The notes under the pieces: model-generated
What the model was told of the DNA's origin: nothing
Databases searched by the model: none
Seen by the model: only the letters and a program-made list of their open reading frames with translations
Made by a program: the position numbers and the translations under genes
Shown here: positions 1 to 38,254 of the stretch, piece by piece
How the letters are laid out: each line of letters begins with the position of its first letter
How positions within the stretch are numbered: the first letter of the stretch is position 1
Origin: a virus
Lineage: Duplodnaviria > Caudoviricetes
DNA length: 38,254 nucleotides
Virus record (IMG/VR): IMGVR_UViG_3300027828_000060
Location: 1-38,254 of that record
Reading direction: 5' to 3' (one strand)

Positions 1-1110
1 AACACCAAATGCATCACCCATGGCATAATCCGGATCAAAGTAACGCCACATCGAAACCAGATCATCGACAACAATTTGATCATCAACTCCGGCGTGCCAG
101 GTTTTACAATAAATTGGTACGACATGGTTACCAAGCATTTCACCGACCACTAACGCAGGTTTCGACGCTGTTTCACTTTCACCATGGCCACTAGCATCCC
201 AACCGAAACTGATTAATCCTTTTTTCTTATACTGTTGCCCTGGCATAGGTTCTTCAATTTGGATTCTTGCCTTAATAGCGGTTTGAATCGCCAACCTTAA
301 ATACTTTTCCCAAATCAAGTTTTTTGCCGAAACATTTTTACACAGCAACTGGCGAATATATTCATCGTGAGGTAACTGATCGCGCATATCTAATATGTAC
401 TGCTCATTCAATATGCCCATTTCCATGCCCAGATAACAATCGACCACGGGTAACTGGTGATACTTTCCACTCGCCACCATGCCTGCTAAAGTATCGGCAC
501 CTTTGAAAACACCGGTTATGCGAATTTGCGGATCGTTTTTGGACTCTTTACTGGCACCCAAGCGGCGAGTGGATCCCATCATTAACAAAAATCGAGAATA
601 CAAACGATCGGATGGCATATCATCGACCTCTTCAAGACTGGCCCAAGTCAAATCGCCACCGTCCACCTGACTCATAATGCCATAACTTCTGGCCAAGCTT
701 TTATTGGCAAATTGGTAATAGGTATCGCTTAATTGTTTGCGTCCGCTTTTATAGTTAATATAATTTTCCAGCATCGGGCTGCGCCGAATCGCATCGGTAT
801 GATATCCCAGGTTAACCTGGGCCTGCGCTTCTCTCGGTGCAACCACACCCCCTTCTTGATCAGTATTTGTCGCATTAAACTCGAGTAGGTACAGTTCTTT
901 CACCGCAGTTTTACCGGTTCGGCGACTGGAAAAATCAAGCGAGTTGCCATGCTCGTCCATTTCAATCATTTTTAAAACCTGCATGGGATCAAGTTCCACA
1001 TTGTGAACATGTTTATGCCACAACAAATGATCCCCGGCGAATTCCATCACCGCTTTTTCGGCCACATTATTAATTTCAATGCGTTGTTTTGCTGTTAAGC
1101 GTTCAGACAT
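1..1110 (-). CDS. terL: Terminase large subunit, N-terminal 370 aa (runs off the left edge; absent from the ORF track)
   Basis: ATG at 1110 opens MSERLTAKQRIEINNVAEK..., open to position 1. Walker A FSSRRTGKT, motif VVAPREAQA, Walker B-like ASLEEVDD, and start of an RNase H-like nuclease ISFGWDASG. Confidence 0.9.
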   Translation of the reverse strand, partial: MSERLTAKQRIEINNVAEKAVMEFAGDHLLWHKHVHNVELDPMQVLKMIEMDEHGNSLDFSSRRTGKTAVKELYLLEFNATNTDQEGGVVAPREAQAQVNLGYHTDAIRRSPMLENYINYKSGRKQLSDTYYQFANKSLARSYGIMSQVDGGDLTWASLEEVDDMPSDRLYSRFLLMMGSTRRLGASKESKNDPQIRITGVFKGADTLAGMVASGKYHQLPVVDCYLGMEMGILNEQYILDMRDQLPHDEYIRQLLCKNVSAKNLIWEKYLRLAIQTAIKARIQIEEPMPGQQYKKKGLISFGWDASGHGESETASKPALVVGEMLGNHVVPIYCKTWHAGVDDQIVVDDLVSMWRYFDPDYAMGDAFGV

Positions 1111-1435
1111 TCAACACCTTGATTTTAAATGGCTGGCATACCAGGCCTTCGGCATTATCGGCATCATCATATAAAATAATATTCGCCTGGTATTTTCCCT
1201 CTACTAATAAAGCATTCGCTAAATCGATTTTGACAACCCAATTAGCATCCGGTAATTCGATGTAAGGACTAGGATCATCTGAATAAAAAACTAACTTGGT
1301 CGCCCCTCTTGAAATCGCGATCCCGACACGCGTAATGGTTGTGGCATTTTCAGTGGGTACTTGACCATTCAGCAAAATCTCTCGCTCAATTGTGTTGGCT
1401 TTACCAGGGTAAACTAACTCCTCGTTTTTTCGCAT
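1103..1435 (-). CDS. Small beta-rich putative virion adaptor protein
   Basis: 110 aa with GGAGG RBS. Last gene of the fibre-like module; overlaps the terL start. Confidence 0.55.
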   Translation of the reverse strand: MRKNEELVYPGKANTIEREILLNGQVPTENATTITRVGIAISRGATKLVFYSDDPSPYIELPDANWVVKIDLANALLVEGKYQANIILYDDADNAEGLVCQPFKIKVLNV

Positions 1436-1446
1436 CCCCAGGCCTC

Positions 1447-3321
1447 CTATGAATAAGTTTTAGTGAGTGTTCGGTTATCCCAAACCGGTGAAACGCTGCG
1501 CGTAGCGAGCTCGGCATCAGCGGGCATATAACTTAAAACTGCACCATTAATTCCAGGCGTAAAAACAACGTCGTTTGAAGGTATTAATGCTGGCACTATT
1601 GCTGGCGCGTCTCCCCGGATAATGTTGGGTTGATATACTTGGGTGTTTGAAACAATTAAACCAGGTTCTATCGATGGTCCCGATGCACTGATGGTTGGTG
1701 TATAAACCGTTTCGACCGCCTCAATTAATGCAGGCGAAATCGCGGGCGCATCACCAGGTGAAATGGTTGGGTCAAAGATAACTGCAGCACTTACAATTAA
1801 AGGTGGAAATATTTCATTCGCGGCCTGCTGCGAAATTGTTGGTGAAAATACGATGGCTGACGAGGCGATCAGCGTTGGTGTGATAGTCGGCGCATCACCT
1901 GGTGAAACAGTCGGTTGAAAAATCTGCCCGGTAGCAGCAATTAGAGCTGGCTGAATTGCAGGCGCTTCACCAGCAGTAAGTGTTGGCGCGTATACCGACG
2001 ATACTGATTCTATTCTGGCGGGCGATATGGCCGGTGCGTCACCAGGTGAAACAGTCGGATTAAACACTTGCCCACTGGCGGCAATAAGCAATGGCGAAAT
2101 AGCTGGCGCATCACCTGCTGACACCGTTGGTGAAAAAACTTGTCCACCTGGCGCTATTAAAGGCGGGTCAATTGGTTGGTCTTCAGGACCACTGCCACTA
2201 TCTTCTGGCCAACTGACTACGCTGAACCGATAGGTACGATTACCTTCATCTCGAGAGCGATACAAATTGATGACTGTCGGTGACGACACCTGAATGCCAA
2301 TACGGTTTAAATGCACATCATTAGTTTTGTCCGTGTGGGCACACTCACCATAGATGGAAATCGTTGACACGTCCGCTTCAGCAGAAGAGTGAGTTTCAGT
2401 CCAGCTATCGGGATCGGTTCCTCCGCCAGCATTATCTGCACGAGTGCCTGTAATATGCTCAACAGACATATCAGGATTGCTAACAAGCCACACCACCACG
2501 GCCTGGCCAGTGTTAATTTCATTCGATAAAAAGCTAAGTTCTGTCGCACTCGAAAACCAGACTTCAAACCCGGAATAGTCCGGACCACCATTATTTTGTG
2601 AGTAACGAGATTGCGCGTGAAAATAAGCATTAGTAATAGCACCAACGCTCGAAACGGATTCGGTTTCAGTTGTAGCAGCAGCCGCAAAAATGTGCTCTAT
2701 TCGTTGAACGGTCCAGTTAGAGCCAGTGTATTCACGTACCGAAATACTGACGTCACCATTTCGCGTTGTATTATCCTGTGTTCCTCTGGCAATATTCGAC
2801 GCACTAACAAATTCCCAGGTTAAACGGCCAGCGCCAGACTCTGAACGGCCAGAGTTATCTGCAGCTTTGTGTCCTGTTGTTAATACAACAATTTTCGATG
2901 CATCAGCAACGCCACTGATTACTGAGCTGTCAATGGTCGTGGTGCCAGTGTGCGTAATCGATTCAACGTGGCGAAAAATTATTTCGTTCGGCCCGGCAGC
3001 GGCGCCGATATACTCGGTAATTTCAAAGAATATTCTGAGTGGGCCATTGCTGGTTGAGTTACGGGAAAAAGTAATACTGGTCAGCAGGTTTCCGGGATTG
3101 TCTATAACAACATTATTTCGTCCAGGTGTTCCCGCAAAATCATTATCCTCGACACCGGATGAGGTATGTTCGATACCGGTAATCTTAATATCCGCTTTAT
3201 CAAGACCTGCTGGCGCCAGATATTCATCCGGTGAAGTAACGGTACCGACAGCGTTAATCGTAGCGGAGATGCCACCAAACGGAATATCAACATAGCCGTG
3301 TTGAATTCGGAAATCGGCCAT
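1447..3321 (-). CDS. Putative virion fibre/appendage protein with C-terminal Pro-rich 24-aa repeats
   Basis: 624 aa. Ser/Thr/Gly-rich beta-type N-terminal region followed by nine repeats of consensus PAIxPxLIxxxxxVFxPTxSxGDA. Confidence 0.65.
   Translation of the reverse strand: MADFRIQHGYVDIPFGGISATINAVGTVTSPDEYLAPAGLDKADIKITGIEHTSSGVEDNDFAGTPGRNNVVIDNPGNLLTSITFSRNSTSNGPLRIFFEITEYIGAAAGPNEIIFRHVESITHTGTTTIDSSVISGVADASKIVVLTTGHKAADNSGRSESGAGRLTWEFVSASNIARGTQDNTTRNGDVSISVREYTGSNWTVQRIEHIFAAAATTETESVSSVGAITNAYFHAQSRYSQNNGGPDYSGFEVWFSSATELSFLSNEINTGQAVVVWLVSNPDMSVEHITGTRADNAGGGTDPDSWTETHSSAEADVSTISIYGECAHTDKTNDVHLNRIGIQVSSPTVINLYRSRDEGNRTYRFSVVSWPEDSGSGPEDQPIDPPLIAPGGQVFSPTVSAGDAPAISPLLIAASGQVFNPTVSPGDAPAISPARIESVSSVYAPTLTAGEAPAIQPALIAATGQIFQPTVSPGDAPTITPTLIASSAIVFSPTISQQAANEIFPPLIVSAAVIFDPTISPGDAPAISPALIEAVETVYTPTISASGPSIEPGLIVSNTQVYQPNIIRGDAPAIVPALIPSNDVVFTPGINGAVLSYMPADAELATRSVSPVWDNRTLTKTYS
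1540..2178 (-). repeat. Nine degenerate tandem repeats of about 72 bp (24 aa), coding
   Basis: Units include PAISPLLIAASGQVFNPTVSPGDA and PAIQPALIAATGQIFQPTVSPGDA. The DNA motif GCATCACCTGGTGAAA recurs with variants. Confidence 0.9.
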
Positions 3322-3325
3322 GAGC

Positions 3326-3790
3326 CTACCTAAAAACGGTCACAGCTTGCGGATTGCTAACCTTTACTTCGGCAGTATTGGCAAACTCATAAATTCCAGT
3401 TGCTAGAAAGTTAATGTCACTGCGAGTCGCTACGCCATCAACAAAGTCAAAACGGTACAGCTCACCAAAAGCGTTGAACATTCGCTCTCCGGAAAACGTT
3501 GGAAAGTCATCTAACGTAATTGAAATTGTGACATTTTCGTTAACGCTGTAAGCCGTTTTATTCAGCGTCAGCGATATGACAACCCGAGGATCAGCAGGAA
3601 TTTCAATCACGCCGTCATTATAGACAGGTAAATCGGCGCGTTTGTCCGCTCGCATTTGCTGCGCTTTAGTCAGATAGTCCTGGTAGAGTACTTCAGTTAC
3701 CGCAACCGCATCACCAGGAACCTCAGTACCATCTGGCGCGATTCGGCTACCACGGATCGAGTTGTCTGGATTAAGGCTTAAAATATACAC
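3326..3790 (-). CDS. Hypothetical structural protein with Ig-like C-terminus
   Basis: Probable GTG start at 3790 just after the upstream stop (track maximum 3832). The segment ISLTLNKTAYSVNENVTISITL resembles Ig-like beta strands. Confidence 0.55.
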   Translation of the reverse strand: MYILSLNPDNSIRGSRIAPDGTEVPGDAVAVTEVLYQDYLTKAQQMRADKRADLPVYNDGVIEIPADPRVVISLTLNKTAYSVNENVTISITLDDFPTFSGERMFNAFGELYRFDFVDGVATRSDINFLATGIYEFANTAEVKVSNPQAVTVFR

Positions 3791-3801
3791 AGTTAGTTGC
3801 C

Positions 3802-4206
3802 CTAAATCTGAAAGATGCCCGAAGCATTCCAATTAATTGGAATGTTGCCGCCGTTCGGTGTGATAGGTAATCCAGGTGCCGTGTCGATAAATCCAACCAA
3901 TCGACTTGTCCCTTCAACGCCGGTATCAACATAAAGCACTACGGCTTCAGCTTCGTCACCACTAACAGTGTTAAAAACAACATCGTCGCCATCAAAAACG
4001 CCATCAGCAACTACACCAATATTCGGGTTTGCTAAACCAACTTGTGCCACACGAGCCGCAGCTGGCAGGTCAGTTAAAAACTCGTGTGCCGCGTTGTAGG
4101 TATAATCTGCCAAGTCAACCAAAACACACTGAATGGTAACCGCGTCCATATCAACATCACCATTTAAAAGCGCATTTTTAAATTTTGGATAAACCAAATT
4201 AGCCAT
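3802..4206 (-). CDS. Conserved phage structural (fibre-associated) protein
   Basis: 134 aa, MANLVYPKFKNALL...DGVFDGDDV...LYVDTG...GLPITPNGGNI, a pattern I recognise from phage fibre/minor-tail modules. Strong GAGGAG RBS. Confidence 0.65.
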   Translation of the reverse strand: MANLVYPKFKNALLNGDVDMDAVTIQCVLVDLADYTYNAAHEFLTDLPAAARVAQVGLANPNIGVVADGVFDGDDVVFNTVSGDEAEAVVLYVDTGVEGTSRLVGFIDTAPGLPITPNGGNIPINWNASGIFQI

Positions 4207-4232
4207 AGTTTTACTCCTCGAAGTCTAAAAAT

Positions 4233-4622
4233 TTAATTCACAGTAATGCGAAACTGGATAATCGTCTTGGGGATTTTTAATGGTTCACCTTCTACCGTTA
4301 TTGTTTCAAAAGCGCTAGGTTCAGAAAGGACACCTAACGCCTGCGCTTGAATTTGACAGGTGTATTCACCAGTCACTAAAACAGTCGTGTAGCTCGAAAC
4401 ATTAGCACCCAAAAACGCAAGCCGCTCATCATTGCAAAAAATATGAAACGCCTCCATTTCACCATCTAAAATTGGTGTGTTATCGGTGTACTCGGTTGGC
4501 GCAATCCATTCAAATGTTACTTCCTGATCTGCAGAAGCGACACCAATCCAACAAGCTGAAAAAAGCAGACAAATAAAAGTAAATAATCTAACAATGCGTT
4601 TCATCATGATCCTCCCGGTCAA
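4233..4622 (-). CDS. Secreted fibronectin type III-like protein
   Basis: Signal peptide MKRIVRLFTFICLLFSACWIGVASA-DQ, followed by VTFEWIAPTEYTDNTP...GEYTCQIQA...SEPS, an FN3-like pattern. Confidence 0.6.
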   Translation of the reverse strand: MTGRIMMKRIVRLFTFICLLFSACWIGVASADQEVTFEWIAPTEYTDNTPILDGEMEAFHIFCNDERLAFLGANVSSYTTVLVTGEYTCQIQAQALGVLSEPSAFETITVEGEPLKIPKTIIQFRITVN

Positions 4623-4855
4623 TCACTGGATTCATTGTGCTTATTGACCAACTTGATTACCTGGTTGGTGTAAGCGTTCAAAATGGTTTCTCGTTCGACA
4701 AGGCTTAAATAAGCCGAATCACTCAGACAGCTCAATGCCTGATTACTGACTACCGGTACATTCGGCTTGTTGGGTAATCGCAGTGGCGCGTGATAACTTT
4801 CAGTCGCGCAGCTGGCTATCAAAAAAATCCCGGCGACCGCGCAAATTTTCTGCAT
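4619..4855 (-). CDS. Outer-membrane lipoprotein spanin (Rz1-like)
   Basis: MQKICAVAGIFLIAS-C lipobox and Pro-rich periplasmic segment. Its start overlaps the 3' end of the upstream i-spanin-like gene. Confidence 0.7.
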   Translation of the reverse strand: MQKICAVAGIFLIASCATESYHAPLRLPNKPNVPVVSNQALSCLSDSAYLSLVERETILNAYTNQVIKLVNKHNESSD

Positions 4856-5072
4856 CAGCTTTTTGCACCACATCACGGATTTCATCATTTTTTTCCTGTT
4901 CAGTTTTAATGGTAAAGTCAGCCATTTCCTCTATCGCATTGGCCTTGGCATCACTCTTTTCAGCTCGCCGCTCAGCGGCTTTCTTGCCCGTCCACAAATA
5001 ACGAACCAGAAATGCCAATACCGCAATAACGCCTGCAACAATCAATTTGAGTTTTGCTTTAAATTTTTCCAT
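4800..5072 (-). CDS. Inner-membrane spanin (Rz-like)
   Basis: N-terminal TM LIVAGVIAVLAFLVRYLW followed by a charged coiled-coil; overlapped by the lipoprotein gene. Confidence 0.7.
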   Translation of the reverse strand: MEKFKAKLKLIVAGVIAVLAFLVRYLWTGKKAAERRAEKSDAKANAIEEMADFTIKTEQEKNDEIRDVVQKADAENLRGRRDFFDSQLRD

Positions 5073-5266
5073 CGTATTGCACCACTGGTGATAAAACGTA
5101 AACCGCCAACAATTGACGCGATGATGACAAAAGCCAATCCGTAGTATTCGGCGAGTAATGCTTTAACCTCTGGCAAGTTTTCAAGAATTGGTTCCACAAA
5201 CGCCAGAAGAATCGCAAACTTAATCGTTTTTGATTGATGTGGCTGTTTGTCTCCGGGGTTACTCAT
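5042..5266 (-). CDS. Putative holin
   Basis: 74 aa from MSNPG (GGAGG RBS), two hydrophobic segments and a basic C-terminus, directly upstream of the spanins. Confidence 0.6.
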   Translation of the reverse strand: MSNPGDKQPHQSKTIKFAILLAFVEPILENLPEVKALLAEYYGLAFVIIASIVGGLRFITSGAIRWKNLKQNSN

Positions 5267-6218
5267 CGGATTCCTCCATATTCTCAAACTCTACCAACAC
5301 CGGATCCTTTTTAATCCGGTCCTGACTACGTGAAATAAGCTCTCGCATATTCTCTAGCGCTTCAGTTTGTTTCTCCTGGAACTGGGTCATTTGTTCTTTG
5401 CTCTGGCTGTCAGCATCAAGATTTCCAGCCGCAATACCCTGGTCCATTTGCACTTTTGGTGTCATGTTGAGATCTGCCAGGCTGAGACTGTTTTTGCTTA
5501 TCAATTCAAAAAGTGGTTTTAACAATGGATGCGCTTTAATTTCTTCAATTAACACCTTTTTTCCAGTCTCTTCATCGGTATATTTCGCCAATCGAAAATC
5601 ACCATCCTTTGAAAAGCTATAAGCAGGATTTTTTAAGGTGACACCATCAGAAACGATCGAAACCAGCATGTCCTCGAACAGTGCCGACAAGCCAGCCTGG
5701 TTTGCCGCATGAATATCTTTGAGTAAGTCCGGATTGTCAGATTGCATGGCCACAAAGTGCTTCATAAATAATTCGGTACGCTTTAGGCAAGCTGGTTGCT
5801 TGCTGCAATAGTCATGGTCGACCGAACAAGTTTTACAATGTGGGTATTTACCGGGTCTGGCAGGAAATAGAATGGCCGTTTTAGCACTCGCGCCATGTTG
5901 GAGCGCATTAAACCGGGTAATCTTGGCTTCGTCTGGTGTTGGATGGCCTGATAAATTTGCGGCGGACTTTGCTTTACCTTCTGGCGTTTTGGGACCAGTC
6001 GCACATGCGTTTGCGCACAACATCCCAACTTGCCAGGCAACCTGCTCTACTTCATCCCGGCAATTTTCACAATGTGCAAAATATCGAAAGGGATGCGCGC
6101 GGTTAGGCTCCTCCTCACATCGAGTTGGAACGGCATTAAAGGTGAGCACACAACTTTTGCAGCGAAAAACCAGTTCGCTCGAATCAATTGGCTCTAAAAA
6201 CTTTGCGGAATTTTTCAT
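5259..6218 (-). CDS. Terminase small subunit-like protein with Cys-rich (Zn) motifs
   Basis: 319 aa with CxxC pairs, TGPKTPEGKAKSAANL, RFNALQHG and HPLLKPL. First gene of the late operon leading to terL. Confidence 0.55.
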   Translation of the reverse strand: MKNSAKFLEPIDSSELVFRCKSCVLTFNAVPTRCEEEPNRAHPFRYFAHCENCRDEVEQVAWQVGMLCANACATGPKTPEGKAKSAANLSGHPTPDEAKITRFNALQHGASAKTAILFPARPGKYPHCKTCSVDHDYCSKQPACLKRTELFMKHFVAMQSDNPDLLKDIHAANQAGLSALFEDMLVSIVSDGVTLKNPAYSFSKDGDFRLAKYTDEETGKKVLIEEIKAHPLLKPLFELISKNSLSLADLNMTPKVQMDQGIAAGNLDADSQSKEQMTQFQEKQTEALENMRELISRSQDRIKKDPVLVEFENMEESDE

Positions 6219-6273
6219 CCCGCCATGATCTTTTAATTTTCAATGACAAATATAGGGGCAGGTGTGTCAATAA

Positions 6274-6762
6274 CTAATTGTTCACTGGCCCTTTTACTCG
6301 CCACACGGTTCGCTCAGAAACCTTAAAGCCAATCGCATTAAGTTCCTTAACTATATCGGCTACGGAAAGACCAAGTGAAAGCTTGTTTTTGATAAACTGG
6401 TTTCTTAAATGTTTTTTGTATTTATCAAAGCTCGGAAACGCCACGCGGAAACGGCCTGTATTTTTGGCATCGTGAACGCAATCCAGGAAGTGCCACATTA
6501 ATAAAAAATTGTCGGCGCCGATTTTTTCAGCAATCTGAATTAATTCATCCCTTAGGCCAATTTCTCTGAGCTCCGAAAAAATAATGCCCGCGGATTTTTT
6601 TTCCGCGCGTAAAATTTCGGAATATATGCAGTTATCTGGGTACCCTCCCCCCCTTGGAAACCTGTCCGATCTTCTTTGCCGAGCCCCCACCTTATGACCA
6701 GGCGTGAGATCACCAGTATAAATTGAATTTGAATTACGCTTTTTATCTGTCCGAGCATTCAT
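6274..6762 (-). CDS. Mor/C-like late transcription activator
   Basis: LIQIAEKIGADNFL...VAFPSF...LRNQFI...GLSVADIVKEL...VSERTVWRV matches the Mu Mor/C dimerisation plus C-terminal HTH pattern. Lies just upstream of the late operon. Confidence 0.65.
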   Translation of the reverse strand: MNARTDKKRNSNSIYTGDLTPGHKVGARQRRSDRFPRGGGYPDNCIYSEILRAEKKSAGIIFSELREIGLRDELIQIAEKIGADNFLLMWHFLDCVHDAKNTGRFRVAFPSFDKYKKHLRNQFIKNKLSLGLSVADIVKELNAIGFKVSERTVWRVKGPVNN

Positions 6763-7008
6763 AACTAATTGATTCTCCTATCCCCTAAGATAATTGAATT
6801 ACATCTTTTGTATATAACGTGCCCTTAAAGTAAATGCGGTAACAAATGCTTTTGGCCGTTTTAAATGAAAGTTTCCACACATCCACGAGCCCCTTAAAAG
6901 CTCAGCTAAACACATGGTCTAAGTACCGGGTATAGCGGTTCTAATGCTTAACTTGAATCCATAAGGGCCTCTTGCGCTGTGCTATTAAAATATTGTGATG
7001 TTATATAT

Positions 7009-8025
7009 TTAGAGTAATCCTTTTTCCCTGAACTCTTTGACGAGCGGGGAAACTGGCGTATTCGTTTTACCTAGTGGATTAGACTTATCCATTAAGGTCG
7101 TCAGCTTTCTTAACGCTAACCTGGTGTATATCTTTGTGGTCTCTTCTTTGGTGTGGCCTAGTATCGTCATGATTTCTAGTGTCGATGCACTATCCTCAGC
7201 TAACTCTGAACCAACCAAGTGACGCAATGCGTGGGGGTGCGCCTGGTCTTCTGGAATACCTGCGAGCTCAGCATACTCCTTAATCATTTTCCGGATCCCT
7301 CCAGGAGTCAGCCGGCGAGATTCACCACGATGCTCAAAGCTGGGCGTGTGGTTGTTTTTTAAGTTGATAAATAAAACCTGATCACCACTAGCCAAACACC
7401 TATCACATGACTGCAATTCATCATGGCCCAGGTACGCACGTACAAGAATGGCTGACTCAGCGGGCAAAGGAATCATCCGTTCCTTGCCACCTTTCTCTCT
7501 CAGTCTCACAGCAAGGCGCTCGACACCATCATAGTCAAAAGGAATCAAATCATTTTGGTTTAAGTTCGTAACGCCGTTAATCCTGGCACCGGTTCCTATT
7601 AAAACGGAAATAATGGCGGCGTCTCGCAGCCCTTTGAAAGTTGATATATCAGGCTGCATTAAAAGTTTTTCTGAGTTCTTTAACCCCATAACAATGGGAA
7701 CCTTTGATAGTTTTTTTGGATAAACTATTTTTTCAGATTCATTAGTTTGAACATGATCATTTTCATGCAACCAGGAATAGAAACCTTTTACGGCCGCAAC
7801 AGCTGCCCTCCTGGAGGAAGGAGATGCACCAGCCTCATGCAAGTGAAGGCCAGTAAACTCGATCAGCTCTTCTTTAACAGCAAGCAATAAGCTTTTAGAC
7901 TTGAGAAATTCAGAAAGACGTTCGACATAGTTACGATATTTATCACACGTCGACTTCGCGCAGGCTTCGCTGGCCAGCTTGTAGTCCAACCAACTATCCA
8001 AAAAAACCTTGTCTTGTTTCTGCAA
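7009..8025 (-). CDS. XerC/D-like tyrosine recombinase
   Basis: SAM-like N-domain (STCDKYRNYV, SSRRAAVAAVKGFYSWL) and catalytic motifs GTGARING, REKGGKER, HPHALRH, ILGH, TKIYT. Probable TTG start at 8025 behind GGAGG (track maximum 8046). Confidence 0.92.
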   Translation of the reverse strand: MQKQDKVFLDSWLDYKLASEACAKSTCDKYRNYVERLSEFLKSKSLLLAVKEELIEFTGLHLHEAGASPSSRRAAVAAVKGFYSWLHENDHVQTNESEKIVYPKKLSKVPIVMGLKNSEKLLMQPDISTFKGLRDAAIISVLIGTGARINGVTNLNQNDLIPFDYDGVERLAVRLREKGGKERMIPLPAESAILVRAYLGHDELQSCDRCLASGDQVLFINLKNNHTPSFEHRGESRRLTPGGIRKMIKEYAELAGIPEDQAHPHALRHLVGSELAEDSASTLEIMTILGHTKEETTKIYTRLALRKLTTLMDKSNPLGKTNTPVSPLVKEFREKGLL

Positions 8026-8048
8026 AAAACCTCCCAGGGAAAACAACC

Positions 8049-8393
8049 CGTGGTTTCGTGGCTAGGATTTTATTTTATCATAAGCCTTTGAAATATATGT
8101 ATTTTACAAACCACAATTCGCCACGTTTTTTCGTGGTGGTACCATTTTTTCCGTGGACACATTTTGTTACATTCTTAAAATCCGTGGTTTCCGTTTTTGC
8201 CTCTATATTCTCTCTCTCTTTTATAAAACAACAAGATAGATAGATATAGAGAGAAAAAGGAAAAAATCAAAAAGTGGCAATAAAACCAAAACCGTGGCAA
8301 ATAAGTGCAATTCCGTGGCGAATACATACCGACCTGCGATAGCAATCCTCTAAAGAAACAAAGGCTTAACAAAATAAACGGCAAAATCCACGG
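8049..8393. repeat. Array of CGTGG/CCACG motifs around an AT-rich, CT/AG-rich imperfect palindrome; candidate replication origin
   Basis: CGTGG at 8049, 8057, 8132, 8152, 8183, 8293 and 8314; CCACG at 8121 and 8388. Central CTCTATAT (8201) and ATATAGAG (8244). Origin function is inference. Confidence 0.55.
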
Positions 8394-8541
8394 ATTTTTT
8401 CTGCTCCGTAGCTCGTAAATATTTTGCAAACTCGAATTGAATCGCTATCATGTCATTGCTTATCGTCTTTGGCGACAGCCGCTGCTCCTGTTACTTGTTA
8501 AGGGGTGCGGGGAAGGAAGTGAAAAAAACGGAGTTCGGTTT

Positions 8542-8784
8542 ATGTCAAAAATCATTAAGGCCTGCGCAAGCGCAGTTGTTTTACTAATTAGCAGTTGCGC
8601 CCCGAAGGATTCGGAGGTTTTAAACGCCTGTGAGAAGCTCCAGGAGACCGGTGATGCTGTTTACCTGGTGTCAGTAGGCCTTGATCAGGTCAAAGCACAG
8701 CAAGCCATAACGGCGCTCAATTCCGATAAACGAACGGGCTCTTACGTCTCCTCTTGCCTCCAGGTCGTGAAGAACTTGCTTTGA
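8542..8784 (+). CDS. Small lipoprotein (possible moron or superinfection-exclusion protein)
   Basis: GGAG RBS at 8530 and ATG at 8542. MSKIIKACASAVVLLISS-C lipobox, 80 aa, opposite strand to the lytic genes, adjacent to attP. Confidence 0.7.
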   Translation: MSKIIKACASAVVLLISSCAPKDSEVLNACEKLQETGDAVYLVSVGLDQVKAQQAITALNSDKRTGSYVSSCLQVVKNLL

Positions 8785-8996
8785 CGTAAATTTGACGTAA
8801 TTGGTTGCGTATTTTTGAATAATTCTGCTGAATTCTGATAATTGGTTCCTTAGCCAAACCCCTTTAAAATAGAGCGCTTGAGCGCTTTTGAGTAATTATG
8901 AGGGGTAATTAAAAAACAGGTTACTTGCCTCTTCTGGGCACCACGAATCACAGTAATAATAAGGCCTTCAGCGCCTTTTGACGTAAATTTGACGTA
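8780..8996 (+). other. attP: tRNA 3'-end core (8928-8943) flanked by arm-type repeats
   Basis: CCTCTTCTGGGCACCA corresponds to a tRNA T-stem 3' strand, acceptor strand, discriminator A and CCA (tRNA-Leu-like). An identical 20-mer TTTGACGTAAATTTGACGTA lies at 8780-8799 and 8977-8996, 70 bp upstream of int. Confidence 0.85.
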
Positions 8997-9066
8997 TCAA
9001 ACTACTTGTAACAACTAATCACTACTGCTATTTTGTCTCAACCATCAAGGAAAAACGGGCAATTAA

Positions 9067-10056
9067 ATGGCTGCGATTCGTAAGCGTGGAAATAAGTATT
9101 ACGCCGAGGTTAGGCGAACAGATTTTTTCCAGGGCAAATCCTTCCCCTCTAAAAAAGCAGCTCAAGACTGGGCCAGGCGTGTCGAAACGCAGCTTGATGA
9201 TGGCCACCTGGTTAAAGGAAAAAGCGGACGTACTTTTGCAGATGTGATAGACAGGTTCACTAAAGAAATTTCCCCAACTCGAGACGGTGCAAAATGGGAA
9301 GAAATCCGCGGCAAATTTTTCAAGAAGTTCAAAATTGCCAATATCCGATTAAATGATCTCACATCCCGTCATTTTGCTGATTATCGTGATGAACGCTTAA
9401 ATAAGGTTAAACCAGCGAGCGTTAGACGCGAACTTAACTTTATGAGCTCTATGCTCAGCACAGCGATGCGAGATTGGGAATGGATTGGTCACAACCCAGT
9501 TGAAAAGATTTCCAAGCCTAAAGCGTCACCGCCTCGAGATAGACGTGTTAGTCAAAGTGAAATCAAACTATTAATGCGAGAATTGAAATATTCGGAAAAT
9601 GGCCAAGTACTGCTAAAGAAACAACAAACCGCTACGCTCTTTTTGTTAGCGATAGAAACTGCCATGCGTTGTAAAGAAATGACCACTTTATCCTGGAGCC
9701 AGATTCACCTGGATAAAAAATACATCCAACTTCTCAAAAGTAAAAATGGCGATCGCAGACAAGTCCCTTTATCCACAAGAGCAATCGAACTAATTAGAAA
9801 GTTTGAAGGCCTTCATCCGGATAACATGTGCACAGTCACTGAAGGAACAGCGAGCTCCATGTTTTACAAAGCTAAAACCAATGCAGAATTGAACGATTTG
9901 AATTTTCATGACAGCAGGCGAGAAGCATGCAGCCGGTTGGCTAAAAAACTGGATGTCATGGACTTGGCAAAAATGAGCGGTCACCGAGATATAAAAACGC
10001 TCCTTAATGTTTACTATAAACCAAGCGCAGGTGATATTGCGGACCTTTTAGGGTGA
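9067..10056 (+). CDS. int: Phage integrase (tyrosine recombinase)
   Basis: Arm-binding N-terminus MAAIRKRGNKYYAEVR and catalytic motifs ETAMRCKE, SKNG, FHDSR, SGHRD, NVYY. Adjacent to attP. Confidence 0.95.
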   Translation: MAAIRKRGNKYYAEVRRTDFFQGKSFPSKKAAQDWARRVETQLDDGHLVKGKSGRTFADVIDRFTKEISPTRDGAKWEEIRGKFFKKFKIANIRLNDLTSRHFADYRDERLNKVKPASVRRELNFMSSMLSTAMRDWEWIGHNPVEKISKPKASPPRDRRVSQSEIKLLMRELKYSENGQVLLKKQQTATLFLLAIETAMRCKEMTTLSWSQIHLDKKYIQLLKSKNGDRRQVPLSTRAIELIRKFEGLHPDNMCTVTEGTASSMFYKAKTNAELNDLNFHDSRREACSRLAKKLDVMDLAKMSGHRDIKTLLNVYYKPSAGDIADLLG

Positions 10057-10120
10057 CGCTACGTGAATCTTTCTTAAATTGCAGAGTAAAAGCTAGCCAA
10101 AGATTTGCGTAGGTGCGTAT

Positions 10121-10146
10121 AAAAAGCCGCTTTACAGCGGCTTTTG
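10121..10146. terminator. Bidirectional intrinsic terminator
   Basis: AAAAAGCCGCT-TTAC-AGCGGCTTTT between convergent int and the early operon. Confidence 0.88.
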
Positions 10147-10395
10147 TTAGGCTACTTTTGTGAAGTCCACAAAGAACTCCTGACCAGGCCTAATCTTGCC
10201 GGCTAAATCAGGATTGCTTACGTAGAGTTCAACCGAACCAGAAGGAGTAAACCGCGCGAAAGTATTATTTTCGTCACTACCATCTTCCGGATAGGAGTTT
10301 GCACAGACTGGACTCATTTTCAAAGTTTCACCCGTCTCATGAACCTCAACCGAATTGACTTTCATTTTTGCTCTCATCATTTTTTGTTTCCTCAC
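10147..10395 (-). CDS. Conserved small phage protein
   Basis: MRAKMKV...ENNTFARFTPSGSVELYVSNP...GQEFFVDFT, a pattern recurrent in phage early regions. Confidence 0.7.
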   Translation of the reverse strand: MRKQKMMRAKMKVNSVEVHETGETLKMSPVCANSYPEDGSDENNTFARFTPSGSVELYVSNPDLAGKIRPGQEFFVDFTKVA

Positions 10396-10444
10396 ACCGT
10401 CAAAGGTGGTGCATACCTATAAAATTATTTTTTTCTTAAAACTC

Positions 10445-10729
10445 TCAATCTACAAAAATGCTGTAGAAGCGAGAAGCAACGATAACCTGCTCTCTAATCG
10501 TTTTTGTGTGTCCTGCTATCCCTGAGCCCATTACAACTTCTCTAAATATATAACCTTTAGGCTCCTTAACTAATTTATAACGTGGCACATAAGTTTTTAC
10601 ATCGACTTTGCTTGTGAAAACTTTTCCGGAATATTCTCCAGCTTTTCCAAGCGCGAAAATTCTATCGATATTTTCTTTCTTAATTAAGTTACCGCCTTTT
10701 ATAGTGTGTTTAACTGTGATCCTATTCAT
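10445..10729 (-). CDS. Hypothetical protein
   Basis: 94 aa, in the early operon orientation, with RBS. Confidence 0.55.
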   Translation of the reverse strand: MNRITVKHTIKGGNLIKKENIDRIFALGKAGEYSGKVFTSKVDVKTYVPRYKLVKEPKGYIFREVVMGSGIAGHTKTIREQVIVASRFYSIFVD

Positions 10730-10739
10730 ATATCACTTC

Positions 10740-11024
10740 CTATTTATTCATCAATTTCGGGCTATGTTTTGTATGCCCCCAAAGCTTCAAAAACGCACCA
10801 ACCAACGACCAAACAGATTGAGTTCGACGATTAAAACTAAGTACTTGACCTTGTCGACCTTCCTTACCGGTATACTCTGCGAACAATCGTCCTTTGTAAT
10901 TACCTGTGTTCTTGTTTCCAGAGCAATCATTTGAAATATCCATAATGCCAAGCTTGCGCGGCTTTCCAATACCACCAGGTATTAGTTCAACAGTGATTCT
11001 GATCATATTTTTTTTACCCCTCAA
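10740..11024 (-). CDS. Hypothetical phage protein
   Basis: MIRITVELIPGG...ISND...GNY pattern; operonic. Confidence 0.6.
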   Translation of the reverse strand: MRGKKNMIRITVELIPGGIGKPRKLGIMDISNDCSGNKNTGNYKGRLFAEYTGKEGRQGQVLSFNRRTQSVWSLVGAFLKLWGHTKHSPKLMNK

Positions 11025-11284
11025 AGCTCATCAATAAAACTCAGCTGTTCCTCATCAGAAACAGGAATATCCCTAATCGAACTTTGCCAAGTTAAAGCGT
11101 TAAACCGCGCAAAAGCTTCATTCCATTCATCCAGGAGCGCTTTGGTTCCCTCGAGTGGACTGCCAGCTTCATCAGCAGCGTCAACAAACTCCTGGAGCTC
11201 CTGGGACATTCTTTCAGCTATTTCCACCAGGTCGTCCTGGTTCACTGGCTTATCTTGTTGTATCCCCATTAGGCAGCCCTCCAT
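11021..11284 (-). CDS. Hypothetical acidic protein
   Basis: Acidic helical ORF coupled to its neighbours. Confidence 0.55.
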   Translation of the reverse strand: MEGCLMGIQQDKPVNQDDLVEIAERMSQELQEFVDAADEAGSPLEGTKALLDEWNEAFARFNALTWQSSIRDIPVSDEEQLSFIDEL

Positions 11285-11541
11285 CGTAATCCCCAGTTGA
11301 TGATCTCTTTTGGATACCAGCGAGTCGTTGAAGCAATAACGCCTGGTGTTTTTTCATAAGGTATATTTATGGGCGTTGGAAAGTTTGGGTTTTTACGGTA
11401 ACGGTCAACGGTCCCCATGCTTACTCCAAAATATTCAGCAATTGCTTTACGGTCCCACAGCGTCTGTTCTTTCTTAAGCTCATCGCGAACAACTTCTTTT
11501 AGCCGCTCCAGGAGCTCATTGTATTGCTCAGCTTCTAACAT
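11269..11541 (-). CDS. Excisionase / AlpA-like winged HTH
   Basis: LWDRKAIAEYFGVSMGTVDRYRKNPNFPTP...RWYPKEIINW. Confidence 0.8.
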   Translation of the reverse strand: MLEAEQYNELLERLKEVVRDELKKEQTLWDRKAIAEYFGVSMGTVDRYRKNPNFPTPINIPYEKTPGVIASTTRWYPKEIINWGLRWRAA

Positions 11542-11755
11542 CGCTTACCTCTCTCATCGGCGTTAAATGGTGAATTTTTCCAAACGGAGTGTGATGAATT
11601 TTTACCGGCCCAGTTCTCGCAACAAATTGATGCAAAATCATCGCTTGCAGTTGCTTTTCTTGATGTTCGTTGAGAATGACGGAATACATATCCTCATTTC
11701 CATCCATTAGCACCAGCTGAAACTTGGCTGGCTTTAACCTGGTTGGCTTACCCAT
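11528..11755 (-). CDS. Hypothetical protein
   Basis: Probable start MGKPTR at 11755 behind GGAGG; coupled to the HNH gene stop. Confidence 0.5.
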   Translation of the reverse strand: MGKPTRLKPAKFQLVLMDGNEDMYSVILNEHQEKQLQAMILHQFVARTGPVKIHHTPFGKIHHLTPMREVSDVRS

Positions 11756-12548
11756 TGGCCACCTCCTTGCGCTTGGCGAACGTGGCCACTTCCAGCTCTG
11801 CAATTGCACGAACCGCAGGCTTTAGCTCATCAGGTTGTTCAGCATGATTTTTTCGGTTTAGGTGAAGGTGGAGTGCACGACTTACCAGCTCAAGGTTGGA
11901 GATATCACAATTCAGCTTATCACCATCTTTAAATCGTAAGATCATATCGTCAGGAATTGGAGCGTTGTGTTGCTCCCAAACTACGTGGTGCTTAGGACGG
12001 TACCAGCCTCTATATCCGGTGTATGGATTCACCTCGTCCACCTTAACTAAAACGTATCCATCCTTACTACAAATACGCTCATCACCAAACGTTTTTAAAT
12101 TCGCTGGTACATGCCCTTTTTTAAAACTAGTAGAGCTTGGTTTGCATACTCCTTTAGTGCCCGTATTCCATGGCATGTGACCTTTAGAAAAATGTCCTGT
12201 TCGTCCGCTGTCTATCTTATGGTTATGTACAAAATATTTAATCTGCGAAACTTTTAACGTTAAATTAAATTTCTTATTTAATGCAGCGGTAAGGTCCTTT
12301 ACAGATAAATTCACATACTCCCTTTTGATAAACTCAACATGCTCATCATTCAAATATTTATACTTACCCGTTTGGCCGTTACCTTTTCTGCAGCATACAA
12401 ACCCGTGGTTAGTTAATGCGCTTTTAATTGCTAAGCGGCTTTTATCGGAATTGAATGACTCATTGAATGCGACTGTTAACTCTGGCACCTGGAGCTCTCG
12501 ATATCCTAACCACAAAAACAGTAGTTGTTCTTGAGTATACTTACGCAT
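11748..12548 (-). CDS. HNH endonuclease-domain protein
   Basis: FSKGHMPWN, FKKGHVPAN, DGYVLVKV, KHHVVWE...FKDGDKLNCDISNLELVSR (HNH_3-like), plus two N-terminal HTH-like repeats. Confidence 0.85.
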   Translation of the reverse strand: MRKYTQEQLLFLWLGYRELQVPELTVAFNESFNSDKSRLAIKSALTNHGFVCCRKGNGQTGKYKYLNDEHVEFIKREYVNLSVKDLTAALNKKFNLTLKVSQIKYFVHNHKIDSGRTGHFSKGHMPWNTGTKGVCKPSSTSFKKGHVPANLKTFGDERICSKDGYVLVKVDEVNPYTGYRGWYRPKHHVVWEQHNAPIPDDMILRFKDGDKLNCDISNLELVSRALHLHLNRKNHAEQPDELKPAVRAIAELEVATFAKRKEVANG

Positions 12549-12777
12549 CCTTACTGCCCTCGATCATTTTAGGTAGCTCACCAACTTGACCTTCGCGGTG
12601 TAACTTCTCCGCTTGTAGAGCAAGATCCGCATTTGCTACAACCTGGTTAGCCAGTTGGGCTACTGCCTTTGAACGATTAATTTCATTCTTAAGATCTTCA
12701 CCTTTTAAATCTTCATCGTTGATTCGTTCTAACTGCAGAAATAGGTGGTTGTTTAAATCGATCAGTTTGTTTTTCAT
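12541..12777 (-). CDS. Conserved phage protein typically paired with this HNH family
   Basis: MKNKLIDLNNHLFLQLERINDEDL...EINRSKAV. Confidence 0.75.
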   Translation of the reverse strand: MKNKLIDLNNHLFLQLERINDEDLKGEDLKNEINRSKAVAQLANQVVANADLALQAEKLHREGQVGELPKMIEGSKDA

Positions 12778-12853
12778 TTTCCACCTCCCGACAGAATGTA
12801 TCTTTTTTGGTATGCTTCGCTCATCGCTTGCTATCCTCTTTTATAATTTACTC

Positions 12854-13042
12854 TTAAGCTGCAGGAACCACTTCATAGCCTTCTGCAAGTTCATTCTTCC
12901 CCTGGTTGTTGACAACCAGACCCTGGTCATACATCCACAAAATACATTTTGAGCGTTCACGACGGCCGTAAATCAACCGACCATTTTGGCGAACCTCCCA
13001 GCTAGAATTTGCGAATTTTGATTGACTCGATTGTTTTTCCAC
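12854..13042 (-). CDS. Hypothetical protein
   Basis: 62 aa, operonic. Confidence 0.4.
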   Translation of the reverse strand: MEKQSSQSKFANSSWEVRQNGRLIYGRRERSKCILWMYDQGLVVNNQGKNELAEGYEVVPAA

Positions 13043-13247
13043 GTTCTACCTCCTTCATTAATTCATCACGTTCGTACTCGTGCTCTAAGACTAACGGCCC
13101 ACACTCATCACCTGCGTGGTACCAGATAACTGTTTTATCTTCACCTTCAATGGCAATGTCAAAGCCGTACATGGTTACATCATCAAGCGTTAACCACTCT
13201 CGCTTTCTGAACTTTTTAACTATCATTACTCCCCCAAAACCGCACAC
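13002..13247 (-). CDS. Hypothetical protein
   Basis: Operonic; real start probably MIVKK. Confidence 0.45.
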   Translation of the reverse strand: MCGFGGVMIVKKFRKREWLTLDDVTMYGFDIAIEGEDKTVIWYHAGDECGPLVLEHEYERDELMKEVERGKTIESIKIRKF

Positions 13248-13417
13248 AGCATAAAACGATGATTCAAATCTATAGGCGTTTTTTCATCTAACATACTTTG
13301 CAAAGTAACTGCAGCGACGCCTGTCATTAAAGCGAGCTCCAGCAATTGCCCTTTCTCCTTTGCCACTTTGACCGCCTGACGTATTTCTTCATCAGTTAAC
13401 TGACTTTCGACATACAT
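13226..13417 (-). CDS. Small HTH-like protein
   Basis: LLELALMTGVAAVTLQSML resembles an HTH; GGAG RBS. Confidence 0.5.
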   Translation of the reverse strand: MYVESQLTDEEIRQAVKVAKEKGQLLELALMTGVAAVTLQSMLDEKTPIDLNHRFMLCAVLGE

Positions 13418-16140
13418 TTAAAATCTCCTTGAGTCGGGATCCCCATTTCCGGACGCGCAACAAACAGCCCGAAACTTTCCAGCTTTTCCAGATTAAGCGC
13501 GAGCATGTGCGGTACTCTTTGTCGACCAATACGCCGCTCTACATCATCCCGTTCTACTACCCCGGCGCGAATCAATTGCTGCTTTAAAATTCGGTCACTT
13601 TTAACGGGTAAAGCGTTATATTTTTCTTTCAGTGCAGGGGTTTGCGACAGGTGCTGCATGATGTGGCTAGCGCGGATCATTAAACACATCTTTCCTGATT
13701 TATCTTCAATATCAATAATGAAGGGATACTTGAGCTGGTTGGAGTCAATCTCGCCCAGGATAATTTCTAGTATCCAGACCCAAGGCTGACGGCTTGCCTT
13801 AGTTTGTTTAATGTGCAAATTCATTTCTGTGACCAAATCTTTAACGAAGTCACCCGTTTTCACATCAATTCCGGCGAAATCACAAATCAATCGCCAGGCT
13901 GTTAACATGGCCGTATAGTTCATAACAATTCGATCGGCACCTGGGTCGCTGCTGTCTGCCATACATTGTTCTAGCATTTGCGTTTTTGTTTCTTCAAAAA
14001 CAGACTTAACCTGTGGTTTGTCCAAATCCGCCAAAAATTCCAGCCATTGCCGCATTGGCCAACGAGGCAAATCATCCGGCATCAAGGGCCCCATCCGGCT
14101 GTTAATATCAGAGCGGACTGTTTTGCCCAAAATGGTATCCACGGGAACATCTTCACCAGCCAAAAGTACCGGCGCCGAATTTAAATATTCCGTCATGTCG
14201 GTGCCTCGTCGTGTCACGGAAAATCCATAACACTCCTGAAGCAACGACATCGCTTTGTCGATAATATCTTTGCGCCTGGCGCTAATCTCCTCCCAACCAA
14301 CGGGATGTGAAGTGTGTGAAATGCTGGTTAGTAAACGGAATTCAGTTTGCAAGGACTGGCCTGAAAATACCGTAAAAGTGATAGTGCGCATTAACCGATC
14401 GAGTAGCGTTGTTTTGCCGCTGCCTTTGTCAGCCTGAAGGATCATGTGCGGCCAAAATCCCAGGTAGACTTTGAGATGAGCGCCTACTCCCCAGGCTAGC
14501 AACATCATGGCCGCGTTATCCTTAAACGTCTCCTGGTAGGATTTAACAACGGTCCGTGCATCGCCCTTATAGCCATTATGAAAAACGAGATTATGATAGG
14601 GGCACTGCTTGACAGGATCCTGAAAATAGCAATCGGTACCATCGTTAACAGTCGGTCGCCCATCTTTGAAAGCCAGGCCAACAAAGTTCATCGCATTACG
14701 CTCGCCAATGTGCACCGCACGTTCCCAAATATTTAACAGCCTGCTCATATTTGCAGGTTTATAAATTGGCCCAAACTTTCGCCACTGGTCAATGTTGTGC
14801 ACTTGCTCGTCGGTTAAGACTTTTCGCTGAAGCACTGACCCGTGCCGCGGCGTTTGCACTGCTGCTGCAAATAATTTAGTCGGTTGCGCATCTTGTTCGC
14901 CGCTGGTTGTCGCGGTAGCGCTTTGAATCGTTATCCTGGACAATCCTGCAACACGAAAGCCACACACGGATTCAGAAATAATGCTTTCTTCACCGTCACT
15001 ATTCCTACTGATTTTTTGAAATTGCGTCATGTCTGGCTGAGCGTGAAACCGCCAGTAATCTTTAAAATCATAGGTAGGTAAATAGATACGTCGACGATAA
15101 AACCGATCAATATCATCTTTACCGACCAGCCCTGGTATGGCCCACAGCTCGATTTTGTTAAGCGCCTTGTTGACCGCTTCGACTCCCTCGGCGATTAATA
15201 AATCATCAACGTCATTCACTTCCCAATCTTGCTGGTCGACAAATAGCGCACTGACGTTTGCCGCCAAGGATTCTTCGTGGTACCGCCAGGCGGCCTCCGG
15301 ACCAGGCCTGTATCCTTTCTCATTCGGCTCATCATTATCCATACAAAAATAAACTTTTTTACCGAGTAAGATGGTCCAGTCAATGCCTTTATTGTTCGTC
15401 CCTTTTGTAGCCACGGCAGCGACTCCACGGCGGCTTTCAAAAGCAGTCATGACCGCCAGGGCATTAATAGGTGATTCAACAACGTAAACCGTGTGCGCCT
15501 GCTTCAGAGCATACGGATCGGGAATATATAGAAAGCCATTCTTCTCACCCTGGCTTTGCGTTTTAAGGCCACCGTTAATCTCCGGATCCAGGTACCGCAT
15601 ATCGACACCAACAACCCGGTTACTATTAGGGCAACGAGAAATAAATGCCGGCCCAGGACCACCATGACCAACCTGGCCAGATGGAACATTGGCACTAGTG
15701 TAGGTATTAAAACCCAGGGTTTTGCGCTTTATACAATGAGCAATTACGGTTTTACTGATCGCGCGTTCGCTGTGCAAATAATCAGTGCACTCAGCAGGGT
15801 TTTCCAGGCATCGGTCAGCAATGTATTCAATGGTCGACTTGTGAACGCCTTTATTTGATTTGGTTTCTTTTTCTATACCGTACATTTCGTGCAGCTCATC
15901 TACTGCATCTGGCAGTTCAATTCCTCTGACATACATCACCAGGTCAACGCAGCTTCCACCTTCCCCACTGGAAAAATCTTTCCAATAGCCCTGGTCAGAT
16001 TTAATTGATAACGAAGGGTTTTTGTCTGGGTGATGCGGCGAATGATAATTGGCGTTGTTGCCTTTGCCTTTTTTTAATCCCAGCCGTTCTGCCAGGTCAT
16101 CCAAATTAATATCTTGTTTTAATTGGTCAATGCTTGCCAT
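13396..16140 (-). CDS. Primase-helicase replication protein (CHC2-like + TOPRIM + P-loop NTPase)
   Basis: 914 aa. YHSPHHPDKNPSL...WKDFSSGEGGSCVDLV (degenerate CHC2), VYVVESPINAL / CMDND / DVDDLL (TOPRIM), QADKGSGKTT (Walker A), VGWEE (Walker B). Confidence 0.88.
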   Translation of the reverse strand: MASIDQLKQDINLDDLAERLGLKKGKGNNANYHSPHHPDKNPSLSIKSDQGYWKDFSSGEGGSCVDLVMYVRGIELPDAVDELHEMYGIEKETKSNKGVHKSTIEYIADRCLENPAECTDYLHSERAISKTVIAHCIKRKTLGFNTYTSANVPSGQVGHGGPGPAFISRCPNSNRVVGVDMRYLDPEINGGLKTQSQGEKNGFLYIPDPYALKQAHTVYVVESPINALAVMTAFESRRGVAAVATKGTNNKGIDWTILLGKKVYFCMDNDEPNEKGYRPGPEAAWRYHEESLAANVSALFVDQQDWEVNDVDDLLIAEGVEAVNKALNKIELWAIPGLVGKDDIDRFYRRRIYLPTYDFKDYWRFHAQPDMTQFQKISRNSDGEESIISESVCGFRVAGLSRITIQSATATTSGEQDAQPTKLFAAAVQTPRHGSVLQRKVLTDEQVHNIDQWRKFGPIYKPANMSRLLNIWERAVHIGERNAMNFVGLAFKDGRPTVNDGTDCYFQDPVKQCPYHNLVFHNGYKGDARTVVKSYQETFKDNAAMMLLAWGVGAHLKVYLGFWPHMILQADKGSGKTTLLDRLMRTITFTVFSGQSLQTEFRLLTSISHTSHPVGWEEISARRKDIIDKAMSLLQECYGFSVTRRGTDMTEYLNSAPVLLAGEDVPVDTILGKTVRSDINSRMGPLMPDDLPRWPMRQWLEFLADLDKPQVKSVFEETKTQMLEQCMADSSDPGADRIVMNYTAMLTAWRLICDFAGIDVKTGDFVKDLVTEMNLHIKQTKASRQPWVWILEIILGEIDSNQLKYPFIIDIEDKSGKMCLMIRASHIMQHLSQTPALKEKYNALPVKSDRILKQQLIRAGVVERDDVERRIGRQRVPHMLALNLEKLESFGLFVARPEMGIPTQGDFKCMSKVS

Positions 16141-16321
16141 CGAGAATGTTTCCGTTATCGTCTATTGTTATTATCACTTGCCCGTTAAGCTTTTTTCGCA
16201 GAAAGACCACTTGCGGATCTTGTAAAGCTTCAGCCAGTCCGGGCGCTTCACTTTGAATTCTTGCCCACCACTTTTTTCGCTGCTGAGAATCAAGGTGAGT
16301 AAGATTGACTTTTCTAACCAA
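16127..16321 (-). CDS. Hypothetical protein
   Basis: 64 aa, overlapping the primase start. Confidence 0.6.
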   Translation of the reverse strand: MVRKVNLTHLDSQQRKKWWARIQSEAPGLAEALQDPQVVFLRKKLNGQVIITIDDNGNILDGKH

Positions 16322-16871
16322 CGGCTTTAGGCCTGCGTGTCGGATTTATTTTTTCCACTTCAACCAAAGGTTGCTCGTAATTGTCAGAAATCGGAACAAT
16401 ATTAATACCGGACATGGGATACATTTCTGGTAAGGCGCGACCACCTGGGTCACCGTTCACGCATACCAGACCATAAACTCCGAATGGGCCAGCGGTTTTG
16501 CCTCGAGTATGCATGGCAGCAATTTTTGATAAATGACCTTCCACCGTTTTAATGTCAGGTGTTTGTTTTAAAAGCTTGGCCACTTCTCGATCGTTAAACT
16601 TGCTCGGATCGACTTCGACAATCATTTTCTTTGTCATCTTGACTTCAATTTCATAGCGTTCTTTTAGCACTAGTTTTTCTCCCTTAAAGTAAGCAATTGG
16701 GGTTTCTGTAAAGTTGTAGTCTCCAAAGCAGATTTCACATATCCGCGTCTCGGCGTTAACTGAGTAACACTGGCAGAAGAAACATTTGATGTTGGGTTGT
16801 TTAAATTCCGGTTCACTGCACATATTCTTAGAGTCCTGTAGGTCCATTCTTGTGGTGTCACCACCAACCAT
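16314..16871 (-). CDS. Hypothetical protein with CxxC...CxxC motif (start uncertain)
   Basis: CFFCQC...CEIC. The 5' part overlaps the ORF at 16670-16966. Confidence 0.5.
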   Translation of the reverse strand: MVGGDTTRMDLQDSKNMCSEPEFKQPNIKCFFCQCYSVNAETRICEICFGDYNFTETPIAYFKGEKLVLKERYEIEVKMTKKMIVEVDPSKFNDREVAKLLKQTPDIKTVEGHLSKIAAMHTRGKTAGPFGVYGLVCVNGDPGGRALPEMYPMSGINIVPISDNYEQPLVEVEKINPTRRPKAVG

Positions 16872-16966
16872 TTTTCATTGTAAAATCGTGTTCTTAGAAA
16901 GGTGCCAGGCACCCAATCATTTTGAAATCGCATCCAGACGCGCGAATATTTTTTAGGTAAGCGCAT
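16670..16966 (-). CDS. Small Trp-rich protein, paralog 2
   Basis: ATG at 16966 coupled (TAATG) to the upstream mini-gene. The first 45 aa align with it without gaps. Confidence 0.6.
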   Translation of the reverse strand: MRLPKKYSRVWMRFQNDWVPGTFLRTRFYNEKWLVVTPQEWTYRTLRICAVNRNLNNPTSNVSSASVTQLTPRRGYVKSALETTTLQKPQLLTLREKN

Positions 16967-17115
16967 TAGTTCCACTCCCTATATTCCCACCAGTCAGGCG
17001 TATACTTTTTCGCTTTGCAATCGAAGTACTCACCTTTCAGAAACCAACCCGGTATTTTTTTCTTACCCACATAAATCCAGATATGGCTATAGTCTTTAGG
17101 TGTTCTAGCTGGCAT
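16966..17115 (-). CDS. 49-aa Trp-rich mini-protein, paralog 1 (not in the ORF track)
   Basis: MPARTPKDYSHIWIYVGKKKIPGWFLKGEYFDCKAKKYTPDWWEYREWN. Fills the gap exactly and overlaps both neighbours. Confidence 0.7.
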   Translation of the reverse strand: MPARTPKDYSHIWIYVGKKKIPGWFLKGEYFDCKAKKYTPDWWEYREWN

Positions 17116-17716
17116 TAATCATCATCTCCTTGATGGACTCTTTATCGGGTTTGGTGTAAATCGCGGTGGTTTTTAAATCGCTATGGCCAAGTAGCTGCTG
17201 AACGGCCAGCAGCGCTTTGGCACTATCGCCATTTTTTGCCAGCAATCTTTTGGCAAAGGTATGTCGTAGCCAATGTATGGAGCCCCGGGGCAATCCGCTT
17301 TCTTTAATCCAGAATTCAAAGCGTTTTTGAAAAGCGCGTATGGTTAGTGCGCAATGTTTTCGACTGATTATCAGTGGCCGATCGTATTCGTCCAGGTCGC
17401 TTTCAAGGTTCGCTTTTCGGTGCAACTTGAGTAGTGTTTTTAAATGGCGGCGCGCTTCTTTAACCAGAAAAATAGATTGTGCTTTTTCGCGTTTATTCCA
17501 CTGCCCAATTTGCAGATAACCGCTATCGAGTGCAGTAACGGCATCACCAACGGTTAACTTAGAGAGTGGCTGTATGCGAATGCCGGTTAAACGGATCAAT
17601 CGAATCCAGGCCAGGTCGCGTTCGGCAATTTCGCCTTTAACGCGTTTTATTGCTCGCAAAAGTTGGCGTTCTTCAGCTTCCGTAAAATATTTATCAAACG
17701 TCTCCATACGATTCAC
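17105..17716 (-). CDS. Small tyrosine recombinase, catalytic domain only
   Basis: 203 aa. RDLAW...LTGIRI, NKREK, SIHWLRHTFA, VQQLLGH, TTAIYT; no N-terminal SAM or arm domain. Confidence 0.9.
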   Translation of the reverse strand: MNRMETFDKYFTEAEERQLLRAIKRVKGEIAERDLAWIRLIRLTGIRIQPLSKLTVGDAVTALDSGYLQIGQWNKREKAQSIFLVKEARRHLKTLLKLHRKANLESDLDEYDRPLIISRKHCALTIRAFQKRFEFWIKESGLPRGSIHWLRHTFAKRLLAKNGDSAKALLAVQQLLGHSDLKTTAIYTKPDKESIKEMMINAS

Positions 17717-17910
17717 CGAGGGCTAATGCCAACAAGGTCCAACCCATCCTGAATTTTGCACATCGCAAATTGCATACGGTGTGCCTCTTCAACATCTACC
17801 GCACAGCTCGCAACGTCATTGAAATACAGTCGCTTGCAAAATTGGGCCAGGTCCCAGGCTTCTTGTTCAGATAGTTCTACTTCCAGTTTTACTTTTTTGG
17901 ATTTGTGCAT
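17713..17910 (-). CDS. Conserved small phage/ICE protein
   Basis: LSEQEAWDLAQFCKR...CAVD..EA..M...GISPR. Confidence 0.65.
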   Translation of the reverse strand: MHKSKKVKLEVELSEQEAWDLAQFCKRLYFNDVASCAVDVEEAHRMQFAMCKIQDGLDLVGISPR

Positions 17911-17913
17911 TTT

Positions 17914-18117
17914 TCACCTCGAGGGCTTTTTATCGAGACTACGAAGTAACTGCGTAGCTCTCGCTTTTATTAATTTGCAAAAAACGGGATCGTTCATCGC
18001 GGCATCAAAGTTATTTGGCTTAAACGGAGACTTTGAAAAACGGCAGTATGCAACTCGTTCCATATCCGCATGCTGGCGCTCTTCTATTTTTTTCAGTCCG
18101 ATATCCAGTTGCTTCAT
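17914..18117 (-). CDS. Hypothetical protein
   Basis: 67 aa, operonic. Confidence 0.5.
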   Translation of the reverse strand: MKQLDIGLKKIEERQHADMERVAYCRFSKSPFKPNNFDAAMNDPVFCKLIKARATQLLRSLDKKPSR

Positions 18118-18118
18118 A

Positions 18119-18619
18119 TCACTTCACCAGGAGCCCTTCGACTCGCTGCATAAATGCATGAAATGCGGCAATGGTTTCCATCCCTTCTCGCATGATGTAG
18201 GCGTACTCTTTATGCGTTACCTGAGAGTCTTCAAAGGCTTTTAATACCGCTTTAGCTACATCACCGTTTTCTTTTTGCCAGGTCGCATACGCGGTTAACA
18301 CTTCAATATCACTACACCCTTCAAATTTACGGTTTGGAATTAAGGTGTAACCGGTGATTTGTGCAATCGCGATTAACAGAGCGGGATTTTCGGTGATCTT
18401 CATCAGCCGAACGGCATCAATTAAGCCAAGCTTATGAGAGGGCGCGTCGGATTTAACTTCGTGATTTAACGAGCTGGGACGTTTGTGGATTTGTGGCGCT
18501 AAAACTTCAGCACCGCCTTTGTGACTATGGACCAAACCATAGATACTGATATCTAAGGAATTCAGTTCATAGTCTGTTAAAACATCCGAATTAATTTTGG
18601 AACAAGCCGACTGTGCCAT
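18119..18619 (-). CDS. Phage regulatory CII (186 CP76-like) family protein
   Basis: YGLVHSHKGGAEVLA...SLNHEV...HKLGLIDAVRLMKITENPALL; second gene of the early operon. Confidence 0.8.
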   Translation of the reverse strand: MAQSACSKINSDVLTDYELNSLDISIYGLVHSHKGGAEVLAPQIHKRPSSLNHEVKSDAPSHKLGLIDAVRLMKITENPALLIAIAQITGYTLIPNRKFEGCSDIEVLTAYATWQKENGDVAKAVLKAFEDSQVTHKEYAYIMREGMETIAAFHAFMQRVEGLLVK

Positions 18620-18736
18620 GGCAATTTCTCCATAATTGCGCGTGTCAATTCAGTGGCTTTCGCGTTAGCATAAATCCCTGCTACTATTTGCAGCAGGTAG
18701 TTATAGTGTCCGAGCTAGGCGAAAGCCGCTACCTAA

Positions 18737-18762
18737 GGCACCGGTGCGGTAACACCGGTGCC
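18737..18762. promoter_or_regulatory. Perfect 10-bp GC-rich hairpin between the cro-like and CII-like genes
   Basis: GGCACCGGTG-CGGTAA-CACCGGTGCC, with no U-tract. Confidence 0.6.
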
Positions 18763-18773
18763 ACCTTCACTGC

Positions 18774-18980
18774 CTAAGAGGCAGCCTGCAGCTGAACTTT
18801 TACCAAGCCACCTTCACGCAAAACATAGCCTTCTTGAATCGCGGCTAACCCTAATTCCATTATCAAAGCTGACTGAGTTGGGACCGTTCGCTTTTCCTGT
18901 TCGGCAATTGCTTCGATCTTCTGCCGTTGCTTTTGCCCGAGTGGTACTTGTACCCTTTTAATTTCTGAACTGTCGCCCAT
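18774..18980 (-). CDS. Ribbon-helix-helix (Arc-like) regulator in the cro position
   Basis: KRVQVPLGQKQRQKIEAIAEQEKRTVPTQSALIMELGL fits the RHH pattern. AAGGAG RBS; divergent from the repressor. Confidence 0.65.
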   Translation of the reverse strand: MGDSSEIKRVQVPLGQKQRQKIEAIAEQEKRTVPTQSALIMELGLAAIQEGYVLREGGLVKVQLQAAS

Positions 18981-19147
18981 GTAAACGCTCCTTTGGTCGC
19001 TATATCAGATTACTGTGTCGAGATTCACGAGAAAAAACGCGAAAATCTGATATAATTTAAGTCAAATTAACTAAAAACCTCACATTACTGACCTAATGTG
19101 ATTCAAAGCCGATAATAGATCACAATACTGATCAAAACAAGGGTTCT
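18981..19147. promoter_or_regulatory. Divergent lysis/lysogeny control region with operator-like repeats
   Basis: TCAGATTACTG (19005), TCACATTACTG (19080), TCACAATACTG (19120). Palindrome CACATTA-N6-TAATGTG at 19081-19100, and inverted TATATCAGATT / AATCTGATATA at 19001 / 19044. Confidence 0.7.
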
Positions 19148-19924
19148 TTGATGAATAGTTCACTATCGAAAACACTGCTTACTATATTGGATGATAGAAA
19201 GCGCACCGAATGGGCACTTGGTTTAGGAATACCAAAGGCAACAAACTCAAACATGTTTAACAAAGGGATCTACCCTTCCGATAAACATTTACGCCGAATC
19301 ATGCTGGCCGAAAACGCGTCGATGAGCGCATTGTGGGGAGCCTCTTCAGCGCCGTTTATGATTCATCGCACAAGCTCTGCGCATGAAACTTATGCGACGT
19401 TAGAGGCACATCTGGATGATCACAACTGGGACATTCACGTAATAACTGGTGATGAATTCCCGGTATTCGTTTTATCCACTTTAGCCATGCAAGAAATCGA
19501 TAACCAGGAATTTAAATATACCCACATAGAAGTTATCTGCGGCCCCGTAGACCATACTGTGGCCAATCTATTCCGGAATAAATCCGTTAAACATAAACAA
19601 CTACCCGAAAACGAAGCGCATTTATTAGCTACCGGATATAAGGGAACTTACTTTCTATTTGGCAAAGAAACTTTGTTGGATGCTAAAGAGATTGATCAGG
19701 TGGAGGTCAACCGAATTTGCCGTGAACCGTCCGAACGCAATGCTGCACTCTTAAAAAGAGTGATGGAAATACTGGATGAAACAGTTATTCAGGAAGGAAT
19801 TGAAGTCAACGCACAAGAGCGCCGCAAGCTCGTCAGTGAGTTATACACTTACGCAATAGAAGAAGGATTGCTTTCGGAAGATGTAAGCCCAAACCTCGCC
19901 CATTCAATGCTGCGAGTCATTTAA
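19148..19924 (+). CDS. Putative immunity repressor (N-terminal HTH, no S24 peptidase domain)
   Basis: RKRTEWALGLGIPKATNSNMF...PSDKHLRRIMLAENASMSALWG...PF resembles a CI-type HTH. Divergent from the early operon. Confidence 0.7.
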   Translation: MMNSSLSKTLLTILDDRKRTEWALGLGIPKATNSNMFNKGIYPSDKHLRRIMLAENASMSALWGASSAPFMIHRTSSAHETYATLEAHLDDHNWDIHVITGDEFPVFVLSTLAMQEIDNQEFKYTHIEVICGPVDHTVANLFRNKSVKHKQLPENEAHLLATGYKGTYFLFGKETLLDAKEIDQVEVNRICREPSERNAALLKRVMEILDETVIQEGIEVNAQERRKLVSELYTYAIEEGLLSEDVSPNLAHSMLRVI

Positions 19925-19930
19925 ACTAAC

Positions 19931-20410
19931 TTATTTGGGATGGGTTGTTTCTTTTATTTCTCGTAAGTTTTTAATTAGGCTCAGCTCTTCTTTTACATCA
20001 CTCTGAAATTCACCTACTTTTTCCAAAAACTCCTGGTGCATTTTATGATAAACATCGGCTTTTAACTGCCACTGAGCCTTTCGGCGAAGACGTTCAATAT
20101 TATCTTCAATATCATTAATTCGAGCCAATTCAGCCTGTAAACGGACTGAGTCGGTGCGGAGCTTTTCAATATACTCATTCCGGGCGTTCAGTTCTTGGCC
20201 GTTGGCTACTACCTCTAAAACAGGTTTTGTCTGCGCTTTTTCATAAGACAAATTTCTAACAATGACTTTATAGCCCACTATGCCAAGCGGGACCATTAGC
20301 CCTATTCCCAAACTGATTAAAATCGCTATATTTGACTTAACTGCGATCGCGATACTGGTGGCTGTTAAACCGACCAATACCCATGCTAACCATTTTTTCA
20401 CTAAACGCAT
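19931..20410 (-). CDS. Two-TM protein with C-terminal coiled-coil
   Basis: Two hydrophobic segments in the first 50 aa, then about 100 aa of charged heptad-like helix. Overlaps the upstream gene by 74 nt. Confidence 0.7.
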   Translation of the reverse strand: MRLVKKWLAWVLVGLTATSIAIAVKSNIAILISLGIGLMVPLGIVGYKVIVRNLSYEKAQTKPVLEVVANGQELNARNEYIEKLRTDSVRLQAELARINDIEDNIERLRRKAQWQLKADVYHKMHQEFLEKVGEFQSDVKEELSLIKNLREIKETTHPK

Positions 20411-20930
20411 CCTTTAGAGCTTTAAGCCCTGAAAATCCTGGTACAACTAAAGCGATTACTGCCACGCTGAGCATTAACCGACAAATATCATCATAGTACT
20501 GTGATGTGGCCCTACCATACCCAGCTAACGCTGAGCCCAGCTGGCCTATATCCACAACAATTAAAACAATGGCGACACCAGTAACAACTGATTCCTGGCG
20601 TAATTCTTCTGTTTTTAACCCTTGCGGGACTATTCTCATTTTTATTGCGAAATAGGCGGTAGTTTGATCAAGATAATTAATAAATAGGATCATTGACCCT
20701 TGTAGTACAACCCAGTAAGGAAACCAGAGATATCTGGCAATTGGGGCATTGTAGAAATCTTCATAGTAGCTGAAGCTTATCCCCCAAATCAGAATGACAT
20801 ATCCAATTAAAACTCTACGTCTTAGATTACCGACACAAAGGAAAAAGCCTGCAATCATTACAAAAACGCACAGCCCAACCCAAGTCTGGTGGCCGTGCGA
20901 TTTTATGGCTTCAAGTAATGATTCAATCAA
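20337..20930 (-). CDS. Polytopic (about 5 TM) inner-membrane protein
   Basis: 197 aa, TTG start behind AAGGGA, five hydrophobic stretches. Confidence 0.75.
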   Translation of the reverse strand: MIESLLEAIKSHGHQTWVGLCVFVMIAGFFLCVGNLRRRVLIGYVILIWGISFSYYEDFYNAPIARYLWFPYWVVLQGSMILFINYLDQTTAYFAIKMRIVPQGLKTEELRQESVVTGVAIVLIVVDIGQLGSALAGYGRATSQYYDDICRLMLSVAVIALVVPGFSGLKALKDAFSEKMVSMGIGRFNSHQYRDRS

Positions 20931-20943
20931 ATTCCCTTAATCC

Positions 20944-21102
20944 TTATCCATCTGTCTGGTCGCAAATGCCGGCTGGGCATCCACCACCACCACTTTGCGG
21001 TTGTACTACAGGTGCCGTTTTCTGTTCTTCTGTGTTGAGTTGGTCAACAGCTTCAGCACCACCAAATAGCAAAATCAAATACAAGTATACTTTCTTCAAC
21101 AT
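20944..21102 (-). CDS. 52-aa secreted peptide precursor (not in the ORF track)
   Basis: MLKKVYLYLILLFGGAEA-VDQLNTEEQKTAPVVQPQSGGGGCPAGICDQTDG. GGAG RBS, signal peptide ending in AEA, and stop 13 nt before the next gene. Confidence 0.8.
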   Translation of the reverse strand: MLKKVYLYLILLFGGAEAVDQLNTEEQKTAPVVQPQSGGGGCPAGICDQTDG

Positions 21103-21339
21103 ATCTCGCTCCGTTATATTAACAATGGTTTTTAAAAAACGCTATGCACTCCAGGCACAAAGCGTGAGGTTTTATGTAAATTTATTTATTTTTATCTCGA
21201 TAAAGCGATTTAAAATTACGCAGTCAGGTAATTTTGGCTAATAAATCTTTGAAAAGCAGGCACAAATCGAGACAAACAGAGTATCAATTTTTGTGCCCTC
21301 GTGGGTATTCTTGATTCGCATAACGTTAATTTACTGGCA

Positions 21340-21588
21340 TTATGTTTTCTGTTCAGCTTCCCGAATGACCACATCACCCTTGGCCAAGGCAATCATTAAT
21401 TGCATGCCATATTGGTATAGCTTCGCGTTCCGACCATCATCACCGGCCAGCAGCGAAGGTCTGTTAACGGGTTGATCCATAATCTGGATAATATTATTGG
21501 CCAGCTGGGCGTTTTGCTGGTCAATCTGTTTTTGCTCTTCAGGTGAAGGTGCCGTTTTGTTTGTTTTAGCTTTCGGTTTTCTAGCCAT
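21340..21588 (-). CDS. Small hypothetical protein at the end of the tail operon
   Basis: 82 aa, GAGGA RBS. Confidence 0.6.
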   Translation of the reverse strand: MARKPKAKTNKTAPSPEEQKQIDQQNAQLANNIIQIMDQPVNRPSLLAGDDGRNAKLYQYGMQLMIALAKGDVVIREAEQKT

Positions 21589-21608
21589 GGTAAATCCTCT
21601 TATAAAAA

Positions 21609-22622
21609 TTAAGGGTATTGTTTAACTGTTACATTCACCTGGTCCATCGTGCCGGCCAACGGCCCCAGATTAACGATCGTATAGTCATAGGTTCCAGCCC
21701 CAGGCTGGTCGCTTAAAATGCGGCTACCAGTATTCACAAAGTAGTCATTATTGGAGCCGTTAGGCTCAAAGTCATTCAATACCACGGTTATAGTGGCCAC
21801 GGCACTGCCATCACGTCTCAGTTCATAGGTTTGCGTCTGGCCAATCAAATTAGTCGCACCACTTTCGTTGTGAACAATTGAAACAATGAATTCCAATAAA
21901 CCGCCATTGGTGTCGTAGTTGGAAATTGATACTGAGCTTTGATTGAGAAACGGTCCAAATATCTGGCTTTGCATCGTCGGCGCAGCTTTCACTTTGGTAA
22001 TGGTGTAAACCTTATCGATGACCAGCGAACCGAATGTAGCCCTAAAAGTGGCGGTTCCGGTGTCCGCACTCATCGAGTTCACCGTATAAACACCTGTGCT
22101 CGCATTGATAGTAACATCCACGCCAGTTTCATTGGCCACGCTATAAACGATGCCATTACCAGTGGTAATATCGTTGGCACCCTGTGAAATTTTAAAAGTG
22201 CCTCCCGCATTAGAAAAGTCCCCACCGTTGCCGTTCTGATCAGTGGTTACTGAATGATTATCATTGGTTAAAGAACCAAAAATAGCATCAGCACCATCAA
22301 GTCTGGCGTTTTCCCAGGGAATAATAATCGTGCCATCCTGGCCTCGTTTAGCAGTGGTCATATACAGCGGATCATCTCCGGCGGGCGGCGTATCAAACCA
22401 GCCCGCGGCAATCAGTTCGGCGTTCTGGTCGGTAGCAGCCGGTATCGCTGGCGCCGTTGTCGAACGTTGAAACCAGTAATCGTAATAATCACCTTGCTGG
22501 CCATTTTCACCAGCAATTAAAAAAGGATCTCCCCAGGTAACCACACCCGCAGAATCCCGGGTGCCTATCCGGGCGTATTTATCACCTGGTTGAAACGTGT
22601 CGTGCCAATCTGGATCGGCCAT
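21609..22622 (-). CDS. Tail tip/fibre-related protein (resembles a detached C-terminal part of a tail-tip protein)
   Basis: WHDTFQPGDKYAR...GENGQQGDYYDYWFQRS...WFDTPP...LTNDNHSV...DKVYTITKVKA. Has its own GAGGTG RBS. Confidence 0.7.
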   Translation of the reverse strand: MADPDWHDTFQPGDKYARIGTRDSAGVVTWGDPFLIAGENGQQGDYYDYWFQRSTTAPAIPAATDQNAELIAAGWFDTPPAGDDPLYMTTAKRGQDGTIIIPWENARLDGADAIFGSLTNDNHSVTTDQNGNGGDFSNAGGTFKISQGANDITTGNGIVYSVANETGVDVTINASTGVYTVNSMSADTGTATFRATFGSLVIDKVYTITKVKAAPTMQSQIFGPFLNQSSVSISNYDTNGGLLEFIVSIVHNESGATNLIGQTQTYELRRDGSAVATITVVLNDFEPNGSNNDYFVNTGSRILSDQPGAGTYDYTIVNLGPLAGTMDQVNVTVKQYP

Positions 22623-22635
22623 GTATCACCTCAAA

Positions 22636-22857
22636 TTAACTCGGTACTCGGCGTACAATGCGGGAACCATCCGAGTCGGTTGATGCAACTTCGGAATTCA
22701 CAACAACCGCCACATTGTTGTCAGCGTCATTTCGCAGGCCGACATTTAAACGGATGATATCCATGTCCGGGTTGTTGGTCAGAAAGTCATTTACCGCAGT
22801 ATCAATTGCAGTATTCAATGTATCTTGTGCAGTTTTTACTTGGTCCATGGTAGACAT
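22636..22857 (-). CDS. Small hypothetical protein in the tail region
   Basis: 73 aa, GAGGA RBS. Confidence 0.6.
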   Translation of the reverse strand: MSTMDQVKTAQDTLNTAIDTAVNDFLTNNPDMDIIRLNVGLRNDADNNVAVVVNSEVASTDSDGSRIVRRVPS

Positions 22858-22898
22858 AATTTTTTCCTCTTTGTCAGGGTTAAATAAAATGGGTATCG

Positions 22899-24104
22899 CT
22901 AAACACCGTAATAAGAAAGTGACCAGCCAACGGTCACCGATTCAATTTTTGCAGGATCAGTCGGATGGCGAACGTCTATGGTTAAAGTGCCGGTAAAATC
23001 CCCCTCCTGACCTTGTAGTCCATCGGCTTCCAGGGAAACGCTATTATTTGTCAGCCCCCAGGAAGTCGAGCCAAAAGGCATAGTCACATCGCTGGCATTT
23101 CGGCCGACTGGCCAGGTATCAACGTTGAATGAATAACGCTTTTCGGCCACGTCATTCATATTCAGTCCGAATCCTAAATTCCAATCAATGCCCATGGTCC
23201 AGGTGACCACCATGGTTGCCGGTGCGCTCGTTGTATTTCGCTCGTCAGATTTTCCACCGGGCACATCTTCAAAATACAAAGTAGTCGCGCTGCCAATCAG
23301 GTCACCCATTTCAATCGGTGGTGACGTTGGTACACCAGCATTTTCAACAATATCGGGCACGTAACCACCGCCCCTTAAAAACAAATCTAAATCGTTGGGT
23401 AGTCCGTCATGGCCAAAGAAAGCCTCAATATCAGAAAAGTCGAACGGCGCAGCAAAGTCAGCAAAGATAATTTCGCCGGTATCTGGCCCGGCCTTGGTGG
23501 AAGCAACTAAACTATCTGACATGCCGCCAATAGTTAGTGTAATAGTTTTGCTCTGACCATAATCAGGCGCAGAGTCATAACGAACGCGAACCGCTTGACC
23601 ATTAACCGCAGTCTGACTTGCGAGCCAACCATTTTGGCCAGTACCCACCAACGCCTCACCATTGGTTACGCTCACCGAGACTGTAGTGTTTACACCGGAA
23701 ATTACGATGATATCCGTGTAAAAATAGGATGTATTCGGTTCTTGGTTTGTTTGGTCTGGGCCGATATTAAAGGCGTCCGGAGTCGAGTCGACACTATCAA
23801 CAATTTCATAATCAAAATCGTCACTGGTATAAGTTGACTGAGTAGCCAAAACAAATCCATTACCAAGTGTTGCGTCACTCTTAACTGTTCGTGTAAAACT
23901 CCCACCTGATGACAAGCTACCATTTGATGAGTTAGTCCAAACGCTCGATAAAAAATTAGAAAGTGTAACTGTCCCAATTGACCAGGTCGATGATGCTTGA
24001 AAAGTAACGGTATCATCTCTCGCTACTTGAATACGAGAAGAGGGTAAAACAGTTATCGTTTTTGATTCAAAATCCTTTTGAACCGTTACAACATGATTAG
24101 CCAT
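22899..24104 (-). CDS. Putative tail fibre tip/adhesin protein
   Basis: Start MANHVV at 24104, coupled to the fibre gene. Beta-rich domains and an LRGGGYVPD..N.GVPTS.PI.MGDL.GS motif of the kind seen in proteins following S74-chaperoned fibres. Confidence 0.65.
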   Translation of the reverse strand: MANHVVTVQKDFESKTITVLPSSRIQVARDDTVTFQASSTWSIGTVTLSNFLSSVWTNSSNGSLSSGGSFTRTVKSDATLGNGFVLATQSTYTSDDFDYEIVDSVDSTPDAFNIGPDQTNQEPNTSYFYTDIIVISGVNTTVSVSVTNGEALVGTGQNGWLASQTAVNGQAVRVRYDSAPDYGQSKTITLTIGGMSDSLVASTKAGPDTGEIIFADFAAPFDFSDIEAFFGHDGLPNDLDLFLRGGGYVPDIVENAGVPTSPPIEMGDLIGSATTLYFEDVPGGKSDERNTTSAPATMVVTWTMGIDWNLGFGLNMNDVAEKRYSFNVDTWPVGRNASDVTMPFGSTSWGLTNNSVSLEADGLQGQEGDFTGTLTIDVRHPTDPAKIESVTVGWSLSYYGV

Positions 24105-27100
24105 TTTCAAGCCTCGCAACTTTTGCTTTTAGTGCCTTTATGCACTCGACCAGCAAACCGATAGTCGCAGAGTCATCGACGTTTAATAAACCTTTATCGT
24201 CAGTTGACACCGATTCGGCTAGTGCGTTTTGATTGTCTTGTGCCACCGTCCCTGCGTGTCGTCCACCAACATCAAGTCGATCAAATGTGTAGCCCGTGAT
24301 GTATTCAATTCTTTCTAATGGTCGGTCGATAACTTCCAAGTTAGCCTTAACCTTAATATCGGATGTGTGGCGAATGACAGGTGCTTCAATTCTAACGTTT
24401 GATGTTACAACACCATAGAAAAGCGCGTTCTGGCTCTGGTAGTACATCCGCAAAACTCGGTTGCCCGGTATGCCGCCCGTTATTGTCCCCATCCCTAAGT
24501 GGCCGTAACCGTCGCCGGTGTAAGTTAAATGGACCGACGCCGAACCCTGCCCACTTTCGCCGATACTTAGAGCCGCTGCTTGTTCGCCTAAAACCGTGTT
24601 AGAGCCACCGCTTGATGAATCGATAATTATCGAGTTTAAATCGGCGTCAAGAATAATACCTTGCGTGGTATCAGTCGGCGACTTTCTCAGATTTAGTCTG
24701 TCCCCGGCATTTGTGAGGATTGTATAATTGCTTGCGCTATTTATTAGGCTACGTGAGAGCACAACGCTTCCAGTGTTCTGATAACCAAGATATAAATTAC
24801 CACCGGCTGCAGACAGAGTAACATTGCCATTATTATGATCTTTAATAATGTAGGTGCCATTGTAATCAGAGTTAACTTGACCACCCGAATCGAGATTCAT
24901 GATGCTAACATTCAATAATTCATTGCTGTTCAAATCGAGATTCTGAAGAGACTCATTAACCGTTGGTGTTGCCCTAAATTTAGTAGCGGCGCCGGCTGAA
25001 AGATTCACATTACCAGCATCAGATAAAAGCGTTACATTACGATTTGCAGCAGAGCCGACCCCCACATAGCCGTCACGCGTCCCGTCTGCTTGGTCAAACC
25101 GTAAGTAACTAACGTTCGCGTTTCCAGTAGACGTTCCGTAATGCCTGAAATATCCTCCGGCGGGATATAAACGCATGACGTTCGACGCAGTGTCATCAAG
25201 GAAAATGATTTCATTACTACTATTCGCCCCGACGTAACCGCGAATGGTTCCATCAGTTTGGAATCTTAAATAGGCCGTTGAGCTGCTGCCATCGAGTGCA
25301 ACGGTCGTTCCACTTACGCCTTGCAAGTAAGGCCCATCGTCAAAGATTAACTGGTCGATGCCGACAACATCTTTATTCTGCAAGTCGATGTTTTTTCCGG
25401 TATGGTAAACCTCTTTCCAATTTTCCCAGACGCCACTATCCTTGGCTCGAAAATACATGCTATCCGTTGCGTGAGAGACAAGAAGCTGCGAGTCAAAACT
25501 GTTATCCGACCGCGTATAATTGCCGTGCAATAGCATTCCGTTTGCTGGCTTGTCGACCGTTGCAGATGCCGCAAAGTAAAAACCAGACGTATCGATTGCA
25601 CCAGCATCAGCGGGGGCGTAACCGTCAACGGTAAAGTGTGTGCTGTGGTGGACCTCCTGACCTGAATGAGTCGAAGTATTACCCCAAGGATTAAAGGTTA
25701 ATACGCCAGCGATATTTGACATAAAGCTATCAACGCCCATTAAGTGACCGCTGTTATCCGTTCCCAGCTCTTCGTACAAATTCAATCGTTCATGGTGGAC
25801 TTGAATATTGTAGTTATTAGCGTGATAAGTTTTAATCGACGGCACACCACCGCTAACTAAAAACTGGATATGGTTGGAGCTTGTACCTGATTGTCCCGTC
25901 ACGTTAACACGCCAAGTTCCATTTGAATTCCAAAACACCGCCGAGCTACTTTGGTCAGTGCCGGTTCCGTCTATGTGTGCTTTTACGCGGTAGACTCCAC
26001 CAGCTTCTAAAGCGGAAACATTGTCCGACATAGTTAAGGCGAGAATATTTGTGTTGCTGGCCGAATAGCTTCTGCGCCAAAACTCTTGAACGCTGGTTCC
26101 GAGCGGGGCGTTAGGGTTAAGATTTTCAGCCGTCCAAAGTTTATTACCCGCGCTAGAAATATCAGCCGATGATCCGAATGATAGATCTCCGTCAGCATCC
26201 AAGCCGAAATATTTTGTATTGACTGTTGTTTTGAAAGTGATGTTCGCATTGCGGTCGCTGTTGTTACGTTCGACTTGTAGGATGTCCCAGTCAGCTACAT
26301 TAAGATGCAACTTGCCGACAAGCTCCGCGCTTTTATCTGTGTTAATTGTTAAAGCGGGGTTTGTTAAACCGTCGCCATTAACACCAAATAATAATTTACT
26401 AGACGAATCTAAGCCGCCGCCAAAGCCTGAATAGTTAGCCAGCAAATCAACACGGTCGCCCGCATCTCTTTCGACTCTAATTCCCTGCAAGCCGCTATAA
26501 GAACCTTTAAAATGCGCCTTTATGGCGGCGTCAACGTCGATATCTATTTTTTTTGTAAAATCCCAATCGCCAGTAATTGTTTGATTAGAAGCCGGGTCAA
26601 AACCGGAGCCACCATTTAGATGATCAGTGAGTTGTTTCGATGTGATAAATTTCGAATCCTCCAATCCCTGGGAAACTTCAAAATCACTCGCTTTTTGTGA
26701 TAGCCCTTTAGTTGGTTCATCAGCATCAGGAATATCAGCCAAAGTCAGGCCATTAAAATTAGCGTAGGCCGGTGGATCATCAAAACCACCGTTGACTGAA
26801 AACTGAATTAAAACACCTTCATTGCCTGGGTCACTAATCGGATCATCTTCAATCGCAGTGAGCGACTGAGGGATCATTTGTATGCGCGCAGCAGCCAAAC
26901 CAAAATCATTGTCGCCATCGCCCAATGCCACCAGGTAGCCACCCAATTGTGGTACGGCAGAAATGCCACCGCCATCAATTAATATTAATAGCCCACCTGG
27001 TGCACCGTCACCAGACGCGCCTGATTGCATCGGCCGTGAACCAGTTTCAGTCGATGAAGTTTTTGTAGGTGAAGGATTATTGCGAGCACCAGACATATCA

Positions 27101-29271
27101 ATGGTGCCGTTGCCGCCCATCCCCTGGCAAATAATTGTCAAACCAGCGCCACCAGGAACGCGCGCACCACCGGCCAATGTGTCGGTAAATGGCTCGCCGC
27201 CTAACCAGACTTTTAGTTCATGGTTTCCACCTTGGGCGCCTGCAGTACCGCGCAAGTCTGTCGGAATGCCGGTAATTGATGTACCCGCGTTATTAACCAG
27301 GTCTAATGCAGGAAATGCGTCATGCTGGCCAAATAAATATTCTGGTTGAATCGGGAATGTGATCGGCAGTGATTCACCTTGCAGGTATTCATCCGAGATC
27401 CCTTTAATACCGACTGAATCACCCAACCAGCCACTGACGATATTAACGTCTCCTCCACCGGCACCGATAACGTCGCCCAAATAGTTAAAGTAACCACCTA
27501 CTCTTAACTGAACGTTTCCAATTACAGTTAAAGTTCTACCAGCTGGAATGGTGAAATCGCTGTCCACGTAAAATATGCTGGCCGGTGCGTTCATGTCGGC
27601 CGTGCCCACTAACGTAGTATCTGCCGTTAAACTGCTAGCAGTGACATTGGGTACCGGTGTTCCTTCAGAAGGATAAAAGCTATCCGATAAAACGCGCAAA
27701 TCACCATCGGTTACCGGATCGGCAAAATAGGTACTACCAAATAAATCAAGAGAAATACCGCGTTTCTGGTCAACGGTTTTACCAATAATTTGCATGGCCC
27801 GGCCTAATGAACCTGTGCTGGTATAATCGGCCACTTCGGCATGTTCGACCCGGATCACATCGCCAATTTCATACGCGGCTAATTTGTGCAAAACGTTAAC
27901 TGAAAAATACGCTGCGTCTCCAGCGTAGCGGTCCATAAATCGGTTAGCTACAGCAACCAGGGTAGAAGAAGTTGAACTGCTACCATTGAGTAATTGCAGG
28001 TAAACAGTTTTTTTGTGCTCGCCAAATTCATCGGTGGAATTCTCAACAACCAATGGTGTTTTTCTGCGGTACTGAGGTTTTGACGATCGTTCGTCCCAAC
28101 TCCAGATCGCTTCCAGGTTGTTCACGATACTCGAGGAGTCATGCTTAAATCGTCCATGGTCAACAACCTGGTCCGCGGTAATCGTTCCGACAATATTGCT
28201 GTTTTCATGGATCCCGTGAAGCGCTTTTAGGTTCATCACGCCATCGCCGTTCACCCGCAAATAATGCCCTAATAGCAGCGCCACCTGTTCTTCAAAAAAT
28301 TGTTTTCCATTCGCTTTTTTCAGCGCGGTATTTTGCGCTTTCGTAGTAACCAGTGGTCTTAATGCCAAAAATTCAGACCTTACTAATTGAGCAGCTGGAA
28401 TCTTACAGTGCCAGTGTTCGGGGAAAAGCGCAGTGCCAGGGTTATTTAAATCTTCACCAGTTAATATGGCCCAGGCAAACTCGACCAGATTCATATCAAC
28501 CGCAATCAATTCGCGAATTTTCGGCCCGCGGTCCTGGCTGGCGTTCGCCGGCAGTGTCCAGACTTGCGGCGTGGTACCAAATGCGCCGCGCTCCACTGTA
28601 AAATCAGTAGAATTAATCCCGGTAACTTTTATAAATTCTTTTTGGTTGTTATCCGAAATTTCAATAAAAGTACAAAGTTCATTAGGCGCTTCAATAAAAT
28701 CGGCGCCGCGCTGAACTCGCTGAAAACCTTCAGTGGTATAAACGGGTATCGTTAACGAGTTTTCATCGATGTTACCCGCCAGGCGGGTTTCCTTTGGCTG
28801 GCAAATAACCCGGTCCATAAATGACTGCGAGTCTTTAGCGACTATTTCATAACGGCCTTTTCGATAGTCAAATTTCTTGTCAATCCACTGGGTGGTTTCG
28901 GTAATGTAATCCGCCCAGTCCAGCCCTTCGGCACCACGAATCAGCCGCGCTCTTTTGCCATATAAATGTTTACCAGCGCTGCGCTTACCTCGAAATTCCG
29001 CCTCTACCTGGCCATTTAAATTCAACAGAGAAAAAGAAAGATCACCAATTGATGAGTTGAATTGGTCAGGTCGCAAACGTTGCAGCCGGGAGTTCGAGTT
29101 TTGCAGCGTTTCATGAATAACGGTATTACCACCAGGAACAGGAACATCACTATGCGAAGTGAAATAAATCAGGTCGGTACCAGCATCGTCTAAAGCAATT
29201 TCGATGGCCCACCGGCTGGACTTACTAGAATCGGCAATTACTGCCGCCATGTTATCGTTATACGTGCGCAT
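24097..29271 (-). CDS. Tail tip/hub fused to a long tail fibre with a C-terminal peptidase S74 chaperone
   Basis: 1724 aa. N-terminal hub-like region, Gly-rich segment, fibre knuckles (GNKLWTAENLNP, WKEVYHTG) and C-terminal TSDIKVKANL...GYTF...AGTVAQD...GLLVECIKAL. Confidence 0.85.
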   Translation of the reverse strand: MRTYNDNMAAVIADSSKSSRWAIEIALDDAGTDLIYFTSHSDVPVPGGNTVIHETLQNSNSRLQRLRPDQFNSSIGDLSFSLLNLNGQVEAEFRGKRSAGKHLYGKRARLIRGAEGLDWADYITETTQWIDKKFDYRKGRYEIVAKDSQSFMDRVICQPKETRLAGNIDENSLTIPVYTTEGFQRVQRGADFIEAPNELCTFIEISDNNQKEFIKVTGINSTDFTVERGAFGTTPQVWTLPANASQDRGPKIRELIAVDMNLVEFAWAILTGEDLNNPGTALFPEHWHCKIPAAQLVRSEFLALRPLVTTKAQNTALKKANGKQFFEEQVALLLGHYLRVNGDGVMNLKALHGIHENSNIVGTITADQVVDHGRFKHDSSSIVNNLEAIWSWDERSSKPQYRRKTPLVVENSTDEFGEHKKTVYLQLLNGSSSTSSTLVAVANRFMDRYAGDAAYFSVNVLHKLAAYEIGDVIRVEHAEVADYTSTGSLGRAMQIIGKTVDQKRGISLDLFGSTYFADPVTDGDLRVLSDSFYPSEGTPVPNVTASSLTADTTLVGTADMNAPASIFYVDSDFTIPAGRTLTVIGNVQLRVGGYFNYLGDVIGAGGGDVNIVSGWLGDSVGIKGISDEYLQGESLPITFPIQPEYLFGQHDAFPALDLVNNAGTSITGIPTDLRGTAGAQGGNHELKVWLGGEPFTDTLAGGARVPGGAGLTIICQGMGGNGTIDMSGARNNPSPTKTSSTETGSRPMQSGASGDGAPGGLLILIDGGGISAVPQLGGYLVALGDGDNDFGLAAARIQMIPQSLTAIEDDPISDPGNEGVLIQFSVNGGFDDPPAYANFNGLTLADIPDADEPTKGLSQKASDFEVSQGLEDSKFITSKQLTDHLNGGSGFDPASNQTITGDWDFTKKIDIDVDAAIKAHFKGSYSGLQGIRVERDAGDRVDLLANYSGFGGGLDSSSKLLFGVNGDGLTNPALTINTDKSAELVGKLHLNVADWDILQVERNNSDRNANITFKTTVNTKYFGLDADGDLSFGSSADISSAGNKLWTAENLNPNAPLGTSVQEFWRRSYSASNTNILALTMSDNVSALEAGGVYRVKAHIDGTGTDQSSSAVFWNSNGTWRVNVTGQSGTSSNHIQFLVSGGVPSIKTYHANNYNIQVHHERLNLYEELGTDNSGHLMGVDSFMSNIAGVLTFNPWGNTSTHSGQEVHHSTHFTVDGYAPADAGAIDTSGFYFAASATVDKPANGMLLHGNYTRSDNSFDSQLLVSHATDSMYFRAKDSGVWENWKEVYHTGKNIDLQNKDVVGIDQLIFDDGPYLQGVSGTTVALDGSSSTAYLRFQTDGTIRGYVGANSSNEIIFLDDTASNVMRLYPAGGYFRHYGTSTGNANVSYLRFDQADGTRDGYVGVGSAANRNVTLLSDAGNVNLSAGAATKFRATPTVNESLQNLDLNSNELLNVSIMNLDSGGQVNSDYNGTYIIKDHNNGNVTLSAAGGNLYLGYQNTGSVVLSRSLINSASNYTILTNAGDRLNLRKSPTDTTQGIILDADLNSIIIDSSSGGSNTVLGEQAAALSIGESGQGSASVHLTYTGDGYGHLGMGTITGGIPGNRVLRMYYQSQNALFYGVVTSNVRIEAPVIRHTSDIKVKANLEVIDRPLERIEYITGYTFDRLDVGGRHAGTVAQDNQNALAESVSTDDKGLLNVDDSATIGLLVECIKALKAKVARLENG

Positions 29272-29654
29272 TAATACACCCGAATATCAAATTGATATCG
29301 ATACTTAAGCTGTTGCCGCGAAGGTTTTAATTTTTTGTCCAATAACAAGTGAGCATTCTGAACGGGCGCGCCCTCGAGTGAGACGGTAAACAATTCACTG
29401 GCACTGCAACTTAAAAGAAATTCTCTGCAGAGCAACATCGTGGGTTTATCCATTAGCCTGGTTTCAACCTTGTAAAGCGTGCTAAAGCTTTCAAATTCTG
29501 TTTCCGCATCGCTGGGCGTTAAATTCTGCGTAGCCTTTATCTCATCAATTAAGTCCAGTTGGCGTAAATCAATGTCAAAGGTTTGTTGACTATCAAGCGC
29601 ATGCCCAGCCGTCAGACCACGCTTTGCGGTATAGGTTGCAGAAAAATCAGCCAT
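29271..29654 (-). CDS. Distal tail (Dit-like) protein
   Basis: 127 aa, between the tape measure and tail tip genes. Called by position. Confidence 0.6.
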   Translation of the reverse strand: MADFSATYTAKRGLTAGHALDSQQTFDIDLRQLDLIDEIKATQNLTPSDAETEFESFSTLYKVETRLMDKPTMLLCREFLLSCSASELFTVSLEGAPVQNAHLLLDKKLKPSRQQLKYRYQFDIRVY

Positions 29655-32418
29655 TCACCACCTCGTTTTTCAAGCTCTGTGCTAACCGAGAATTTGGATC
29701 AAAGCTCAAGTTTTCCAGTGTTGCTTTGACCTCTTCAGCCTGGCGAAGCGAATCGTTGCCGTGGAAATTGGCCCCTTCGAGATTAACGGTAATTGCTAAT
29801 TGACCACTCTGGAAATTACTTTCGTTGTGCTGGGCAAGGCCATCGTTGGCCGTTGGAGCTAATGGCCGAGGCGCTGGTGTGAAAGGCACAACATTGTTTG
29901 GTGCACTAGGAGCGCTAGCACCTGAAATTGAAGGTGAACTGCTACCCGCGCTTGCGCCAGTATTGCCAAATGTCTGACTACGGATCTGTTTAACTCTGAC
30001 AAAGCCGGCAACCATTTGCGAAGCTGCGACCGCGATATTAAGCGGATAACTGATTTCTGCCATCGCTCGTTGTGCAGCTGCGTAGGTATTAACAATCGTC
30101 TGCCCAATTGCAGCGACTTGAGAGATTTTAAAAAGCTTTTTACTTCCCGCTTGCGATAAAGTGGCCAGGTTTCCAAAAAACTGGCTGGCACCTTGTAAGT
30201 CTCTTTGGCGTTGTTGCTCTTCAAGCTGGGCGCGTAATTCAATTTGCCGACGCTTAATGTCGGTCATTCGCTGTTCATGAATTTGCGCAGCCGCCTCTTT
30301 CTGCTGCCGTCTGGCGAGCTCAAGCTGCTCTTGCTGAACATCGATTTCAAAAAGAATCGCGGCTTGCTCTTCTTGGGAAATTAATTTATTTTCAAACGCC
30401 AGTTGGCGTCGTTCAGCCAGCTTTGCTTCAGACTCAACAAATTTTTGTTCTGCAAGTGATTGCTGCTGCGCATAGCGCTGAAGCTCTAATTGGTTTTCAA
30501 GGTCATATTGTTGCTGCTGAAATAGAACTTCGTCAGTAATATGCCCTTTTATTTGTGCCAGTCGTTGTTGGTGAGCATTCTCTCTCAGAGCAGCACTAGC
30601 TGCATAATTTTGAGCTTCAGTTTCTAATTGGGCAGCTCTCGCAGCGGAAAAATCGACAACCTTTGCCGTTTCTCGATTTCCTTTTTCCAGTTCTTTTAAC
30701 GCGATTTGTGCTTTTTCTAATTCACCAAGCGCTGACGCAGACTCTCTCGCCTTTGCCGCAAAACGCTCAAACGATAATATCTGTGCTTCCGTTGCCTGAG
30801 TTCCTAACTTTGCGCGTTCAGCCAAAATAGCCTGTTCAACATTAAATAATCGCGCTTCTTGTTTTGATTTGCCAAACAGAGCCAGTTGACTATCGAGCGA
30901 AGTTGATAGTTTTTCTAACGCTTCAACCGCTTTTTTTGGTGCAGACGCAGCGGCCCCTAAAACGCGTTCTAGTTCGACCAGCTCTGCTTTCAATTTAACC
31001 AGCGCTAGTCGAGCTTTTTCTTGTCGACCTAAAGAAGCATTGCGTGCTTCCAACCGAGCAAGCTGAATAGTTACTTTTTCAATTTCGGTGGCAACTTCTG
31101 AGTATCGAACTTTTGCGGCATCGAGATCTTGCGCATTAACCGTTGAGCGCGACGCAGCTTTTTGCGTTTCGATGAAACGCTCAAAAATGCTCTGTGTTTT
31201 TTCAATTTCCTTTCCCCAATTTCGGGTCGCTTCGATCGCCTCTTCAGATGCGCTTTTATAAGTGAGAATTTCAAATGCGCCGGCAATCAGCAAAGTAGAG
31301 ACTATGCCCAGCGGACCACCCAGTGCGGCCAGCGCGGTATTAAAGACTCGAGTCGTTACCGTCGCCGTTTTCAGTTTTGCACCATAAATATCTACCCCAT
31401 GGCCAGCAGCAGTAAAGCCCTTCGCGGCGGCATAGGCGCGGGTTGTCATACTGGTTAACAGAGGCGGAATAAATCGAACGGCTGCATAACTGGTTAGCAC
31501 GGTTAAAAGCAATTGGGCTTCATCGGCAAATTCCGGCAATGCCCGTAGACCGCTGGCCACTGACTCCAGCACCGGTACCAGGGTTGCGCTTACTGGCGCT
31601 TCAAGAAGCCCTGCAATTTCCGTGTAAGCATTGGATATATCGGTTAATGCGCCTGGTATCGTTTGCCCAGCCCGTTCGGCTGCGCCTTCAAATTCTTCAA
31701 AGGCCTTAATTAAGGTTTCTTTGAAAAATTCACTGGTGACTTTTTGCTGATTGACTAGCTCCCGGAAACCGCCAGCAGATAAACCCGCTGCTTTATCAAT
31801 GGCCTGCATTAAACCGGGCAGCGGTTCGACAACCTGGTTAAACTCTTCAGCTCTTAATACACTCTGGCTGAGTCCCTGGCTTAAGCCAAAAAGAGACTGG
31901 CCAAGCTGGTTATTGCTCGCACCGAGTGCTGCAGAGGTATCGGTTAGCCCCTCTAAAAGCTGACGGCTTTCTTTTTGTGTAGTCACGCCACCTTTTTGCA
32001 ATGCCAGTAATTTTGCGTAACCACTGCCCAGGGTAAAATATTCTTTACGAAGTCGACGCGCCGTTTCCTGTAAATACTCCTGGTTTAACGCAAATGCCTG
32101 ACTCGAGTCGGTGAGTTCCTGCAGTTGAATGTTCAGTGTTTGAGTCTGGCCAATGGTGTCGACCATTTTCATGGCGGCAAAACCAACACCGACACCGGCC
32201 AAAATGCCGCGTAACCTCGAGTAAGTACCGGTGAGGCGATGGCCAGAATTGGCCGCGCGGTCCTGCGCTTTTTCTAAGTGGTTTAAACGGCTGGCGGTGC
32301 GATCAGATTCATCCCCTACCCTCTCGACACCGTCAGCCGCGTCCTTGCTCGCACCAACAATTTCGGCAGAGTCACCTTTAATTCTGATTTTTAAAATATG
32401 CTCTGTGCTTTTACTCAC
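29647..32418 (-). CDS. Tail tape measure protein
   Basis: 923 aa, Ala/Gln-rich and helical, with LSQGLSQSVLRAEEFNQVVE tape-measure motif. Follows the chaperone genes. Confidence 0.93.
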   Translation of the reverse strand: MSKSTEHILKIRIKGDSAEIVGASKDAADGVERVGDESDRTASRLNHLEKAQDRAANSGHRLTGTYSRLRGILAGVGVGFAAMKMVDTIGQTQTLNIQLQELTDSSQAFALNQEYLQETARRLRKEYFTLGSGYAKLLALQKGGVTTQKESRQLLEGLTDTSAALGASNNQLGQSLFGLSQGLSQSVLRAEEFNQVVEPLPGLMQAIDKAAGLSAGGFRELVNQQKVTSEFFKETLIKAFEEFEGAAERAGQTIPGALTDISNAYTEIAGLLEAPVSATLVPVLESVASGLRALPEFADEAQLLLTVLTSYAAVRFIPPLLTSMTTRAYAAAKGFTAAGHGVDIYGAKLKTATVTTRVFNTALAALGGPLGIVSTLLIAGAFEILTYKSASEEAIEATRNWGKEIEKTQSIFERFIETQKAASRSTVNAQDLDAAKVRYSEVATEIEKVTIQLARLEARNASLGRQEKARLALVKLKAELVELERVLGAAASAPKKAVEALEKLSTSLDSQLALFGKSKQEARLFNVEQAILAERAKLGTQATEAQILSFERFAAKARESASALGELEKAQIALKELEKGNRETAKVVDFSAARAAQLETEAQNYAASAALRENAHQQRLAQIKGHITDEVLFQQQQYDLENQLELQRYAQQQSLAEQKFVESEAKLAERRQLAFENKLISQEEQAAILFEIDVQQEQLELARRQQKEAAAQIHEQRMTDIKRRQIELRAQLEEQQRQRDLQGASQFFGNLATLSQAGSKKLFKISQVAAIGQTIVNTYAAAQRAMAEISYPLNIAVAASQMVAGFVRVKQIRSQTFGNTGASAGSSSPSISGASAPSAPNNVVPFTPAPRPLAPTANDGLAQHNESNFQSGQLAITVNLEGANFHGNDSLRQAEEVKATLENLSFDPNSRLAQSLKNEVVNG

Positions 32419-32762
32419 TGCCGAATCCGTTGGTTAAATTGTTTTTTCACTTCCGATTCAATCAATCGCAATTTTTCAAAAAGCGGTTGCTCAACCGTTA
32501 TACCTGCCATTCTCAAACCACTTTCAACACCCGAATAATCAAACCCCAGAGCGCCGTAAGTACTTGAAAACTTCAACTGCGTTGACACCGTTAAAAATGC
32601 AGTCCATGCGTCAACATTTAGCGGATGAATAACAAACTCTTCTTGGTTGTCGTCTAAAATTTCCGCTTTTAACTCATCGGGACATTCAAAGGCGTCTAAA
32701 TCATCCGCTAATGTATCGTCGGCGATAGGCCCATTCAGCCAATGAGCTACCGCCGCTATCAG
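32415..32762 (-). CDS. Tail assembly chaperone GT extension (DUF1799-like), reached by -1 frameshift; not in the ORF track
   Basis: Open frame LIAAVAHWL...FVIHPLNVDAWTAFLTVSTQ...GFDYSGV...RLIESE, with no start codon near its 5' end. Slippery A-AAA-AAC at 32768-32762; stop overlaps the TMP start (GTGA). Confidence 0.85.
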   Translation of the reverse strand: MIAAVAHWLNGPIADDTLADDLDAFECPDELKAEILDDNQEEFVIHPLNVDAWTAFLTVSTQLKFSSTYGALGFDYSGVESGLRMAGITVEQPLFEKLRLIESEVKKQFNQRIRQ

Positions 32763-33079
32763 TTTTTTTGGTCACCGTGGTTGAATTCGTAATAGGCACT
32801 TATGATGGCGCGTTTTACTCGCGCATTTGAGCAAACCAGTTCAATATCTTTAGGTGTACCTTTAATCGGTTTATTCAAATGGTCTTTCAGTTCATGAAAG
32901 GCAGCCACCACGGTTTTTAAAAACTTGATATCTCCCTGTAACATGAGCTCCTGGAGCTCTTCATCACTCTTAAAATAAAAGGAGGCGTAAAACTTCTTTT
33001 CAACCTCGCCTTTATCGGTTGGAAATTTAATAACCACCGGCCACTTGACCGGTGTTTTAGGATTTGCAAGGACAAACAT
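32759..33079 (-). CDS. Tail assembly chaperone (G-like)
   Basis: 106 aa after the tail tube gene, ending in QKN on the slippery heptamer. Confidence 0.85.
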   Translation of the reverse strand: MFVLANPKTPVKWPVVIKFPTDKGEVEKKFYASFYFKSDEELQELMLQGDIKFLKTVVAAFHELKDHLNKPIKGTPKDIELVCSNARVKRAIISAYYEFNHGDQKN

Positions 33080-33087
33080 TGAAGCTC

Positions 33088-34029
33088 CTATTTAAAAGTA
33101 AAGTTAAATTCGCTGACTTGATTGGTACGGTCTGGGATAACGTTCAAGTTAGCAGTTAATGTGGCGCGGTTTTTCTCCTGATCGTAACTTGGCTCCAGGA
33201 GTTGCACTTGAGGGTGTCTGACTTCAACAATTCGGCCAGCGCCCTCGTTAACGTCAAAATTCATTTCGCCAATATCGTCAGCGGCAATCGCAGCAAACCA
33301 GTCTTTGTCTCCAAAGTCTGGATTTTCCAGCACAATGGATCCGCTGGCCGCGCGCGACGCCAACACTGACTCTCGTTTAGTTAGCAAAATATCCTGCTGG
33401 ATATCACTGCCACTATTCACTTCAATACTGCGAATGTGGCCGGTCGTCCAGCTATGCAGGCTAAAGTTCTGAATAGTGTTGAGATTAGTTTTAAGCGCTT
33501 TTTGATACCCGGTAAAAGTAACCGTAGGAAATACAGCAACCTGAGGCGCGTTATAGTCGCCCACTCCGGAGACTTTAAGGCGAAGCTTTCCTTCGGGTGA
33601 AACCGCATAACCGGCGCTCCCTTTAAAGCCGGTAACGCGGTGTAAATGACCGTCCAGGTACCAGTAAATTGAGGCGCTTTCTTCGCTTTCACTGACCAAT
33701 GAATAGGCTACATCAACACCCGCCGAAATAACCTCAGCAAACCCACAGGCGCGATAGATAGCACTCGCACCCGGTGCATCGCCTGGCGTAGAATTTCCAA
33801 CCCAGTCGATCTCAAACTCCAAGCCAACGGTTTTATTGATCATATATTTGGGAACGCCACCTAACATGCCATTAGGCAGCAAGTCATCTTCCTGCACATC
33901 ACCTTGTAAAGGCGTGATTTGCACGTTGTAGGCAATAACACCATCGGCCGCCAATGGCACGGCATCCTGGCCAACAACACTTTCAATTTTTGCCGTAATG
34001 GCACGGCGAGACCAATTTAATCCACTCAT
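33088..34029 (-). CDS. Major tail tube protein
   Basis: 313 aa, AKIES..G.D..P...RACGFAE...SASIYWYLDG..H...G.KGS pattern. Position before the chaperones. Confidence 0.85.
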   Translation of the reverse strand: MSGLNWSRRAITAKIESVVGQDAVPLAADGVIAYNVQITPLQGDVQEDDLLPNGMLGGVPKYMINKTVGLEFEIDWVGNSTPGDAPGASAIYRACGFAEVISAGVDVAYSLVSESEESASIYWYLDGHLHRVTGFKGSAGYAVSPEGKLRLKVSGVGDYNAPQVAVFPTVTFTGYQKALKTNLNTIQNFSLHSWTTGHIRSIEVNSGSDIQQDILLTKRESVLASRAASGSIVLENPDFGDKDWFAAIAADDIGEMNFDVNEGAGRIVEVRHPQVQLLEPSYDQEKNRATLTANLNVIPDRTNQVSEFNFTFK

Positions 34030-34184
34030 GAAGATTCTCCTGATTTATCAGTGGGTTTATCTGGCGCCGCCTTTTTGGCTTTTTTAGCCAGCTGTTCTTT
34101 CTGCTCTTCGCTCACGGTTTTAGTGCGAGACTGTAATTTAACTTTGCCGTTTTTCTCTTTGGTATAGCTGCCACCTTTCAACAT
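34026..34184 (-). CDS. 52-aa basic protein with GGSY motif (not in the ORF track)
   Basis: MLKGGSYTKEKNGKVKLQSRT...; AGGAG RBS; ATGA overlap with the tail tube start. Confidence 0.7.
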   Translation of the reverse strand: MLKGGSYTKEKNGKVKLQSRTKTVSEEQKEQLAKKAKKAAPDKPTDKSGESS

Positions 34185-34194
34185 GATCTTTCTC

Positions 34195-34614
34195 CTAATC
34201 GGTAATTTCTAATTCAGTAATTACCCAAGCTAATGGGTTTTCTTGCTGCCCCGACAACCGGGCACTGAGCAAATTAATGTTTTGCAAATCAGCGGGTAGC
34301 GATGGCGAATTAATAAATGTTTTAATCGTTTCGAGCATGTCAATTTCGGTATTTTCGATATCGACACCGCTGACAAAATCATCAAACTGCGCCCGGGCAA
34401 TACAAATAATTCGCTGACTCGAGTTAGCAGCACGCTCATAAAGCGTATTGTCATAATCTCCCTCACTGTCCAGCAAAAAGGTAAAAATGCCCGCGGCCAG
34501 GAAATCATCCTCAACTGAAGAGAGATCTTCATAACTTCGTGAGACGGCGTAGTTTGGAAACATGGTTTCAAAAGAACTGACCAACAAATCCATTCGGCTT
34601 TTCAAATCGCTCAT
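34195..34614 (-). CDS. Tail terminator-like protein
   Basis: 139 aa, acidic. Called by position. Confidence 0.6.
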   Translation of the reverse strand: MSDLKSRMDLLVSSFETMFPNYAVSRSYEDLSSVEDDFLAAGIFTFLLDSEGDYDNTLYERAANSSQRIICIARAQFDDFVSGVDIENTEIDMLETIKTFINSPSLPADLQNINLLSARLSGQQENPLAWVITELEITD

Positions 34615-34617
34615 GCC

Positions 34618-35088
34618 TTACGCCCCGCTCAACGTTTGCTTAAGGATTAAGCCGAGTAACGGAAAGTTTTTGTCCGCTGCCGGTTTCATATAAGGCTGCG
34701 CTTCGACACCCTGCTTTTTGATTTTTTGTTGAATGGCATAAGCCAAATCGGACAAAGTCCACTTATCATTACGCGGAATAATGCGGCGTACTTTCAACCA
34801 GTCCACCAAGCTCTGATGCGGTGGAACGCCACCAGGCCCGCTTCCCGCTTCAACATGCCCGCCGTATCCGACACCCGGACCAGATTCATAATCCATTTCG
34901 CCACGCCGTTTTACGTTGATACTGTTTTTCAGCGTGCCAGTAGCATCGGCCGCATTAATTTTGGCGTCACGCGTCACACGATGGATCCAGCTCTGCGCCC
35001 CTTTGTCGACTTGCTTAACCACTTTATTTGGGTAACCTTTCAGGTTAACCACAATGCGGTCAGCGTTATGTTCAACGGTATAACTCAT
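34618..35088 (-). CDS. HK97 gp10-like tail completion protein
   Basis: AKINA..ATGTLKNSI...YGGHVEAGS...AQPYMKPA. Confidence 0.8.
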   Translation of the reverse strand: MSYTVEHNADRIVVNLKGYPNKVVKQVDKGAQSWIHRVTRDAKINAADATGTLKNSINVKRRGEMDYESGPGVGYGGHVEAGSGPGGVPPHQSLVDWLKVRRIIPRNDKWTLSDLAYAIQQKIKKQGVEAQPYMKPAADKNFPLLGLILKQTLSGA

Positions 35089-35717
35089 GCCATTAACCGC
35101 CGATTAAATTCATCCATTAGATACTGGTGTAAGTCTTTCGGTGCGCCGGCGCGGTTTTGCCCCTTGGTTTTAGGATCAGCAATCGCCACCTTACCCGTTC
35201 GGTTCAGGCTTAACTGCAGCATGGCTTCGGCCTGCATTCTCACAATCAAAATATCTCTGTCTGCCGCTGGTACCGTCGTTGCACCAACGGTTCCAGGGTC
35301 AAGGTCAGTGACAAGGTGAACCGCCGTATAAAAATATTGAAAGCTTGAACCACAAATACCAATTTCTTCTGCAGTTGGCGCGTAACTGAGCGCTATCCGA
35401 TATGGACGCTGGCCATTTTCACCGGGAATAATTTTGACATCCGGAATTTTCACCACGCGCGAATTCCAGGGATCTCTACGGCGACGATTAGCGCGGCCCC
35501 AATCGTGATGTTTAATCCCATCTAAATTGGCAGGTGCATCATAAACAGACTTTCCAGCCTCCAGGGTCAGCAAACCAATTTCCTGCAGCGGCTTATTGCG
35601 CGAGTAATCCAGCACGGCAGCGTTCAGGATCCCGTCATACTGGCCATCTAAAAAATTACCGGCACTCCCGAGGGACTGAACAAAGGTGGCAACAATGTCG
35701 GCTAGCTTCATTGACAT
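35085..35717 (-). CDS. Head-tail adaptor-like protein
   Basis: 210 aa, LTLEAGKSVYDAP motif. Position upstream of the gp10-like gene. Confidence 0.6.
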   Translation of the reverse strand: MSMKLADIVATFVQSLGSAGNFLDGQYDGILNAAVLDYSRNKPLQEIGLLTLEAGKSVYDAPANLDGIKHHDWGRANRRRRDPWNSRVVKIPDVKIIPGENGQRPYRIALSYAPTAEEIGICGSSFQYFYTAVHLVTDLDPGTVGATTVPAADRDILIVRMQAEAMLQLSLNRTGKVAIADPKTKGQNRAGAPKDLHQYLMDEFNRRLMA

Positions 35718-35720
35718 AAA

Positions 35721-36023
35721 TTATTTACCGATAAACAGACTGGCTACATAACCCAGCGTTGCCGCGGAACCACCATATAAACCGCGGATAATCCAGGATT
35801 GCCATTTATTTTCGTTTTTGTTTATGCCGGTCACTTTTTCAACCTGGTTTAATCGCTCATTGTGCGATTCGATATGATTTTCCTGGGTGTTCAACTTAAG
35901 AATGACCCAGCTATAATTGGCATTAGTTTCGGTCGTTTGCTTATCGATGCTGTGAACCGTTTTTAACAGTTCAAGATTATCAGACCGAATTTGTCTGAGT
36001 TCCTCTAAAACTTGATCACTCAT
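35721..36023 (-). CDS. Coiled-coil protein with C-terminal TM (holin-like or lysis accessory)
   Basis: HNERLNQVE coiled-coil, then WIIRGLYGGSAATLGYVASLFIGK. Follows the endolysin. Confidence 0.55.
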   Translation of the reverse strand: MSDQVLEELRQIRSDNLELLKTVHSIDKQTTETNANYSWVILKLNTQENHIESHNERLNQVEKVTGINKNENKWQSWIIRGLYGGSAATLGYVASLFIGK

Positions 36024-36456
36024 AACTATCCTTAATAGTTAGGTCGAATGGCTCACCGGCCATTTCTTCCATAAAGCTCTGTAAAGTAAATCGACTATTC
36101 CAGACCGCCTGTTGACTGCCCATTTCGCCCTGGGCACTACCTGGTAAAAGACAGCCATCCGATTCGGCCAAAAAGCCAGCAGCTTTATCGCCGACAAAAT
36201 TGCCCGCATGAAATAATATATGGCTTCGACCAGGTACGTTTTTGACTTCGTAAACCGTGCCAAATTTGGGCGATTCGGTGAGCTCGCAGCGGTAAGTATC
36301 TGCAGGAATGCAGCTGACATTACGTTGGTTATCACGCCAGGGTAGTTCCCCGACGTAACAGAAAAATTTGCCGTCAACCAACAGGGCACCAAAGGTACCC
36401 TGTTGGGTTGACTCGTAGCGCAACAACTGCGCTTTTCTTACGGTGGAGTTATCCAT
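36016..36456 (-). CDS. DUF5675-family (L,D-transpeptidase-like) putative endolysin
   Basis: GTFGAL...ELPWRDNQRNVSCIP..TY...VPGRSHILFHAGN...SDGCLLPG. Probable start at 36456. Confidence 0.8.
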   Translation of the reverse strand: MDNSTVRKAQLLRYESTQQGTFGALLVDGKFFCYVGELPWRDNQRNVSCIPADTYRCELTESPKFGTVYEVKNVPGRSHILFHAGNFVGDKAAGFLAESDGCLLPGSAQGEMGSQQAVWNSRFTLQSFMEEMAGEPFDLTIKDSYE

Positions 36457-36457
36457 G

Positions 36458-36907
36458 CTAGTCGTTAGAATCACCGCTTTGAGCAATGCGAGCATCCAAA
36501 ACAGATTGAATTAATGCATTGTCTTCTTCGGTGTTGTTGTCATCTAACAACATTTGCTGCAAGTCTTCAGTTGATTCCAACTCAAGCTGCGCAGTCATGA
36601 CTTTGGTGGCAATGTCCAACTGACGTTGCTCAACTTCCTGATCTAATCGTTCAAGCAGAGACTTTCGGTTTTCACCTTTAATTTCTGCAATAATTGCGTC
36701 AGACAATTGCGCATCAGTTAAATCGTTAACGCGCTTTTTGATGTCGTTTACGTTGTCTTCAAGAAAAGCAACAACATCAAACGATGAAGTTTGAATGCCT
36801 TCAAGGTAGTGGGCATCAACTGGTCGCGCATCGCCGGGCCGAACCGCAACACTACCAAAATATTGAATCTTGCTAGTGTTGTTTTGGTACATAACTTTTT
36901 TACTCAT
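36458..36907 (-). CDS. Capsid-associated/packaging accessory protein
   Basis: 149 aa after the capsid gene, with a helical EIKGENRKSLLERL motif. Confidence 0.55.
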   Translation of the reverse strand: MSKKVMYQNNTSKIQYFGSVAVRPGDARPVDAHYLEGIQTSSFDVVAFLEDNVNDIKKRVNDLTDAQLSDAIIAEIKGENRKSLLERLDQEVEQRQLDIATKVMTAQLELESTEDLQQMLLDDNNTEEDNALIQSVLDARIAQSGDSND

Positions 36908-36927
36908 CGGTACTCTCCAGAAAATTT

Positions 36928-36963
36928 AAAAAAGGCCCCATCAGATAAACAGCACTAATGGGG
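36928..36963 (-). terminator. Intrinsic terminator after the capsid gene
   Basis: Minus strand CCCCATTAG-N10-CTGATGGGG-CC-TTTTTT. Confidence 0.65.
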
Positions 36964-36982
36964 TATCGCTAACAACCAGGGA

Positions 36983-38254
36983 CTAACGATTAGTGAAGGA
37001 GTAATACAGCACCGAAGTGAAACGGTTGTGCAAAGGCTTTGGCGCTTTAATACAGTTGTACTCTTCGCCGTAAGCTTCCTTGGTACCGTTAAGCTGACCA
37101 TTGGCGTCTCTCCCTTCGACCATTTCACTCATGGTCCAGGGTTTGGCAATCACATAACTCATTGCGTTGCGCACGCCCATCAGGATCCGCTCGTCGCCTA
37201 AATCGATTCCTGGTGCATTGGTACCGAACGACGGTAAACCTTTAACCGTCGCCAGATCGCCCTGCATGTTGGTATTGGTACCATCACGCTTGCGCTCAGC
37301 GGCAAACTGTTCGGCATTGGTGCACTCATCGTTGAGAGTCGGCGACATTAACAGAAACTCAGGTTTCACAAAGTGAGTTGAATCCAGATAAGCCTTACGT
37401 TTACCCACAGCGCGTAACAGGCTGTTCAGGTGAACTTCTGGCGTTGTGCCACCAGGTACATCCGCATCAACTTTAACCACGTTAGTTGCGTAGCTATAGC
37501 CAATGGTTGCCGTAGCTTGGGTAGGTGTTACGGCAGCACCGGCCTCATCAACAAATGAGACGTACCCTAGGTTATAGTTTGAAATGACATAGTAGGTACC
37601 CGCCGCCTGTTCGCCACTTCCGTCCCAGGGCAGAATTGCAGTACCGTTAAAATCAACGGTAATCAAATTTTCACCAAAACCGATTGTGTTACCGGCCATA
37701 TCATATTGTTGATGTGGCCGAACGATCGGGAACTGAGCTGTTTTAATAGTCGACGTAGCACCATCCAGCTGAGGCGCGATATTTTCTGCAGCGACCACTT
37801 GGGCTCCGTAAGCATCAGAAACACGTTGCATTTCGTTGGCAATTCGTCGAGCGACTAATTCACGCATCAGACGCGCAGCGCTTGCAACATTGCGGCCCCA
37901 GGCATCCCAGTTAACACCACTGGCACGAGTCAGGTGCATCACTTCATTGGATACATCGATCGCAACTTTCATTGCGTTCATGTAACCCAAATCCATTTTT
38001 TGTTTAACTTTGGCTTTTGGAATGCCCTGACGTTCAAACACAATACCGTCATTAACAACGCCAGATACGTCGCGTTCCTCGTAAGGAATTTGAGTCGTCG
38101 CTTGGGCGCCAGCGTCGGTGTAGCTTTGAACCAGGTTTAAAATATTAAGGTCGGACAGCGCTTCACGGATAACTTCACGCTGGAATGCAACCGGTAAATC
38201 GGTATCGACAATACTGGTTTCACCTGCCAGGGCTAACACGTTCGATTTGATCGC
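36983..38254 (-). CDS. Major capsid protein (C-terminal 423 aa; start lies beyond the right edge)
   Basis: Frame open to 38254. HK97-fold hallmarks: LPVAFQREVIRE, VFERQGIP, KVAIDVSNE, PEFLLMSP, LATVKGLP, AYGEEY. Confidence 0.85.
   Translation of the reverse strand, partial: AIKSNVLALAGETSIVDTDLPVAFQREVIREALSDLNILNLVQSYTDAGAQATTQIPYEERDVSGVVNDGIVFERQGIPKAKVKQKMDLGYMNAMKVAIDVSNEVMHLTRASGVNWDAWGRNVASAARLMRELVARRIANEMQRVSDAYGAQVVAAENIAPQLDGATSTIKTAQFPIVRPHQQYDMAGNTIGFGENLITVDFNGTAILPWDGSGEQAAGTYYVISNYNLGYVSFVDEAGAAVTPTQATATIGYSYATNVVKVDADVPGGTTPEVHLNSLLRAVGKRKAYLDSTHFVKPEFLLMSPTLNDECTNAEQFAAERKRDGTNTNMQGDLATVKGLPSFGTNAPGIDLGDERILMGVRNAMSYVIAKPWTMSEMVEGRDANGQLNGTKEAYGEEYNCIKAPKPLHNRFTSVLYYSFTNR

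Follow-up and report, generated by a model that had tools for sequence, protein, structure and literature searches.

The locus studied here raises the question of whether a temperate phage of a Gram-negative host carries a peptide-signalling system beside its repressor gene. The phage record, a temperate phage of 38,254 bases with an estimated completeness of 89%, was analyzed over its whole length, and is referred to below as the window. A sequence-only reading had proposed that three adjacent genes, for a small secreted peptide, a protein of about five transmembrane helices (5-TM) and a two-helix coiled-coil protein, form a ligand, membrane receptor and transducer module that lets the phage or its lysogens communicate and tune lysis-lysogeny. 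The features to which the analysis refers are as follows.

18119-18619, minus strand: CII-like gene (PHROGs and Pfam scans)
18774-18980, minus strand: RHH gene, in a Cro-like position (PHROGs and Pfam scans)
19148-19924, plus strand: likely phage repressor, with an N-terminal HTH, an alpha/beta middle and a helical C-terminal domain, converging on the cassette
19931-20401, minus strand: gene 3, about 156 aa, two membrane helices followed by a predicted cytoplasmic coiled coil, candidate relay (hydropathy, ribosome site)
20337-20930, minus strand: predicted five-helix inner-membrane protein of 197 aa, start TTG, candidate receptor (hydropathy, model, alignment)
20944-21102, minus strand: 52-aa peptide precursor, with a hydrophobic N-terminus, a variable spacer and a conserved Gly-rich two-Cys C-terminus
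20959-20991, minus strand: conserved core GGGGCPAGICD of the peptide, predicted disulfide loop and candidate ligand (orthologue alignment)
21049-21102, minus strand: predicted Sec signal peptide, residues 1-18, with cleavage after AEA judged from pattern and hydropathy only
21134-21165, minus strand: hairpin with a U-run, some 30 nt upstream of the peptide start codon, which may be a terminator/attenuator or stabilise the 5' end

The phage and its regulator

Scans with PHROGs and Pfam revealed a temperate gene set in the window, comprising integrases, a primase, the CII-like and RHH genes, and tail genes. The phage is a marine temperate phage, and its host group is Aliikangiella and kin, as follows from the 5-TM loci that could be read in the Aliikangiella maris chromosome and in genome G003; the family of this group we take to be Kangiellaceae. 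Three tyrosine-recombinase genes are present in this single 38-kb record (window 7009-8046, 9067-10056 and 17105-17716), one of which, in the early operon, encodes a catalytic-domain-only form of 203 aa that is present in genomes G014 and G393 too. No tRNA or tRNA-like att site was found within the window.

The gene that converges on the cassette is likely the repressor, because it is divergent from the RHH and CII genes. Its Pfam match to Phage_CI_repr was below the cut-off (E 0.056). In a fold search with the protein model, residues 1-70 formed an HTH that aligned with phage repressors (Z about 5) and residues 69-187 were TT1805-like (Z 9.2, rmsd 3.0, 104 aligned), while the model ended in three helices; Foldseek with the same model returned no match. 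An S24 autocleavage/peptidase domain was not seen by Pfam, in the model or in the fold search, and without an autocleaving domain the regulator would need another input. It belongs to an unnamed family with an exchangeable C-terminal domain, which differs in G393 and G255, and in one member, P0011, the protein begins with an additional, fused HTH. A perfect 11-bp inverted repeat between the regulator and RHH genes (window 19001-19054) is a candidate operator pair; no conspicuous operator motif was shared by the cassette leader and the immunity region.

Layout and conservation of the cassette

The three ORFs lay where the sequence-only reading had placed them, all on the minus strand, with 13 nt between the peptide and 5-TM genes and 6 nt between the end of the cassette and the regulator stop. 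Homology searches provided five readable 5-TM loci from four lineages: the window, L004 (98% identity), L005 (54%), L002 on the A. maris chromosome (49%), and L007 in G003 (∼30%), where the regulator is a protein listed under Aliikangiella marina. The peptide, 5-TM and 2-TM/coiled-coil genes co-occurred in the same order in all five, down to ∼30% identity, and the three genes are by these comparisons a conserved unit.

The longest ORF of gene 3 spans 19931-20410 (159 aa), but GTG at 20401, which yields 156 aa, is most likely the start: all 5/5 loci keep a ribosome site of the A(A)GGA type 7-8 nt upstream of it, with which the ATG at 20410 would overlap. In all four lineages this start and its ribosome site are nested within the 5-TM gene, an arrangement that explains conserved residues in the 5-TM tail and is as expected for partners.

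Two statements about the composition and leader of the cassette stood only in part. The operon had been called AT-rich, and its GC content is indeed below that of the window, but only mildly so (41.3% vs 45.1%). It had also been assigned its own upstream region of 240 bp; a gap of 237 bp is there, but no minus-strand sigma-70-like site was found in it. The leader hairpin, which directly precedes the ribosome site of the peptide, occupies the same place in L004, L005 (303-330) and L002 (9746-9780), with sequences that differ across the three lineages, and was not seen in L007. Individually these hairpins are weak (z -0.5, -0.8 and -2.2), and the differences seen in L004 affect the loop, the U-run and a single pair that remains compatible. 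Upstream of the cassette, an 82-aa gene (window 21340-21588) is nearly identical in L005, where the cassette is only 38-54% identical.

The peptide gene is under purifying selection

The 52-aa ORF, for which a good ribosome-binding site had been claimed, has GGAG 8 nt before its ATG. It is a real gene under purifying selection: over 52 codons, it differs from its counterpart in L004 by 8 synonymous changes and 1 non-synonymous change (dN/dS 0.03). A variant contig from run X2 had 8 listed differences in this gene, 7 of them at third positions; it is probably the same variant as L004 and hence lends no independent support. The proposal depended on conservation of this ORF, and orthologues were recognisable in L005, L002 and L007.

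Alignment of the five rows gave the pattern GGxCPxG(x)xC[DK], in which G, G, C, P, G and C are invariant (5/5). The N-terminus contains a hydrophobic stretch of 11 residues by hydropathy, which ends in LFG in all four lineages. Of the mature part as first described, an acidic spacer followed by a two-Cys loop, the loop is conserved but the acidic character is not, since the spacer drifts among the orthologues. L007 is the single lineage with a longer Cys loop.

A protein search with the peptide matched nothing but the peptide itself. When the Cys motif was used as a DNA pattern, viral contigs gave one match, which was off-frame, and 5 of the 61 family genomes matched, 2 truly and 3 without a peptide gene. 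Short hydrophobic ORFs made up 10 of 95, one of them with the Cys motif, but this count is not a genuine control, the motif having been selected after the fact. Processing of a double-glycine leader was considered and dropped, as the peptide is without such a leader pattern.

The five-helix protein has a conserved predicted outer face

Hydropathy supported the description of the two larger products, with five membrane segments in the 5-TM protein and two in gene 3, whose coiled coil we place in the cytoplasm by prediction. AlphaFold predicted the 5-TM protein (pLDDT 75) as an all-helical bundle with five long helices. Lys and Arg residues numbered 3, 1, 4 and 1 in the successive loops and 6 in the tail, and the sequence suggests an N-out/C-in topology in which loops 57-67 and 132-148 would be periplasmic.

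Conservation was computed over 8 rows, with L004 and the fragment P0017 left out. Mean pair identity was 0.61 and 0.50 in the predicted outer loops and 0.58 in helix 1, compared with 0.27 in the long inner loop and 0.29 in the tail. The short inner loop 35-39 was the most conserved stretch (0.69), and conservation is thus found inside also. The overall pattern fits a protein that binds something outside. Together with the conserved gene unit and the conserved Cys loop, this predicted outer face partly supports the idea of a ligand, receptor and transducer.

Two cysteines in helix 1, Cys21 and Cys32, are invariant in 8/8 rows, and Cys21 lies near the predicted outer end of the helix. These residues raise another explanation, in which the CP-x-G-x-C segment of the peptide exchanges disulfides with the helix 1 cysteines, making the peptide a tethered or thiol-linked subunit of a sensor for periplasmic redox state or envelope stress, and not a signal that diffuses. 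In keeping with this, a positive charge at the N-terminus is absent from two of the four precursors, and LFG is kept in all of them, which would not be needed in a disposable signal. However, the hydrophobic stretch, at ∼11 residues, is short for an anchor, the Cys spacing of the peptide is not CxxC, and no thiol-exchange fold was matched. We consider a thiol-linked subunit very improbable.

None of the three cassette proteins had a match above cut-off in PHROGs, Pfam, NCBIfam or PADLOC (models dated 2023). For the 5-TM protein, the PHROG 1248 match had E 0.0048, Foldseek with the model gave no match at E 0.001, and the fold search returned generic helical bundles only (best Z 9.2). The best feature scores from the ESM Atlas, 0.87 and 0.80, are leads only. 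The coiled coil of gene 3 is not homologous to the C-terminal domain of the regulator.

The 5-TM family is rare

The word-indexed search found 4 relatives of the 5-TM protein, and a profile search of 1.84 billion proteins found 5 representatives, all with E < 1e-30 and with no tail of weaker matches. Five further 5-TM proteins (P0003, P0004, P0015, P0016 and P0017) lie outside the five readable loci, P0015 and P0016 among them having changed outer loops; for P0003, an equal longest contig size (45,146) suggests a link to the regulator P0010. The family is rare, with about ten proteins known. No 5-TM gene was detected in 300 further genomes of the order, scans of viral contigs with the 5-TM protein found nothing, and GenBank phages gave no 5-TM match.

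The A. maris copy is placed between the end of an island and feoAB. The island (L002:1-8700, left of the cassette) looks mobile and holds, by sequence appearance, a gene resembling a polymerase, a pair of the metallopeptidase/XRE type and a cluster of lipase-like genes; it ends in a repeat resembling a tRNA 3' end, and the cassette lies just beyond this repeat. Searches of the A. maris draft genome detected no regulator, no regulator C-terminal domain and no relative of the phage primase over its full length.

This copy brings in the possibility that the cassette is a host-directed peptide-receptor module that phages carry as cargo, A. maris having the self-sufficient form. Such a role would account for an intact cassette in which the invariant residues are kept, with a 1.1-kb AT-rich upstream region and a composition that is host-like (GC3 0.32-0.33, vs 0.26-0.30 in the neighbours and 0.38 in the phage). 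Against it, the 5-TM gene occurs in only 2 of the 61 family genomes, one of them beside a regulator (a third match was weak and contained a stop), and two relatives with the same feoA gene have no cassette there, which argues that this is no core host system and that the A. maris copy may be a prophage leftover. We regard a host-directed module as improbable.

The cassette is an optional neighbour of the regulator

Eight regulator loci were read, with the weak matches G032 and G641 left out. The proposal that the three genes co-occur beside repressors was borne out by half of them: the full cassette accompanies the regulator in 4/8 (window, L004, L005 and L007), but the other 4/8 (G014, G393, G395 and G255) are without the peptide and 5-TM genes, the last three being distant and having no cassette gene, and the A. 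maris cassette is without a regulator. When viral contigs were scanned with the regulator, only the G003-type locus was recovered, and GenBank phages gave only chance matches to terminases. In G003 itself, cassette and regulator are found together in a differently built element.

G014, a genome of the same family as the Aliikangiella hosts, has a regulator 55% identical and a prophage primase 71% identical to those of the window. It keeps a coiled-coil gene of 106 aa (L013:2253-2573; E 8.6e-12) from which both membrane helices are deleted in frame, leaving the ribosome site, the GTG and a frame of 106 codons, while the peptide and 5-TM genes are gone and the slot is filled by a 120-aa lipoprotein with an HExxH motif. 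The coiled-coil gene is tail-to-tail with every readable close-clade regulator (5/5: window, L004, L005, L007 and L013). In L004, one gene is inserted between the two; this insert (L004:1929-2999) encodes a 356-aa membrane and pentapeptide-repeat protein, whose best match, below threshold, is HalA of the Hailong defence system. The constant adjacency is the best hint that the coiled coil could be the part that talks to the regulator. Other readings of these loci are that the G014 coiled coil may be a dead gene in decay, and that the site may be a slot for swapped accessory genes, such as the pentapeptide gene of L004 and the lipoprotein gene of G014, the adjacency then being positional.

The occurrence of regulators without the cassette, and of a cassette without the regulator, indicates that the peptide and 5-TM genes are a dispensable addition. 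The tie of the cassette to lysis-lysogeny is therefore weaker than was proposed, and no more than plausible.

An accessory slot between tail genes and immunity region, with other passengers in relatives, would also suit superinfection exclusion or anti-phage defence in the lysogen, in which the membrane proteins would block DNA entry or kill the cell, and the periplasmic peptide would serve as guard, plug or subunit, the trigger being its loss or its displacement when another phage enters. That cassette and regulator are optional in both directions, and that the A. maris copy lies just past the repeat of a mobile-looking island, are in line with such a role, and temperate phages often encode exclusion proteins of the inner membrane, for example SieA (PMC10461980). 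However, no PADLOC model matched the 5-TM protein or the peptide, and the coiled coil had two weak matches only (E 0.011 and 0.018). SieA needs no partner, a three-part set with an exported peptide is atypical, and the soluble coiled coil kept in G014 would be left unexplained. We consider exclusion or defence unlikely, if by no means negligible.

A proposed peptide sensor acting within one cell

We tentatively favor the reading that the cassette is an optional set of periplasmic peptide, membrane receptor and coiled-coil relay that modulates the adjacent regulator. The genes, their order, selection, conservation pattern and dispensability are observed, and from them we infer the export, the disulfide, the topology, every binding step and the target. 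The peptide would reach the periplasm by export, form its disulfide there and bind to the five-helix protein at the conserved outer face; this protein would then control its two-helix partner, and the cytoplasmic coiled coil may bind or release the neighboring regulator, as an optional input. In its simplest form this would be a signal within the cell, since the mature peptide of 34 residues should stay in the periplasm, its mass being well over the roughly 600 Da that porins let through. The level of the peptide could then report time since infection, phage copy number or leakage of the outer membrane. Signalling between cells would need further trimming of the peptide or its release by lysis, and a signal within one cell is more likely than one between cells.

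In the between-phage alternative, a disulfide-closed peptide from infected or lysed cells would be read by the five-helix receptor, the membrane-anchored coiled coil would act as antirepressor on a non-cleavable repressor, and G014, with its relay free in the cytoplasm, would represent a mutant blind to the signal. The sequence-only reading had expected a variable peptide C-terminus that co-varies with the 5-TM protein. The C-terminal Cys loop is the conserved part, and three lineages (window, L005 and L002) share an almost unchanged first outer loop with three different peptide cores, which leaves little sign of arbitrium-like dialects. L007 alone has both a longer peptide loop and a changed first outer loop, one case that is confounded by its overall divergence, and the trees were too poorly resolved to bear on co-divergence. 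With no evident route for a 34-aa peptide across the outer membrane, and with regulator and cassette each found alone, the claim that the cassette is the lysis-lysogeny or communication system of the phage is not upheld, and we judge phage-to-phage communication distinctly unlikely.

Comparison with known systems

The logic proposed here is closest to that of SdpC-SdpI-SdpR of Bacillus subtilis, in which an exported peptide is bound outside by a multi-helix membrane protein, and the repressor is controlled from the membrane (PMC2910880). Both have an exported peptide (predicted here), a multi-helix membrane protein and a convergently placed repressor. Unlike the Sdp system, the cassette is phage-borne, belongs to a Gram-negative host and has an additional 2-TM coiled-coil protein; the regulator is a three-domain HTH protein, not ArsR-like, and there is no sign of a toxic peptide. 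No SdpI homology of the 5-TM protein was detected in Pfam (E up to 1) or NCBIfam (to E 0.1, five family members).

Arbitrium (AimP-AimR) of Bacillus phages pairs a secreted peptide with a cytoplasmic receptor (PMC11945551), and the AimX antirepressor acts on AimC (10.1101/2025.11.23.689978), a precedent for the relay logic. The cassette resembles arbitrium in having a small signal-peptide gene (predicted here) with a conserved C-terminal part beside a phage repressor, and a small helical protein that, like AimX, could act on the repressor. It differs in that the candidate receptor is a membrane protein, the peptide has a Cys loop and is not short and linear, and a close relative does without the module. 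As had been stated earlier, a TPR/AimR receptor was not found among the 13 + 35 window proteins scanned with Pfam or the 38 scanned with PHROGs, in a record ∼89% complete.

Prophage inner-membrane exclusion or moron genes also include lambda RexAB. Similar to P22 SieA (PMC10461980), the cassette comprises genes for membrane proteins that a phage may or may not carry, next to its repressor gene or where the tail genes end. Unlike SieA and RexAB, with which it has no sequence match, it has an obligate gene for an exported peptide (predicted) and a coiled-coil partner.

Taken together, these results describe a three-gene envelope module that is real, selected, previously undescribed, rare and dispensable, and that is most likely a peptide sensor. 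Literature searches, which covered mostly titles and abstracts of papers outside subscription journals, found no description of such a cassette, nor of phages with Gram-negative hosts that use a membrane receptor for peptide signalling. The novelty is in the parts and their arrangement, since all three proteins lack a match to any known family or fold; the function is inferred. Rarity (about ten 5-TM proteins known) and dispensability limit its weight. The set is small, its natural variants are full, relay-only and regulator-less, and one copy is in a cultured species, which makes the idea testable. Peptide control of phage dormancy has been described for Bacillus phages with cytoplasmic receptors, and a Gram-negative route through a membrane receptor would widen that, if true. 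The within-cell version, in which the phage reads its own periplasmic peptide, would, if true, be a new input to lysogeny.
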